64,000 nucleotides of DNA from Candidatus Phosphoribacter baldrii (lineage in GTDB: Bacteria; Actinomycetota; Actinomycetes; Actinomycetales; Dermatophilaceae). Shown here piece by piece: positions 1 through 64,000 of the stretch (the first letter of the stretch is position 1; the number at the start of each line of letters is the position of its first letter). Location of the stretch: contig JADIZV010000003.1 of assembly GCA_016704565.1 (NCBI GenBank), positions 91,869-155,868 of the forward strand, in the 5' to 3' direction. The notes below the pieces were generated by a model. The model was given only the letters and a program-made list of their open reading frames with translations. It did not search any database and was not told where the DNA came from. The position numbers were made by a program, and so were the translations under genes.

Positions 1-1408
<1,408 letters not shown>

Positions 1409-1525
1409 CCGACCGAACGCTCCGAACGGGCGGCGCGACGGCATACGGAAGACCATTGCTCAGGCACCACCCGCGACGCTGAGCACGCGGCGGGCCCGTG
1501 GCGGGAAGCACGGTATGCCGTGTGC

Positions 1526-1972
1526 TCACCGAGGCGGGTCCGCGGGGCCGTCGAGGGCCGGCCATCCGGGGCAGTAGAGGCAGAACGGGTGGCCCGCCGG
1601 GTCCAGCAGGACGCGCACGTCGTGTTGCGGCTGGTCTGCCGCCACCCGCGCGCCAAGCGCGACCGCCGCCGCCACCGACGTGGAGAGATCACTCACCTCG
1701 ATGTCGAGGTGGACCTGCATCTGCTGCCGTCCGGGCACATTGGGCCAGGTGGGAGGCTGATAGCCGGCCGAGGTCTGGACGGCCAAGTAGGCGACCCCTT
1801 CATCAGGGTCGAGGGTGACAAAGCCCGGGTCCGAGGCATCCAGCCTCCACCCGAACAGGTCGGCGTAGAACTGCGCAAGAGGGAGCGCCTCGGGCGCGTC
1901 GAGCACGACGCCCCACCAGTCACGCCGGGTCTTGCGGTCCTGCCCGGGTCCTCCCGGAACTCGTCCTCGCAT
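1526..1972 (-). CDS. VOC (glyoxalase/bleomycin resistance/dioxygenase) family protein
   Basis: 148-aa ORF. FYADLFGW ... VHLDIEV ... LLDPAGHPFCL pattern typical of single-domain VOC proteins. Start codon uncertain. Confidence 0.7.
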   Translation of the reverse strand: MRGRVPGGPGQDRKTRRDWWGVVLDAPEALPLAQFYADLFGWRLDASDPGFVTLDPDEGVAYLAVQTSAGYQPPTWPNVPGRQQMQVHLDIEVSDLSTSVAAAVALGARVAADQPQHDVRVLLDPAGHPFCLYCPGWPALDGPADPPR

Positions 1973-1992
1973 ACCCCCATGGTGACGGTCGG

Positions 1993-3375
1993 TCAGCCCG
2001 GGATCGAGGGGAGCCGGGTGAGCGCCTCGGCCACCGCGTCGCGGATCTCGGCCTCCTCGTAGGAGTGGTCGGTCATCTCACCGGCGAGGTAGGCGCCGTA
2101 TGCCGGCAGGTCCAGGTGTCCGTGCCCGCACAAGGCCGTGAGGATGACCTTCTCCTCGCCGGTCTCCTTGCACCGCAACGCCTCCGCGACGGTCTCGGCG
2201 AGCGCGTGGGTCGGCTCCGGCGCCGGGACGATCCCTTCGGTCCGGGCGAAGAGCACACCGGCGGAGAAACACTCGAGCTGCTTCTTGGCCACCGCCTCGA
2301 TGAGCCCCGACTCGTAAATGTGCGAGATGAGCGGGCTCATCCCGTGGTAGCGCAGCCCGCCGGCGTGGATCGGGTCGGGGATGAAGTCGTGGCCGAGCGT
2401 GTGCATCTTCATCAGCGGCGTCATCCCGGCCGTGTCGCCGAAGTCGTAGGCATACGTGCCCTGGGTGAGCGACGGGCACGAGGCCGGCTCGACGGCGCGG
2501 ATGACCGGAGACATTCTCCCGGCAAGCTTCTCGCGCAGGAACGGGAAGGACAGGCCGGCGAAGTTCGAGCCGCCACCGGTGCAGCCAACGATGAGGTCAG
2601 GGGTCTCCTCGATCTTGGCGAGCTGACGCAGAGCCTCCTCACCGATGATCGTCTGGTGCAGCAGCACGTGGTTGAGCACCGAGCCGAGCGCGTAGTTCGT
2701 CGTCTCGGACTGCGCGGCGACCTCGACCGCCTCGGAGATCGCGATGCCGAGCGACCCCGGTGAGTCGGGGTGGGCGGCCAGGATGGCTCGGCCGGCGGCG
2801 GTCAGCTCGGACGGTGACGGGTGGACGACCCCACCGAAGGTCTCCATCATGAGTCGGCGATAGGGCTTGGAGTCATAGCTCGCCCGGACCTGCCAGACCT
2901 CGCACTCCAGACCGAACTGAGCGCAGGCGAAGGCCAGCGATGTGCCCCACTGCCCGGCGCCTGTCTCGGTCGTGAGCTTCTTGATCCCGGCCTTGGCGTT
3001 GTAGAACGCCTGGGGCACCGAGGTGTTCGGCTTGTGCGAGCCCGCGGGGGAGACGCCTTCGTACTTGTAGTAGATCCGCGCCGGGGTGCCCAGCGCCGCC
3101 TCCAGCCGGTGCGCCCGGTAGAGGGGCGAGGGCCGCCACAGCCGGTAGACGTCGAGGACCTCCGGCGGGATGTCGACGTATTGCGCCGTCGTCACCTCCT
3201 GCTCGATGAGGTCCATCGGGAAAAGCGCGAGCAGATCGGCCGGCCCGACCGGCTGCCCGGTCGCCGGGTGCAGGTAGGGCGGCGGCGGCGTGGGGAGGTC
3301 GTGGAGGATGTTGTACCAGCGGGTCGGCATCTCCTTCTCGTCGAGGATGACCTTGTGCCGTTTGACCGTGCTCAC
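1993..3375 (-). CDS. TrpB-like pyridoxal-phosphate-dependent enzyme (TrpB2 type)
   Basis: [13 protein letters not shown]..., [10 protein letters not shown] (PLP-lysine region), [11 protein letters not shown]. The ORF-track N-terminal 165 aa (to 3870) is Arg/Pro-rich shadow sequence. GTG at 3375 is preceded by GAAGGAGA. Confidence 0.85.
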
Positions 3376-3474
3376 CGGTGTCTCCTTCGCGTCGGGGGCG
3401 CTGGGCCACATCCTTGCGCGTGCAGGTGACGGCGCCAAACCCGGGTCCGGCTCGTGGGCAGGGAGGCGGCGGCG

Positions 3475-3517
3475 CGGCATACTGACCCGATGCTGGCCCC
3501 TACGAGCAGGTATGCCG
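3475..3517. repeat. Inverted pair of the iterated octamer (CGGCATAC, 27 nt spacer, GTATGCCG) bracketing the ATG at 3490
   Basis: Arms are gcggcatac and gtatgccgc (9 bp complementary). The spacer contains the predicted lipoprotein start codon. Confidence 0.8.
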
Positions 3518-4644
3518 CCCGCTGCCGTTCGCTCGGGCGCGGGCTCCCTCCGTCGGTGGTTGTCGCCCTCCTCGTGGGAGTCATCGGCCTCGCGGGATGC
3601 ACCACCACGGCCGCGCCCTGGACGCGCGTCGACCTGCCCACCGGCACGACGCCCGTCAGCCTCACCGACCATCAGGGAATCCTGCTCGTCGGGGCGTTGA
3701 CCGATGGACGCCCTGCGGCGGTGCGCGGGAACCCGGGGGCGAGCGGGGTCTGGACGTCGATGACGGTCACGCCGGTGAGCGCCTACGGCAAGGAGGCCGA
3801 GTGGTTGGGCATCGCCGTCGAGCCAGGTGGTGGGCTGGTCGCCGTGGGCGGTGCGCGCGGGGGAGCCCACTCCAACGTCCGGTGGTCGGTATGGCGTGGC
3901 GACACGAGGTCACTGTCGGAGCAGGAACAGGTCTTCTCGACGTTCGGTGGGTGGGGCGCGGGTGAGCAACTCGGGCCGATCGCGACCTCCGCGGGCCCGA
4001 TGTTGCTGGGCAGTTGGGAGAGTGCGAAGGCCGGGCTGGACGCCGACATCTGGCTTCCCGACGGGTCAGCGTGGGTCCGGCAGTCACCCGCGGGGACAGC
4101 GCTAGAGAGCACCGCGACCGAGCTGGTCGGTCCCCGCTCAGGCACAGCGTGGGGCGCGGGAGCCCTGGTGGCCGGTTCAGTCCTGCACCTGGGTGACGGC
4201 GTCCGACAGACGCCCGCCATCTGGCGGTCGAGCACCCTCAACAGCGGGTGGCAGCGGACCGACCTGCCCGACGCGGGCACCGCCGGAGAGGCGGTCAGTG
4301 CGGCTTGCACGGCCACCGGCTGCACGGTCGCAGGGTGGGTGGATGGCCGACTGGCGATCTGGACCCTCGACCCGTCGGGGGCTCGACGCCTCGGCGGGAT
4401 CCCGGACGTCGCCGTCGGGGACCGGGCGGTCATGCCGGCCCCCATCCTGGACGAACAGGGCCGGGCCACGCTGCTGCTCACCGACGCCGGGGCGGTCATC
4501 GTCCTACGCCAGGTGGACACCGGATGGGACCGTCAGGCCGGGCCGCCCGGCGTCGTCCTGGCGACCGCTCGGGTCGGTGGCCTGCTCTACGCCATCACCC
4601 AAGCGCCGGACGGCTCCCGGTCCCTGTGGGAGCACACCTTCTGA
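3490..4644 (+). CDS. Secreted lipoprotein of unknown function (possible beta-propeller-like repeats)
   Basis: Signal peptide followed by lipobox VIGLAGC. Repetitive Gly/Trp-rich body. No family recognised. Start chosen at ATG 3490 within ORF 3454..4644. Confidence 0.6.
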
Positions 4645-4691
4645 GCGAGGGGGCACGCGGCATACGTCATCGGCGGCGATAGCCTGCACAG

Positions 4692-5489
4692 GTGAGCACC
4701 CCACAGACCTCGCAGCCACATCCCGCCATCCGCGTCGACCACGAGGGCCCGGTCGTCCGGGTCACCCTGTGCAACCCGGGCCAGCTCAACGCCCAAGTGC
4801 CGTCGATGTGGTTGGCACTGGCCGAGATCGCCCATTTCCTCGCCGAGGAGGTCCGGGTCGTCGTCCTGGCCGCCGAAGGACGCAGCTTCTCGGCCGGCCT
4901 CAACCGCGGGATGCTCGTCCCGGGAGGTATGCCGGGTGAGCCCGACCTCCTCGCCGCAGCGGCTCGCAGCCCTGAGGCGATGACGGCCCTCATCGGGCCG
5001 TTCCAGGAGGGCTTTGCGGTCTGGCGACGGGTGGCTCCCGTCGTCGTCGCGGCGGTGCAGGGTCATGCGATCGGTGCGGGGTTCCAGCTCGCCCTGGCCG
5101 CTGACCTGCGGATCGTCGCTGACGACGTCCAGTTCGCGATGCGGGAGGTCAGCCTGGGGATGATCCCCGACCTGGCCGGGACAGGGCCACTCGTCGAGGC
5201 TGTCGGATACTCCCGGGCGCTGGAGATCTGTGCCACCGGACGGTTCGTGGGGGCGGACGAGGCAGTGCAGACCGGCCTGGCCTCCCTCGCAGTGCCCACG
5301 ACCGAGCTCGCCGGCGCCACCTCCGATCTGGTCCAGGCACTGCTCGCGGCGCCGGCCCCCGCCTTGCGGGCCCTCAAGCCGCTCCTGCACCAGGCGCTGA
5401 CCTCCACCGCCGACGAGCAGATCCACCACGAGCGAGTGGCGCAGGGCCATCTCCTGCACGGCATGGCGCGAGCCGTCGGACTGTCCTGA
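4692..5489 (+). CDS. Enoyl-CoA hydratase/isomerase (crotonase) family protein
   Basis: 265-aa ORF. RSFSAGLN oxyanion-hole region and AAVQGHAIGAGFQLALAADLRI core typical of the crotonase fold. Confidence 0.85.
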   Translation: MSTPQTSQPHPAIRVDHEGPVVRVTLCNPGQLNAQVPSMWLALAEIAHFLAEEVRVVVLAAEGRSFSAGLNRGMLVPGGMPGEPDLLAAAARSPEAMTALIGPFQEGFAVWRRVAPVVVAAVQGHAIGAGFQLALAADLRIVADDVQFAMREVSLGMIPDLAGTGPLVEAVGYSRALEICATGRFVGADEAVQTGLASLAVPTTELAGATSDLVQALLAAPAPALRALKPLLHQALTSTADEQIHHERVAQGHLLHGMARAVGLS

Positions 5490-5498
5490 CGGCACGCC

Positions 5499-5532
5499 GT
5501 ATGCCGCGCGGCTGGGTGAGCGGGCGGCATAC
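5499..5532. repeat. Inverted pair of the iterated octamer (GTATGCCG, 18 nt spacer, CGGCATAC) in an intergenic spacer
   Basis: gtatgccgc ... gcggcatac, a 9-bp stem, located between the crotonase stop (5489) and the ABC exporter start (5637). Confidence 0.8.
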
Positions 5533-5636
5533 CCTCGGAATCAGCCAGCCACCCAGGGTGTTGCGCGGGTGACGACACGAGATGCGCCGATCTACGCCCA
5601 CCTGGGCGTGCCGCTGTGGCGCGGAGGGAGGGGCCG

Positions 5637-7535
5637 ATGAGCTTCGGTCACATGGGCCCCGGCCACCTGGGGATGATGCGCGGGATGACCAAGGACCAGT
5701 CGGTCCTGCGAGCCCGGCTCGATCACGGCACGACCCGTCGGGTGATGGGTTACGCCCGGCCGTTCCTGCGCTCGATCATCGCCTTCCTCACCCTCGTCGT
5801 CCTCGACGCCGGCATCGTTGTCGCCGTCCCCCTGCTGTTGCGCGACCTGGTCGATGTCGGCGTCATCCCCAAGGCGGGCGATGTCGTCGTGCGCCTGGCG
5901 CTGCTGGTCGCCGCGCTGGCCGTCGCCGACGCTGTCCTGGGAATCGCGCAACGGTGGTTCTCCTCCCGGATCGGCGAGGGGCTGATCCTGCAGCTGCGCA
6001 CCGAGGTCTTCGCCCATGTGCTGCGCCAGCCGATCGCGTTCTTCACCCGCGCGCAGACCGGCTCCCTGGTCAGCCGACTCAACTCCGACGTCATCGGCGC
6101 CCAACAGGCGTTCACGTCGGTCCTGTCGTCGGTCGTCTCCAACGCCGTGTCGTTGCTGCTCATCGTCGCGGCGATGGCCACGCTCTCCTGGCAGCTAACC
6201 CTCGGGGCGCTCGCGCTCGTGCCGTTCTTCCTCATCCCGGCCAAGATCATGGGCCGGCGCCTGTCCGAGCTCACCCGCACGATGATGACGGCCAACGCCG
6301 AGCTGGGGACCCGGATGACTGAGCGGTTCAACGTTGCCGGGGCACTGCTCGTCAAGCTTTTCGGCACGCCTGAGCGGGAGGAACGCGAGTATGCCTCCCG
6401 CGCACGGCTCGTGCGCGACACCGGCGTCAAGATCGCGATGAACCGCACCGTCTTCATGGTGGCGATGTCCCTCGTCGCGGCCCTGGCCACTGCGATGGTC
6501 TATGGCGTCGGCGGCCTCATGGCGGTGTCCGGGTCGCTGACCGTCGGGACGCTGCTGGCCCTGGCTGCACTGCTGGCCCGGCTCTACGGCCCGCTCACAG
6601 CCCTATCCAACGTCCGGGTTGATGTCATGACCGCGCTCGTGTCCTTCGACCGGGTCTTCGAGGTGCTCGACCTGCAGCCGCTCGTGGCGCAGGCACCGCA
6701 CCCGGTCCGGTTGCCCGACGGCCCAGTCGAGGTCCAGTTCGAGGACGTCGCCTTCTCGTATCCGTCGGCCGACGAGGTCTCGCTGCGTTCCCTGGAGTCC
6801 ACCGCGTCAGGTGACCGGGCGGGCGGGGGACCGGTCCTGCAGGCGGTGAGCTTCACGGCATACCCGGGGCAACTGGTCGCCCTCGTCGGCCCCAGCGGCG
6901 GCGGCAAGACGACCATGACGTCCCTCGTCGCGCGGCTCTACGACCCCACGGACGGCGTCGTGCGGATCGGGGGAGTGGACCTGCGGGAGGCATCCTTCGC
7001 GTCCCTGCACGAGACCGTCGGCATGGTGACCCAGGAAGCGCACCTCTTTCACGACACGATCCGCGAGAACCTCCGGTATGCCGCCCCCGACGCCACCGAG
7101 GAGCAGATGCGCGAGGCGCTGGAGGCCGCCCAGGTGCTCGGCCTGGTCGATTCGCTGCCCTCCGGCCTGGACACCGTCGTCGGCGACCGCGGCCATCGGC
7201 TGTCGGGTGGGGAGAAGCAACGCCTGGCCATCGCCCGCCTCTTGCTCAAGCAGCCCCAAGTCGTCGTCCTCGACGAAGCGACGGCCCACTTGGACAGCGA
7301 ATCCGAAGTGGCGGTGCAGCGGGCCCTGGACTCCGCGCTGGACGGGCGCACTGCGCTCGTGATTGCCCACCGGCTGTCGACGGTCCGTGGCGCCGACCAG
7401 ATCCTCGTTGTCGAAGACGGCCGGATCGTCGAGAGTGGCAAGCACGCGGAGTTGCTCGGTCGCGGCGGCCTGTATGCCGACCTCTACCGCACGCAGTACT
7501 TCGAGGACAGCACCACCGTCCCCGGTCCGTGGTGA
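5637..7535 (+). CDS. ABC exporter, fused permease/ATPase (type I exporter, MsbA/MdlB-like)
   Basis: Six-TM N-terminal domain, Walker A GPSGGGKTT, signature LSGGEKQR, Walker B VVVLDEAT. ATG 5637 is preceded by GGAGGGAGG. Confidence 0.9.
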   Translation: MSFGHMGPGHLGMMRGMTKDQSVLRARLDHGTTRRVMGYARPFLRSIIAFLTLVVLDAGIVVAVPLLLRDLVDVGVIPKAGDVVVRLALLVAALAVADAVLGIAQRWFSSRIGEGLILQLRTEVFAHVLRQPIAFFTRAQTGSLVSRLNSDVIGAQQAFTSVLSSVVSNAVSLLLIVAAMATLSWQLTLGALALVPFFLIPAKIMGRRLSELTRTMMTANAELGTRMTERFNVAGALLVKLFGTPEREEREYASRARLVRDTGVKIAMNRTVFMVAMSLVAALATAMVYGVGGLMAVSGSLTVGTLLALAALLARLYGPLTALSNVRVDVMTALVSFDRVFEVLDLQPLVAQAPHPVRLPDGPVEVQFEDVAFSYPSADEVSLRSLESTASGDRAGGGPVLQAVSFTAYPGQLVALVGPSGGGKTTMTSLVARLYDPTDGVVRIGGVDLREASFASLHETVGMVTQEAHLFHDTIRENLRYAAPDATEEQMREALEAAQVLGLVDSLPSGLDTVVGDRGHRLSGGEKQRLAIARLLLKQPQVVVLDEATAHLDSESEVAVQRALDSALDGRTALVIAHRLSTVRGADQILVVEDGRIVESGKHAELLGRGGLYADLYRTQYFEDSTTVPGPW

Positions 7536-7545
7536 CCGGCGCTGG

Positions 7546-8343
7546 TCAGCCGTCTTCCTCGTCCCAGATCCGGACCTTCTTGGGCGCAGGGTCCTTCACC
7601 CGTGCCACGGGCTCGCCGGGCGGGTGCCGGTAAAGGTAGACCACGAACGCGGCGCCGAGCAGCGCGGTCAGCCACCACTGCAGCGCGTAGGCGAAGTGCG
7701 GCCCGCGGTCGGGAGTGGGTTGCTCCAGCGCCGCCGGGCGGGGAGGTGCCTGCTGTCCCGCGCCGAGGGACTCACTCCCCAGGACGAGGTATGCCGCGTA
7801 AAGGCGCCCGTCGATCTGGGCCTGGGCCTGCTCGAGGTTGATCGTCGCCAGTTGTCCGGCCGGCAGGCCCTTCTCGCGGGCCTCCTCACTCGGTTTGAGC
7901 CACCCGGTGAGGGTGACCGAGCCCGCAGGGGCGGGCGGGACCGTCGGGAGGTCAGCGGCCTGGTCGCCGTTGGGGACCCAGCCACGATCGACGAGCAGGA
8001 TGGCGCCGCCGTCCACCCGGAACGGGACGAGGACTTCCATACCTTGTGCGGTGTTGAGCGCCCGGCCGCGGACGAGCAGTTGGCCGGAGGCGGCATACTG
8101 GCCGGTGACGGTCACGGGAGTCCAGATCCGCTCTTCGGGCAGTGGCGTCGACGCGGTGGGGAGCACGGACAAGAGCGGGACAGCAGCTGCGTGGTAGTTC
8201 TGCTCGACCGCGTTGGCCCGGGCGTCCTTGTCCTCGTAGCGGGACAGCTGCCACCGACCGAGGAAGAAGCACGCGGTGCCGAAGACGACGGCGAACGCGA
8301 CGGCATACATGATCCGCCGGGTGAAGATCGCGCGCCACACCAC
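7546..8343 (-). CDS. SURF1 family protein (cytochrome oxidase assembly)
   Basis: N-terminal TM then GRWQLSRY motif. C-terminal TM (YALQWWLTALLGAAFV). Confidence 0.8.
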   Translation of the reverse strand: MVWRAIFTRRIMYAVAFAVVFGTACFFLGRWQLSRYEDKDARANAVEQNYHAAAVPLLSVLPTASTPLPEERIWTPVTVTGQYAASGQLLVRGRALNTAQGMEVLVPFRVDGGAILLVDRGWVPNGDQAADLPTVPPAPAGSVTLTGWLKPSEEAREKGLPAGQLATINLEQAQAQIDGRLYAAYLVLGSESLGAGQQAPPRPAALEQPTPDRGPHFAYALQWWLTALLGAAFVVYLYRHPPGEPVARVKDPAPKKVRIWDEEDG

Positions 8344-8363
8344 ATCACCGTAACCGACATAGG

Positions 8364-9404
8364 GTGGCCGCTGTGACGCGCCTGCCCGACCCCCGCCCTC
8401 GACCCCCTGCGGGTGCGGCGCTGGTGGACACCTACGGCCGGGTCGCGCAGGACCTGCGGGTGTCGGTGACCGACCGCTGCTCGTTCCGGTGCACCTATTG
8501 CATGCCCGCGGAGGGGCTGCCGTGGATCCCGCGGGCCGAGATGCTCACCGACGACGAACTCTTGCGACTGGTCGCGGTGTTCGTGTCGGCCGGGGTGACC
8601 CAGGTCCGCCTCACTGGGGGAGAACCGTTGCTGCGCCGCAGCATCGTCGATCTGGTGGCAGGCATCGGTGAACTGCGGCCCCGACCGTCGATCGCCATGA
8701 CAACCAACGGCGCGGGGCTAGCCCGCGTCGCTGCGGGCCTGAAGGCTGCAGGCCTGGATCGGGTCAACGTCTCGCTGGACACCATCGACACCGAACAGTT
8801 CAGGACGCTCACCCGGCGCGACCGGCTCACCGACGTCATCGAGGGCCTGGCGGCGGCCGCCGACGCTGGGCTGACCCCCGTCAAGGTCAACGCGGTTGCC
8901 ATGCGCGGGGTCAACGACGACGCGGTCATCGACCTGCTGAGCTGGTGCCTGGAGCGAGGTTATGAGCTGCGGTTCATCGAACAGATGCCCTTGGACGCCC
9001 AGCACGGCTGGGAGCGTTCAGTGATGGTGACGGCCGACGAGATCCGCGCCCGGTTGGCGACCCGCTTCACCCTCTCGCCGGCTCCGTGGGGCGACCGTGG
9101 CAGTGCTCCGGCCCAACGCTTCCTCGTCGACGGCGGGCCGGCCACCGTGGGGATCATCGCCAGTGTGTCGGCGCCGTTCTGTTCAGCCTGCGACCGGGTC
9201 CGGCTCACCGCCGACGGCCAGGTGCGCAACTGCCTGTTCTCGGAGCGCGAGACCGACCTGCGTGGACCGCTGCGCGACGGGGCGTCCGACGACGACCTGC
9301 TGGCTCTCATCCGGGGCGAGATGTGGCGCAAGGGACCCGCGCATGGCATCGGGCGGCCGGACTTCCACCAACCGGACCGTCCGATGTCGGCGATCGGCGG
9401 GTAG
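8364..9404 (+). CDS. moaA: GTP 3',8-cyclase MoaA (radical SAM)
   Basis: CSFRCTYCMP radical-SAM cluster motif, C-terminal CSACDRVRLTADGQVRNCLF second cluster, ends ...MSAIGG. Confidence 0.9.
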   Translation: MAAVTRLPDPRPRPPAGAALVDTYGRVAQDLRVSVTDRCSFRCTYCMPAEGLPWIPRAEMLTDDELLRLVAVFVSAGVTQVRLTGGEPLLRRSIVDLVAGIGELRPRPSIAMTTNGAGLARVAAGLKAAGLDRVNVSLDTIDTEQFRTLTRRDRLTDVIEGLAAAADAGLTPVKVNAVAMRGVNDDAVIDLLSWCLERGYELRFIEQMPLDAQHGWERSVMVTADEIRARLATRFTLSPAPWGDRGSAPAQRFLVDGGPATVGIIASVSAPFCSACDRVRLTADGQVRNCLFSERETDLRGPLRDGASDDDLLALIRGEMWRKGPAHGIGRPDFHQPDRPMSAIGG

Positions 9405-9412
9405 GGCACCGA

Positions 9413-9452
9413 GGCCCGCAGGGGCCCGTCAGCGAAGGCCCGCAGGGGCCCG

Positions 9453-9458
<6 letters not shown>
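9413..9458. repeat. Tandem duplication (2 x 22 nt, 24-bp period) of a small GC hairpin unit between convergent genes
   Basis: ggcccgcaggggcccgtcagcg at 9413-9434 and again at 9437-9458. Each unit contains ggccc/gggcc. The second unit overlaps the stop of the minus-strand DUF3099 gene. Confidence 0.8.
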
Positions 9459-10672
<1,214 letters not shown>

Positions 10673-10714
10673 CCACCCCGCGTCCTCACACCTGAACACG
10701 AAAGCGAGCCACCC

Positions 10715-11476
10715 GTGGGCCTGTTCGACGGCAAGACGCTTCTGATCACCGGAGTCCTCATGGACACCTCGATCGCCTTCCATGTGGCCAAGTTGGCGCA
10801 GGAGCAGGGCGCGTCGGTCATCCTCACGTCCTTCGGGCGGACCATGAAGATCACCCAGACCATCGCCCGACGCCTGCCGGTGACCCCGCCGGTGGTGGAA
10901 CTGGACGTGAGCAACCCCGAGCACCTGGAGAGCCTGGCCGAGCGGCTGCGCGAGCACACCGATCAGATCGACGGAGTGCTGCACTCGATCGGGTTCGCCC
11001 CGCAGGGCGCGTTCACCTTCCTCGACGCGACCTGGGAGGACGTGGGGACTGCCGTCCAGGTGTCGGCCTACAGCCTCAAGGCGCTGGCGGTCGCGGCAAT
11101 GCCGCTCATGGTGCCCGGCGGGTCGATCGTCGGGCTGACCTTCGACGCGCGCTATGCCTGGCCGGTCTATGACTGGATGGGCGTCGCGAAGGCAGCGTTC
11201 GAGTCGACGAACCGCTACTGCGCCCGCGACCTAGGCCCCAAGGGCATCCGCTGCAACCTCGTCGCCGCCGGGCCGATCCGCACGACGGCCGCCAAGTCCA
11301 TCCCAGGCTTTGAGGTCTTCGAGGAGCAGTGGGACACCCGAGCGCCGCTCGGCTGGGACGTCACCGACCCGCTGCCGACCGCGAAGGCGTGCGTCGCGCT
11401 GCTCTCGGACTGGTTCCCGGCGACGACGGGAGAGATCGTCCACGTCGATGGCGGCGTCCACGCGATGGGCTGCTGA
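10715..11476 (+). CDS. inhA: Enoyl-ACP reductase (NADH), FabI/InhA type
   Basis: GKTLLITGVLMDTSIAFHVAK..., YDWMGVAKAAFES (Tyr/Lys catalytic pair). Follows fabG. Confidence 0.9.
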   Translation: MGLFDGKTLLITGVLMDTSIAFHVAKLAQEQGASVILTSFGRTMKITQTIARRLPVTPPVVELDVSNPEHLESLAERLREHTDQIDGVLHSIGFAPQGAFTFLDATWEDVGTAVQVSAYSLKALAVAAMPLMVPGGSIVGLTFDARYAWPVYDWMGVAKAAFESTNRYCARDLGPKGIRCNLVAAGPIRTTAAKSIPGFEVFEEQWDTRAPLGWDVTDPLPTAKACVALLSDWFPATTGEIVHVDGGVHAMGC

Positions 11477-11502
11477 AGAGCCCGCCACTAGGCTCGCCCG
11501 TC

Positions 11503-13722
11503 ATGGAACCCGTGCGCGCCGACGAGGTGCGGATCCTCGAAGGTCCGAACCTCTACGTCAACCGACCGGCGGTCAAAGTGAGCCTGGTGATGCCCGGGCA
11601 GCTGGGGATGGACGGCCACGAGGCGCTCGCCCTCGGCCGGAGGCTGGGGTTGGGCACGGCCCGGCCAGGTCGGCCCGGCACCGGACAGCGACAGCGCTTC
11701 CTCATGAGGGTCGTCGAACACGTCGTGCGTCGGGTCGCTGCCGAGGCGGGGGTGCGCCGCCTGGCCGTGCGGTCTCGGGCGGGACGGCATACCGAGGAGG
11801 TCGTCGTGGCCGTGCCGTGGCGACGCCGCGGGCGGGCGGTCGCCCTCGGTGAGGCACTGGCCCCACTGCTGACCGCGTTGTCTGAGCCGAACGCAGATGC
11901 GCAGGCTCTCATTGCGGCGGCCGGAGCCGCCGTCGCGGCGGCGCCGGTCGGGGCGCCTGCTGCCGTGATCACCCCCGCCGTGCCCGTTATCACCATCACC
12001 GGAACCAACGGCAAGACGACGACCACGCGGATGGTCGCCCACATGGTCATGACGGCCGGTTTGCGCACGGCCTGGAGCTCGACCGACGGCGTTGTCGTCA
12101 TGGGTGAGATGGTGCAGCCAGGGGACTACTCCGGTCCCGGTGGGGCGCGAGAGGTGCTCGGGACCCCGGGCCTGGAGGTGGGAATCCTCGAGACGGCCCG
12201 GGGCGGGATGCTCCTCAAGGGGATGGGAGTCAACCAGACCGACGTCACGGTGGTGACCAACGTTGCCGCAGATCACTTGGGGCTCAACGGGATCGACACC
12301 CTCGACCAGCTGGCCGAGGTCAAGGCCATCCCCACTCTCATTGTCAAGCCGACGGGGTGGACGGTCCTCAACGGCGACGACCCACGGGTTTGGGCGATGC
12401 GGCACCGGGCCCGCGGCCGGATCTGGGCGTTCTCCCTCGACCCCAACTCGCCGGCCCTGCGTGAGTCGCTCGCTGCCAGCGGGCGAGGCATCACCGTCCT
12501 GGACGGTGAGATCGTCGTCCTGACCCTTGGACGTGACCCTGACCGGCTGGTCAAGGTCGTCGACGTGCCGATGACCCTGGCGGGCCTGTCCCGGATCAAC
12601 ATCGCCAACGTGCTCGGCGCGACGGCCGGTGGGCTGGCTTTGGGGCTGGCTCGGGCGTCGGTTGTCGAGGGGCTGCGGTCGTTCCGGCCCGACCCGGTGC
12701 TCAACGCGGGCCGGTTCAATACCTACTCGGTCCCTCTCGCCGCCGGGGGCTCGGTCTCCGTGGTCGTCGACATGGCGCACAACGAGGCGGGGCTGGAGGC
12801 TCTCCTAGAGGTATGCCGCGGGCTCACCGCTCCCGGTGGCCGGGTGCGGATGGGCATCGGCGGCACGGGAGACCGGCTGCCCGAGGCCAACGCGGCCTTG
12901 GGGGAGATCGCCGGGCGTGGGGCCGACCAGGTGGTGCTGGCCCACAAGCTCAAGTACCTGCGCGGGATGACCCTGGCCCAGATGGACTCCCTGCTGCGAG
13001 AGGGCCTCTCTCGCTCCGGGATGCCCGAGGTCGACGGTTACGAGAGCGAGATCGAGGCCCTGACCGTCCTCCTGGCCGACGCCGACGACGGCGACGTCAT
13101 CGGGCTGATGTGCCACGACCAACGCGACCCGGTGGCTCAGTTGCTCGCCGAGCGGGGTGGCACCGTCGACGAGCCGCGAACCATCCGCCGCAAGGTCATC
13201 GCCTCTCGTGGCCTGCACGAGGCGGAGGATGAGATCGCCGCGGTCTGGGCATTGGGGGACCCGGAAGCCAGGGTGACAGCTGCTGGTCGGTTGGCCGCGG
13301 CCCACCCCTCCGACGCTCGCCTGGCCTACGAGTGGGCGTGTGCCATCGATGCCACGGGAGATCGCGGCCGGGCCGTCTCGATGTACCACAAGGCTCTTGA
13401 CGCGGGTCTGCGCGAGCCGCACCGGCACCGGGCCCAGCTGCAGGCCGCAGCGGCATACCGGGATCTGGATCACCCGGAGATTGCCGTCGAACTGCTCGAC
13501 ACGGTCGGCGCGGGCCACCCCGGCAGTTCCGCGGTCGCCGCGCTGCGGGCGTTGGTGCTGTTGGACACCGGTCAGGCGACCGAGGCCGTCGCCGAGCTCA
13601 TCGACGCGCTGCTGGACCACGCCACTGATGACGACGCAGCGGCATACCGGATCGCGCTGCACCAGGCGGCCGCGCAGCTACGCGTGGCGGCTCGGGAAGA
13701 CCCGGACACGCCGACCGCCTGA
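11503..13722 (+). CDS. CphA-paralogous protein: cyanophycin-synthetase-like N-domain, Mur-ligase (M) domain and a C-terminal TPR-like domain; no ATP-grasp (G) domain
   Basis: The N-terminus (RILEGPNLYVNRPAVKV) parallels the cphA N-terminus (RILETRVYRGPNIWSYEPAV). P-loop ITGTNGKTTTTRMVAHM parallels cphA VTGTNGKTTTSRMIAHI. No GFPVVVKP-type ATP-grasp segment. The last ~170 aa are helical-repeat-like (...AYRIALHQAA). ATG 11503 lies 26 nt after the inhA stop. Confidence 0.75.
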   Translation: MEPVRADEVRILEGPNLYVNRPAVKVSLVMPGQLGMDGHEALALGRRLGLGTARPGRPGTGQRQRFLMRVVEHVVRRVAAEAGVRRLAVRSRAGRHTEEVVVAVPWRRRGRAVALGEALAPLLTALSEPNADAQALIAAAGAAVAAAPVGAPAAVITPAVPVITITGTNGKTTTTRMVAHMVMTAGLRTAWSSTDGVVVMGEMVQPGDYSGPGGAREVLGTPGLEVGILETARGGMLLKGMGVNQTDVTVVTNVAADHLGLNGIDTLDQLAEVKAIPTLIVKPTGWTVLNGDDPRVWAMRHRARGRIWAFSLDPNSPALRESLAASGRGITVLDGEIVVLTLGRDPDRLVKVVDVPMTLAGLSRINIANVLGATAGGLALGLARASVVEGLRSFRPDPVLNAGRFNTYSVPLAAGGSVSVVVDMAHNEAGLEALLEVCRGLTAPGGRVRMGIGGTGDRLPEANAALGEIAGRGADQVVLAHKLKYLRGMTLAQMDSLLREGLSRSGMPEVDGYESEIEALTVLLADADDGDVIGLMCHDQRDPVAQLLAERGGTVDEPRTIRRKVIASRGLHEAEDEIAAVWALGDPEARVTAAGRLAAAHPSDARLAYEWACAIDATGDRGRAVSMYHKALDAGLREPHRHRAQLQAAAAYRDLDHPEIAVELLDTVGAGHPGSSAVAALRALVLLDTGQATEAVAELIDALLDHATDDDAAAYRIALHQAAAQLRVAAREDPDTPTA

Positions 13723-13741
13723 TCCCGGGCGCGGGCGTGGG

Positions 13742-16642
13742 TCAGCCCTCCGTCGTGGCCTCGGAGTCGGACTCCCCGTCCTCGTCGGCTGAGGCGGGAG
13801 TCATGGCGAGGTCCTCGGCCGCGGCGCCGGCGGCGGCGCCGGAAGCGGCCGCCGCGTCGTAGAGCTCCACGGGGTCCAGGTCGGGGTCGGCGACCCCATC
13901 GCCGTGCGAACCCGGCTGGGCCTGGCGGGTCATGTCCTCAAGTGCCGCAAACACCTCGGCGGACTTGTCGACGCAGACCACCACGAGGTCACCGGGGTTG
14001 GCCCGGGCCATGATGTGTCCGACGGCCTGCAACTCGTCCAGGACGATGTCGACTTGGCGGCAGCGCACCCCGCCCTTCTGCATGGCTTCCAGGACGCCCT
14101 CACGGATGAGCTCGGCGGCCTCACCCGGTCGGCGCCCACGCAACCGGGAGTCCTCCCGGACGACCAGGACGTCGAAGTGCCGTGCGGCCACGGCGCCGAG
14201 CTCGCGCAAGTCGGAGTCGCGCCGGTCGCCGGCCGACCCGATAGCCCCGATCCGCGAGACGCGCCCGAGGTCCGCGCGGCCCTCGCGGGTCGCGGCATAC
14301 CGATCGACGAAGTCACCCAGTGCGCGCATGCCGGCGGCGTTGTGGCAGTAGTCGACGAACACTTCGACGTTGTTGACCTCGACGAGGTTGAGCCGTCCGG
14401 GGGAGAGGTAGTAGTTCGTCGTGAAGGTGCGCAGCCCTTGCCGGATGTCGTGCAGCGGAGCCCCCGCGGCAAACGCAGCCCCGGCCGCGGCCAGCGAGTT
14501 GGCGACGTTGAACCGGGCCGTGCCGCCGAAGGTCGAGGGCAACAGGTGGGTCCAGGCCAGCTGCATGGCCCGGCGTCCGTGCTGGATGACGATCATGTCG
14601 CCTCGGTCGGTGGGCTCCAGGTAGACGGCCCGTCCGCCTCGCCGACAGTGGGCGTCGACGAACTCACGGATCTCGCTGCCGGGTGTGGCGAGGGTGAACC
14701 AGATGACCTCCCCAGCACACCGTCGACGCATGGCGCGAACGTGCGGGTCGTCCGCGTTCAGGACGGCAAACCCGTTCTTGGGCACCGCTTCCACGACGAC
14801 CGCCTTGACCGCGGCGAGCTCGGCGAGGGTGTTGATCCCGCGCAGCCCCAGGTGGTCAGGTGCCACGTTGGTGACCACCGCGACGTCGTTGCGGTCATAT
14901 CCGAGTCCCTCGCGGAGTATGCCGCCCCGCGCCACCTCCATGACCGCGAAGTCGACCCGAGGGTTCATCAGGACCATCCGGGCCGACTTCGGTCCGGATG
15001 CGTCGGCCTTGATGACCAGGCGCTCGTCGATGACGACGCCGTCGGTCGAGGTCATCCCGACCTTGCGGCCCAACCCCTTGAAGATGTGGGCGATCATCCG
15101 CGAGGTGGTCGTCTTGCCGTTGGTCCCGGTCACGGCAATGATCGGCACGCGGGACGGGGCGCCCGGCGGGAACAGCAGGTCGACGACCGGCTTGGCGATG
15201 AACTGCGGCACCCCGACAGTGGGGTGGGTGTGCATCCGGAAGCCCGGTGCGGCGTTGACCTCGACAATGGCCCCGCCGGTCTCGCGGACCGGGGCGGCGA
15301 TGTCGGGGCAGATGAAGTCGATCCCGGCGACGTCGAGGCCGACCATCCGGGCAGCCTCCTCGGCCACCTCGATGTTGTCGGGGTGGGCGTCGAAGGTCCG
15401 GTCGATCGAGATCCCGCCGGTGGACATGTTCCCGGTCAGCGCCAACCGCACCATCACCCCATCGGCCGGCACTGAGGTCAGCGAGTAGCCCTGGCCTTCG
15501 AGCACCTCGATGGCGGCGGCGTCGACCTTGATCCGGGTGAGGACCTTCTCGTGGCCCACGCCGCGGCGCGGGTCTGAGTTGGTGATGTCGACAAGTTCCT
15601 TGACGGTGTGCTCGCCGTCGCCGACGACGTGGGCGGGCACGCGCTCGGCAATAGCCTGCATCCGGCCGCCGACGATGAGACAGCGGTAGTCCCGGCCCGT
15701 GACGAACGACTCGACGACGAGGACGCCGCTGCGGGACTGCTCCTTGGCGATGTCGTAGGCCTTCTCGACATCGTCGAGTGAGCGCAGGTTGAGGCAGACG
15801 CCCCGCCCGTGGTTGCCATCCAGCGGCTTGACGACCACGGGGAAGCCGATCTCGCGCGCTGCGTCCAGCACGCCGCGCAGAGTCCGCACCGCGTGCTGCT
15901 TGGGCGTGGGGAGCCCAGCGGCGGCCAGGAGCTTGCCGGTGAGGTCCTTGTCGCTCGCGATGTCGACGGCCAGCGCGCCCGTCCGTGAGGTCATCGTGGC
16001 TCGGATCCGCTGGGCGTGGACGCCCTGCCCGAGCTGCACAAGAGAGGCGGAGTTGAGCCGAATCCACGGGATGTCCCGGCTGACTGCTTCCTCGATGATT
16101 GCGGCGGTCGATGGACCGAACGCAGCCCGGTCGGCCTTGCGCAGGAACGCGTCAAGCTCCTGAGCGAAGTCGAAGCCCTCCTGCGTCTGAACGAGGTGGT
16201 TGACCAGTCGGACGGCGAGCTCCCCGGCCGCGATTCCCACCGTCTCGTCGACGTAGCCGAAGATGACGTTGTAGACGCCGGTGCGCCCTTTGACCATCCG
16301 GGTCTTCCCGCGACGCAGGTCGTGCCCGGCAGCCGTCTGCAATTCAAGGGCGACGTGCTCGGCGACGTGGCCGAGCCAGGTCCCGTCCTCGAGTCGTTCG
16401 ATGAACCCGCCCGCGCGCCCCACCGAGCAGGTATGCCGTCGCAGCCCCGGCAGCAACTCGACCAGGGCCGGAGTGAAGCCCTCGATGGAATCGCTCGGGT
16501 AGCCCTCAAGGACCCCGAGGTCGACGACCAGGTGGACGGCCGGCTCGTAGGACCAGATGTTGGGACCCCGATAGACCCTCGTCTCAAGGATGCGCACATC
16601 CGGCGCGATGGGGCCGGTCGGGGTGGGGTGGTCCTTCGCCAT
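13742..16642 (-). CDS. cphA: Cyanophycin synthetase CphA (N, ATP-grasp G and Mur-ligase M domains)
   Basis: 966 aa. N-domain, ATP-grasp GFPVVVKPLDGNHGRGV, Mur-ligase P-loop VTGTNGKTTTSRM. Ala/acidic C-terminal tail. Confidence 0.9.
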   Translation of the reverse strand: MAKDHPTPTGPIAPDVRILETRVYRGPNIWSYEPAVHLVVDLGVLEGYPSDSIEGFTPALVELLPGLRRHTCSVGRAGGFIERLEDGTWLGHVAEHVALELQTAAGHDLRRGKTRMVKGRTGVYNVIFGYVDETVGIAAGELAVRLVNHLVQTQEGFDFAQELDAFLRKADRAAFGPSTAAIIEEAVSRDIPWIRLNSASLVQLGQGVHAQRIRATMTSRTGALAVDIASDKDLTGKLLAAAGLPTPKQHAVRTLRGVLDAAREIGFPVVVKPLDGNHGRGVCLNLRSLDDVEKAYDIAKEQSRSGVLVVESFVTGRDYRCLIVGGRMQAIAERVPAHVVGDGEHTVKELVDITNSDPRRGVGHEKVLTRIKVDAAAIEVLEGQGYSLTSVPADGVMVRLALTGNMSTGGISIDRTFDAHPDNIEVAEEAARMVGLDVAGIDFICPDIAAPVRETGGAIVEVNAAPGFRMHTHPTVGVPQFIAKPVVDLLFPPGAPSRVPIIAVTGTNGKTTTSRMIAHIFKGLGRKVGMTSTDGVVIDERLVIKADASGPKSARMVLMNPRVDFAVMEVARGGILREGLGYDRNDVAVVTNVAPDHLGLRGINTLAELAAVKAVVVEAVPKNGFAVLNADDPHVRAMRRRCAGEVIWFTLATPGSEIREFVDAHCRRGGRAVYLEPTDRGDMIVIQHGRRAMQLAWTHLLPSTFGGTARFNVANSLAAAGAAFAAGAPLHDIRQGLRTFTTNYYLSPGRLNLVEVNNVEVFVDYCHNAAGMRALGDFVDRYAATREGRADLGRVSRIGAIGSAGDRRDSDLRELGAVAARHFDVLVVREDSRLRGRRPGEAAELIREGVLEAMQKGGVRCRQVDIVLDELQAVGHIMARANPGDLVVVCVDKSAEVFAALEDMTRQAQPGSHGDGVADPDLDPVELYDAAAASGAAAGAAAEDLAMTPASADEDGESDSEATTEG

Positions 16643-16684
16643 TCGAGCTCCTAGCCGGGAGTGGGGAGGATCACACGTTAGTGG

Positions 16685-17635
16685 TTAGGCGGACGGTGGC
16701 ACAGTCGCATGGGCCGGGACCATCGGCGCGCGGTCTTTCGCAGCGACGACAGCGACCTCGATATCGGGGTGGCGCTCGACGAATCGCACGAGTGACACCG
16801 AGTCGAGGTCGAACGTCGCGCCAGTCGGCAACGTGTGCACCTTGGCCCCGGACACCAACAGCGGAGCACCACGCCGTGCCTCGGGGGCATCGGTGACGGC
16901 CTCCCTCGCGTCGAGGACGAACACCGCCCCGGCGCCGACCACCGACAGGAGCCGTTCGTCGCGGATCTCGGCGGCGGTGTTCTCATCGATGCCGACCCCG
17001 AGCAGGCTGGGGGAGTTGGCGACGATCGACAGCAGCCGTCCATAGCGGCCTCGTTGGTCGAAGTGCTGGTCGACGACGACGCCCGTGAGCAGCCCGAGTC
17101 CGGCCGACAGCTGGCTGGAGCGCTGGCGGGGGGTGATCCCTTCGTCGCCGAGGGAGATCATGAACTGGCTCATGATCGAGGCGCCCGCCGACGTTCCGGC
17201 GATGACCGCCCCGCGCCGGTAGGCCCGGTGGATCGCGTCCCCGACCGGCGTGCCGACGACGTTTTGGCTGAGCTTGAGCTGGCTACCGCCGGTCATGAAC
17301 ACCCCGGTGGCTGCGTCGATCGTTGCCACTAACTCGGGCGAGGATGCGGCCGCTCGGGTCGGCGGGTGGACGATCTGGACGTCGGGGCCGGCCTTGAGCC
17401 GGGCGAACACCGTCCGATAGAGCGCGGCGGCCTCAGCGGAGAACGACGAGGCCGTCGGAATGACGACGATCCGGGAGGACCGCCCTCCCGCCAGGCGCAC
17501 GAACCGGCGCAGGACCACCGACCGTCCCAGCTTGTCCTCGGCCCCCCCGATGATGAGCAAGGTGCGCCGCACGGGCCGGGGGGCGGGCGGCATACCGGCC
17601 CCATCGGTGGGGCCCGCAGTGGAAAGCACCGTCAC
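16685..17635 (-). CDS. cphB: Cyanophycinase CphB (peptidase S51)
   Basis: LLIIGGAEDK and GTSAGASIM (serine nucleophile) motifs. The GTG start at 17635 overlaps the serB stop (GTGA). Lies 42 nt upstream of cphA. Confidence 0.85.
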   Translation of the reverse strand: MTVLSTAGPTDGAGMPPAPRPVRRTLLIIGGAEDKLGRSVVLRRFVRLAGGRSSRIVVIPTASSFSAEAAALYRTVFARLKAGPDVQIVHPPTRAAASSPELVATIDAATGVFMTGGSQLKLSQNVVGTPVGDAIHRAYRRGAVIAGTSAGASIMSQFMISLGDEGITPRQRSSQLSAGLGLLTGVVVDQHFDQRGRYGRLLSIVANSPSLLGVGIDENTAAEIRDERLLSVVGAGAVFVLDAREAVTDAPEARRGAPLLVSGAKVHTLPTGATFDLDSVSLVRFVERHPDIEVAVVAAKDRAPMVPAHATVPPSA

Positions 17636-18876
17636 ACCCTAGTCGTCTCGCTCGCACCGGTGAGCGCAGGCGCGGGTGTCGGCGAGCCTGCTTCGGCGTC
17701 GGCGTCCTCGACGTCCTCACGAGTGATGCCCAGCAGGAACAGCACCGCGTCGAGATAGGGCACGTTGACGCTGGCGTCAGCGCGTTCGCGCACGAGCGGC
17801 TTGGCGTTGAACGCAATCCCCAGCCCGGCCGCCGCAAGCATGTCCAGGTCGTTGGCGCCGTCCCCGATCGCGACCGTGCGCGACAGCGGCAGCCCGGCCT
17901 CCGCGGCGAACCGCCGCAGCGCGGCCGCCTTGCCGGCCCGATCGACGATCGGTCCGTCGACGCGACCGGTCAGCCGCCCGTCGGCGACCTCCAGCCGGTT
18001 GGCCAGCACGTGGTCGATGTCCAGCTCCGCCGCCACCGGCCCAACGATCTCAAGGAAGCCGCCCGAGACGAGCGCGACCGTGTCGCCCAGGCGCTTGAGC
18101 GTCCGCACCAATGTCCGCGCCCCCGGGGTGAGCACGATCTCGCCACGGACCTCGTCGAGGACCGAGATGTCCAGCCCTTCCAACAGCGCAACCCGCGCTC
18201 GCAGCGACTCAGCGAAGTCGAGCTCGCCGCGCATTGCGCGCTCCGTGACGGCGGCGACCTGAGCCTGGCAGCCGGCGTGCGCCGCGATGAGCTCGATGAC
18301 CTCCTGTTGGATGAAGGTCGAGTCGACGTCCATGACAACCAGCCGCGACCCGATCCGGGCCAGGCCCGCGGGCGCGACCGCAATGTCGACGCGTTCGGCC
18401 GCCGCCACGGCGGCAAGCTCGGTGCGCAGCCGTGGGACATCGGCGCCCGAGACATCGAGCTCGATCGTCGTCACCGGATAGCTCGACAGCCGTCGGATCC
18501 GGTCGATGTTGGCTCCGTGGGCGGCGATCCGCGCCGTGACGGCAGCGAGCCCCCGCGCCGTGAGCGGTTGGCCGAGGGCCACGACATGGGCTCGGCCGTC
18601 GCGCCGGGTGTTGGAGTCGCCGCGGCCGGCTCTGGTGCGGGTCCGCATGCCCAGGCGGTGGCCGACCATGTGAGCCAGGCTGGTCAACCGGTCAGGGTCG
18701 GCGCCACCGAGCAGGACCGAGAGGGTGAGGTGATCGCGGACCACCATCTGCTCCAGGTCCAGCACGTGCGCCCCGGCGTCGGCAACCGCCGCGAGCACGG
18801 CATACGTGACGCCGGGTCGGTCCTCACCCGAGAGGGTGACACGCAAGGTCGGGGGGGCGGTTCCGGTCACGCCCAC
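17632..18876 (-). CDS. serB: Phosphoserine phosphatase SerB with N-terminal ACT-like domains (SerB2 type)
   Basis: HAD motifs VMDVDSTFIQQE and GDGANDLDML. Two ACT-like repeats upstream. The ORF-track N-terminal 67 aa look like shadow sequence. GTG at 18876 or 18870 is the likely start. Confidence 0.85.
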   Translation of the reverse strand: MGVTGTAPPTLRVTLSGEDRPGVTYAVLAAVADAGAHVLDLEQMVVRDHLTLSVLLGGADPDRLTSLAHMVGHRLGMRTRTRAGRGDSNTRRDGRAHVVALGQPLTARGLAAVTARIAAHGANIDRIRRLSSYPVTTIELDVSGADVPRLRTELAAVAAAERVDIAVAPAGLARIGSRLVVMDVDSTFIQQEVIELIAAHAGCQAQVAAVTERAMRGELDFAESLRARVALLEGLDISVLDEVRGEIVLTPGARTLVRTLKRLGDTVALVSGGFLEIVGPVAAELDIDHVLANRLEVADGRLTGRVDGPIVDRAGKAAALRRFAAEAGLPLSRTVAIGDGANDLDMLAAAGLGIAFNAKPLVRERADASVNVPYLDAVLFLLGITREDVEDADAEAGSPTPAPALTGASETTRV

Positions 18877-18934
18877 CAGGCTAGAGCGTCGCCGGTATGC
18901 CGCCCGCGCCCCGTCCGCGGGCGCGCGGCCCGGG

Positions 18935-19438
18935 TCAGTCGTCGGGGGAGAGGATCTCGTCGGAGGAGAGGATCTCGTGGAGCAGGGCGAGATCGTGGAC
19001 GTCGACCGGGCGTAGGGGATAGCCCGAATGGACCCGCGCCTGCAGCACGGGGGAAGCGCACCGGACGGTGCGTCCACCGATCAGGCCGCCGACGATCGAC
19101 CCTTCCGGGTAGCGGTAACGCCCACCGTCCGGGGCGGCCTGCCACCACCCGCCCGACCCGTCGGGATGGACGGGGTGGACATCGACGACCTGTATGCCGT
19201 CATCCAACTCCACGCGCACCGGCAGCCAGTCGGTGGTGACAACAAAACCCTTGTCCTGCAACGCGTCGAGCACCTGGGCCAGCCGGTCGGCCAACACCAT
19301 GACGTCCAGGTCGCGGTGCACGCGGGTCTGTCGCTCGACGAGGGCATCGACACCCCAGCCGCCGGCGATCCACGGCTGCGCGCCGACCGACTCCAGCAGG
19401 ACGAGCAGGTCCAGGACCTCGATGTCCGACACGGCCAC
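18935..19438 (-). CDS. Nucleotidyltransferase, ANT(2'')/Lnu(F)-like (PF10706-like)
   Basis: WIAGGWGVDALVERQTRVHRDLDVMV and GRTVRCASP resemble aminoglycoside 2''-adenylyltransferase-family proteins. The 3' end carries an 18-bp tandem duplication (18945-18980) encoding EILSSDEILSPDD. Confidence 0.6.
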   Translation of the reverse strand: MAVSDIEVLDLLVLLESVGAQPWIAGGWGVDALVERQTRVHRDLDVMVLADRLAQVLDALQDKGFVVTTDWLPVRVELDDGIQVVDVHPVHPDGSGGWWQAAPDGGRYRYPEGSIVGGLIGGRTVRCASPVLQARVHSGYPLRPVDVHDLALLHEILSSDEILSPDD

Positions 19439-19439
19439 C

Positions 19440-20348
19440 TCAGTCGGCCCCCGTCGCAGGCGTGGAGTCAGATACTGCAGCCGAGCGAGCGTTGACCTCG
19501 TCGCGCCAGGCCAGGACGTCGCGGACCGGTCCGAGGTCGTAGGGAGGAGTGGTCAGACTCACCGTGAGCAGCCGGGTCCCGACGTCGAACAGCGCCTGAG
19601 CCTGGGCGGCGTAGTCCAGCGACGAGTCCTCCGGCAACCGGGCCGGAGTGAACGCCACGCCCGCCGACCGCTCGATCTCCAAGGGGTCCCGCCCTCGTGC
19701 CGCGCACCAGTCGTCGAGCACGAGGTGCTTGTGGCGGATCGTCTCGGGGTCGCCGAACCCGTGCCAGATGTCGGCATGCTCCGCGGTGATCCGCAGCGTC
19801 TTGCGCTCACCGCCACCACCGATCAACACCGGGATCGCGCGCGTCGGCGCCGGATTGAGTCGCGTCCAGCGGTCCTTGAGCACCGGCAGATCGCGGGCCA
19901 GGGCGTCCAGCCGAGACCCGGACGTCCCGAAGTCATACCCGTAGTCGACGTAGTCCCGCTCAAACCACCCAGCGCCGATCCCTAACACCAACCGGCCGCC
20001 GCTGATGTGGTCGACGGTCCGGGACATATCGGCAAGCAGCTGCGGGTTGCGATAGGACATCGACGACACCAGCACCCCGAGCTCGACCCGCTCGGTCGCC
20101 TCGGCCCAGGCCGACAGCAGCGTCCACGCCTCGAAGTGCATCCCGTCCGGGTCGCCGGACAGCGGGAAGAAGTGGTCCCACGTCAGCACCAGGTCGACGC
20201 CAAGCCCCTCCAAAGCCACGCACGTGTCGCGTAACGCGGCATACGGGGCATGTTGGGGGGCGACCTGAACGGCGACGCGCGCGGGTCGTGGGTCACCCAC
20301 AGAGGCCGGTATGCCGTCGCGCCGCTGCCCTTGCGGTTGAAAGCTCAC
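19440..20348 (-). CDS. LLM-class (luciferase-like) oxidoreductase, probably F420-dependent
   Basis: ISGGRLVLGIGAGW and LIGGGGERKTLRITAEHAD motifs of the LLM class. Confidence 0.8.
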   Translation of the reverse strand: MSFQPQGQRRDGIPASVGDPRPARVAVQVAPQHAPYAALRDTCVALEGLGVDLVLTWDHFFPLSGDPDGMHFEAWTLLSAWAEATERVELGVLVSSMSYRNPQLLADMSRTVDHISGGRLVLGIGAGWFERDYVDYGYDFGTSGSRLDALARDLPVLKDRWTRLNPAPTRAIPVLIGGGGERKTLRITAEHADIWHGFGDPETIRHKHLVLDDWCAARGRDPLEIERSAGVAFTPARLPEDSSLDYAAQAQALFDVGTRLLTVSLTTPPYDLGPVRDVLAWRDEVNARSAAVSDSTPATGAD

Positions 20349-20368
20349 CCGCGCAGGCTAACCCGTTC

Positions 20369-21622
20369 CTAGAGAGGAACCTTCTGGCCCTTGCCGATGA
20401 CGGTGATGCCGCCTTCGGTGACATAGAAGCCACGCGACCGGTCGTGCTCGTGGTCGACGCCGATCCGGCAATACTCCGGGACGTAGACGCCCTTGTCGAT
20501 GATGGCGCGGCGGATAACGGCATACCGGCCGACTTCGACGTCGTCGAGCAGGACGCTGTCGGCGATCGTCGCGTAGCTGTGCACGCGGACTTTGGCCGAC
20601 AGCACGGAGTGGTTGACCTGGGCACCGCTGACGACCACGCCGGGGGAGACCATCGAGGACAACGCCTCACCGACCCGGTCGCCCGAGCCGTGGACGAACT
20701 TCGCCGGCGGCAGCGGGGCCATGGTCGTGTAGATCGGCCAGTCGTAGTTGTAGAGGTTGAAGATCGGGTGGACCGAGATGAGGTCCATGTGCGCGTCGTA
20801 GTAGGAGTCCATCGTCCCCACGTCACGCCAGTAGCCGCGGTCGCGTTCGGTGGCGCCGGGCACATCGTTGTCCTTGAAGTCGTAGACGTAGGCGTCGGAT
20901 TCCCTGACGAAGCGCGGCACGATGTCGCCGCCCATGTCGTGCTTGCTGCCCTCAAGGTCGTGGTCTTCGGTGACGGCCTCAACGAGCTTGCTGGCGGTGA
21001 AGACGTAGTTGCCCATCGAGGCGAGAACCTCGTGCGGCGCATCGGGCAGCCCCACCGGGTCGGTCGGCTTCTCGCGGAAGGCCCCGATTTTGCGGGTGTC
21101 AGCTGGGTCGACCTCGATGACGCCGAACTGGTCGGCCAGGCTGATCGGTTGGCGGATCGCAGCGACGGTGAGCCCGGCTCCGGTCTCGATGTGCTGCTGG
21201 ACCATTTGGGAGAAGTCCATGCGGTAGACGTGGTCGGCACCGACGACGACGACGATCTCGGGGCGTTCGTCGTCGAGCAGGTTGAGGCTCTGGAAGATCG
21301 CGTCGGCGCTGCCGAGGTACCAGTTCTTGTCGACCCGCTGCTGGGCCGGCACCGGCGCGACATAGTTGCCGAGCATCGTCGACATCCGCCACGTCTTGGT
21401 GACGTGCTTGTCCAAGCTGTGCGATTTGTACTGCGTCAGCACGACGACCTTGAGATAGCCGGAGTTGACGACGTTCGACAGGGCGAAGTCGATCAACCGG
21501 TAGATCCCTCCGAACGGGACAGCCGGCTTGGCCCGGTCGCGCGTCAGCGGCATGAGCCGCTTGCCCTCTCCACCCGCTAGGACGATCGCCAAGATCTTCG
21601 AGTTTGCGCCTACGCGTGCCAT
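20369..21622 (-). CDS. glgC: Glucose-1-phosphate adenylyltransferase
   Basis: [26 protein letters not shown]-terminus and C-terminal left-handed beta-helix region. Divergent from glgA. Confidence 0.9.
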
Positions 21623-21717
21623 GGGACAACCCTAGGGCTCAGCCCCGGTGCGGGGCAGGCCTGTCCATGTCAGGAACGCCACTGTCTCGGCGAACTTTCG
21701 GTGACTACGGTTGACCC

Positions 21718-22914
21718 ATGCGCGTCGACATCATCAGCAAGGAATACCCTCCGGCGATCTATGGCGGTGCAGGGGTGCATGTGGCTGAACTTGTCAGGGC
21801 GTTGCGCGCCCGTGGGGATGTCGACGTCCAGGTGCGCTGCTTCGGTGCGCCGCGCGACGAAGCCGGCACCACGGCATACCCGGATCTGCCCGAACTCGCC
21901 TCTGCCAACGCGGCCTTGCAGACCTTCGGTGTCGACATCACCATCGCCGCGGACTGTCAGGGCGCTGACCTGGTCCACTCACACACGTGGTACGCCAATC
22001 TTGCCGGGCACGTCGGTGGGCTGTTGGCCGGAGCCCCGCACGTCATCACGGCACACAGCCTGGAGCCGATGCGGCCGTGGAAGGCCGAACAGCTCGGCGG
22101 CGGCTACCGGGTGAGCTCGTTCGCCGAGCGCACGGCATACGAAGGGGCCGCGGCGGTCATCGCGGTCAGTGCCGGGATGCACGCGGACATCCTGCGCAGT
22201 TATCCCTCGCTCGACCCCGCCAAGGTGCCCGTCGTCCACAACGGGATCGACTCGCAGCTGTGGCAGCCGATCCGCGACGAGGAGGTCTGCCGCAAGCACG
22301 GGATGGACCCGGACCGCCCGGCGGTCACCTTCGTCGGACGGATCACCCGGCAGAAGGGCTTGCCCTACCTCATGCGCGCCGCCGCCCGGCTGCCCGAGGA
22401 CGTCCAGGTGGTCCTGTGCGCCGGCGCCCCCGACACCCCGGAGATCAAGGCCGAGGTGGAGGGACTGCTGGCCGACCTGCGCGCCCAGCGGGACGGGGTC
22501 GTCTGGATCCCCGAGATGCTTCCGCGCCGCGAGGTCATCGCCCTGCTCACCGCCTCCACGGTGTTCGCGTGCCCGTCGGTCTACGAGCCCTTGGGCATCG
22601 TCAACCTCGAGGCGATGGCCTGCGAGCTCCCGGTGGTCGCCACGGCCACGGGCGGCATCCCGGAGGTCGTCATGCACGGCGAGACCGGCTGGCTGGTGCC
22701 GATCGAGCAGGTCCAGGACGGCACGGGCACGCCCGTCGACCCGGAGAAGTTCGTCAGCGACCTGGCCGGCGCCCTCACCGACGCGGTGAGCAACCGCGAG
22801 CGGGCTCGCGCCATGGGGCTGGCTGGGCGCGCCCGCGCCGTTGACCACTTCTCGTGGGAGTCGATCGGCGACAAGACGATGGCGGTCTACCAGGACGTCC
22901 TCGGCCGCGCCTGA
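21718..22914 (+). CDS. glgA: Glycogen synthase (actinobacterial GlgA/GlgM-type GT4 glycosyltransferase)
   Basis: MRVDIISKEYPPAIYGGAGVHV N-terminus, EPLGIVNLEAMA and TGGIPEVV motifs. Confidence 0.9.
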   Translation: MRVDIISKEYPPAIYGGAGVHVAELVRALRARGDVDVQVRCFGAPRDEAGTTAYPDLPELASANAALQTFGVDITIAADCQGADLVHSHTWYANLAGHVGGLLAGAPHVITAHSLEPMRPWKAEQLGGGYRVSSFAERTAYEGAAAVIAVSAGMHADILRSYPSLDPAKVPVVHNGIDSQLWQPIRDEEVCRKHGMDPDRPAVTFVGRITRQKGLPYLMRAAARLPEDVQVVLCAGAPDTPEIKAEVEGLLADLRAQRDGVVWIPEMLPRREVIALLTASTVFACPSVYEPLGIVNLEAMACELPVVATATGGIPEVVMHGETGWLVPIEQVQDGTGTPVDPEKFVSDLAGALTDAVSNRERARAMGLAGRARAVDHFSWESIGDKTMAVYQDVLGRA

Positions 22915-22971
22915 GCCGAACCCGAGCCGAACCTCAGCCGAGCAGATGTCCGGCTCGGACGCTGCACTCCC

Positions 22972-23736
22972 TCAGGCGGGTCGCCACCCGGCGATGCTCA
23001 TCGCCAGGACGTTCGTCGCGCCGACCACGGCGGCCTCGGCCTCGACCAACAGCGCCCGTAGGGTGGCGGTCCGCACCGCCGATGTCGTGGCGTCGAGCGC
23101 GGCGCCCTTGGCCTCCACGTCGAGCCCGCTGAGCGCAAGGGCCCTGACCTCGACGGCCCGGTCGAGCAGGTGCACCGGTCGCGGGGCGAGGCCAGGTGGA
23201 AGACCAGGCAGGCTCGACCGCGGCGGCGGGTTGGCCTCACCACCGCGCCACGGTATGCCGCCCACCGTCGCCAGCCGTTCCGTCGCTTCCTGCACCGCCT
23301 CGGCCAACCGTCGGCTCAGGTCACGGAGGTCAGTCGACTCGGCCACGTGGCGGGGGACCGGCTCGGCGTCGTATGCCGTCCACTCCACGAGCAGCCCCGG
23401 GTCACCGTCGGGACCGAACGGTGTCAGCCTCGGCACCAGCAGTCCACCGACCGTCGGCGCGTATGCCGCCTGCCCCGCCTCAGCCGCCTCGGCGAGACTG
23501 AGTCGGTCGGTGCGCGGCATACCGGCGGGGACGCCTGGACGCGGGAGGGCGAGGAAGACCGCGGTCTCGCCGTAGGTCTGCCAGTCGCGCAGGGTCTCAT
23601 CGAGCGGTCCGCCGCAGTCGGTCACGGCGCCGGCATGGGACTTGTGGAAGACGTCTTGGACCTCGCCGTGGCCCGCCAGCCAGCGCGTGGCCCACAGGGC
23701 GACACGCACGGACAATGGGAGCGCAAGCACCGGCAT
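22972..23736 (-). CDS. Hypothetical protein (no family recognised)
   Basis: 254-aa ORF convergent with glgA. Its coding-like composition is the only support. The ATG at 23736 lies inside an octamer copy (ggtATGCCG on the minus strand). Confidence 0.45.
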   Translation of the reverse strand: MPVLALPLSVRVALWATRWLAGHGEVQDVFHKSHAGAVTDCGGPLDETLRDWQTYGETAVFLALPRPGVPAGMPRTDRLSLAEAAEAGQAAYAPTVGGLLVPRLTPFGPDGDPGLLVEWTAYDAEPVPRHVAESTDLRDLSRRLAEAVQEATERLATVGGIPWRGGEANPPPRSSLPGLPPGLAPRPVHLLDRAVEVRALALSGLDVEAKGAALDATTSAVRTATLRALLVEAEAAVVGATNVLAMSIAGWRPA

Positions 23737-23808
23737 ACCTTAACGAGGCGGGCCGACACGCTCCTCGGGACCGGGTCGCCCAGAGCCTCCGGGCTAGGGT
23801 GGGTGCTC

Positions 23809-24639
23809 ATGAGTGATGTCCTCGCCTTCGCGGGCGTCAGCGTGGTGCGCGGTCACAACCGCCTCCTCGATGACGTGACGTGGGAGGTCGAGGAGGGCGA
23901 ACGCTGGGTCATCTTGGGCCCCAACGGAGCAGGCAAGACGACCCTGCTGCAGATTGCGGCGGCACGCATGCACCCGACGACCGGGGTGGTCGGGATCCTC
24001 GGCGAGGTTCTCGGGACCATCGACGTCTTCGAGCTTCGACCCCGGGTCGGGCTGGCGAGTGCCGCGATCGCCGAGCGGATCCCGGGCGGCGAGACCGTCG
24101 GCAACGTCGTCGTGACGGCGTCCTACGGAATCATCGGGCGCTGGCGGGAGAGCTACGACCGGCAGGACTACGCCCGGGCGATGAGCCTGCTCGATGCCTT
24201 GGGGGCGGCGCACCTGGCCGATCGACGCTACGGGACGCTGTCCGAGGGGGAACGCAAACGGGTCCAGATCGCCCGGGCCCTGATGACCGACCCCGAGCTC
24301 ATGCTGCTCGACGAGCCCGCAGCCGGGCTCGACCTCGGCGGCCGCGAGGATCTGGTGGCGCGGCTCGGGGTGTTGGCCGAGGACACCGAGGCTCCGGCGA
24401 TGGTGCTGGTCACCCACCATGTCGAGGAGATCCCGCCCGGTTTCACCGATGTGTTGTTGCTGCGCGAGGGTCGGATCGTGGCGGCCGGGCCGCTGCCGAT
24501 CACCCTCACCTCCGCCAACCTGTCAGCGACGTTCGGCCTGCCGCTGGTCATCGAGCGGCACGGTAGACGCTGGAGCGCACGGGCGGCTGACCCGGGTCCA
24601 CCACCAGGTTCGGTCGCAGCGGCGCCCGCCCAGGACTAA
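23809..24639 (+). CDS. ABC transporter ATP-binding protein (ModF-like, no adjacent permease)
   Basis: Walker A GPNGAGKTT, signature LSEGERKR, Walker B LMLLDEP. ATG 23809 within the longer ORF 23170..24639. Confidence 0.85.
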   Translation: MSDVLAFAGVSVVRGHNRLLDDVTWEVEEGERWVILGPNGAGKTTLLQIAAARMHPTTGVVGILGEVLGTIDVFELRPRVGLASAAIAERIPGGETVGNVVVTASYGIIGRWRESYDRQDYARAMSLLDALGAAHLADRRYGTLSEGERKRVQIARALMTDPELMLLDEPAAGLDLGGREDLVARLGVLAEDTEAPAMVLVTHHVEEIPPGFTDVLLLREGRIVAAGPLPITLTSANLSATFGLPLVIERHGRRWSARAADPGPPPGSVAAAPAQD

Positions 24640-24716
24640 GGAACCCCCAAGCCGCGCCGCACGTCGTAGGGTGAAGGAGCCAGTCGAGGTGATCGGCTCT
24701 GCAGAGAGGTGACGCG

Positions 24717-25178
24717 GTGTTCCAGGACTCTGGATGGTTGATCTGGGTCGGGATCGCCCTCACGCTCGGGGCGATCGAAGCGGCCACCGTCGACTTCATC
24801 TTCCTCATGCTCGCTGGCGGCGCCGTCGCCGGCGGTGTTGCTGCGGCCTTCGGGGCAAGTTTCCCGGTCCAGGCCGTCGTGGCCGCCGCCGCGTCGGTCG
24901 GCCTGCTGGTCGGAGTCCGGCCGTGGGTCAAACGCCGCTTCACTGTCCGCACCGAGCGCCCGACCCTGGGTGTCGCAGGAAACGTGGGGCGCACGGCATA
25001 CGTCATCGAGACGGTCACCCACGCGGGCGGCCGGATCAACCTCTCGGGCGAGACCTGGTCGGCGCGTTCCACGGGCGGCGATGCCCTCCTGCCCGGTGAC
25101 CGCGTCGAGGTCGTCGCCATCGACGGAGCGACGGCGGTCGTCGCCCCGCTCTCCCTTCCGCCCGAACCACTGCCCTGA
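24717..25178 (+). CDS. NfeD family membrane protein
   Basis: Three N-terminal TM helices plus a C-terminal OB-like soluble domain. Precedes the SPFH gene. GTG 24717 follows AGAGAGG. Confidence 0.8.
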   Translation: MFQDSGWLIWVGIALTLGAIEAATVDFIFLMLAGGAVAGGVAAAFGASFPVQAVVAAAASVGLLVGVRPWVKRRFTVRTERPTLGVAGNVGRTAYVIETVTHAGGRINLSGETWSARSTGGDALLPGDRVEVVAIDGATAVVAPLSLPPEPLP

Positions 25179-25242
25179 CGCAGCACAGCTCTCGTCCGGC
25201 TCGACGCCAGGCGAGCAGATCCATCTCTTCAACGGAGGAACC

Positions 25243-26253
25243 ATGCCCGGAACCGTGACCCTGGTGGTCTTGGTCCTGCTGCTCATCTTCGCGGCGACCG
25301 TGGTCGCCCGGACCATCCGGATCGTGCCGCAGCAGACGGCGGTGATCATCGAGCGGCTGGGGTCCTACTCGCGGACTCTGGACGACGGCATGCACATCCT
25401 CGTGCCGTTCATCGACAAGCCACGGGCGACCATCGACCTGCGTGAACAAGTCGTCACCTTCCCGCCCCAGCCGGTGATCACCAGCGACAACCTCGTCGTG
25501 TCGATCGACACGGTCATCTACTACACGGTCACCGACGCCAAGTCGGCGGTCTATGAGATCGCCAACTTCATCCAGGGCATCGAGCAGCTCACCGTCACGA
25601 CGTTGCGTAACGTCATCGGGTCGTTGGACCTGGAAGAGACGCTCACCTCGCGTGACCAGATCAACGGCCAGTTGCGCGGCGTCCTGGACCAGGAGACGGG
25701 CCGCTGGGGCATTCGGGTCAACCGCGTCGAGCTCAAGGCCATCGACCCGCCGCACTCGGTGCAGGACTCGATGGAGAAGCAGATGCGCGCCGAGCGCGAC
25801 AAGCGTGCGGCAGTCCTCACGGCCGAGGGTGTCAAGCAGTCCGCGATCCTCACCGCCCAAGGTGAGAAGGAGGCCCAGATCCTGCGGGCCGAGGGTTCGG
25901 CGCAGGCACGGGTGTTGGAGGCGCAGGGTCAGGCGCAGGCGATCCAGCAGGTCTTCGACGCCATCCACCGGGGCAAGCCCACCCAACGGCTGTTGGCCTA
26001 CCAGTACCTCCAGGTGCTGCCGCAGCTGGCCCGTGGTGACGCCAACAAGATGTGGATCATCCCGTCGGAGCTCACCGATGCCCTGCGTGGCGTCTCGTCG
26101 GCGCTCGGCGGCAACGGCGGCGGGGGAGGCGGTGGCGGTGGATTTGATGAGGAGTGGGTCGAGCCGGCCCCCGCGCCCGCGGCGGCCCCGCCGATCCAGC
26201 GCGCCCGCGAGTTCGGCGATCCCGAAGTCATCGGCGACGCTCAGCCGCACTGA
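25243..26253 (+). CDS. SPFH/band-7 (stomatin-like) protein
   Basis: IVPQQTAVIIERLGSY..., coiled-coil AEG/AQG region, poly-Gly C-terminal tail. ATG 25243 follows GGAGGAA. Confidence 0.9.
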   Translation: MPGTVTLVVLVLLLIFAATVVARTIRIVPQQTAVIIERLGSYSRTLDDGMHILVPFIDKPRATIDLREQVVTFPPQPVITSDNLVVSIDTVIYYTVTDAKSAVYEIANFIQGIEQLTVTTLRNVIGSLDLEETLTSRDQINGQLRGVLDQETGRWGIRVNRVELKAIDPPHSVQDSMEKQMRAERDKRAAVLTAEGVKQSAILTAQGEKEAQILRAEGSAQARVLEAQGQAQAIQQVFDAIHRGKPTQRLLAYQYLQVLPQLARGDANKMWIIPSELTDALRGVSSALGGNGGGGGGGGGFDEEWVEPAPAPAAAPPIQRAREFGDPEVIGDAQPH

Positions 26254-26479
26254 CCACGCTGCTCTAGCACGCTGCTCTAGACGTTGTGCGGTCGCCGCTT
26301 CGCCGGTGATCCGCCGGGCCTCTAGGCCCCGTGGTCGGTGACTCGGCAATGACGGCGCGCCACACCGCTGTTGCGGTGTGGCGGTGGCGGGCAGCGGCGC
26401 CCACGCCCGAACACGCGAGCGCCGCCACCGCCACCGCGGGTCGTCCACCCACGAGTCGACGCGGCATCCGCGAACAGCA

Positions 26480-27988
26480 CTAGGCGGCCGGGCCTGAGTC
26501 GAACCACGGGTCAGCCTCTGGCGCAGCCTCGTGCCGATCGTGCCGATCGGGGTGATCGGGGTGATCGGCGTGACTGAGGTGTCCGGCTGACGGGGCATCG
26601 GTCGGCTCATCCCGGTCTGTCCAGGGCTCTGCCCAGGGGTCCATTCGCGGCGGTGTCCTGCCATTCGGTGGCGGGTCGCTCCATTGCGAGTCGGCGGCTG
26701 GTGCGTCGCCGGGTGGTGGAAGGCCGGCGTGATGTCGGTCGTAGCTCCCGGGGATGAGGTCCCAGGTGACGGCGGCCGAGTCAACGCGGCCGAAGAGGTG
26801 GTCGCGGTGGACCACGCTGTGATGTCGCCCGCACAGCAGGGCCAGGTTGTCGATCCGGGTCTCGCCGCCGTCGGTCCAATGGACCAGATGGTGGGCGTCG
26901 CACCAGTGAGCCGGGGTGGTGCAGCCAGGGAAACTGCAGCTGCGGTCGCGCCACCAGAGAGCGGCGAGTTGCCCGGGCGTGGCCAGGCGAGTCGCCCGGC
27001 CGAGCTCGAGGACTTCCCCGCCACCACCGAGTACGACGGGGATGACGGACGCGTCGCAGGCGAGTCGACGCACGGTCTCAGGGGCGATGAGCGTGCAGCC
27101 CTGCGCGGAGCCGAGGACCGTGGCGGCACCGGTACGGGCGACCAGGTCGGCGTAGCTCATCGTGACCATCAGTGTGGTCTTGACCCCCGATGGAGGCCGG
27201 TCGCCCGCGCTGGTCGCGCGGCGGCATACCTCGACAAGGGCCTGGCCTCGACGCAACTGGACGCTACGGCGGTCGCGTTCACCGTCGGGGCCGGGCACGG
27301 GCGCGGACAGCGGCCCGATCGCGGCCTCCAACGCGGCCGCACCGGCAGGGTCGAGGACCAGGTGGTAGGTGAAGGCCCCAAACTCGTCAGCCGACGGGCG
27401 CGAGAGCGAGATGAGTCGTTCGGCGGTGTCTGCGTCGGCCTGGAACTCCCCGTCAGCCCCGTGTGCCGCCAGCAGCGCCGGGCGCAGGGAGCGGACCCCG
27501 CGCGAGCCATCGGCGACGCCCATGTCCAGCAGTCCCTGGAGCACGGTCGGTGCCGCGCCCTCGCGAAGCCGCGGCTTCAACCGCGCGAACTCGCTGAGCA
27601 CGGTGAGCGCGACCGGCACGCTGACCGCACCGCTGACTGCAGCCGCGCGGACGGTCGCCATCTCCGGGCGGGCGCTGTCGCGGACCATCCGGGCAACCTG
27701 CCCAGCGCCGCTGCCCGCAGCCAACGACGGCGCATGAGCGGCGACCCAGCCCGGCGTCGACCCGGCCTGCGACGCGGCGATTTCGCCACGCGACTCGGCC
27801 TCTGCCACGACCGCAACCCGGGCACCACCAGCCGAAGCAGCCAGGGCGTCGAGCTCACCCAGCACGTCACCGAGCTCGGCGCCCTGGACCTGCCAGAGCA
27901 GGGCCAACAGGTCGGCGACCGCGGCCGTCCCGGCCGCGATCGCAGCGCGGCATGAGGCCAAGTCGCGAGTCGCTCCGGTGATCTCCAT
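26480..27988 (-). CDS. DUF222 / HNH endonuclease protein (REP13E12-like family)
   Basis: CSFPGCTTPAHWCDAHHLVHWTDGGETRIDNLALLCGRHH HNH motif. N-terminal DUF222-like region. The C-terminus carries five 9-bp repeats (26530-26574) encoding HADHPDHPDRHDRH. Confidence 0.8.
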   Translation of the reverse strand: MEITGATRDLASCRAAIAAGTAAVADLLALLWQVQGAELGDVLGELDALAASAGGARVAVVAEAESRGEIAASQAGSTPGWVAAHAPSLAAGSGAGQVARMVRDSARPEMATVRAAAVSGAVSVPVALTVLSEFARLKPRLREGAAPTVLQGLLDMGVADGSRGVRSLRPALLAAHGADGEFQADADTAERLISLSRPSADEFGAFTYHLVLDPAGAAALEAAIGPLSAPVPGPDGERDRRSVQLRRGQALVEVCRRATSAGDRPPSGVKTTLMVTMSYADLVARTGAATVLGSAQGCTLIAPETVRRLACDASVIPVVLGGGGEVLELGRATRLATPGQLAALWWRDRSCSFPGCTTPAHWCDAHHLVHWTDGGETRIDNLALLCGRHHSVVHRDHLFGRVDSAAVTWDLIPGSYDRHHAGLPPPGDAPAADSQWSDPPPNGRTPPRMDPWAEPWTDRDEPTDAPSAGHLSHADHPDHPDRHDRHEAAPEADPWFDSGPAA

Positions 27989-28203
27989 GACCCCGACGCT
28001 AACAGCGACCACCGACAGACCCCCCACCCCAAAAAGCCTGTCCAACAAGGGAATACATCACGGTCAGATAACAATTCGGACCCCAACAGGAGCTGCCGGG
28101 AGTAAGGCCGTCGCACCACCTGACACGCGCGAGATCCGGCATCGCGTCCCGCTGCCGTACGTCTTCCTCCGCGCCAGCGGGGCACACGCCCTAGGGTGAA
28201 TCC

Positions 28204-28980
28204 GTGTCCGCCCTCGACGCCCTCCTCATCCTCCTGGCCGGCGTCGGCGCTGGGACGATCAACTCGATCGTGGGGTCGGGAACGTTGATCACGTTCCCGA
28301 CGCTGCTCTTCCTCGGCTACCCGCCCCTCATGGCCAACGTCAGCAACAACATCGGCATGGTCGCGGGCGGGGCCAGCGCCTCCTGGGGCTACCGCAAGGA
28401 GCTCACCGGCCAAGGTGGGGCGCTGCGTCGGCTCATGCCGATGTCGCTGCTCGGCGCCATCCTCGGCGCCACGCTGCTGCTCACCTTGCCGGCCGCTGCC
28501 TTCAAGGCGATCGTTCCGGTGCTCATCCTGTTGGCTCTGGTGCTCGTCGTCTTCGGTCCGCGGCTGCAGCGCGCGGCGGCGGCACGGCATACGGGACAAG
28601 CGGGGGGTATGCCGCCCTGGCGCACCCGCGCGCTGACCGGCGGGGTGTTCGTGGGCGGGGTCTACGGCGGCTACTTCGGGGCGGCCCAGGGCGTCCTGCT
28701 CATGGGGCTGTTCTCAGCGTTGAGCAGCGAGCCGATCCAGCGGTTGACCGGCGTCAAGAACGTCCTCGTGACCATCGTCAACACGGTCGCAGCGATCGGG
28801 TTCCTGCTCTTCGCTCGGGAACACGTGCATTGGGGGGCGGTGCTGTTCGTCGCGATCGGGACGTTCATCGGCGGTTGGCTCGGGGCGGCGATCGGGCGAC
28901 GGCTGCCGGGAGTCGTGCTGCGATCGATCATCGTCGTCGTCGGGGTGCTGGCCATCGTCAAGATGGTGTGGTTCGCGTGA
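28204..28980 (+). CDS. TauE/SafE family sulfite/anion exporter
   Basis: Eight predicted TM segments, GAGTINSIVGSGT and GGYFGAAQG motifs. Confidence 0.85.
   Translation: MSALDALLILLAGVGAGTINSIVGSGTLITFPTLLFLGYPPLMANVSNNIGMVAGGASASWGYRKELTGQGGALRRLMPMSLLGAILGATLLLTLPAAAFKAIVPVLILLALVLVVFGPRLQRAAAARHTGQAGGMPPWRTRALTGGVFVGGVYGGYFGAAQGVLLMGLFSALSSEPIQRLTGVKNVLVTIVNTVAAIGFLLFAREHVHWGAVLFVAIGTFIGGWLGAAIGRRLPGVVLRSIIVVVGVLAIVKMVWFA
28585..28614. repeat. Inverted pair of the iterated octamer inside the TauE coding sequence (14-nt spacer)
   Basis: cggcatac gggacaagcggggg gtatgccg. Encodes ...ARHTGQAGGMPP... Confidence 0.8.
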
Positions 28981-29891
28981 CCGGTGGCGTGGCCCCTACC
29001 GGGAGCAGCCCGATCGGGAGCACGGCAGCGGCGGTCGACCTGCCCGCGGGGGTCGAGTGGATCACAGACCCGGGTGACCCACGACTGGCCGACTACGTGT
29101 CCCTCACCGACGTGGCTCTTCGGCGGCGGACCGAGCCCGAGCGCGGGCTCTACGTCGCCGAGTCCGAGAAGGTTATTCGCCGGGCCCTGGCTGCCGGGCA
29201 TCGACCACGGTCCTTCCTCATGGCGGCCCGCTGGCTCACCGACCTCGCCGACGTCGTCGCGCAGGCGCGGGTGGGCGGCATACCCGTGTATGCCGGTGAC
29301 CACGACGTCATCGAGACGTTGACCGGTTTCCACCTCCATCGTGGTGCCCTGGCGGCGATGCAGCGGCCAGTGCTGCCGCCGGTGGGGGAGTTGCTCGCGG
29401 GTGCTCGGCGGGTGCTCGTCCTTGAGGACATCGTTGACCATACGAACGTCGGAGCCTGCTTCAGAAGCGCCGCCGCACTCGGCGTCGACGCGGTCCTGGT
29501 GACGCCGAGGTGCGCCGACCCGCTCTACCGACGGTCGGTTCGAGTGTCGATGGGGACGGTGTTCCAGGTGCCGTGGACCCGGATCGAGCCGTGGCCCCGT
29601 GGCGGGCCCGAGGTGTTGCGGGAGCAGGGCTTCACCGTGGCCGCCTTCGCGCTGGCCGACGACGCGGTGACGTTGGATGCCCTCGCGGCCGACCCGCCGG
29701 AGCGGCTCGCGCTGGTCCTGGGCACGGAAGGGGACGGGCTCACGCGGCATACCATCGCCGCGGCCGACCTCGCGGTCCGGATCCCGATGGCCGGCGGGGT
29801 GGACTCGCTCAACGTCGCGGCAGCCTGCGCGGTGGCGTTGTGGGCGCTGCGCCCGGGCGGTTCGGCACCGGGAGGGGCCGCGACTGTGTGA
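28977..29891 (+). CDS. TrmH/SpoU family RNA 2'-O-methyltransferase
   Basis: VLEDIVDHTNVGACFRSAAALG and GTEGDGL ... VDSLNVAAA SPOUT motifs. GTG 28977 overlaps the TauE stop (GTGA). Confidence 0.8.
   Translation: MTGGVAPTGSSPIGSTAAAVDLPAGVEWITDPGDPRLADYVSLTDVALRRRTEPERGLYVAESEKVIRRALAAGHRPRSFLMAARWLTDLADVVAQARVGGIPVYAGDHDVIETLTGFHLHRGALAAMQRPVLPPVGELLAGARRVLVLEDIVDHTNVGACFRSAAALGVDAVLVTPRCADPLYRRSVRVSMGTVFQVPWTRIEPWPRGGPEVLREQGFTVAAFALADDAVTLDALAADPPERLALVLGTEGDGLTRHTIAAADLAVRIPMAGGVDSLNVAAACAVALWALRPGGSAPGGAATV
29276..29295. repeat. Perfect 8-bp-stem, 4-nt-loop hairpin made of two octamer copies, inside the TrmH coding sequence
   Basis: cggcatac ccgt gtatgccg. Encodes GGIPVYAG using the rare codons ATA and TAT. 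Confidence 0.85.
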
Positions 29892-29893
29892 GG

Positions 29894-30844
29894 ATGCTCG
29901 CCGTGAGCACCCCCACTAAGACCGTCGATCTCATCGGCGCACCCACCGACGTCGGCGCGGCACACCGCGGAGCCTCGATGGGCCCGGAAGCCATGCGCGT
30001 GGCCGGCATCCAACAGACCCTCACCCAGTTCGGCGTGCACGTCAACGACGTCGGCAACCTCGCCGGGCCGCCGAACCCGTGGCTGCCGCCGGTGGACGGT
30101 TACCGGCATCTGCCGGAGGTGCGGGCGTGGAACCAGGCCGTGCACGACGCGGTCTACTCCTCGCTGGCTGGGGGACGCCTGCCGATCCTGCTGGGCGGTG
30201 ACCACTGCCTGGCCATCGGGTCGATCAGCGCTGTGGCGCGGCACTGCCGCGAGCAGGGGCTGGCGCTGCGGGTGCTGTGGCTGGACGCGCACGCGGACTT
30301 CAACACCATGGGCACGACCCCGACCGGGAACATCCACGGTATGCCGGTCGCGATCCTCCGCGGCAAAGGCCCGACCGAGCTGACCTCCATCGGCGGTCGG
30401 ACGCCCGCGATCGACCCGGGGACGGTGCGGCAGATCGGGATTCGCAGCGTCGACGTCGACGAGAAGCGGCTCGTGCACGAGGACGGCATGGAGGTCTTCG
30501 ACATGCGCAACATCGACGAGCATGGCATGCGCAAGGTGATGCGCAAGGCGCTGGAGGGCGTCGACGAGGGGACCCACCTGCACGTGAGCTTCGACGTCGA
30601 CTTCCTCGACCCGGCGATCGCGCCGGGCGTCGGGACGACCGTGCAGGGCGGCCCGACCTATCGCGAAGCGCAGTTGGTCATGGAGATGATCGCCGACACC
30701 GGGCGGCTGGGGTCGCTGGACGTCATGGAGCTCAACCCGGCCAAGGACCACGCCAACCGGACCGCCGAGGTGGCCACGGACCTCATCGACTCGATGTTCG
30801 GCAAGAGCACGTTGTTGCGGCTCAAGGGCACCCCGGCCGGCTGA
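29894..30844 (+). CDS. rocF: Arginase
   Basis: GGDHCLAIGSI, DAHADFNT, TGNIHGMPVA and SFDVDFLDP metal-binding and arginase signature motifs. The start abuts the TrmH stop. Confidence 0.85.
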   Translation: MLAVSTPTKTVDLIGAPTDVGAAHRGASMGPEAMRVAGIQQTLTQFGVHVNDVGNLAGPPNPWLPPVDGYRHLPEVRAWNQAVHDAVYSSLAGGRLPILLGGDHCLAIGSISAVARHCREQGLALRVLWLDAHADFNTMGTTPTGNIHGMPVAILRGKGPTELTSIGGRTPAIDPGTVRQIGIRSVDVDEKRLVHEDGMEVFDMRNIDEHGMRKVMRKALEGVDEGTHLHVSFDVDFLDPAIAPGVGTTVQGGPTYREAQLVMEMIADTGRLGSLDVMELNPAKDHANRTAEVATDLIDSMFGKSTLLRLKGTPAG

Positions 30845-31017
30845 CGCCCAGACCTTTCGAGGGGGTGGCCGCGCGACTCCCGCGGGTCGCCGATGCCCCG
30901 ATGGTCGGGGCCAGCGGCCAGTGCCGCTGTGGTCCGGATCCGATTCGGGGTATGCCGCGCCCGCGTGCTAACGTTGCCGGTCGCGAGGCACCCCCGGCGG
31001 GGATGCTCAGCACACCC

Positions 31018-31101
31018 GTCCGGGTGGCGGAATGGCAGACGCGCTAGCTTGAGGTGCTAGTGCCCTTAACGGGCGTGGGGGTTCAAGTCCCCCTCCGGAC
31101 A
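31018..31101 (+). tRNA. tRNA-Leu (anticodon GAG), long variable arm, no encoded CCA
   Basis: Manual cloverleaf: acceptor GTCCGGG/TCCGGAC, anticodon stem CTAGC/GCTAG with loop TTGAGGT, variable arm GCCC..GGGC, T arm GGGGG TTCAAGT CCCCC, discriminator A. Confidence 0.85.
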
Positions 31102-31126
31102 CGCATGTGATGTCTTAGGACATCGG

Positions 31127-31160
31127 CAACAGCCCGAACCCCTCAGGGTTCGGGCTGTTG
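31127..31160 (+). terminator. Perfect 15-bp-stem hairpin 26 nt after tRNA-Leu
   Basis: caacagcccgaaccc ctca gggttcgggctgttg. Followed by cccttcttgg (weak T tract). Confidence 0.5.
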
Positions 31161-31298
31161 CCCTTCTTGGGGTTTGGCGCAGGCGGCGGGCCGAGCGTGG
31201 GTTGGCGGACCTGTGTGCCCGCTGGGCTGCATGGTGCACCGCGTCGACGTCAAGCCACGCGGCAGTAATGCCTTGTACATCAGTCGTAAAGGACTAAC

Positions 31299-31643
31299 AT
31301 GACTGGTATGCCTGGCATCAACGGGAGAAGTGACCTTGACGTGCCGACGAAGCAGACGCCCGTCCGGGTGGCAAGGGCGGCCAGCGAGATCGGCTCCCAT
31401 CTCGCCGACTGGCGACGAATGCAGAACCTCACCGCTGTCCAGGTCGCCGAGCGTGCCGACATCTCCCGGGACACCTTGCGCCGCCTGGAGCACGGCGACC
31501 CCGGCGTTTCCCTCGGCACAGTCCTCGGGGTGGCTCGGGCTCTGGGCGCCCTGGATCGCGTCGTCGATGCCCTCGACCCCTACCAGACGGACCTCGGTCG
31601 GGCTCGTGCCGCTTCTGCGCTTCCCAAGCGGGTGCGCCATTGA
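31299..31643 (+). CDS. hipB: HipB-like XRE-family HTH antitoxin
   Basis: LTAVQVAERADISRDTLRRLEHG helix-turn-helix. Its stop overlaps the TTG start of hipA (ATTGA). Lower-GC promoter region upstream. Confidence 0.7.
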   Translation: MTGMPGINGRSDLDVPTKQTPVRVARAASEIGSHLADWRRMQNLTAVQVAERADISRDTLRRLEHGDPGVSLGTVLGVARALGALDRVVDALDPYQTDLGRARAASALPKRVRH

Positions 31644-32884
31644 CCGAGCTCCGGATCCACGTCGACATCGCAGGTCGCACTCTCCCGGCCGGCACGGCCT
31701 ATGTCAGCGTGCGCCGCGGGCGGGTGAGCACCACGTTCACCTACGACGCGGCATACCTGAGCAACCCTGCTGGGTACGACCTCGAGCCGGGACTACCTCG
31801 GCACTCGGGGCAGCACTACGTCGACGGCCTGCCCGGGTCGTTCGCCGACTGCGCCCCGGATCGGTGGGGACGCAACCTCATCGACCGCAGGCGCCGGGCA
31901 GCAGAACGAGACTTGGCGCAGCGCCTACCGGGGCTCACGGACGCCGACTACCTCATCGGTGTCAGCGACGTGAGCCGACAGGGCAACCTGCGGTTCACGA
32001 TGGGAGACGGCCCCTTCCTCGACCCGCATGATGGCGTGCCTCCGCTGGTGTCGCTGCCGCACCTGCTCGCATCCGCCGATGCGGTTGCCGACCGATCCAA
32101 CGGCGACGATCTCGCCGCCGTCAAGGCGTTGCTAGACGCGGGTTCGGGGTCGCTCGGCGGGGCACGCCCGAAGGCGTCGGTCCGCGACCACAACGGCCGC
32201 CTACTCATCGCCAAGTTCCCGCATGCGCACGACGAGTGGGACGTCATGGCGTGGGAGAAGACGATGCTCGACCTGGCGCACTCCGCGGGGCTTGGCGTCC
32301 CGGCCAACCGCCTGACCAAGGTCGGTCCGCGCAGCGTTCTGTTGCTGGAGCGGTTCGATCGCCATGCCAACGGTGATCGCCTCGGCTACATCAGCGCCAT
32401 GACGATGATTGGCTCTCGCGACGGCGACGAGAGGGACTACGGCGACATTGCCGAAGTCCTTCCCGAGTCCGGTGCAGCGGTGCCTGACGACTTGCGCGAG
32501 CTCTTCAGCCGGGTCGTGTTCAACGTGGCGGTGCACAACACGGACGACCATCTGCGCAATCACGGGTTCCTGCACCAGCGAGGCGGATGGGTGCTCAGCC
32601 CCATGTTCGACGTGAACCCCAACCCGGACCTGGGTCAAGGACGCATGACAAGCATCGTCGGTGCCTCAGCCGCCGACGAGGAAGCCGAAGCGCTCGTCGC
32701 CTTCGCATCGGTATGCCGCCTGAGCCGGACCCAGGCCCTGCCTATCATCCGGCGAGTCGCCTCCGCAGTCGGGCGATGGCGGGGCGCCGCCGAGGCCAAC
32801 GGCATACCACCAAGGGAGATCGCCATCTTCGCGGACGCCATGACCAGCCAACGACAGGCGCTGGAGAACCTAGTCGGCCAGTGA
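31640..32884 (+). CDS. hipA: HipA-family serine/threonine kinase toxin
   Basis: GSLGGARPKASV, KFPHAHDEWDVMAWE and HNTDDHLRNHGFL ... SPMFDVNPNP catalytic motifs. Confidence 0.9.
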   Translation: MTELRIHVDIAGRTLPAGTAYVSVRRGRVSTTFTYDAAYLSNPAGYDLEPGLPRHSGQHYVDGLPGSFADCAPDRWGRNLIDRRRRAAERDLAQRLPGLTDADYLIGVSDVSRQGNLRFTMGDGPFLDPHDGVPPLVSLPHLLASADAVADRSNGDDLAAVKALLDAGSGSLGGARPKASVRDHNGRLLIAKFPHAHDEWDVMAWEKTMLDLAHSAGLGVPANRLTKVGPRSVLLLERFDRHANGDRLGYISAMTMIGSRDGDERDYGDIAEVLPESGAAVPDDLRELFSRVVFNVAVHNTDDHLRNHGFLHQRGGWVLSPMFDVNPNPDLGQGRMTSIVGASAADEEAEALVAFASVCRLSRTQALPIIRRVASAVGRWRGAAEANGIPPREIAIFADAMTSQRQALENLVGQ

Positions 32885-32966
32885 GTCGCTAGGGCACGTC
32901 AAGGTCCGGAGGCCACTCGATCGCGCTGGCCGACCGACTCGACAGCTGCCACGCAGCCGGGCGTCG

Positions 32967-33254
32967 TCATGCCACGTCGTGCAGGGACCGCACTTTCGGA
33001 GTTCCGGAAGCGCGCTCCAGCGCAAGGTCGTGAGCGGTCTGCATAGCCAGCCACGCCCGTGCCGTCCCGGCTCCCGCCTGCTCCAGACGGACGGCGAGGT
33101 TGGGGCTGATCCGGGCGTGTCCGTGCAAGACCCGGCTCAGCGAGACCCGAGAGATGCCCAAGCGGGCAGCCGCCTCACCGACCCCGAGCCCGAGATCGGC
33201 CAAGACGTCCTCACGCAAGATCTCGCCCGGGTGCACCGGCGTCTTCATCGCCAT
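32967..33254 (-). CDS. higA: HigA-family antitoxin (XRE HTH), intact copy
   Basis: MAMKTPVHPGEILREDVL... AARLGISRVSLSRVLHG. Directly downstream of higB. Confidence 0.85.
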   Translation of the reverse strand: MAMKTPVHPGEILREDVLADLGLGVGEAAARLGISRVSLSRVLHGHARISPNLAVRLEQAGAGTARAWLAMQTAHDLALERASGTPKVRSLHDVA

Positions 33255-33268
33255 CTCTCACCTCATGA

Positions 33269-33547
33269 TCAGTGGTAGTCCCGATAGTCGACCACCTCGA
33301 CATCGGTCTCGACGAAACGAAACGTCACCCGCCAGTTGCCGTTCACCCAGATGGACCAATGTCCAGCCAGGTCGCCCTTGAGCGGATGAGTGCGGAACGA
33401 GGGGATGGCCAAGTCGTCGGGTCCCTGCGCTATGTCGAGCGCGGACAGGATGCGCAGCAACTTGGGGACATGTGCCGCCTGGACGCCCTTCTTGGATTGG
33501 TCGTTGTACAACGCTTCCAAGCCCTTGTGCCGGAAGCTGACGATCAC
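33269..33547 (-). CDS. higB: HigB toxin (RelE/ParE superfamily, plasmid-maintenance-killer type), intact copy
   Basis: MIVSFRHKGLEALY ... HPLKGDLAGHWSIWVNGNWRVTFRF. Toxin-first operon order, typical of higBA. Confidence 0.85.
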   Translation of the reverse strand: MIVSFRHKGLEALYNDQSKKGVQAAHVPKLLRILSALDIAQGPDDLAIPSFRTHPLKGDLAGHWSIWVNGNWRVTFRFVETDVEVVDYRDYH

Positions 33548-33562
33548 ACTTCAAGCGTAGCG

Positions 33563-33579
33563 CGTATCGTTACACGATA
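33563..33579. promoter_or_regulatory. Candidate higBA operator palindrome
   Basis: gtatcgt tac acgatac, a perfect 7-bp inverted repeat 16 nt upstream of the higB start, in a lower-GC stretch. Confidence 0.35.
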
Positions 33580-33695
33580 CAACGCCGATCTGCCGTCGAA
33601 CGTGCCCCGCCGTCAACGCCCGACCAAACCGCTGTCGCGCTACGTCCGCTTGCCCAACGGATGCTGGATCTGCGCCCACCGCGTTACGGTGAGGC

Positions 33696-33812
33696 ATAAC
33701 GAGCAGCGAGGCGAGCGGCATACGGCCCGAGGACGAGGTGACCCGGCTGTGCGCCGAGCTCATCCGCATCCCGTCGGTCAACGTCGGCGACACCCAAGGG
33801 CCGGGGGAGCAG
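33696..33812 (+). pseudogene. Duplicated 5' fragment of the M20 peptidase gene (start codon mutated ATG to ATA)
   Basis: Aligns with 35294-35411. Homology ends after ...gggccgggggagc. No downstream peptidase sequence. Confidence 0.75.
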
Positions 33813-34135
33813 GCTGGGTCTGGCCCGCGGGTTGCCGTGCGAGGGCAGCGGATGGCGGTAGCACCCAGGTACGGCGTGGGCTTCGCCTGACTTCCAAAGG
33901 AGACCGATGGCAGTAGGAGCTCGGATGGCGCGCTGCCAAGACACCGGCAGGAGACGGCAGCCTCGATCAGCGAACCCCGACTGTTTTCGGGAAGCCCTAT
34001 CTGGGCGAAGTGATGCGGCCCTGGGACTCGGTACCGGTGGTGGCCCGTCGTGCGGTCGTCGGCTCTCCCTTGCGCACCCCAACCAGGAGGACGTTCACGG
34101 TTCCCTGAGCTCGCGAACCTTTACCTATGCGTAGG

Positions 34136-34525
34136 TCAGATGTCGGGCTCGAGCACCACCACCCAGCCGTTGAAGTGGAGGTCCGGGAACGCCCGTCCGT
34201 CGGGGATGGTGTCGTCGCGGACATTGACGAACTTCGCAGTGCCGGTTATGGGGTAGCGAACTCGTGAGTCTGGGCCCTGCGGACCGTAGGCGCACCACGC
34301 CTGAGCGATGGAGACGACAACTCCTGAGATGTGGAGCAGGCCCTCACGGCCGTCGTCGTGGTGCTCCTCCGAGTGGGTGATGCGACCTGCCATCTCGGGG
34401 CCAAGAGCGGCGGCGAACCACTCGTCATCAGTGTCCACAGCGGTCCACTCGACACGGTCCCCGACAGCAAACGGGTCGCCGCAGCACTCCATCTGCCACG
34501 ACGCGACCCACACAACCAATGTCAC
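34136..34525 (-). CDS. Hypothetical protein resembling the DUF6578 family (WQMECCGDPF motif)
   Basis: GTG 34525 preceded by GAGGG. VTLVVWVASWQMECCGDPFAVGDRVEW. Family assignment is from memory of the motif only. The Arg-rich N-terminal extension of ORF 34136..34672 looks spurious. Confidence 0.5.
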   Translation of the reverse strand: MTLVVWVASWQMECCGDPFAVGDRVEWTAVDTDDEWFAAALGPEMAGRITHSEEHHDDGREGLLHISGVVVSIAQAWCAYGPQGPDSRVRYPITGTAKFVNVRDDTIPDGRAFPDLHFNGWVVVLEPDI

Positions 34526-34566
34526 ACCCTCAGGGATACATGGCTGGCGCCGTTTCGTGAAGCGAT

Positions 34567-34848
34567 TTGATGGACTCGGAGCTGATGCAGGTCGTCGGCA
34601 GGATCGACGAGCCGTCGCTCGACGGCGCCTCGTGGCATGACCTGCGCGTGTCCGCTCGCGGGTCTGATCCACGAGCGGCCGTGCTCTTCGTCGTTGACCG
34701 CGAAGCGATGATAGAAGATCACCCGATTCAAGTCGTCGACCTAAGCGACGAGGAGAGGCCTCCGTTCCGATGCGCAGCTAACGTGCTCTGGTCCGTCGAC
34801 AACAATCTCAACCTCGCCAACATGGAGCGCTCCAGCGCAAGGTCGTGA
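34567..34848 (+). pseudogene. DUF6924-like gene fragment, 3' end cut by the repeat boundary at about 34826
   Basis: ...FVVDREAMIEDHPIQVVDLSDEERPPFRCAANVLWSVDNNLNLANM resembles the C-terminal part of DUF6924 proteins. The reading frame then runs into antisense higA sequence. The N-terminal part also seems short. Confidence 0.4.
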
Positions 34849-35069
34849 GCGGTCTGCATAGCCAGCCACGCCCGTGCCGTCCCGGCTCCCGCCTGCTCCA
34901 GACGGACGGCGAGGTTGGGGCTGATCCGGGCGTGTCCGTGCAAGACCCGGCTCAGCGAGACCCGAGAGATGCCCAAGCGGGCAGCCGCCTCACCGACCCC
35001 GAGCCCGAGATCGGCCAAGACATCTTCACGCAAGATCTCGCCCGGGTGCACCGGCGTCTTCATCGCCAT
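34728..35069 (-). CDS. higA: Second HigA copy: HTH region identical for about 80 aa, with the C-terminus replaced by unrelated sequence
   Basis: Identical to 32967..33254 through ...TAHDLALER, then diverges at the duplication boundary (34827). Upstream higB is truncated and has no promoter. Confidence 0.65.
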   Translation of the reverse strand: MAMKTPVHPGEILREDVLADLGLGVGEAAARLGISRVSLSRVLHGHARISPNLAVRLEQAGAGTARAWLAMQTAHDLALERSMLARLRLLSTDQSTLAAHRNGGLSSSLRSTT

Positions 35070-35411
35070 CTCTTCACCTCCTGATCAGTGGTAGTCCCGA
35101 TAGTCGACCAGCTCGACATCGGTCTCGACGAAACGAAACGTCACCCGCCAGTTGCCGTTCACCCAGATGGACCAATGCCCAGCCAGGTCGCCTTTGAGCG
35201 GATGAGTGCGGAACGAGGGGATGGCCAAGTCGTAGCGCTACGTCTGCTTGCCCAACCCGTGCTGGATCTGCGCCCACCGCGTTACGGTGAGGCATGACGA
35301 GCAACGAGGCGAGCGGCATACGGCCCGAGGACGAGGTGACCCGGCTGTGCGCCGAGCTCATCCGCATCCCGTCGGTCAACGCCGGCGACAACCAAGGGCC
35401 GGGGGAGCGGG
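34827..35411. repeat. Direct repeat, copy 2 (carries a 219-bp deletion relative to copy 1)
   Basis: See copy 1. The deletion junction at 35233/35234 shows gtcg microhomology. Confidence 0.85.
35085..35233 (-). pseudogene. higB: HigB remnant (C-terminal ~48 codons only)
   Basis: Matches 33269-33417. The 5' half, promoter and palindrome are deleted. Confidence 0.8.
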
Positions 35412-36643
35412 CCGCCGCCGAGTGGGTCATGGAGCAGTTGCACGAGGTGGGCCTGGACCCTGTCCTCGTCGAGAGCAGTCCGGGCCGCGCGAGCGTCATG
35501 GTGCGCATCGAGGGTGCCGACCCGACCCTTCCCGGCCTGGTCGTCCACGGTCACACCGACGTCGTTCCGGCCAATGCCGCCGACTGGCAGGTCGACCCGT
35601 TCGGCGCCGAAGAGCGCGACGGATGCCTCTGGGGTCGCGGCGCGGTCGACATGAAGGACATGGACGCGATGATCCTCGCGTCGGTCCGCGACCTGGCCCG
35701 CACGGGAGCCAAGCCTGCCCGGACGACGACGTTCGTCTTCTTCGCCGATGAGGAGGCCGGCGGGGTCTACGGCAGCCATTGGGTCACTACCCATCACCCC
35801 GACTGGTTCGAGGGGGCGAGCGAGGCGATAAGCGAGGTTGGCGGCTTCAGTGTGACGGTGCCGGGACGGCATGCGGGAGCGCCCACCCGCGCCTACCTCT
35901 TGCAGACGGCCGAGAAGGGGATCGCCTGGCTGCGGCTGCACGCCCACGGGCGCGCGGGCCACGGGTCGGTGCCCAACGACGCCAACGCCGTCGTGCGCCT
36001 TGCCCAGGCCCTCGCGCGGATCGACGCGCACGTCTGGCCCCGCGAATACGTCGCCTCAGTCCGCGGCCTCCTGGACGGCCTGTCGGAACTCACCGGCATC
36101 CCGTATGCCGCCCACGACCCCTCGGCGCTCCCCGCCGACCTGCTGCGAACCCTCGGGGGCGCACAGGGATTCGTGCTCGGGACCCTGCGTGACACGGCCC
36201 AGCCGACGATGCTCACCAGCGGCTACAAGCACAACGTCATCCCGCAGACCGCCACGGCGGCTCTGGACTGCCGGTTCCTCCCCGGGCACGAGGAATCGCT
36301 CATGGCGACGATCCGCGAACTGGCGGGGGAACACGTCGAGGTCGAAGTGATGCACCGGGACACGGCCCTGGACGCGCCGTTCACCGGCTCACTCGTCGAG
36401 GCGATGAAGCAGGCGCTGCGCGCCGAAGACCCAGACGCTCATGTCCTGCCCTACTGCCTATCCGGAGGGACCGACAACAAGGCCCTGTCCCGGTTGGGGA
36501 TCACCGGCTACGGCTTCGCGCCGTTGCGACTGCCGCCGGAGCTGGACTTCGTGTCGATGTTCCACGGGATCGACGAGCGCGTGCCCGTCGAGTCGCTGCG
36601 CTTCGGTGCCCGGGTGCTGCGCCGGTTCCTGGACCTGGCCTGA
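35294..36643 (+). CDS. M20/M25/M40 family metallopeptidase (dipeptidase-like)
   Basis: VVHGHTDVVPA, GRGAVDMKD and FFADEEAGG metal-ligand motifs. Confidence 0.85.
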   Translation: MTSNEASGIRPEDEVTRLCAELIRIPSVNAGDNQGPGERAAAEWVMEQLHEVGLDPVLVESSPGRASVMVRIEGADPTLPGLVVHGHTDVVPANAADWQVDPFGAEERDGCLWGRGAVDMKDMDAMILASVRDLARTGAKPARTTTFVFFADEEAGGVYGSHWVTTHHPDWFEGASEAISEVGGFSVTVPGRHAGAPTRAYLLQTAEKGIAWLRLHAHGRAGHGSVPNDANAVVRLAQALARIDAHVWPREYVASVRGLLDGLSELTGIPYAAHDPSALPADLLRTLGGAQGFVLGTLRDTAQPTMLTSGYKHNVIPQTATAALDCRFLPGHEESLMATIRELAGEHVEVEVMHRDTALDAPFTGSLVEAMKQALRAEDPDAHVLPYCLSGGTDNKALSRLGITGYGFAPLRLPPELDFVSMFHGIDERVPVESLRFGARVLRRFLDLA

Positions 36644-36697
36644 GGCCGGTCACGCCTCGGTGGCCGAATCGTTACGCTGACCCGCTACCGTCAGAGC

Positions 36698-37081
36698 ATG
36701 ACCGCCGACCCGCGTGCCGCACTCGCCCTGCTTGTCTCTGCGCTGGAGCGCCACCTGGAGGTCGCCACCACTCGCCGCGACCCCGACGACCCTGCGGTCA
36801 TCGGTGCGGCCGAAGCGCTGGCCGAGGCATTCGACAACTACGACGAGACCCTTTTCGCAGCCACCGAGGTCGCCACCCCGTTGGCGGTCTATGGCGACAT
36901 GGACGACGAGGATGACGACGACTACGACGATGACGACGAGGTCGACCCCCGCACCGCGGTCGACGCGGAGTCGGCTGTCTACGCCGGGCTGGACGACGAG
37001 GACGTCGACTTCGATGAGGATGACGAAGACGACGATGATGACGACGAAGACGACGATGATGACGACGACGACCGCGCCTGA
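36698..37081 (+). CDS. Small acidic protein with an extreme Asp/Glu C-terminal half
   Basis: 127 aa. Structured N-terminal ~55 aa, then DMDDEDDDDYDDDDE ... DEDDEDDDDDDEDDDDDDDDRA. No family recognised. Confidence 0.5.
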   Translation: MTADPRAALALLVSALERHLEVATTRRDPDDPAVIGAAEALAEAFDNYDETLFAATEVATPLAVYGDMDDEDDDDYDDDDEVDPRTAVDAESAVYAGLDDEDVDFDEDDEDDDDDDEDDDDDDDDRA

Positions 37082-37125
37082 CGGCTGGGCCACCAACGCC
37101 AGCTGACCGGCGGCCAGGGAGTCAG

Positions 37126-38067
37126 TCAAGCGGACACGTCGTCGAGGGCGTCGCGGACCGGCCCGGGCAGGTCCAGTGACTCACTGCCCAACGCCGCCTG
37201 CAACTGCGTGACGGTGCGCGCACCGACGATGACCGACGAGACCCCCGGGGTGTCCCGCGCCCAGGCCAGTGCGACCTGCGCGGGCGGCACGTCCAGCCCG
37301 CGGGCTGCCGTGATGACGGCCTCGGTGATCGCCACCGCCCGCTCGTCGAGGTAGCGGTCCAGGAACCGCGGGAACACTCGCGAGGCGGCCCGGGACTGCG
37401 GAGGTATGCCGCCGCGGTACTTCCCGGTGAGGATGCCCCGTCCCAGCGGAGCCCAGGACAACACCCCGAAACCCAGGGCCTGCGCTGCTGGGAGCACCTC
37501 ATGCTCGGCGTCCCGATGAAGAAGCGAGTGCTCGATCTCGTTGGCCACCAACGGGATGCGAGCGGACTCCAGCACGGAGAAGGCCCGCGCGGTCTGCCAC
37601 CCGGAGTAGTTCGAGATCCCGACGTAGCGGGCGCGACCGGACGACACGGCATACTCCAAGGCTCCGAGCGTCTCCGCGAGGGGGACATCGTCGCTCCACG
37701 TGTGGGCCAGCCACACGTCCAGGTGATCGGTGCCCAAGCGAGCCAGCGACTCGTCGAGGTCGCGCAGCAGCGCGCGGCGTGAGACGTCGACGACGCGGCC
37801 GCCCGGCCCTCGGCGGATCCCCGCCTTGGACACGATGACGACCTCGTCACGGGCGACAACGCCGCCCGCCAGCACACGTCCGAGGATCGTCTCGGCCGCC
37901 CCTTCGCCGTAACCGCGGGCCGTGTCGATGAGCGTCCCACCGGCAGCGGTGAAGGCGGACACCTGGTCGCGGGCGCCCTCCTCGTCGACCTCCAGGCCCC
38001 ACGTGAGGGTGCCCAGGCCCAGGCGCGAGACGGTCAGCCCGCTGCGGCCCAGGTGTCGCGAAAGCAT
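37126..38067 (-). CDS. Aldo/keto reductase
   Basis: MLSRHLGRSGLTVSRLGLGTLTWG N-terminus, GISNYSGWQ. ATG 38067 within the longer ORF 37126..38556. Confidence 0.85.
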   Translation of the reverse strand: MLSRHLGRSGLTVSRLGLGTLTWGLEVDEEGARDQVSAFTAAGGTLIDTARGYGEGAAETILGRVLAGGVVARDEVVIVSKAGIRRGPGGRVVDVSRRALLRDLDESLARLGTDHLDVWLAHTWSDDVPLAETLGALEYAVSSGRARYVGISNYSGWQTARAFSVLESARIPLVANEIEHSLLHRDAEHEVLPAAQALGFGVLSWAPLGRGILTGKYRGGIPPQSRAASRVFPRFLDRYLDERAVAITEAVITAARGLDVPPAQVALAWARDTPGVSSVIVGARTVTQLQAALGSESLDLPGPVRDALDDVSA

Positions 38068-38130
38068 GGGGTCCAACCTATCCGCCGGACCCTGAACACC
38101 CCGGGTCAGCCGCGCCGCTAGCCTGACGGC

Positions 38131-39210
38131 GTGACCCACTCGATGCGGCTCGGCCTCAACCTCGGCTATTGGGGCGCGGGAAACGACAAGTTCAACGTCA
38201 CCCTTGCCGAAGAAGCCGACCGGCTCGGCTACTCGGTGGTCTGGGTGGCCGAGGCCTATGGCTCGGACGCCCCCACCGTGCTCTCCTTCATCGGTGCACG
38301 CACCGAGCAGATCCACCTCGGCGCCGCCGTCATGCAGATCCCCGCGCGGACGCCGGCGATGACCGCGATGACCGCCGCCACCTTGGACTCGCTCTCGGGC
38401 GGCCGGTTCCGCTTGGGGCTCGGCGTCAGCGGCCCGCAGGTGAGCGAGGGCTGGCACGGCGTCCGGTTCGACGCGCCGCTGGCCCGGACTCGCGAGTACG
38501 TCGACATTGTGCGGATGGCGCTGCGCCGCGAAGTCGTCGCCTACGACGGTCGCCACTTCACCCTCCCGCTGCCCGACGGCCCAGGCAAGGCGCTCAATCT
38601 TGGCGTCCGGCCGATGCGCGAGGACCAGATCCCCGTCTATCTCGCGGCCGTCGGGCCCAAGAACCTCGAGCTCACCGGGGAGATCGCCGACGGGTGGTTG
38701 GCGATCTTCTTCGCGCCAGAGTTCGCGGGGGAGCTGGTGGGGTCGATCGAGACCGGCGCGCGCCGTGCGGGCAAGGGCTCGCAGGGCGGGTCACCGCTCG
38801 CCGGTTTCGACATCGTGCCGACCGTCCCTGTCGTCGTCACGGACGACCTGGACTACGCGTATGCCGCGGTGTCCGGCTACGCCGCCCTCTACATCGGGGG
38901 CATGGGCTCTCGGGAGAAGAACTTCTACAACCAGCTCGCCTGCCGGATGGGGTTCGAAACGGAGGCCAAGCTCATCCAGGACCTCTACCTCGACGGTCGG
39001 GCTCGGGATGCTGCGGCGGCGGTTCCCCGGGAGTTCCTCGACTCGACCAGCCTGCTCGGGCCGCGCGAGCGGATCCGGGACCGGTTGGCGGCATACGTGG
39101 AGGCGGGGGTGACCACGCTGTCGGTGGCGCCGTACGGGCCGTCGATGGAGCACCGGCGCGCCATCGTGCGGACGATGGCCGAGGTGGCGCAGGAGGCGGG
39201 TCTAGGCTGA
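38131..39210 (+). CDS. LLM-class F420-dependent oxidoreductase
   Basis: LGLNLGYWG ... SGGRFRLGLGVSGPQVSEGWHG pattern. Confidence 0.85.
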   Translation: MTHSMRLGLNLGYWGAGNDKFNVTLAEEADRLGYSVVWVAEAYGSDAPTVLSFIGARTEQIHLGAAVMQIPARTPAMTAMTAATLDSLSGGRFRLGLGVSGPQVSEGWHGVRFDAPLARTREYVDIVRMALRREVVAYDGRHFTLPLPDGPGKALNLGVRPMREDQIPVYLAAVGPKNLELTGEIADGWLAIFFAPEFAGELVGSIETGARRAGKGSQGGSPLAGFDIVPTVPVVVTDDLDYAYAAVSGYAALYIGGMGSREKNFYNQLACRMGFETEAKLIQDLYLDGRARDAAAAVPREFLDSTSLLGPRERIRDRLAAYVEAGVTTLSVAPYGPSMEHRRAIVRTMAEVAQEAGLG

Positions 39211-39216
39211 CGCCTC

Positions 39217-40071
39217 GTGTCAGACCTCAGCTATCTCCAGTCCCTCATCCTCGGCGTCGTCGAGGGTCTCACCGAGTTCCTGCCGGTGTCTTCGACCGGG
39301 CACCTCACGGTGACGGAGAAGCTCCTCGGGCTCGATGTCGCGGACGAGGCGGTCACGGCATACACGGCGATCATCCAGCTGGGCGCGATCGCGGCGACCT
39401 TCGTCTACTTCTGGCGGGACATCGTCCGCCTGGTCCGCGCGTGGGTGGGCGGGCTGACCCGACCGGACGAGCGGGCGCACCCGGACTACTCGCTGGCGTG
39501 GGCTGTCATCGTCGGGTCGATCCCGGTGGCGCTGGTGGGCTTCGCGCTGCGCAAGGTCATCGCCGGGCCGCTGCGCAGCCTGTGGGTCGTGGCGGGGGCG
39601 CTCATCCTGTGGAGCGTGGTCATGTGGCTGGCGGAGACCCGGCACACCAAGCTGGTCCGAGAAGGCGCCGAGCGCGGCGAGTCGAGTGTGACGATGCGCG
39701 ACGGGCTGGTCATCGGGCTGGTGCAATGCTTCTCGCTCGTGCCAGGGGTGAGCCGGTCCGGGGCGACGATCTCGGCGGGGCTGTTCCGGGGGATCGACCG
39801 AGTGACGGCGACCCGGTTGTCCTTCTTCCTGGCGATCCCGGCGCTGACCGCCGCCGGGCTGTTCGAGGCGGCGACGGTTGATCTGGGCGGGCTGGGCGTC
39901 GGGCAGATGGCGCTGGGTGTCGTCGTGGCGTTCGGGGTCGCCTATGCGTCGATCGCGTGGCTGCTGAAGTTCGTGGCCGGACACAAACTGACAGCCTTCG
40001 TGTTGTATCGCGTGGTGCTGGGTCTAGCGATCGCGGCCGCTATCGGCGCGGGGGCCCTCTCCGCAACCTGA
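39217..40071 (+). CDS. uppP: Undecaprenyl-diphosphate phosphatase
   Basis: VVEGLTEFLPVSSTGHL and PGVSRSGATI motifs. Eight TM segments. Confidence 0.9.
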   Translation: MSDLSYLQSLILGVVEGLTEFLPVSSTGHLTVTEKLLGLDVADEAVTAYTAIIQLGAIAATFVYFWRDIVRLVRAWVGGLTRPDERAHPDYSLAWAVIVGSIPVALVGFALRKVIAGPLRSLWVVAGALILWSVVMWLAETRHTKLVREGAERGESSVTMRDGLVIGLVQCFSLVPGVSRSGATISAGLFRGIDRVTATRLSFFLAIPALTAAGLFEAATVDLGGLGVGQMALGVVVAFGVAYASIAWLLKFVAGHKLTAFVLYRVVLGLAIAAAIGAGALSAT

Positions 40072-40082
40072 GCCGGAGCTGT

Positions 40083-41090
40083 TCAGAGCCAGTCGTGCTT
40101 GCGGAAGAAGACGAACAGGCTCCCACTCACGGCAAACATCAAGGCGACAACAGCGAAGTAGCCCCAGTAGAACTCGTTGCCCCCGATGTTGACCGACGCC
40201 TCCAACTCCGGCAGGAACTTGAAGTTCATGCCGTAGACGCCAGCGATCATCGTCGGCACGGCCGCCATCGCGACCCACGCCGAGATACGCCGCATGTCGG
40301 CGTTCTGCTGGACGGTCACCTTCGTGAGGTGCGCGCTGAGAATTTCGGAGAGCAGCCGGTCGTAGGACTCGACGTGGTCATTGGTGCGGGCCAGGTGGTC
40401 CTCGACGTCGCGGAAGAAGGGCAGGACCTTCTTCTCACCCTTGCCGACATAGTTGAGGAACGGGAAGCGCCGCAGCGCCTCGGCGAGCGGGAACGCCGCC
40501 CGGCGGAACTCAAGCACCTCACGCTTGAGTCGATAGATCGCGCTGGAGTCCAGGTCGGTGTGCTCCCCGAACACCTGGTGCTCGATCTCGGTGAGGTCCT
40601 CGGCGATGTAACGGTCGATGACCTCGTAGTTGTCCACGACGCTGTCCATGACCGCGTGCAGGACGGCGAGGGGGCCCAGGCGCAGCTGGGCGGGGTCGGA
40701 CTCCAAGCGGCGGCGCACGTGGTCGAGCGGGTTGGCCTCACCACGGCGGACCGTGACGACGAACCGGTCGCCGACGAAGATCATCACCTCGCCGGTCTCG
40801 ATGTCCGAGGTGCGCTCGACATAGCGCAGGGTCTTGAGCACGGCCAAGAGGCTGCCCTCGTAGGCGTCGATCTTGGCCCGCTGGTTGCCCATGACGGCGT
40901 CCTCGACGGCTAACGGGTGCAGACCGAGCTCGGCGTTGACCAGCTCGAACTCCTCGTCGGTCGGGTCTTTGAGCCCGATCCACAGGAATCCGGACGCGCT
41001 CGCGCGCAGCGCGGCCAACTCGTCGCTGAGATCGGCCACCGCAAGGCGGATCCCATCGACATACATGGCCTGGTCGACAATCACTCGCAC
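40083..41090 (-). CDS. corA: Magnesium/cobalt transporter CorA
   Basis: GVYGMNF signature followed by the second TM helix. Cytoplasmic N-terminal domain. Confidence 0.9.
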   Translation of the reverse strand: MRVIVDQAMYVDGIRLAVADLSDELAALRASASGFLWIGLKDPTDEEFELVNAELGLHPLAVEDAVMGNQRAKIDAYEGSLLAVLKTLRYVERTSDIETGEVMIFVGDRFVVTVRRGEANPLDHVRRRLESDPAQLRLGPLAVLHAVMDSVVDNYEVIDRYIAEDLTEIEHQVFGEHTDLDSSAIYRLKREVLEFRRAAFPLAEALRRFPFLNYVGKGEKKVLPFFRDVEDHLARTNDHVESYDRLLSEILSAHLTKVTVQQNADMRRISAWVAMAAVPTMIAGVYGMNFKFLPELEASVNIGGNEFYWGYFAVVALMFAVSGSLFVFFRKHDWL

Positions 41091-41145
41091 AATCTCCCAC
41101 AGCCGCCTGAGGCGGCGTAACAGGACATGCCGATACGGTGGCCAG

Positions 41146-41895
41146 GTGCCGACCGTCCTGCTCGTCCGTCATGGCCGAACTACTGCCAATGCCTCTGGCG
41201 TGCTGGCCGGTTGGTTGCCCGACGTCAACCTGGACGAGGTGGGCCGTGACCAAGCAGACAGCGTGGGTCGGCGCCTGGCCGAGGCCGGTGTGGTCCCCGC
41301 GCGGGTCGTGTCCTCGCCGTTGCCTCGCTGCGTCGAGACGGCAGAACGCCTGGTTGCTGGGGTGGGCGGCATACGGATCGAGGTCGATGATCGGCTGGGG
41401 GAGTGCCGCTACGGAGCCTGGACCGGGCGGCCGCTCGGCGACCTCGCGAAGGAGCCACTCTGGCGGGTGGTCCAGGACCACCCGTCGGCCGCCACCTTCC
41501 CCGACGGCGAAGGGGAGACGGCCGGTATGCCGGGTGAGTCGATCACGGCGATGGCCGCCCGCGCGGTGGCCGCTGTCCGAGAACTCGACGCGGCCGTTGC
41601 GCGTGAGCATGGGGCCGACACGGTGTGGGTCGCGGTCTCGCACGGGGATGTCATCAAGGCCATCCTGGCCGACGCGGCCGGGACCCACCTGGACCTGTTC
41701 CAGCGGGTTGTCGTCGATCCGGCGTCGGTGTCGGTGGTGCGATATACGGGTAGTCGGCCGTTCGTCGTGCGGACCAACGATATCGGGGGCTCGTTGGCGG
41801 GATTGGTGCCGAAGCCCGCGGCGGCGCAGGCCGCTGAGCCACACTCGTCCGGAGATGCCGCGGTTGGCGGAGGCGCGGGCACACCCCCCGCGTAA
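41146..41895 (+). CDS. Histidine-phosphatase family protein (MSMEG_4193-type putative phosphomutase)
   Basis: VLLVRHGRTTANASG (RHG motif) and VSHGDVIKA. GTG 41146 within ORF 40873..41895. Confidence 0.8.
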   Translation: MPTVLLVRHGRTTANASGVLAGWLPDVNLDEVGRDQADSVGRRLAEAGVVPARVVSSPLPRCVETAERLVAGVGGIRIEVDDRLGECRYGAWTGRPLGDLAKEPLWRVVQDHPSAATFPDGEGETAGMPGESITAMAARAVAAVRELDAAVAREHGADTVWVAVSHGDVIKAILADAAGTHLDLFQRVVVDPASVSVVRYTGSRPFVVRTNDIGGSLAGLVPKPAAAQAAEPHSSGDAAVGGGAGTPPA

Positions 41896-41916
41896 GACAA
41901 CCTGTAGTACGCCTCC

Positions 41917-42231
41917 GTGCGTGGTGACGTTCACGTCCTCACGGCGCCTCGCGGCACCCGGGGCGCTGAGCAAGGCGGCCAGCGGTTCGCCGTCGTTGTC
42001 CAGTCAGACCTGCTTCCGCTGTCCACATGGATCGTTGCCCCGACCTCGACCGGAGCCCGCGAGGCCCGCTTTCGCCCTTCCGTGCTGATCGGAGAGGAAC
42101 GCACTCTCATTCTCACCGAGCAGATCGCCGCTGTTGATCCGTCCCGCCTCGGTCCTCTTGTCGGACATCTCTCACGCGAGGACCTCGATGCACTCGATGC
42201 GGCGCTCAAGCTCGTGCTCGATCTGGGGTGA
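41917..42231 (+). CDS. mazF: PemK/MazF-family endoribonuclease toxin; no cognate antitoxin gene visible
   Basis: MRGDVHVL ... EQGGQRFAVVVQSD ... VAPTST ... ILTEQIAAVD pattern of the MazF/PemK fold. 21 nt after the upstream gene and 33 nt before the next. Confidence 0.7.
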   Translation: MRGDVHVLTAPRGTRGAEQGGQRFAVVVQSDLLPLSTWIVAPTSTGAREARFRPSVLIGEERTLILTEQIAAVDPSRLGPLVGHLSREDLDALDAALKLVLDLG

Positions 42232-42264
42232 TGCTCGCGGCCGGGGGTCTGGGGGGCGGTTAGG

Positions 42265-42831
42265 GTGTCGATCATGTCGGTTTTCGAGTTCGACCCGCCG
42301 GAGCGCTTCGTCGCGGGCACGGTGGGGCCTCCCGGGCAGCGAACCTTCTTCCTTCAGGCCCGGTCCGGGCGCCGACTGGTCAGCGTGTCGTGCGAGAAGG
42401 AGCAGCTCGGGATCCTCGCCGACCGGTTGCTCGACGTCTTGGACGAGCGGGCGGGGGCGGCGGGCAGCGACGCTGCGGCGACGGCATACAGCGACGACGC
42501 ACCCCTGGACACCCCCATCGAGGACGAGTTCCGCGTGACCACCCTGTCGCTGGGTTGGGACCCGGAGCGCGCCGTGGTGTTGATCGAGGCGTTGCGCGAC
42601 GCCGACCCAGCCCCGGTGGCCGACGGTGACGACGAGGAGACAGCGGCCGAGGTCGAGGAACTGCCTCCGCTGGGGGTCGTGCGGGTGACCCTGCCGCCGG
42701 CGCAGGCCCGCGCGTTCGCCCGGCGAGCCCGCGCGCTGATCTCCGCGGGCCGTCCGCCCTGCCCCTTCTGCGGGGGGCCGCTGGATCCGACGGGACACGT
42801 GTGCCCGCGCGCCAACGGCTACCGGCGCTGA
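42265..42831 (+). CDS. DUF3090 domain-containing protein
   Basis: FDPPERFVAGTVGPPGQRTFFLQA ... CPFCGGPLDPTGHVCPRANGY C-terminal zinc-ribbon-like motif. Confidence 0.8.
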   Translation: MSIMSVFEFDPPERFVAGTVGPPGQRTFFLQARSGRRLVSVSCEKEQLGILADRLLDVLDERAGAAGSDAAATAYSDDAPLDTPIEDEFRVTTLSLGWDPERAVVLIEALRDADPAPVADGDDEETAAEVEELPPLGVVRVTLPPAQARAFARRARALISAGRPPCPFCGGPLDPTGHVCPRANGYRR

Positions 42832-42844
42832 GCGCGGGTCGTCG

Positions 42845-43684
42845 GTGGACGGTCCGATCACGGCCGAGGAACGCACAGCGGTCGACGAGGCGCTGCGCGT
42901 CGGCACGCTGACCGTCGTCGGGCGGATCGTCGACGCCTCGAACGTCGCGTTGCTCGTCGATGTTGGCGAAGGCATCGGGGGCTTGGGCCCCATGCGCGCG
43001 ATCTACAAACCGGTCAAGGGCGAGCGGCCGCTGTGGGATTTCCCGGAGGGCACGCTGGCCGGTCGCGAGGTCGCCTCCGCGCTGGTTGCCGAGGCCACGG
43101 GGTATGCCGTCGTCCCCCCGACCGTTTTGCGTGACGGACCGTTGGGGGTCGGGTCCGTTCAACTGTGGATCGGGGATCCGTTCGCAGCTGAGCCGGTCGA
43201 CGGGCCGGTGCGCGTGGTGCCAGTGGGACGGCTGCCCGACGGGTGGCTGGGCGTGGTCGATGGGCAACTGCCCGACGGGACCGAGGTGACGGTCGTCCAT
43301 GAGGACTCAGCTGATCTGCGTGACGCAGCCGTGTTGGATGCGATCCTCAACAACTCCGACCGCAAAGGGTCACATCTGGTGCGGGATTCTCGGGGCACGT
43401 TGTGGGGCTTCGACCACGGGCTGACCTTCCACGCCGAGCCCAAGTTGCGGACCGTGCTGTGGGGCTGGGCGGGGCAGCACTTGCGGGGCGGCGACGTCGA
43501 GAGGCTTGCCGCCTTGGCTGAGCAGTTGAGCGACCCACAGCATTCCCTGACCCGGTCTCTGGCGGCGCTGCTGCCGCCTGCAGACCTGACCGCGCTGGGA
43601 GCCCGCGTTCAGCGGTTGGCGGTGGGCGGCATACACCCGCGGCCCGGTGGGCGCTGGCCCTCGATTCCGTGGCCTGCTCTGTGA
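42845..43684 (+). CDS. SCO1664 family protein (PI3/4-kinase-like fold)
   Basis: AIYKPVKGERPLWDFP ... NNSDRKGSHL ... FDHGLTF. Confidence 0.75.
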   Translation: MDGPITAEERTAVDEALRVGTLTVVGRIVDASNVALLVDVGEGIGGLGPMRAIYKPVKGERPLWDFPEGTLAGREVASALVAEATGYAVVPPTVLRDGPLGVGSVQLWIGDPFAAEPVDGPVRVVPVGRLPDGWLGVVDGQLPDGTEVTVVHEDSADLRDAAVLDAILNNSDRKGSHLVRDSRGTLWGFDHGLTFHAEPKLRTVLWGWAGQHLRGGDVERLAALAEQLSDPQHSLTRSLAALLPPADLTALGARVQRLAVGGIHPRPGGRWPSIPWPAL

Positions 43685-43712
43685 GGTGACCTGCAGCGAT
43701 TAGGCTCAGGCG

Positions 43713-44969
43713 GTGCGCTCCTGGCCCTCACCCTTCATCCCTGACGTGCCCGGTCGCGGGCCGGCTGTTCGGGTCCACGACACGGGTCGTGGGGAGGTGG
43801 TCACACTCAACCCCGGGCCGGTGGCTGGCCTCTATGTCTGCGGGATCACGCCCTATGACGCGACGCACCTGGGACATGCCGCCACCTATGTCACGTTCGA
43901 CGTCCTGGGCCGGGCGCTGCGTGACGCGGGGCATGAAGTGCGCTATGTGCAGAACGTCACCGACGTCGATGACCCGCTCTTGGCGCGGGCGGTGCGCGAC
44001 GGAGTCGACTGGGTGCATCTGGCCGACCGTGAGACGGCGCTGTTCCGCGAGGACATGACTGCGTTGGGTGTCATTGCACCTGACCACTACTTGGGCGTGA
44101 CCGAGAGCATCGACCTCATCGTCGCCGACGTCGAGGCGTTGCTGGCCAACGGGATGGCCTATGCGGTGGCCGCGCCGGACGCCTCGGACCCGGCGGGGGC
44201 GGACGTTTATCTCGACATCTCGCAGCGACCAGGCTTCGGCGATCTGTCTGGTCTGACCCGGGCGCAGATGCTCACGGTCTTTGCCGAGCGAGGCGGCGAC
44301 CCGGAGCGTGAGGGGAAGCGCGACCCGCTCGATCCGTTGCTGTGGCGGGCTGAACGTGCGGACGAACCGTCGTGGGGCAGCGCGTCCCTCGGGGCGGGGC
44401 GGCCGGGCTGGCACATCGAGTGCACTGCGCTCGCCGTTCGCTATCTCGGTATGCCGTTCACCGTCCAGGGTGGTGGTTCGGACTTGATCTTCCCGCACCA
44501 CGAGATGAGCGCGGTGCAAGGGTGCGCGCTGACCGGGACGCGGCCGTTCGCAGAGGTGTTCGTGCACCAGGCGATGGTGGCGTTCGAGGGCGAGAAGATG
44601 AGCAAGTCCAAGGGCAACCTCGTGCTGGTGTCCACGTTGCGCGCCGCCGGGGTCGACCCGATGGCGATCCGCCTGGCGTTGTTGGCCCGGCATTACCGGA
44701 CCGAGTGGGAGTGGACCCACGCCGACCTGCACCGGGCCCAGCAGCGCCTAGCGGGATGGCGAACCGCCTTGTCGGGCAATGGGGGCCCGTCGGCGCAGGG
44801 GGTGCTGGCCGGCATACGGGAGCACGTTGCGGACGACCTCGACACGCCGGGGGCGCTGGCCGTCGTCGACGCGTGGGCGTCGCGGGCGTTGGAACACGGC
44901 GGGTCAGACCTGGGGGCGCCCGGTTTGGTGGCGCGGGCGATCGACCGGATCCTCGGGATTCGCGTCTAG
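43713..44969 (+). CDS. mshC: Cysteine:1D-myo-inosityl 2-amino-2-deoxy-alpha-D-glucopyranoside ligase (mycothiol biosynthesis)
   Basis: CGITPYDATHLGHA (HIGH-like) and KMSKSKGN motifs. CysRS-like without an anticodon domain. Confidence 0.9.
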   Translation: MRSWPSPFIPDVPGRGPAVRVHDTGRGEVVTLNPGPVAGLYVCGITPYDATHLGHAATYVTFDVLGRALRDAGHEVRYVQNVTDVDDPLLARAVRDGVDWVHLADRETALFREDMTALGVIAPDHYLGVTESIDLIVADVEALLANGMAYAVAAPDASDPAGADVYLDISQRPGFGDLSGLTRAQMLTVFAERGGDPEREGKRDPLDPLLWRAERADEPSWGSASLGAGRPGWHIECTALAVRYLGMPFTVQGGGSDLIFPHHEMSAVQGCALTGTRPFAEVFVHQAMVAFEGEKMSKSKGNLVLVSTLRAAGVDPMAIRLALLARHYRTEWEWTHADLHRAQQRLAGWRTALSGNGGPSAQGVLAGIREHVADDLDTPGALAVVDAWASRALEHGGSDLGAPGLVARAIDRILGIRV

Positions 44970-45028
44970 CGGGCTCTGTCGCCAAGAGCCTCAGCGTGAC
45001 GTGCTCATGAGGGTTGAGGGGTCCGGAC

Positions 45029-45067
45029 GCTGAGGCGCTGCTCACTGTGAGTGAGCAACGCCTCAGC
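45029..45067. terminator. 17-bp-stem hairpin (one mismatch) between convergent mshC and the PAC2 gene
   Basis: gctgaggcgctgctcac tgtga gtgagcaacgcctcagc. Confidence 0.5.
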
Positions 45068-45131
45068 CGCGGCGAACCCCCGCAAGAGCGGGAGGGGTTC
45101 CTGGAGGGACCCGGGGCCAGGCCGGCTGCGG

Positions 45132-45980
45132 CTAGGAGGGCTCGTCCTCGTGGCCGCGCAGGTAGCGCTCGAACTCGCGGGCGATAGCGTCGCCGCTAGC
45201 CTCGGGCAACTCGGCCGTGTCGGTCGCCTCCTCAAGCGACTGCACGTAGTCGGCCACCTCCTCGTCGCTCTCGGCCATCTCGTCGACGCCGCGTTCCCAC
45301 GCCTTGGCCTCGTCGGCGATGGCCCGGGCCGGGATCGACACGTCGAGGATCTCCTCGAGCCGGGCCAGCAGCGCCAACGCCGCTTTGGGGGACGGGGGTC
45401 CACCGGCATAGTGCGGAACGGCCGCCCAACACGACAACGTCTCGATACCCGCGGCGCGAGCGGCGGCGGTGAGAATCCCCACGATCCCAGTCGGCCCCTC
45501 ATACTCGCTGGGTTCCGCCCCGAACCGGTCCTGCACCGACTCGTCGTCGGAACTGGCATTGATCGGGATAGCTCGCGTGTGGGGAACGTCGGCGAGGTAG
45601 GCCCCCAGGGTGATGATGATCCGCACGCCCAACTGCTGTGCCACATCGATGAGTTCGGCGGCGTAATGACGCCACCGGATCGAGGGCTCGATCCCTTCGA
45701 CGATCACGACGTCATGCGGTCCGGCGGAGTCCCGGCACACGAAGATCCGAGTGGTCGGCCAGGTGACTCGACGTTCCCCATCGACGACACTCACCTTGGG
45801 ACGGTTGACTTGGAAGTCGTAGTAGTCCTCGGGATCCACCTCTCCCACCAACCGTGCGTCCCACACCTGCAACAGGTGCGCGACCGCGGCCGAGGCTGCC
45901 TCGCCCGCGTCGTTCCACCCTTCGAAGGCCGCGACGAGCACCGGCTCACGCAGCGGCGGAACGGAGCGCAGGTCAGGCAC
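45132..45980 (-). CDS. PAC2 (proteasome assembly chaperone 2-like) family protein
   Basis: PVLVAAFEGWNDAGEAAS N-terminal motif. Acidic C-terminus. Confidence 0.8.
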   Translation of the reverse strand: MPDLRSVPPLREPVLVAAFEGWNDAGEAASAAVAHLLQVWDARLVGEVDPEDYYDFQVNRPKVSVVDGERRVTWPTTRIFVCRDSAGPHDVVIVEGIEPSIRWRHYAAELIDVAQQLGVRIIITLGAYLADVPHTRAIPINASSDDESVQDRFGAEPSEYEGPTGIVGILTAAARAAGIETLSCWAAVPHYAGGPPSPKAALALLARLEEILDVSIPARAIADEAKAWERGVDEMAESDEEVADYVQSLEEATDTAELPEASGDAIAREFERYLRGHEDEPS

Positions 45981-46059
45981 GGGTCACCTCGCAGGAGTGC
46001 ACGGTCGGTCACAGACGTCACCACCCTAGAGCCCGCACTCCCAGCTGGTATGCCGCCGC

Positions 46060-46100
46060 GCCACGCGCGCGCCACACGCCACGCGCGCGCCTCACGCCAC
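46060..46100. repeat. 18-bp-period direct repeat containing GCGCGCGC palindromes, in a divergent promoter region
   Basis: gccacgcgcgcgcc at 46060-46073 and 46078-46091, partial third unit 46096-46100. Between the PAC2 gene start (45980) and the HAD gene start (46204). Confidence 0.7.
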
Positions 46101-46203
46101 AATCGCGTCACCTCGGCCTGATCGCCGGGTCAGTAGACTCGACAGCCTCGCCTCCGCCACCGCGCCGTCACCCGCAAACGCCCACGGAAGGTCTCCCGAA
46201 AAG

Positions 46204-46884
46204 ATGTCTGTCCGCTTGCCAGCGGCCGTGCTGTGGGACTTGGACGGAACCCTGATCGACTCTGAGCCCTATTGGTTCGCCGAGGAGCAAGCCCTCGTCG
46301 AGTCGTCCGGCGGCACTTGGACGTATGCGGACGCCCTCGCCCTGGTGGGCCGCGCCCTGCTGGACTCCGCGGCATACATCCTGGCGCGCAGCGATGTCGA
46401 CCTGACGCCCGAGGATGTCGTGGACCGGCTCGTCGCGGGAGTGGCCGGGCGAATCCGGGCGGAAGTCCCGTGGCGGCCCGGTGCGCGTGAACTGCTCGCG
46501 GCGCTGCGCGAGGAGGGGGTGCCCACCGGGTTGGTGACGATGTCCTACCGGCCGATCACTGACTCCCTCACGGCAGCGCTCCCCAACGGGTCCTTCGACA
46601 TCATCGTGTCCGGCGAGGACGTGACCAACGGCAAGCCGCATCCCGAGCCATATCTGACCGGTGCCGCGCGACTCGGTGTGGCCGCGCCTGACTGCATCGC
46701 GATCGAGGACTCCGAAACGGGCGCCCGATCGGCAGCCGGAGCCGGAGCACGGACGATCGTCGTGCCCAGCGTCAAGGCCGTCCCGCGAATGCCGGGCGTG
46801 GTGCAGATCCCGACCCTGGTGGGGGTGACCCCGACCGACTTGGTCGACCTGCCGGGCTTCGCCGCACTCCCGTCCCGCGGCTGA
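46204..46884 (+). CDS. HAD-superfamily hydrolase (beta-phosphoglucomutase-like phosphatase)
   Basis: LWDLDGTLIDSE motif I, VTMS motif II, GKPHPEPY, IEDSETG. Confidence 0.8.
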   Translation: MSVRLPAAVLWDLDGTLIDSEPYWFAEEQALVESSGGTWTYADALALVGRALLDSAAYILARSDVDLTPEDVVDRLVAGVAGRIRAEVPWRPGARELLAALREEGVPTGLVTMSYRPITDSLTAALPNGSFDIIVSGEDVTNGKPHPEPYLTGAARLGVAAPDCIAIEDSETGARSAAGAGARTIVVPSVKAVPRMPGVVQIPTLVGVTPTDLVDLPGFAALPSRG

Positions 46885-46905
46885 CTGGGGCGGTCGGCAT
46901 ACCCC

Positions 46906-47751
46906 TCAGTCGTCGGCGGGCTCGACGCGGCCGGTGACCGCGGGGTCCAACGCCCGGACGGAAGCGTCTGAGGGCAGCGGCGGGGGAGTGCCGCCCCACT
47001 CGGGGCAGAGCGACTTGTGTTCGCACCAGTCACATAGCCGGGACACCCGGGGGCGCCAATCGCCCGTCGATGCTGCCTTCTCGATCGCGGCCCACAAGGC
47101 CTTGATGCCCCGCTCGGTGGCCAGCAGGTCGGCCTCGTCGGGCTCATAGCGGACCAACTCGCCATTGCCGAGATAGACCAGCTGCAGCATCCGCGGCACG
47201 ACGCCACGCAATCGCCACAGGACGAGCGCATAGAACTTCATCTGGAACAGCGACGAGCGCTCGAACAACTCGGACGGTGATCGTCCGGTCTTGTAGTCAA
47301 CGACCCGCAGGGACCCGTCCGGTGCAACGTCGAGGCGATCGACATAACCGCGCAGGATCAGCCCGTCGACCTCGGCCTCGACATAGAGCTCACGCTCGGC
47401 CGGCTCAAGCCGGGTCGGATCCTCCAAGGTGAACCAGCGTTCGACCAACCCGACTGCCTGAGCGAACCACGCGTCGGCCGCGCCGTCGTCGTCGGCGTCG
47501 AGCAGCCCGGCCAACTCGGGCTCCTGAGCCACCAGCGCCTCCCACGCCGACGGGACCAGGGCCGCAGCAGCAGTCGGCGTCCGCTCGGCCGCCGGCAAGT
47601 CGAACAGCCGCTCCAGCACGGCGTGCACCAGCGTGCCGCGCGCCGCCGCTGGTGACGGTGGCGACGGAAGCCGATCGATGACCCGGAACCGATAGAGCAG
47701 CGGACACTGCTTGAAGTCCGAGGCTCGACTCGGGGACAGGGCGGCGACCAT
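46906..47751 (-). CDS. RecB-family (PD-(D/E)XK, Cas4-like) exonuclease
   Basis: GYVDRLD ... VVDYKTG nuclease core and C-terminal CDWCEHKSLCPEW cysteine cluster. Conserved position next to the pup/metH region in actinobacteria. Confidence 0.8.
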   Translation of the reverse strand: MVAALSPSRASDFKQCPLLYRFRVIDRLPSPPSPAAARGTLVHAVLERLFDLPAAERTPTAAAALVPSAWEALVAQEPELAGLLDADDDGAADAWFAQAVGLVERWFTLEDPTRLEPAERELYVEAEVDGLILRGYVDRLDVAPDGSLRVVDYKTGRSPSELFERSSLFQMKFYALVLWRLRGVVPRMLQLVYLGNGELVRYEPDEADLLATERGIKALWAAIEKAASTGDWRPRVSRLCDWCEHKSLCPEWGGTPPPLPSDASVRALDPAVTGRVEPADD

Positions 47752-47853
47752 GGCCCCACCGTATGCCGTCCCCCCGACAGGCGAGCGGGACTATCCACAG
47801 GTAAGCAGGCGATTCGCTTGCGAGGTCGTCGTCAGAAGGTGGACCCTCGAGGT

Positions 47854-48942
47854 ATGGCCACCGCGATCCGGGTCGAGATGCTGCCGGCCAGGCTCGGCGA
47901 CTGCCTCCTCGTCGAGTGCCTGCGCCCGCGCCGTCGGCCCTGGCGGATGCTCGTCGACGGCGGCCCTGCGGACACCTGGCCGCTGCTGCAGGCTCGCCTG
48001 GACCGGCTGCCCGCAACCGATCCGACCATCGACGCCGCGGTCGTCACCCACATCGACAGTGACCACATCGGCGGGATGATCCCCTTCCTGGCCAGTGACT
48101 TTGCCCGCGAGCACGTGCGCGATGTCTGGTTCAACGGACGCCCGCACCTGTCCAGGCCTCGATCTGCTCCACGCAGCGTGGCCCAAGGCGAGACCGTCAC
48201 CGCGACGTTGACCGGCGCCCCGGGAGCACAACCCGGTATGCCGTGGAACCTCGCCTTCTCCGGCGGCGCCATTGCGGCTGCTCCAGCCCCCGGTATCCGC
48301 GAGGTGTCGATCCCCAACGGTCCGCGGATCACGGTCCTGTCACCCAACGCACCGCGCCTGGCAGCCCTCGGCAAGGTTTGGTTCGAGACACTGGACAAGG
48401 CCCTGCGCCCCGACCACGAGCGGCCGCTGCCCGCACCGCTCGGACCCCTGGGTGACCTCGCAGCACTGGCGGCCCGCCGGACGGCCAAGGACAGCACCGC
48501 CGCCAACGGCAGCAGCATCGCCCTGCTCGTCGAACACCGCGGCGCCAGCCTCGTCCTGGGCGCCGATGCCTTCGGGCCGGTCCTCGCCGAGTCGCTGCGA
48601 GCGGTGGCGCAGGCGCGCGGCATACCGGCCCTCGCAGTGGATGCCCTGAAGTTGCCGCACCACGGCAGCCAAGCCAACGTCATCGGCAACCTGATCTCGG
48701 TGGCCCCAGCGCGGCACTTCCTCGTGTCGAGCAACGGTGACACCTTCGGCCACCCGGACGACCCAGCGATCGCACGCGTGGTGACCGGTGCACCCTCGGG
48801 CGCGACGCTGTGGTTCAACTACCGCAACGCCCGCACGCAGCGCTGGGCCGACGCCACACTGACCAGTCGGCACGGGTATGCCGTGCGCTACCCGACCAAG
48901 CCGGACACCGGCGTCCTGGTCAGGCTGCCGGTTCGGTCTTGA
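47854..48942 (+). CDS. Standalone MBL-fold metallo-hydrolase (ComEC C-terminal-domain-like)
   Basis: VVTHIDSDHIGG (HxDxDH) and LKLPHHGS motifs. ATG 47854 within ORF 47818..48942. Confidence 0.65.
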   Translation: MATAIRVEMLPARLGDCLLVECLRPRRRPWRMLVDGGPADTWPLLQARLDRLPATDPTIDAAVVTHIDSDHIGGMIPFLASDFAREHVRDVWFNGRPHLSRPRSAPRSVAQGETVTATLTGAPGAQPGMPWNLAFSGGAIAAAPAPGIREVSIPNGPRITVLSPNAPRLAALGKVWFETLDKALRPDHERPLPAPLGPLGDLAALAARRTAKDSTAANGSSIALLVEHRGASLVLGADAFGPVLAESLRAVAQARGIPALAVDALKLPHHGSQANVIGNLISVAPARHFLVSSNGDTFGHPDDPAIARVVTGAPSGATLWFNYRNARTQRWADATLTSRHGYAVRYPTKPDTGVLVRLPVRS

Positions 48943-48981
48943 AGGCGGCGGCCGGGGGCTGCTCCTCGGGGTCCGGGCGCC

Positions 48982-52806
<3,825 letters not shown>

Positions 52807-52908
52807 GAAGGTCCTCGGGGTGGCTGGGAACGCCTGCCCAGTATGCCGCGCCCCCACCTGTCGGGCCGGGTCCGCCCGCGGGCCGGACGGTGACGTAGGG
52901 TTCCGGGC

Positions 52909-54042
52909 ATGAGTCCCAGCCCTGAACCCCAGTACGGCTGGTTGCTGGGCCGGGTGGGCGGCATACCGGTGTATGTGGGTCGCTCGTGGCCGGTCATTGC
53001 CGTCGTTGTGGTGCTGACCTTCGGGCCGCAACTGGCCGGGGCGCTTCCGGGAGCGACGGGGTATGCCGTCGCCGCGGCATACGCGCTGCTGCTGTTGGTG
53101 TCCGTGTTGGTGCACGAGGCGGGGCACGCCATCGCGGCGCGGGCGACGGGCAACCGGGTCGACCGGATCGTGGCCAACCTCTGGGGCGGGCATACGGTGT
53201 TCGGCACGGCTAACCGGCGCCCTGGGACTGCGGCACTCATTGCCGTAGCAGGACCGGCCGGGAACCTCCTGCTGGCCGGGGTGGGCTGGCTGCTGCTGCA
53301 GGCCGACGTGGCCGACATCCCGTCGCTGCTCGCCTGGGCGTTGGCCTTCTCCAACGTGTTCGTCGCGGGGTTCAACCTGCTGCCGGGCCTCCCGCTGGAC
53401 GGGGGCTTCGTCGTGGAGTCTCTGGTCTGGAAGGTGACCGGGGATCGCTGGCTGGCCATGATCGTCGCCGGGTGGCTCGGGCGGATCGTGACCGTGGGTG
53501 CTGTGGTCTACTTCCTGGCTGAGCCGTTCCTGGCCGGTGAGCGGCCGTCGGTCGTGACCATGGTGTGGGTGGCGCTCATCGGGGCGTTCCTGTGGCAGGG
53601 CGCGACCCAGGCGATCCGGGGTGGGACAGCACGGCGAGCGGTCGCGCGCGTCACGGTGGGTCAGGTCCTGCGGCCGGTCGCCGTCGTGCCGGGGCATGCC
53701 TCCGCTGCCGGAGCCTTGGAGGCTTTCGGGCGGGCAACGGGGGCCGAGCGGGCGGTGCTAGTGGACCCGCAGGGGTCACCCGTGGGCTTCCTGGACCTGT
53801 CCGGGCTGGCGGCCGTTCCCGTGGAGCAACTGGCGACAGTTCCGGCCACTGCCGTCCTCGTGCGGCCCCCGACCGGCTGGGTGGTGCTGGCCGAGCCTGG
53901 AGACGATGCATCGGCTGTGGTGATCGCCTTAGCCGGACATGTCGAAGGCGAAATCGTCAAGGATGTCGTGTTGGTGCGGGATGCCGCCGGTCGCCTGCAG
54001 GGAACCGTGTCGTTGGCGGACGTCGAAGCGGCCCTGGGGTAG
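52909..54042 (+). CDS. Site-2 protease family (M50) membrane metalloprotease with C-terminal CBS-like region
   Basis: HEAGHAIAA zinc motif, [11 protein letters not shown] motif, multiple TM helices. Confidence 0.85.
53061..53082. repeat. Inverted octamer pair (6-nt spacer) inside the M50 protease coding sequence
   Basis: gtatgccg tcgccg cggcatac. Encodes GYAVAAAYA. Confidence 0.8.
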
Positions 54043-54085
54043 TTCCGGCGTCAGTCTGCACCCGCCGTGCGGGGGTCTTGCGTCG

Positions 54086-54122
54086 CTGGGGCGTTGACCA
54101 CTCCCTGTGATCAACGCCCCAG
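54086..54122 (+). terminator. 12-bp-stem hairpin 44 nt after the M50 protease stop
   Basis: ctggggcgttga (13-nt loop) tcaacgccccag. No T tract. Confidence 0.4.
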
Positions 54123-54281
54123 GTCTGCGGCACCCGGTCTGGTGGTTGTCCACATCCCCCTCAGCCGTCGTCCCACTGTCCACAGCCGCAGCGCGCGGGC
54201 TTCTCTCCTGTGCCACCTCGCGGTGGAGTTGGTCATGGCGGAAGGCCGCGAAGGATGTCACACAGGGAAAGGCAGGTCACC

Positions 54282-55849
<1,568 letters not shown>

Positions 55850-55907
55850 CACCGCAGGGTGACGCATCGCCCGCCCGGCGGCGGCCCACTCAACGACAGG
55901 AGACGTC

Positions 55908-57710
55908 ATGGCGCAGGAGCCCACCGTGGACCCCGCCCCGGACGACGACGTTGACACGTTCGACGCTGCGGGCAGCGCCGAGCAGATTGCAGCAGACCTG
56001 GCCACGGCCCAGGTCACGGCCGAGGTTGCTCAGCTCCAGGCCGAGGTCGCTGATCTGCGCCGTGGACGCACCGACCCGACCCGCGTCCGCGAGTTGGAGC
56101 ACCGGATTGCCGCCCAGGCCAGCTCGATGGCGACCCTCTCGGCGCAGAACGAGCGCCTCGTGCGCACCCTCAAGGACGCCCGCAGCCAGATCGTCAACCT
56201 CAAGGCCGAGGTCGACCGCTTGGCCCAACCGCCAAACGCCTACGGTTTGGTCCTTGAACAGGCGGCCGACGGCGTCGTGGACATCCTCACGTCGGGCCGC
56301 AAGATGCGTGTCGCGGTCGGGGCCGCCCTGGAAGCGCAGGTGGTTCCCGGCCGTGAGGTCATGCTCAACGAGGCCCTGAACATCGTCGCGGTCAAGGGCT
56401 ACGAGAAGGTCGGCGAGGTCGTCCTGGTCAAGGAGATCCTCGACGACGACCGGGTCCTGGTCGTCGCTCACGCCGACGAGGAGCGGGTATGCCGCCGGGC
56501 CGAGACCCTGCGCGGCGAGCACATCCGGGTCGGGGACGCGCTGACCATCGACCCCAGGTCCGGGTTCGTGTTCGAGCGGGTGCCCAAGGCCGAGGTCCAG
56601 GACCTCGTGCTCGAAGAGGTGCCGGATATCGCCTACGAAGATATCGGTGGGCTGGCCGGTCAGATCGAGGCGATCCGTGACGCCGTGGAGCTGCCCTACC
56701 TGCACCCCGAGCTCTATCGGGAGCACCACCTCAAACCGCCGAAAGGCGTGTTGCTCTATGGCCCGCCCGGCTGTGGCAAGACCCTCATCGCCAAGGCGGT
56801 TGCGGCGTCGCTGGCCCGCAAGGTCGCCGAGAAGACCGGCAAGAAGGTCGAGAAGAGTTACTTCCTCAACATCAAGGGCCCGGAGCTGCTCAACAAATAC
56901 GTCGGGGAGACCGAGCGGCACATCCGGCTGATCTTCCAGCGGGCTCGGGAGAAGGCCTCCGACGGAACGCCCGTCGTCGTCTTCTTCGACGAGATGGACT
57001 CTTTGTTCCGCACCCGCGGGTCGGGTGTGAGTTCCGATGTCGAGACGACGATCGTCCCGCAGCTGCTCTCGGAGATCGACGGCGTGGAGCGGCTGGAGAA
57101 CGTCATCGTCATCGGCGCCTCGAATCGCGAAGACATGATCGACCCGGCGATCCTGCGGCCGGGACGACTCGACGCCAAGATCAAGATCGAGCGCCCGGAC
57201 CGTGAGGCAGCGCGGGACATCTTCTCGAAGTACCTCACCGTCGAGCTGCCGCTGCACGACGATGATGTCGCCGAGCACGGCGGCGACCGGGAGCGCTGCG
57301 TCGAGGCGATGATTCACACCGCCGTCCAGCGGATGTATGCCGAGAGCGACGAGAACCGCTTCTTGGAGGTCACCTACGCCGGGGGAGACAAGGAGGTCCT
57401 CTACTTCAAGGACTTCAACTCCGGCGCGATGATCCAGAACGTCGTCGACCGGGCCAAGAAGAACGCGATCAAGGAGTTCCTCGCGACCGGCCAGAAGGGT
57501 GTCCGGGTTGAGCACCTGCTCTCCTCGTGCGTGGACGAGTTCAAGGAGAACGAAGACCTCCCGAACACGACCAACCCCGACGACTGGGCGCGGATCTCGG
57601 GCAAGAAGGGGGAGCGGATCGTCTACATCCGCACCCTCATCAACACCAAGGACGGCACCGAGCCCGGGCGCTCGATCCACACCGTCGAGAACACCGGCCA
57701 GTACCTCTGA
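55908..57710 (+). CDS. arc: Proteasome-associated AAA+ ATPase ARC/Mpa
   Basis: N-terminal coiled coil, OB domains, Walker A GPPGCGKT, Walker [10 protein letters not shown]-terminal ...NTGQYL. Confidence 0.95.
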
Positions 57711-57740
57711 CCGGCCCCTCCCAGACCCTAGGGTGCTTCC

Positions 57741-57995
57741 ATGACCGATGACTTCCAGGCCGCCGTTGCTGCGGTTGGCACACTGACCAAGGACCCCGGC
57801 CCCCAGGTCAAGCTGGCGCTCTATGCGCTCTACAAGCAGGCCACTGAAGGCGACTGCCACGGCAAGCGACCGGGCTTCACCGACTTCGTTGGGCGCGCCA
57901 AGTACGACGCGTGGTCCGGCCTCGCGGGCACGTCCGCCGAGCAGGCGCAGGCTGACTACATCGCCAAGGTTGCCGACCTGCAGGCTGCCGAATAG
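57741..57995 (+). CDS. Acyl-CoA-binding protein (ACBP)
   Basis: 84 aa. KLALYALYKQATEGD and AKYDAW motifs. Confidence 0.8.
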   Translation: MTDDFQAAVAAVGTLTKDPGPQVKLALYALYKQATEGDCHGKRPGFTDFVGRAKYDAWSGLAGTSAEQAQADYIAKVADLQAAE

Positions 57996-58228
57996 CCACT
58001 CCGACACCGCGCCCCTCGACGGTTAGCCGCAGCTGTGTGCTCGACGGTGTGCGTCTGGCGGGGTAGTCACGCCCCGAAGCGCCCACCCTGACGCTCTCGC
58101 TCGGCCGATCAGCCCGCCGCGAGCATCGACAAGGCGACCCGCTGGCACCCCCAGCGCGTCGGCTCCGTCGATCGGTGCACGAGGAGTTCGAGCGTGCGCG
58201 TCAGCAGGTTCGTCGGCCACGCACGTCG

Positions 58229-58633
58229 TCACGCACCGTTGCCGCCACTACGGGCCAGCAGCCATCGGGAGCCGATCAGGAACACGGCCAACACCGTTGC
58301 GGCGACGAGGATGAAGGACAGGGCCGTCCCCTGGCCGGTCGCCGCGCGCAGCAGCATTCCCACGACCAGGGTGCACACCCACACCGGTATGCCGTTCCCG
58401 ACCGTCAGCGGCCAGCGTCCCGAGCGCCAACGCACCAGCGCCCACCCCGCGCCCAAACCCACGAGGAACGGCCACGCCGTCACCAACGCGCCGACCAGGG
58501 CGTTGTCTTCGGCATGACTGGCCCGGCCCAACGCCGCGAACACGACGACGAGAGCCGCGTCGAGTAGGGGAGCCCACGGCATACCGAAAGCGCGGGTGGC
58601 AACCTGCCGAGCAGGTGACGGGGAAGGGGTCAC
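58229..58633 (-). CDS. DUF3054 domain-containing membrane protein
   Basis: VVFAALGRASHAED motif, four TM segments. The start overlaps the upstream prs-like stop by 4 nt. Confidence 0.7.
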   Translation of the reverse strand: MTPSPSPARQVATRAFGMPWAPLLDAALVVVFAALGRASHAEDNALVGALVTAWPFLVGLGAGWALVRWRSGRWPLTVGNGIPVWVCTLVVGMLLRAATGQGTALSFILVAATVLAVFLIGSRWLLARSGGNGA

Positions 58634-59637
58634 AGCGTCGGCAACGTCGGGGCCTGCTCGCCGAACGGCAACCGGGGTTGCGGCGGCCCATGCGTCGGGT
58701 CGACCCCGTCGAAGAGCTTGGAGATCGACTTGCCCGCGTGGATCCGGGCGATCGCTTCGGCGAACAACTCGGCCACCGACCTCACCTGCAGCTCGGGCCA
58801 GCCCTGCGGCGGCGGCACCGTATCGGTGGTGACAACCTCAGTGATCATCGGATGCTCCCGCAGCCGCGCGACCGCGCGGCCCGTGAACAGGCCGTGAGTG
58901 CACGCCACCGACGCCTCAACACAGCCGAAGTCCTTGAGCCGGTCGAGCAGTTCGACGATCGACCCACCCGTAGCGATCTCGTCGTCCAGCACAATGGCCC
59001 GCCGCCCGGACACGTCACCGACGATCGAGTCGATGACGACCTTGTCGTCGGCCTTGCGCTGCTTGCTCCCGGCCGCGACCGGCAGGTTGAGCAACCGGGC
59101 GAACAGCGTCGCCGTCTTGGCGTTGCCCAGGTCGGGGGAGACGACGATGGCGTCTTTGAGGCTGCGCTGGCGGAAGTGATCGGCGAGCACCCCGATCGCG
59201 GTGAGGTGATCGACGGGGACCGAGAAGAAGCCATGCACCTGCGGCGCGTGCAACGCCATGGTCAAGACCCGGCTCACCCCCGCCGTGACGAGCAGGTCGG
59301 CCACCAAACGCCCACCGATGGAGATCCGGGAGGCGTCCTTCTTGTCGGACCTGGCATAGGCGTAGTGCGGCATGACCGCGGTGATCGAGGCGGCCGACGC
59401 TCCCCGGGCGGCGTCGATCATGAGGAGCAACTCCATGAGGTGCTCCTGGGTCGGCGGGACCAACGGCTGGATGATGTAGACGTCGCGTTGGCGGCAGTTA
59501 GCCAGCAACTGAGCCTGCAGGCAGTCGTTGGAGAACCGGCTGATGTCGACCCCGGACAACTTCACGCCCAGCCGGTCGCAAATCCGTCGAGCGAATTCGG
59601 GGTGTGCGTTCCCCGAGAAGACCACGACGTCAGACAC
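58630..59637 (-). CDS. prs: Ribose-phosphate diphosphokinase paralogue
   Basis: PHYAYARSDKKD, VSPDLGNAK and DDEIATGGS motifs. GTG 59637 follows GGGAGGG (the ORF extends to 59667). Confidence 0.8.
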   Translation of the reverse strand: MSDVVVFSGNAHPEFARRICDRLGVKLSGVDISRFSNDCLQAQLLANCRQRDVYIIQPLVPPTQEHLMELLLMIDAARGASAASITAVMPHYAYARSDKKDASRISIGGRLVADLLVTAGVSRVLTMALHAPQVHGFFSVPVDHLTAIGVLADHFRQRSLKDAIVVSPDLGNAKTATLFARLLNLPVAAGSKQRKADDKVVIDSIVGDVSGRRAIVLDDEIATGGSIVELLDRLKDFGCVEASVACTHGLFTGRAVARLREHPMITEVVTTDTVPPPQGWPELQVRSVAELFAEAIARIHAGKSISKLFDGVDPTHGPPQPRLPFGEQAPTLPTL

Positions 59638-59721
59638 GTGCACCCTCCCACTGGGCGAACCTGGCACTCACACCCTAGACCGTATGCCGGTCGACGGCGC
59701 AGCGAGGACGGTCATGCCTCA

Positions 59722-60693
59722 TCAGACATCACCCGGGGCGAGGTGGCGGCGCAGTTCGGTGACCAACTCCTGCTGGGCCTGTCGGCCGATGACTGTCGCC
59801 CCGGGGATGCTCGCAAACCCGTGCACGGTTTCGAGGTAATTCGTCACCCGGACCGGCACGCCCGCCTTCTCCAGACGCGCGGCATACGCGAGGCCCTCGT
59901 CGCGGATCGGGTCGATGTCGGCGGTCTGCACGAGGGCCGGCGGCAGGCCGGTGAGGTCTTCCCGCCAGTAGGGCGAGATCGCCGGATCGCGCAAGTCCAT
60001 CGGGTCGGGGCCGACGTAGTGGGCGATGAAGGCATCCATCTTGGCCTCGGTGAGCATCGGCGCGTTCGCATGCTGCCGGACCGAGGGGAATGACTTGGAG
60101 AGATCGGTCGCGGGGTAGATCAGCGCCTGGTGAGCGATCGCCGGCCCCCCGTCGTCGTATGCCGCGTGGCACACCAACGCCGCGAGGTTGCCGCCCGCCG
60201 AGTCGCCGCACACCGCCATCCGGGTGGGATCGCCGCCGAAATCCCCGGCAGCGGTTGCGGCCCACCGGGTCGCGTCGACCGAGTCGTGCACCGCCTGGGG
60301 TGCGTGGTGTTCCGGGCCCATCCGATAGTCGACGCTGATGACGACAGCACCCACGCGCGCGCTGATGAGCCCGCACAGCGGGTCGTATTGCCGCGTGCTC
60401 CCGAGCACCCAGCCGCCGCCGTGGAAGAACATCACCACCGGGTGCGGTCCGGCCCCGAGGGGCCGATAGATCCGGGCCTGGCGCTGGGATCCGTCACGCA
60501 CCGGGAACCATGCCTCAGAGACCCGGATGCCGGGCGGCATACCCCCGGTGACCCAGGTGAAGGGGCGCTTGAGTGGGGGGACGCGGGTGCGGGCCGCGAC
60601 GATCCCCGCGGCGTCCAACTCAGTGACTTTCGGGTAGGGCCCGTGGTCGAGGGCGAAGGTGAGCAGGCGGGTCCGCAGCGGCATCCGGGGCAT
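59722..60693 (-). CDS. Alpha/beta hydrolase, hormone-sensitive-lipase-type esterase (copy 1)
   Basis: HGGGW oxyanion motif, GDSAGG nucleophile elbow, DPIRDEG, VHGF. Confidence 0.85.
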   Translation of the reverse strand: MPRMPLRTRLLTFALDHGPYPKVTELDAAGIVAARTRVPPLKRPFTWVTGGMPPGIRVSEAWFPVRDGSQRQARIYRPLGAGPHPVVMFFHGGGWVLGSTRQYDPLCGLISARVGAVVISVDYRMGPEHHAPQAVHDSVDATRWAATAAGDFGGDPTRMAVCGDSAGGNLAALVCHAAYDDGGPAIAHQALIYPATDLSKSFPSVRQHANAPMLTEAKMDAFIAHYVGPDPMDLRDPAISPYWREDLTGLPPALVQTADIDPIRDEGLAYAARLEKAGVPVRVTNYLETVHGFASIPGATVIGRQAQQELVTELRRHLAPGDV

Positions 60694-60705
60694 AGGCCCA
60701 GTGTC

Positions 60706-61755
60706 TCAAGCCTTGGCGGCGCCCACATCCCCCACGGGGACGATCTGGGTCAACCGGGTCGGGTTGAGGTGGCGTCGCAACTCGCTGAGCAGCTCGTAGC
60801 GGGCCTGCTCACCGATCGTCGTCGCCCCGGGGAAACTCATGAAACCGTGCACAGTCCTCAGGTAGTTCGTCGCGCGGACAGGCACGCCCGCGTCGGACAG
60901 TCGCTCGGCATAGGCCAGGCCCTCGTCGCGCAGGGGGTCGAGGTCGGCGGTCTGGACGAGCGCGGGCGGCATACCGCGAAGGTCCTTGCGCCAGTAGGCG
61001 GAGACGATCGGGTCGGTCGGGTCCACGACGTCGGCGAGATAGTGCTCGGTGAACACCCGGATCTTCTCGGCGCTCAGCACGGGCGCCGCCCCGTGCTCGG
61101 CCGCCGAGGGGAAGGACTGGGTCGCGTCGGTACACGGGTAGAGCAACGCCTGGTGCGCGATCACCGGCCCGCCCTCGTCGTATGCCGCGTGGCACACCAG
61201 GGCGGCCAGCCCACCTCCAGCGCTGTCGCCGCAGACGGCGATGCGGGCCGGGTCTCCCCGGAAGGACTCGGCGTTGGCGTGGGCCCACCGCAGGCCGTCG
61301 ACACTGTCGTGCAACGCAGTGGGAGCGCGGAACTCGGGCGCCTGGCGGTAGTCGACCGAGACCACGACCGCCGGGATGCTCTTGGCCAGGAACGAGCACA
61401 GCGGGTCGTACATGCGCGTGTTGCCCAGGACATAGCCGCCGCCGTGGAAGAACAGGAGGATGGGCAGCGGGCCCCGGGCGTGGATGGGGGAGTAGATCCG
61501 CACCGGTCGCTCTGAGCCATCGCGGGTGGGGAACGTCGCCTCGCGGATGCTCACTCGACCGGACACGCCGCCGGTCACCCAGGTGTGCGGCCACCGGGCC
61601 GGAGCAGCCCACTGTCGGGCGTTGCGGATCTGCTCCTCGTCAAGATCGAGGATCGAGGACCGGCCGAAGCGCTCCAAGGCCACAGCGAAGACCGCCGTGC
61701 GCAGCGGCATACGGGGCCGTGGAACGCGACCCAGACGGGCGGTGGGACGAGGCAC
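60706..61755 (-). CDS. Alpha/beta hydrolase, hormone-sensitive-lipase-type esterase (copy 2, tandem paralogue)
   Basis: HGGGY, GDSAGG, DPLRDEG, VHGF. Clearly similar to copy 1 across the shared length (by eye). Confidence 0.85.
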   Translation of the reverse strand: MPRPTARLGRVPRPRMPLRTAVFAVALERFGRSSILDLDEEQIRNARQWAAPARWPHTWVTGGVSGRVSIREATFPTRDGSERPVRIYSPIHARGPLPILLFFHGGGYVLGNTRMYDPLCSFLAKSIPAVVVSVDYRQAPEFRAPTALHDSVDGLRWAHANAESFRGDPARIAVCGDSAGGGLAALVCHAAYDEGGPVIAHQALLYPCTDATQSFPSAAEHGAAPVLSAEKIRVFTEHYLADVVDPTDPIVSAYWRKDLRGMPPALVQTADLDPLRDEGLAYAERLSDAGVPVRATNYLRTVHGFMSFPGATTIGEQARYELLSELRRHLNPTRLTQIVPVGDVGAAKA

Positions 61756-61844
61756 CTTCCCATTGTGGCCCGACCGACGGGTGGATTAGGGGTGGATTTC
61801 TGTCGGTTTCCACCGCTGGCCCCTTGACCGGCCCCAGCAGGTCA

Positions 61845-61926
61845 GGTCCCGGCACGTCTGGTCCCGGCACGTCAGGTCCGGGCAGGCCTGGTCCCGGCAC
61901 GCCTGGTCCGGGCAGGTCAGGTCCCC
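61845..61926. repeat. About 5.5 tandem copies of a 15-bp unit (ggtccSggcaSSYct) in the esterase/dop divergent intergenic region
   Basis: Units start at 61845, 61860, 61875, 61890 and 61905, with a partial unit at 61920. Ends 18 nt before the dop ATG. Confidence 0.8.
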
Positions 61927-61943
61927 CGACATAGGGTGGGGGC

Positions 61944-63473
61944 ATGGGCGTGCGGCGGGTCATGGGGGTCGAGACGGAGTACGGCATCGCCGCGCCAGGT
62001 GACCCGAGCGCCAACCCGATGTGGCTCTCCGGACAAGTGGTCACGGCATACGCACGAGCGAAAGGTCTGCTCACGGGTCGGGGGGCGTGGGACTACGCGG
62101 ACGAGGCCCCGCTGCGGGACGCCCGCGGCTGGGAGTTGGGCCGGGCCTGGGCTGACCCAAGCCAACTGACCGACGTCGAGGACCCGACGATGGCCAACGT
62201 CGTGCTCACCAACGGAGCCCGGTTCTACGTCGACCATGCCCACCCCGAATACTCCGGCCCCGAGGTGACGACCCCGCGCGCGGTCGTTACGTGGGACCGC
62301 GCCGGCGACCTGGTCATGCAGGAGGCGGCCCGGCTGCTCAACCCCGACCCAGCTCGCCCGACGGTGGCGCTCTACAAGAACAACACCGACGGCAAGGGCG
62401 CGTCCTACGGCACGCACGAGAACTACCTCATGCGCCGGGAGACCCCGTTCCAGGACATCGTCCGAGGGCTCACGCCGTTCTTCGTCGCCCGGCAGGTCTT
62501 CGCGGGAGCCGGTCGGGTCGGCATCGGACAGGACTCGCGGACAGCCGGATTCCAGCTGACCCAACGGGCCGACTTCTTCGAGACCGAGGTGGGGCTTGAG
62601 ACCACCCTCAAACGGCCGATCATCAACACCCGCGACGAGCCACACTCGGCAGCCGACCTCTATCGGCGCCTGCACGTCATCATCGGGGACGCCAACCAGT
62701 GCGACGTCGCCAACCTCCTCAAGGTCGGCACGACCAGCCTGGTGCTGTCCCTCATCGAGGACCGGGCGCTGCCCGGGGACCTCACGGTGCTCAACCCGGT
62801 CTCAACGCTGCATGCGGTGTCCCACGACCCGACCCTGCGCACCCTCATCACTTTGCGCGACGGCCGCAAACTCACCGCGCTAGAGCTGTTGTGGATCTAC
62901 CACGATGCGTGCGCGGCATACCTGGCCGATCGGGAGGGGGATCCCACGGGGGCCGACGAGGACACTCAAGAGGTGATGACCCGGTGGGCCGACGTCCTCA
63001 CCCGCCTCGGGACCGACCCGATGAGCTGCGCCCGTGAGCTGGACTGGGTGGCCAAACTCCGTCTCCTGCAGGCCTATCGCGACCGAGACGGCCTCGCGTG
63101 GACCGAGCCGCGGCTGGCCGCCCTGGACATCCAGTGGAGCGACATCCGCCCGGCCAAGAGCGTTTTCGCCAAGTTGCGCGCCGCGGGGCAGGTCACCGAG
63201 TTGGTCACCTCCGCGGAGGCCGCCGCGGCCGTCACTACCCCTCCCGAGGACACCCGGGCCTGGTTCCGCGGCCAGTGCCTAAGCCGGTATGCCGCCCACG
63301 TCGTCTCCGCCTCGTGGGACTCGGTGATCTTCGAGGTTCCGGGTCAGACATCGCTGCAGCGCATCCCGATGCTGGAGCCGTTGCGCGGCACCCGGGAGCA
63401 AGTCCAAGACGTGTTTGACCGGAGTCCGGACGTCACCACGCTCCTGCGTGAACTCATCCGCTCCGGCGACTAG
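61944..63473 (+). CDS. dop: Pup deamidase/depupylase Dop
   Basis: RVMGVETEYG N-terminus, carboxylate-amine-ligase-like fold. Directly upstream of pup. Confidence 0.95.
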   Translation: MGVRRVMGVETEYGIAAPGDPSANPMWLSGQVVTAYARAKGLLTGRGAWDYADEAPLRDARGWELGRAWADPSQLTDVEDPTMANVVLTNGARFYVDHAHPEYSGPEVTTPRAVVTWDRAGDLVMQEAARLLNPDPARPTVALYKNNTDGKGASYGTHENYLMRRETPFQDIVRGLTPFFVARQVFAGAGRVGIGQDSRTAGFQLTQRADFFETEVGLETTLKRPIINTRDEPHSAADLYRRLHVIIGDANQCDVANLLKVGTTSLVLSLIEDRALPGDLTVLNPVSTLHAVSHDPTLRTLITLRDGRKLTALELLWIYHDACAAYLADREGDPTGADEDTQEVMTRWADVLTRLGTDPMSCARELDWVAKLRLLQAYRDRDGLAWTEPRLAALDIQWSDIRPAKSVFAKLRAAGQVTELVTSAEAAAAVTTPPEDTRAWFRGQCLSRYAAHVVSASWDSVIFEVPGQTSLQRIPMLEPLRGTREQVQDVFDRSPDVTTLLRELIRSGD

Positions 63474-63529
63474 GTTGGGCAGTGTCGGTCCGCGGGGCCG
63501 ACCCGCAGACCCGAGCAGGTGGAGGACCC

Positions 63530-63727
63530 ATGGCCAGCCAGGAGCAGAGCCGTCCGCAGCGGCGCGAGGGCGACCCGGACGCCGCGCCTCCGGACGCGCC
63601 GGTCGGTGGCGCCCAGACCCAGGTGTCGAACGCCGACATCGACAGCGTCCTGGACGAGATCGACGAGGTGCTCGAGGTCAACGCTGAGGAGTTCGTCCGC
63701 AGCTTCGTCCAGAAGGGCGGCCAGTGA
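63530..63727 (+). CDS. pup: Prokaryotic ubiquitin-like protein Pup
   Basis: 65 aa, disordered N-terminus, ...[14 protein letters not shown]-terminus. ATG 63530 follows GGTGGAGGA. Confidence 0.95.
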
Positions 63728-64000
63728 ACCGCACCACCCCGGCGGGAGACGCCCGGGCTGGGAGTCTCCCGACGGCATACCTGCGCCCGGGGAGTGCGTC
63801 GTTCACGGAGTTCGTCGCGGGCGTAGCGCCCGAGTTGCTGCCCGGGCGGCGGCCGCTGCCCGCCGGGATGTCCCTGGAGGCACCGCACGGGACGACCATC
63901 GTGGCGGCCGAGTTCGCCGGCGGGGTCATCGTCGCTGGTGACCGGCGCGCGACCATGGGCAACCTCATCGCGAACCGCGACATGGAGAAGGTGTATGCCG
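63724..64000 (+). CDS. prcB: Proteasome beta subunit PrcB, 3' end outside the window
   Basis: GTG 63724 overlaps the pup stop (GTGA). Propeptide followed by HGTTIVA (active-site Thr) and GDRRATMGN. Confidence 0.9.

Follow-up and report, generated by a model that had tools for sequence, protein, structure and literature searches.

Cyanophycin is a nitrogen-storage polymer whose biosynthesis is now explained by two enzymes, CphA1 (domains N, G and M) and CphA2 (N, G and a dead M domain). What, then, is the role of a gene that lies beside cphA1 and encodes the N and M domains with no G domain between them? We address this question for such a gene in Candidatus Phosphoribacter baldrii, within a window of 64,000 nucleotides, the whole stretch of DNA that was analyzed. 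This organism is reported to dominate among the polyphosphate accumulators of wastewater plants around the world, and cyanophycin is a stated candidate for its anaerobic storage compound (PMC9123174).

Organization of the Locus

The target gene begins with an ATG at 11503 and ends with a stop codon at 13720-13722, encoding 739 aa, which confirms the open reading frame proposed in the initial annotation as real and correctly placed. The start is backed by close homologs with MEPV or MQPV N-termini, and the product is at least 99% identical to a "tetratricopeptide repeat protein" of Candidatus Phosphoribacter baldrii. The spacing described earlier also holds: 26 nt separate the end of inhA (11476) from the target start, and 19 nt lie between the target stop and that of the convergent cphA (13742). 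The genes of the locus are the following.

9782..10672, plus strand: fabG-type ketoacyl reductase, upstream of inhA
10715..11476, plus strand: inhA/fabI-type enoyl-ACP reductase, a conserved neighbor 26 nt upstream of the target
11503..13722, plus strand: target gene (whole), a 739-aa G-less CphA paralog with N domain, M domain and TPR tail
13742..16642, minus strand: full-length cphA1 (966 aa, N+G+M), convergent with the target; TIGR02068 at 1153 bits (cutoff 850) and Pfam
16355-16429, minus strand: intact Cx19HxxEH primer-generating motif of cphA1, aa 72-96 (motif per PMC9262961)
16685..17635, minus strand: cphB-type cyanophycinase (Peptidase_S51)

Decay of the target gene was considered and ruled out, given its unbroken frame, its invariant catalytic residues and its conservation over hundreds of species genomes. 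Scans for promoters and terminators at the target locus yielded no usable signal in this DNA of 70% GC, and neither did a search for inverted repeats in the 19 nt between the convergent genes. The sole find of the Rfam and tRNA scans was a tRNA-Leu 17 kb away.

Domain Architecture

The architecture first proposed for the product, an N domain and a Mur-ligase M domain with a TPR-like tail and no ATP-grasp domain, was recovered in all its parts.

11503..11976, plus strand: CphA-type N domain, aa 1-158 (hhalign with shuffled controls; AF2 and Foldseek)
11707..11721, plus strand: R69-V-V-E72-H73, where CphA1 has its HxxEH metallopeptidase motif (hhalign and family alignment; motif per PMC9262961)
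11977..13167, plus strand: CphA-type M domain, aa 159-555 (Pfam, TIGR02068, BLASTP, Foldseek)
11998..12021, plus strand: P-loop TGTNGKTT, aa 166-173, in which K171/T172 correspond to TeCphA1 K499/T500
12937..12969, plus strand: Mlid loop LAHKLKYLRGM, aa 479-489, with a Tyr (Y485) inserted and the acidic "ED" gone, a signature of the G-less proteins
13168..13719, plus strand: C-terminal helical region, aa 556-739, found in the Dermatophilaceae clade only (Pfam TPR_5 and AF2)

The homology of the N domain is missed by Pfam and plain BLASTP: PF18921 has no match to the target N-terminus at E<=1, and BLASTP against the neighboring CphA1 aligned 23 aa only (E 0.019). Detection required profile-profile and fold comparison. 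By hhalign, the family N-domain profile matches that of CphA1 with 95.4% probability (E 1.9e-8, 157 columns), and the N domain of the wider TPR-less relatives does so with 98.7% (E 3e-16), while column-shuffled controls reach at most 1.1% (E at least 0.05). The AF2 model of residues 1-160 has a pLDDT of 89 and a pTM of 0.86; its best 14 Foldseek matches in the PDB are all CphA1 or CphA2 N domains (TM 0.50-0.64, probability 1.0), and every match below them has a probability of 0.38 or less. The agreement of these methods bears out the suggested relationship of the N-terminus, over about 160 aa, to CphA N domains. The peptidase site of the N domain is lost: throughout the family, Arg invariably takes the place of the first His of HxxEH, and there is no upstream Cys loop (hhalign and family alignment). 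The target N domain is also strongly basic (net +9, pI 11.6).

The G domain is absent, as had been claimed. No ATP-grasp family in Pfam matches the target at E<=1, and the N domain ends at about residue 146 with the P-loop strand at 161, a linker of about 15 residues that leaves no room for a G domain. TIGR02068, the NCBIfam model of cyanophycin synthetase, likewise aligns over model positions 478-860 only, which is the M domain (E 1e-97); the whole protein scores 328 bits, below the curated cutoff of 850 that the neighboring CphA1 passes. Without G the target is incapable of backbone polymerization, and it is not expected to make cyanophycin from Asp, Arg and ATP.

The M domain, in contrast to the missing G domain, is complete. 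Pfam identifies Mur_ligase_M at aa 165-374 (E 2e-14, 54.4 bits, cutoff 24) and Mur_ligase_C at aa 416-535 (E 3e-10, 41.3 bits, cutoff 28.4), BLASTP aligns the domain to the neighboring 966-aa CphA1 at 37% identity (E 6e-57), and its best Foldseek matches are the CphA1 structures 7lg5, 7lgj, 7lgq and 7wae (E about 1e-27). The ATP/Mg residues known from TeCphA1, K499, T500, T522, E558, R731 and H748 (PMC9427784), align to K171, T172, T194, E230, R404 and H426 of the target. All six positions are invariant in 24 family members of 57-85% identity, so the active site is intact rather than degenerate, a point on which the initial annotation had made its proposal depend. The His of the DHLG motif (H258) and K274 are kept at 100% in all lineages, and of the 54 positions that never vary among CphA1 M domains, 45 are retained, as judged by conservation across lineages. 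Among the CphA1-invariant positions, R577 of "ARGGILR" is changed to L238, H665 to S322 and Y765 to M424. The CphA1 Mlid loop "KEDxD-LRGR" gives way to "AHKxxYLRGR"; all 24 close relatives and all 21 group-A sequences have the inserted Tyr, as do 69% of group B, whereas 12 of 13 CphA1 enzymes lack it. These altered positions, together with the Mlid loop, suggest that substrate or amino-acid specificity may differ from that of CphA1. The AF2 model has pLDDT <50 at active-site loops 233-237, 256-280 and 357-360.

The predicted TPR_5-type C-terminal domain is also present: Pfam TPR_5 matches aa 607-708 (nt 13321-13626; E 2e-19, 70.3 bits, gathering cutoff 24.2, aligned over positions 3-106 of the 119 in the model), and the AF2 model is all-helical over 558-732, in helical hairpins. 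Sequence matches of the tail to solved structures are marginal (BH0479, E 0.029; MamA, E 0.08).

Distribution, Age and Linkage to cphA1

The target is a member of a large conserved family and not a singular oddity. The TPR-fused form is conserved across the Dermatophilaceae; N+M forms without the TPR occur in Nocardioides and other Actinomycetota; and a second G-less lineage, which we call group B, is found in Myxococcota, Pseudomonadota and Acidobacteriota. Most family members, those of Nocardioides, group A and group B among them, lack the TPR; the tail is a lineage-specific addition rather than a family-defining feature. Intermediate forms with shortened G domains were seen as well. With the TPR absent from so many members, the conserved core function cannot depend on it.

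In a neighbor-joining tree of M domains, the actinobacterial N+M clan has a bootstrap support of 94/100, CphA1 80/100 and the TPR clade 100/100, values to be read with caution, since P0191 and P0198 (wrongly placed in group B by motif) and P0194 (wrongly placed in CphA1) were regrouped post hoc before bootstrapping. The target falls within the actinobacterial N+M clan, a grouping defined in this analysis and not a curated one, by its N+M architecture, its separate M cluster, the Tyr of "YLRGR" and its adjacency to cphA1. Since the M-domain trees set the G-less lineages apart from CphA1, these are old paralogs under purifying selection rather than recent duplicates. Recent tandem duplication of the neighboring cphA1 was considered as an origin and ruled out: the two M domains are 38% identical and belong to different clans. 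In the precomputed annotation of some group-B proteins, DUF4938 (PF16292) is listed; this sub-threshold match overlaps the Mur_ligase_M region and was set aside.

Linkage to cphA1 is strict. In a genome scan with a 9-sequence N-domain alignment, a convergent full-length cphA1 lies downstream of the G-less gene in all 63 loci whose downstream flank spans 8 kb or more, and cphB is present in 60 of them, so these relatives do not occur in cphA-less contexts, the situation that would have spoken against the initial proposal. The order fabG-inhA-N+M is kept in 62/63 loci, and the target may share a transcript with fabG-inhA, as the initial annotation supposed. Distant relatives have other arrangements: cphA1 followed on the same strand by N+M after a 4-nt gap (9996 to 10001) and then by an M20 peptidase and an amidohydrolase; N+M convergent with cphA1 with zero intergenic gap; and N+M, 4HBT, cphB and cphA1 in series. 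Group-B genes lie directly downstream of cphA1 in 4 of the 6 contexts examined. One (L087) has no cphA1 match in the short flanks of its 3.2-kb contig, and another (L091) has no cphA within 7 kb.

We found no characterized member of the G-less N+M proteins in the literature searched, in line with the initial annotation, which knew of none. A "shorter second cphA copy" has been noted in Tetrasphaera, and both cphA copies are expressed in Tetrasphaera MAGs, the shorter one at a lower level (PMC10687191). This shorter copy is presumably the gene described here. Database names for the gene vary among "tetratricopeptide repeat protein", "Mur ligase family protein" and "cyanophycin synthetase", and with such inconsistent naming gene-count surveys can score it as a second cphA.

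Proposed Function and Alternatives

By analogy with CphA1, we consider it on balance probable that the target works on its own as an active side-chain (isopeptide) ligase of the cyanophycin type, with poly-Asp or cyanophycin made by CphA1 as its substrate in trans. As in the CphA1 M domain, ATP at the P-loop would phosphorylate the free beta-carboxyl of a backbone Asp, and the incoming amino acid would attack the phosphorylated Asp to form an isopeptide bond. With no G domain there is no chain elongation, so the target must act in trans on polymer from the adjacent CphA1, where bare Asp residues could be filled in or charged again, or a different side-chain residue attached. The two modules concerned with the substrate groove, N and M, are exactly those that the target keeps. 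Also in favor of this reading are the invariant catalytic residues, the CphA-type N domain, the linkage to cphA1, the old paralogy under purifying selection and, if the shorter copy is this gene, its expression in Tetrasphaera. The basic N domain of the Dermatophilaceae clade would favor an Arg-poor, acidic polymer, and the TPR added in this clade probably serves for docking to CphA1, to the granule or to a regulator. Several points count against this reading, among them the changed CphA1-invariant positions with the replaced Mlid loop, and the low AF2 confidence at active-site loops. CphA1 attaches Arg to the C-terminal Asp ahead of the next elongation step, so bare internal Asp may be rare. 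There is also no obvious need for a second Arg-ligase, given that the M domain of the adjacent CphA1 is intact.

The complete M domain of the neighboring CphA1 would fit with a non-catalytic or ATP-sensing partner, which would bind CphA1 (through N/M-type interfaces and, in this clade, the TPR) or the granule and regulate polymer length, localization or turnover. The TPR_5 protein-interaction domain fused to the C terminus, the oligomerization of CphA1 enzymes (PMC9262961) and expression below that of cphA1 (PMC10687191, if the shorter copy is this gene) are all consistent with such a role. We nevertheless regard it as unlikely: most of the family has no TPR, and the invariance of all known ATP/Mg residues over a family of about 35-85% identity is unexpected for a scaffold. 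Alternatively, the N+M protein could be a primer or dipeptide synthase that ligates Arg to free Asp or short Asp peptides, yielding beta-Asp-Arg units or primers for CphA1. M-type chemistry makes exactly such an isopeptide bond, some CphA1 enzymes are known to be limited by the supply of primers (PMC9262961), and isoaspartyl-dipeptidase-like amidohydrolases are often in the clusters. The neighboring CphA1, however, has the complete Cx19HxxEH motif that confers primer independence (PMC9262961), a CphA2-type polymerase of dipeptides was not seen in the loci, and the retained polymer-tethering N domain argues for a polymeric substrate, all of which makes a primer synthase quite improbable.

The conserved fabG-inhA-N+M order and the 26-nt gap to inhA raise another alternative, in which the ligase serves some other pathway, such as the modification of cell-wall peptides or of lipid-linked compounds, and the cphA link is incidental. 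Mur-ligase folds do serve many pathways, and one group-B gene lacks a nearby cphA. The fabG-inhA neighbor is, however, confined to two actinobacterial lineages, whereas cphA1 linkage recurs across phyla and gene orders; the N domain is CphA-specific, and the M domain fits the CphA model far better than MurE (E 1e-97 versus 1e-22). We therefore consider this explanation very improbable. A bolder extension of the side-chain ligase reading, for which the chances are rather low, is that the G-less N+M proteins form a third, widespread class of cyanophycin enzymes that add a non-Arg residue to poly-Asp or charge internal Asp in trans. The altered Mlid loop (Tyr in, acidic residues out) and the basic N domain of the clade would then be the determinants of specificity.

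Implications

If an N+M enzyme that is conserved and apparently active accompanies cphA1 in four or more phyla, the cyanophycin synthetases gain the complementary class that was missing, and the view of which polymer these bacteria make could change. On the bolder reading, the polymer stored by Ca. Phosphoribacter and many other bacteria would differ chemically from canonical cyanophycin. Tailored cyanophycins could also be made with the help of a side-chain ligase that works in trans. Cultured relatives in Terrabacter, Humibacillus, Intrasporangium and Nocardioides allow direct testing.

Comparison with Known Systems

CphA1 (PDB 7LG5, 7LGQ, 7WAE; TIGR02068) has a homologous N domain and a homologous, complete M domain (Mcore and Mlid) whose P-loop, Mg ligands and Mlid Arg/His recur in the target, which is itself encoded beside cphA1 and cphB. 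The target differs from CphA1 in lacking the whole ATP-grasp G domain (about 330 aa) and the Cx19HxxEH peptidase site, in its changed Mlid loop and added TPR tail, in the placement of its M domain in a separate clan, and in a score below the family cutoff (328 versus 850 bits).

The target also belongs to the Mur ligase superfamily, with both Pfam domains above the gathering score and the P-loop GxxGKT. It shares with MurE and other Mur ligases (e.g., PDB 1E8C) an ATP-dependent amide-ligase fold of middle and C-terminal domains, and these are its next-best Foldseek matches after CphA1 (E about 1e-16). In contrast to MurC-F, it has a CphA-type N domain in place of the N-terminal UDP-MurNAc-binding domain; MurE models match the target from about residue 159 onward only.

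To our knowledge, no function has been assigned to the TPR_5 family (PF12688; BH0479, PDB 3K9I). The target resembles its members over about 100 aa at the C-terminus, well above the family cutoff; in the target the domain is fused to an enzyme, and the sequence match to BH0479 itself is marginal.

In the tandem cphA/cphA' genes of beta-proteobacteria (Cupriavidus, Acidovorax), it has been suggested that the second, divergent gene serves to produce or alter a different polymer (Price et al., bioRxiv 072470). As described, these tandems resemble the target locus in that a divergent second "cyanophycin synthetase" gene adjoins cphA. Those clusters, however, include an ABC transporter and DUF1854 but no cphB. 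At the target locus no DUF1854 was seen nearby, and an ABC transporter lies at 5616-7535, 4 kb from the target, with moaA and fabG-inhA in between.

Like the target, CphA2 (PDB 7TA5, 8FXH) is a reduced CphA paralog that retains the N domain, and it works alongside CphA1. Its reduction is the opposite one, as the initial annotation correctly held: CphA2 combines an active G domain with a truncated, inactive M domain (PMC10273328), whereas the target has no G domain and a full-length M domain with Mlid, which places it outside CphA2.

The target gene and its locus

The target gene belongs to a large, conserved and uncharacterised lineage of predicted CphA-derived ligases that combine a CphA N-terminal (N) domain with a Mur-ligase (M) domain. 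The gene called at 11503-13722 in the initial annotation is real, an intact ORF, and its distances from inhA and cphA were as claimed: an inhA/fabI-type reductase precedes it by 26 nt, and a 966-aa gene on the opposite strand lies tail-to-tail with it, 19 nt away. Close homologues begin with MEPV/MQPV at the ATG at 11503, and an alternative GTG start at 11329 lacks support for this reason; that version would also overlap the 3' end of inhA. On profile evidence, the 966-aa neighbor is a bona fide CphA1, the full N+G+M cyanophycin synthetase, scoring 1153 bits against TIGR02068 (cutoff 850) and matching Pfam Cyanophycin_syn, ATP-grasp families, Mur_ligase_M, and Mur_ligase_C. It retains the complete Cx19HxxEH motif, which confers primer independence on CphA1 (PMC9262961).

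11503-13722, + strand: target ORF, ATG at 11503, stop at 13720-13722, 739 aa
16355-16429, - strand: complete Cx19HxxEH primer-generating motif, aa 72-96 of the neighboring CphA1

Past cphA1 lie cphB (Peptidase_S51), serB, glgC, and glgA, a cluster matching one described in Tetrasphaera (PMC10687191). The C-terminal tail of the neighboring CphA1 (aa 906-966, 61 aa) is very acidic and of low complexity, with a net charge of -14. Two ORFs have no Pfam match, one of 263 aa between serB and glgC (19194-19985, +) and one of 337 aa upstream of moaA (7363-8376, +); both keep their position in most of the related loci, at 30-70% identity by tblastn. A tRNA-Leu (GAG) at 31018-31102 (+) is the sole Rfam/ARAGORN match in the 64-kb window.

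Domain architecture

The ATP-grasp (G) domain is absent: Pfam found no ATP-grasp family in the target protein at E<=1, and in the full-length AF2 model (pLDDT 84.8, pTM 0.69) the N domain ends at about residue 146, with the P-loop strand beginning at 161. The M domain (Mur_ligase_M, 165-374; Mur_ligase_C, 416-535) is of the CphA type; residues 159-550 align with positions 478-860 of TIGR02068 at E 1e-97, versus only ~1e-22 for MurE models, and identity to the M domain of the neighboring CphA1 is 37% (BLASTP, E 6e-57). The closest PDB sequences are CphA1 M domains (7wac, 7lg5), and Foldseek with the full-length model likewise ranks CphA1 structures first (E ~1e-27) and MurE next. The C terminus carries TPR_5 (607-708, E 2e-19), modeled as a run of helical hairpins at 558-732. 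The N+M+TPR arrangement lacking ATP-grasp that was initially proposed is supported.

The N-terminal region is more divergent. The Pfam Cyanophycin_syn model does not match it, and BLASTP against CphA1 aligned just the N-terminal 'VRILEGPNLY' stretch. Its proposed kinship to the CphA N domain is nonetheless supported by profile comparison and modeling. With hhalign, the family and CphA1 N-domain alignments match at 95.4% probability (E 1.9e-8, 157 columns), diverse TPR-less relatives match the CphA1 N domain at 98.7% (E 3e-16), and the TPR-fused and TPR-less N-domain sets reach 99.9% when compared with one another; ten controls with shuffled columns all stayed at or below 1.1%. Residues 1-160, modeled with AF2 (pLDDT 89.4, pTM 0.86), retrieve CphA1/CphA2 N domains as all of their top 14 PDB matches (TM 0.50-0.64), after which the Foldseek probability drops to 0.38 or less. 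The counterpart of HxxEH in the target is R69-V-V-E-H73, with R69 invariant in the family and positions 72/73 variable, and the Cys-bearing loop of the CphA1 motif is missing; the target therefore lacks the cryptic peptidase site of CphA1.

The N domain of the target (aa 1-158; 11503-11976) contains 21 Arg and has a net charge of +9 and a pI of 11.6, values typical of the TPR-fused clade (net +6 to +10, mean +8.3; pI ~11); CphA1 N domains average about -3 (pI ~6). Such a basic domain would suit an acidic, Arg-poor chain. It is a trait of the TPR clade, not of the whole family, as TPR-less relatives range from -19 to +11, with group A (the TPR-less N+M relatives of actinobacterial type) mixed and group B (a second G-less lineage) acidic.

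Distribution and gene neighborhoods

In a search of 5.8 billion proteins, the best 120 matches share the N+M+TPR architecture and come from Dermatophilaceae/Intrasporangiaceae (Ca. Phosphoribacter, Lapillicoccus, Terrabacter, Humibacillus, Oryzihumus, Nostocoides, and Pedococcus). An exhaustive representative search added groups A and B, proteins of 540-590 aa with N-like and M domains and neither TPR nor G. Group A proteins are 35-51% identical to the target over its residues 2-569. Group B proteins, which start M.L.DSRRLTGPN, match the target directly in the M domain only, and their N region matches that of group A at 98.6% by hhalign. Database entries for both groups read 'Mur ligase family protein' or 'cyanophycin synthetase'; the 90%-identity cluster of the target itself is a 'tetratricopeptide repeat protein [Candidatus Phosphoribacter baldrii]' at NCBI and a 'cyanophycin synthetase' at JGI, which places the window in Ca. 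Phosphoribacter baldrii or a very near relative.

A scan for the N-terminal motif, with one genome per species, detected at least 577 stretches that code for a relative, and the best 80 loci were kept. The TPR tail occurs in 59; the 21 without a detected tail comprise 15 full-flank Nocardioides/Propionibacteriales loci and contig-truncated loci in which a tail is not assessable. No separate TPR-like ORF was found in the TPR-less loci. Relatives do not sit mainly where cphA is lacking, a condition the initial annotation had set against its own reading: among these 80, cphA1 is encoded, full length and on the opposite strand, in every one of the 63 loci that have 8 kb or more of downstream sequence, with cphB in 60 and inhA directly upstream in 62. 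In nine loci from some Lapillicoccus-like and other MAGs (L013, L022, L024-L026, L034, L038, L045, L060), an additional 3.4-5.8 kb lies between the N+M-TPR gene and cphA1.

More distant group A genes likewise neighbor cphA1, in other arrangements: cphA1 followed after 4 nt by the N+M gene (9996 to 10001), an M20 peptidase, and an amidohydrolase; N+M and cphA1 convergent with zero intergenic gap; or N+M, 4HBT, cphB, and cphA1 in order. Of six group B contexts examined, four, among them those of Enhygromyxa salina and a Congregibacter MAG, have the gene directly 3' of cphA1; the short flanks of locus L087 (a 3.2-kb contig) contain no cphA1 match, and on one Thermoanaerobaculia contig no cphA lies within 7 kb of the gene. 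At three loci of distant relatives (L081, 11661-14405; L090, 8692-9822; L089, 1451-2650), M20 peptidase and/or Amidohydro_1-type (isoaspartyl-dipeptidase-like) genes flank the G-less gene, embedding it in clusters that mix synthesis and degradation genes.

M-domain active site

M-site residues identified in TeCphA1 are P-loop K499/T500, Mg ligands T522/E558, and R731/H748 of Mlid, one part of the M domain (PMC9427784). These align with K171, T172, T194, E230, R404, and H426 of the target. All six are invariant across the 24 family members compared, and nearly so across the broader G-less lineages; the active site is not degenerate, a possibility the initial annotation had raised against its own reading. 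The target keeps 45 of 54 M positions that are invariant in a diverse CphA1 set. Systematic changes relative to CphA1 are R577 of 'ARGGILR' to L238, H665 to S322, Y765 to M/L424, and, in an Mlid loop, 'KEDxD-LRGR' to 'AHKxxYLRGR' (aa 479-489; 12937-12969). Close relatives (24/24), group A proteins (21/21), and 69% of group B carry the inserted Tyr, which is missing in 12 of 13 CphA1; 'YLRGR' could mark G-less paralogues versus true cphA in surveys. Judging by eye, we take the loop to be the counterpart of the MurE 'DNPR' amino-acid-binding motif; if so, contacts with the incoming amino acid or polymer may differ from those of CphA1.

Evolution

A neighbor-joining tree of M domains (~390 columns), a coarse method in which three sequences were regrouped after the first tree, gave bootstraps of 80/100 for CphA1 (including copies encoded beside N+M genes), 94/100 for the actinobacterial N+M clan, and 84/100 for group B; the TPR-fused proteins, nested beside the Nocardioides type, form a clade with 100/100 support. 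Within these limits, the N+M proteins appear to be old paralogues and the TPR a later, lineage-specific addition. Recent duplication of the neighboring cphA1 was rejected, because the tree separates N+M from CphA1. CphA-like forms of intermediate length with shortened ATP-grasp regions (P0255, P0234, P0197, P0244; 766-811 aa) are possibly stages of G-domain loss or kin of proteobacterial CphA'. One metagenomic group-B-type protein (P0260, 757 aa) carries a DUF559/REase-like endonuclease domain (aa 134-238, E 3e-32) between its N-like region and M domain.

Predicted function

The best-supported reading is that the target is an isopeptide ligase that depends on ATP and works in trans on the polymer that CphA1 makes. 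It would work on a cyanophycin-type chain, with acceptor and added residue both inferred. The catalytic machinery is under purifying selection; the chain at the CphA1 M site lies between N and Mcore, the other part of the M domain (PMC9427784), and precisely these flanking modules are retained; and genomic coupling to cphA1/cphB is tight and repeated in several phyla. A non-catalytic partner or regulator, by comparison, is disfavored by the invariant catalytic residues and because most of the family lacks the TPR. Synthesis of a primer or dipeptide is likewise disfavored, as the neighboring CphA1 has its own primer-generating motif intact and the target retains the polymer-tethering domain. 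A role in an unrelated pathway tied to fabG-inhA fits poorly with recurrence across phyla, which is seen only for the cphA1 link.

Comparison with known systems

As initially stated, we know of no characterised member: a literature search, with subscription journals mostly outside its coverage, found no characterised G-less CphA paralogue. The shorter second cphA copy of Tetrasphaera (PMC10687191) is, we infer, the target gene. Price et al. (bioRxiv 072470) discuss beta-proteobacterial chpA/chpA' pairs, whose product may be a distinct polymer that is exported. In CphA2 the G domain is active and the M domain is truncated and inactive (PMC10273328), confirming that the two proteins are reduced in opposite ways: CphA2 keeps G, whereas the target keeps M.
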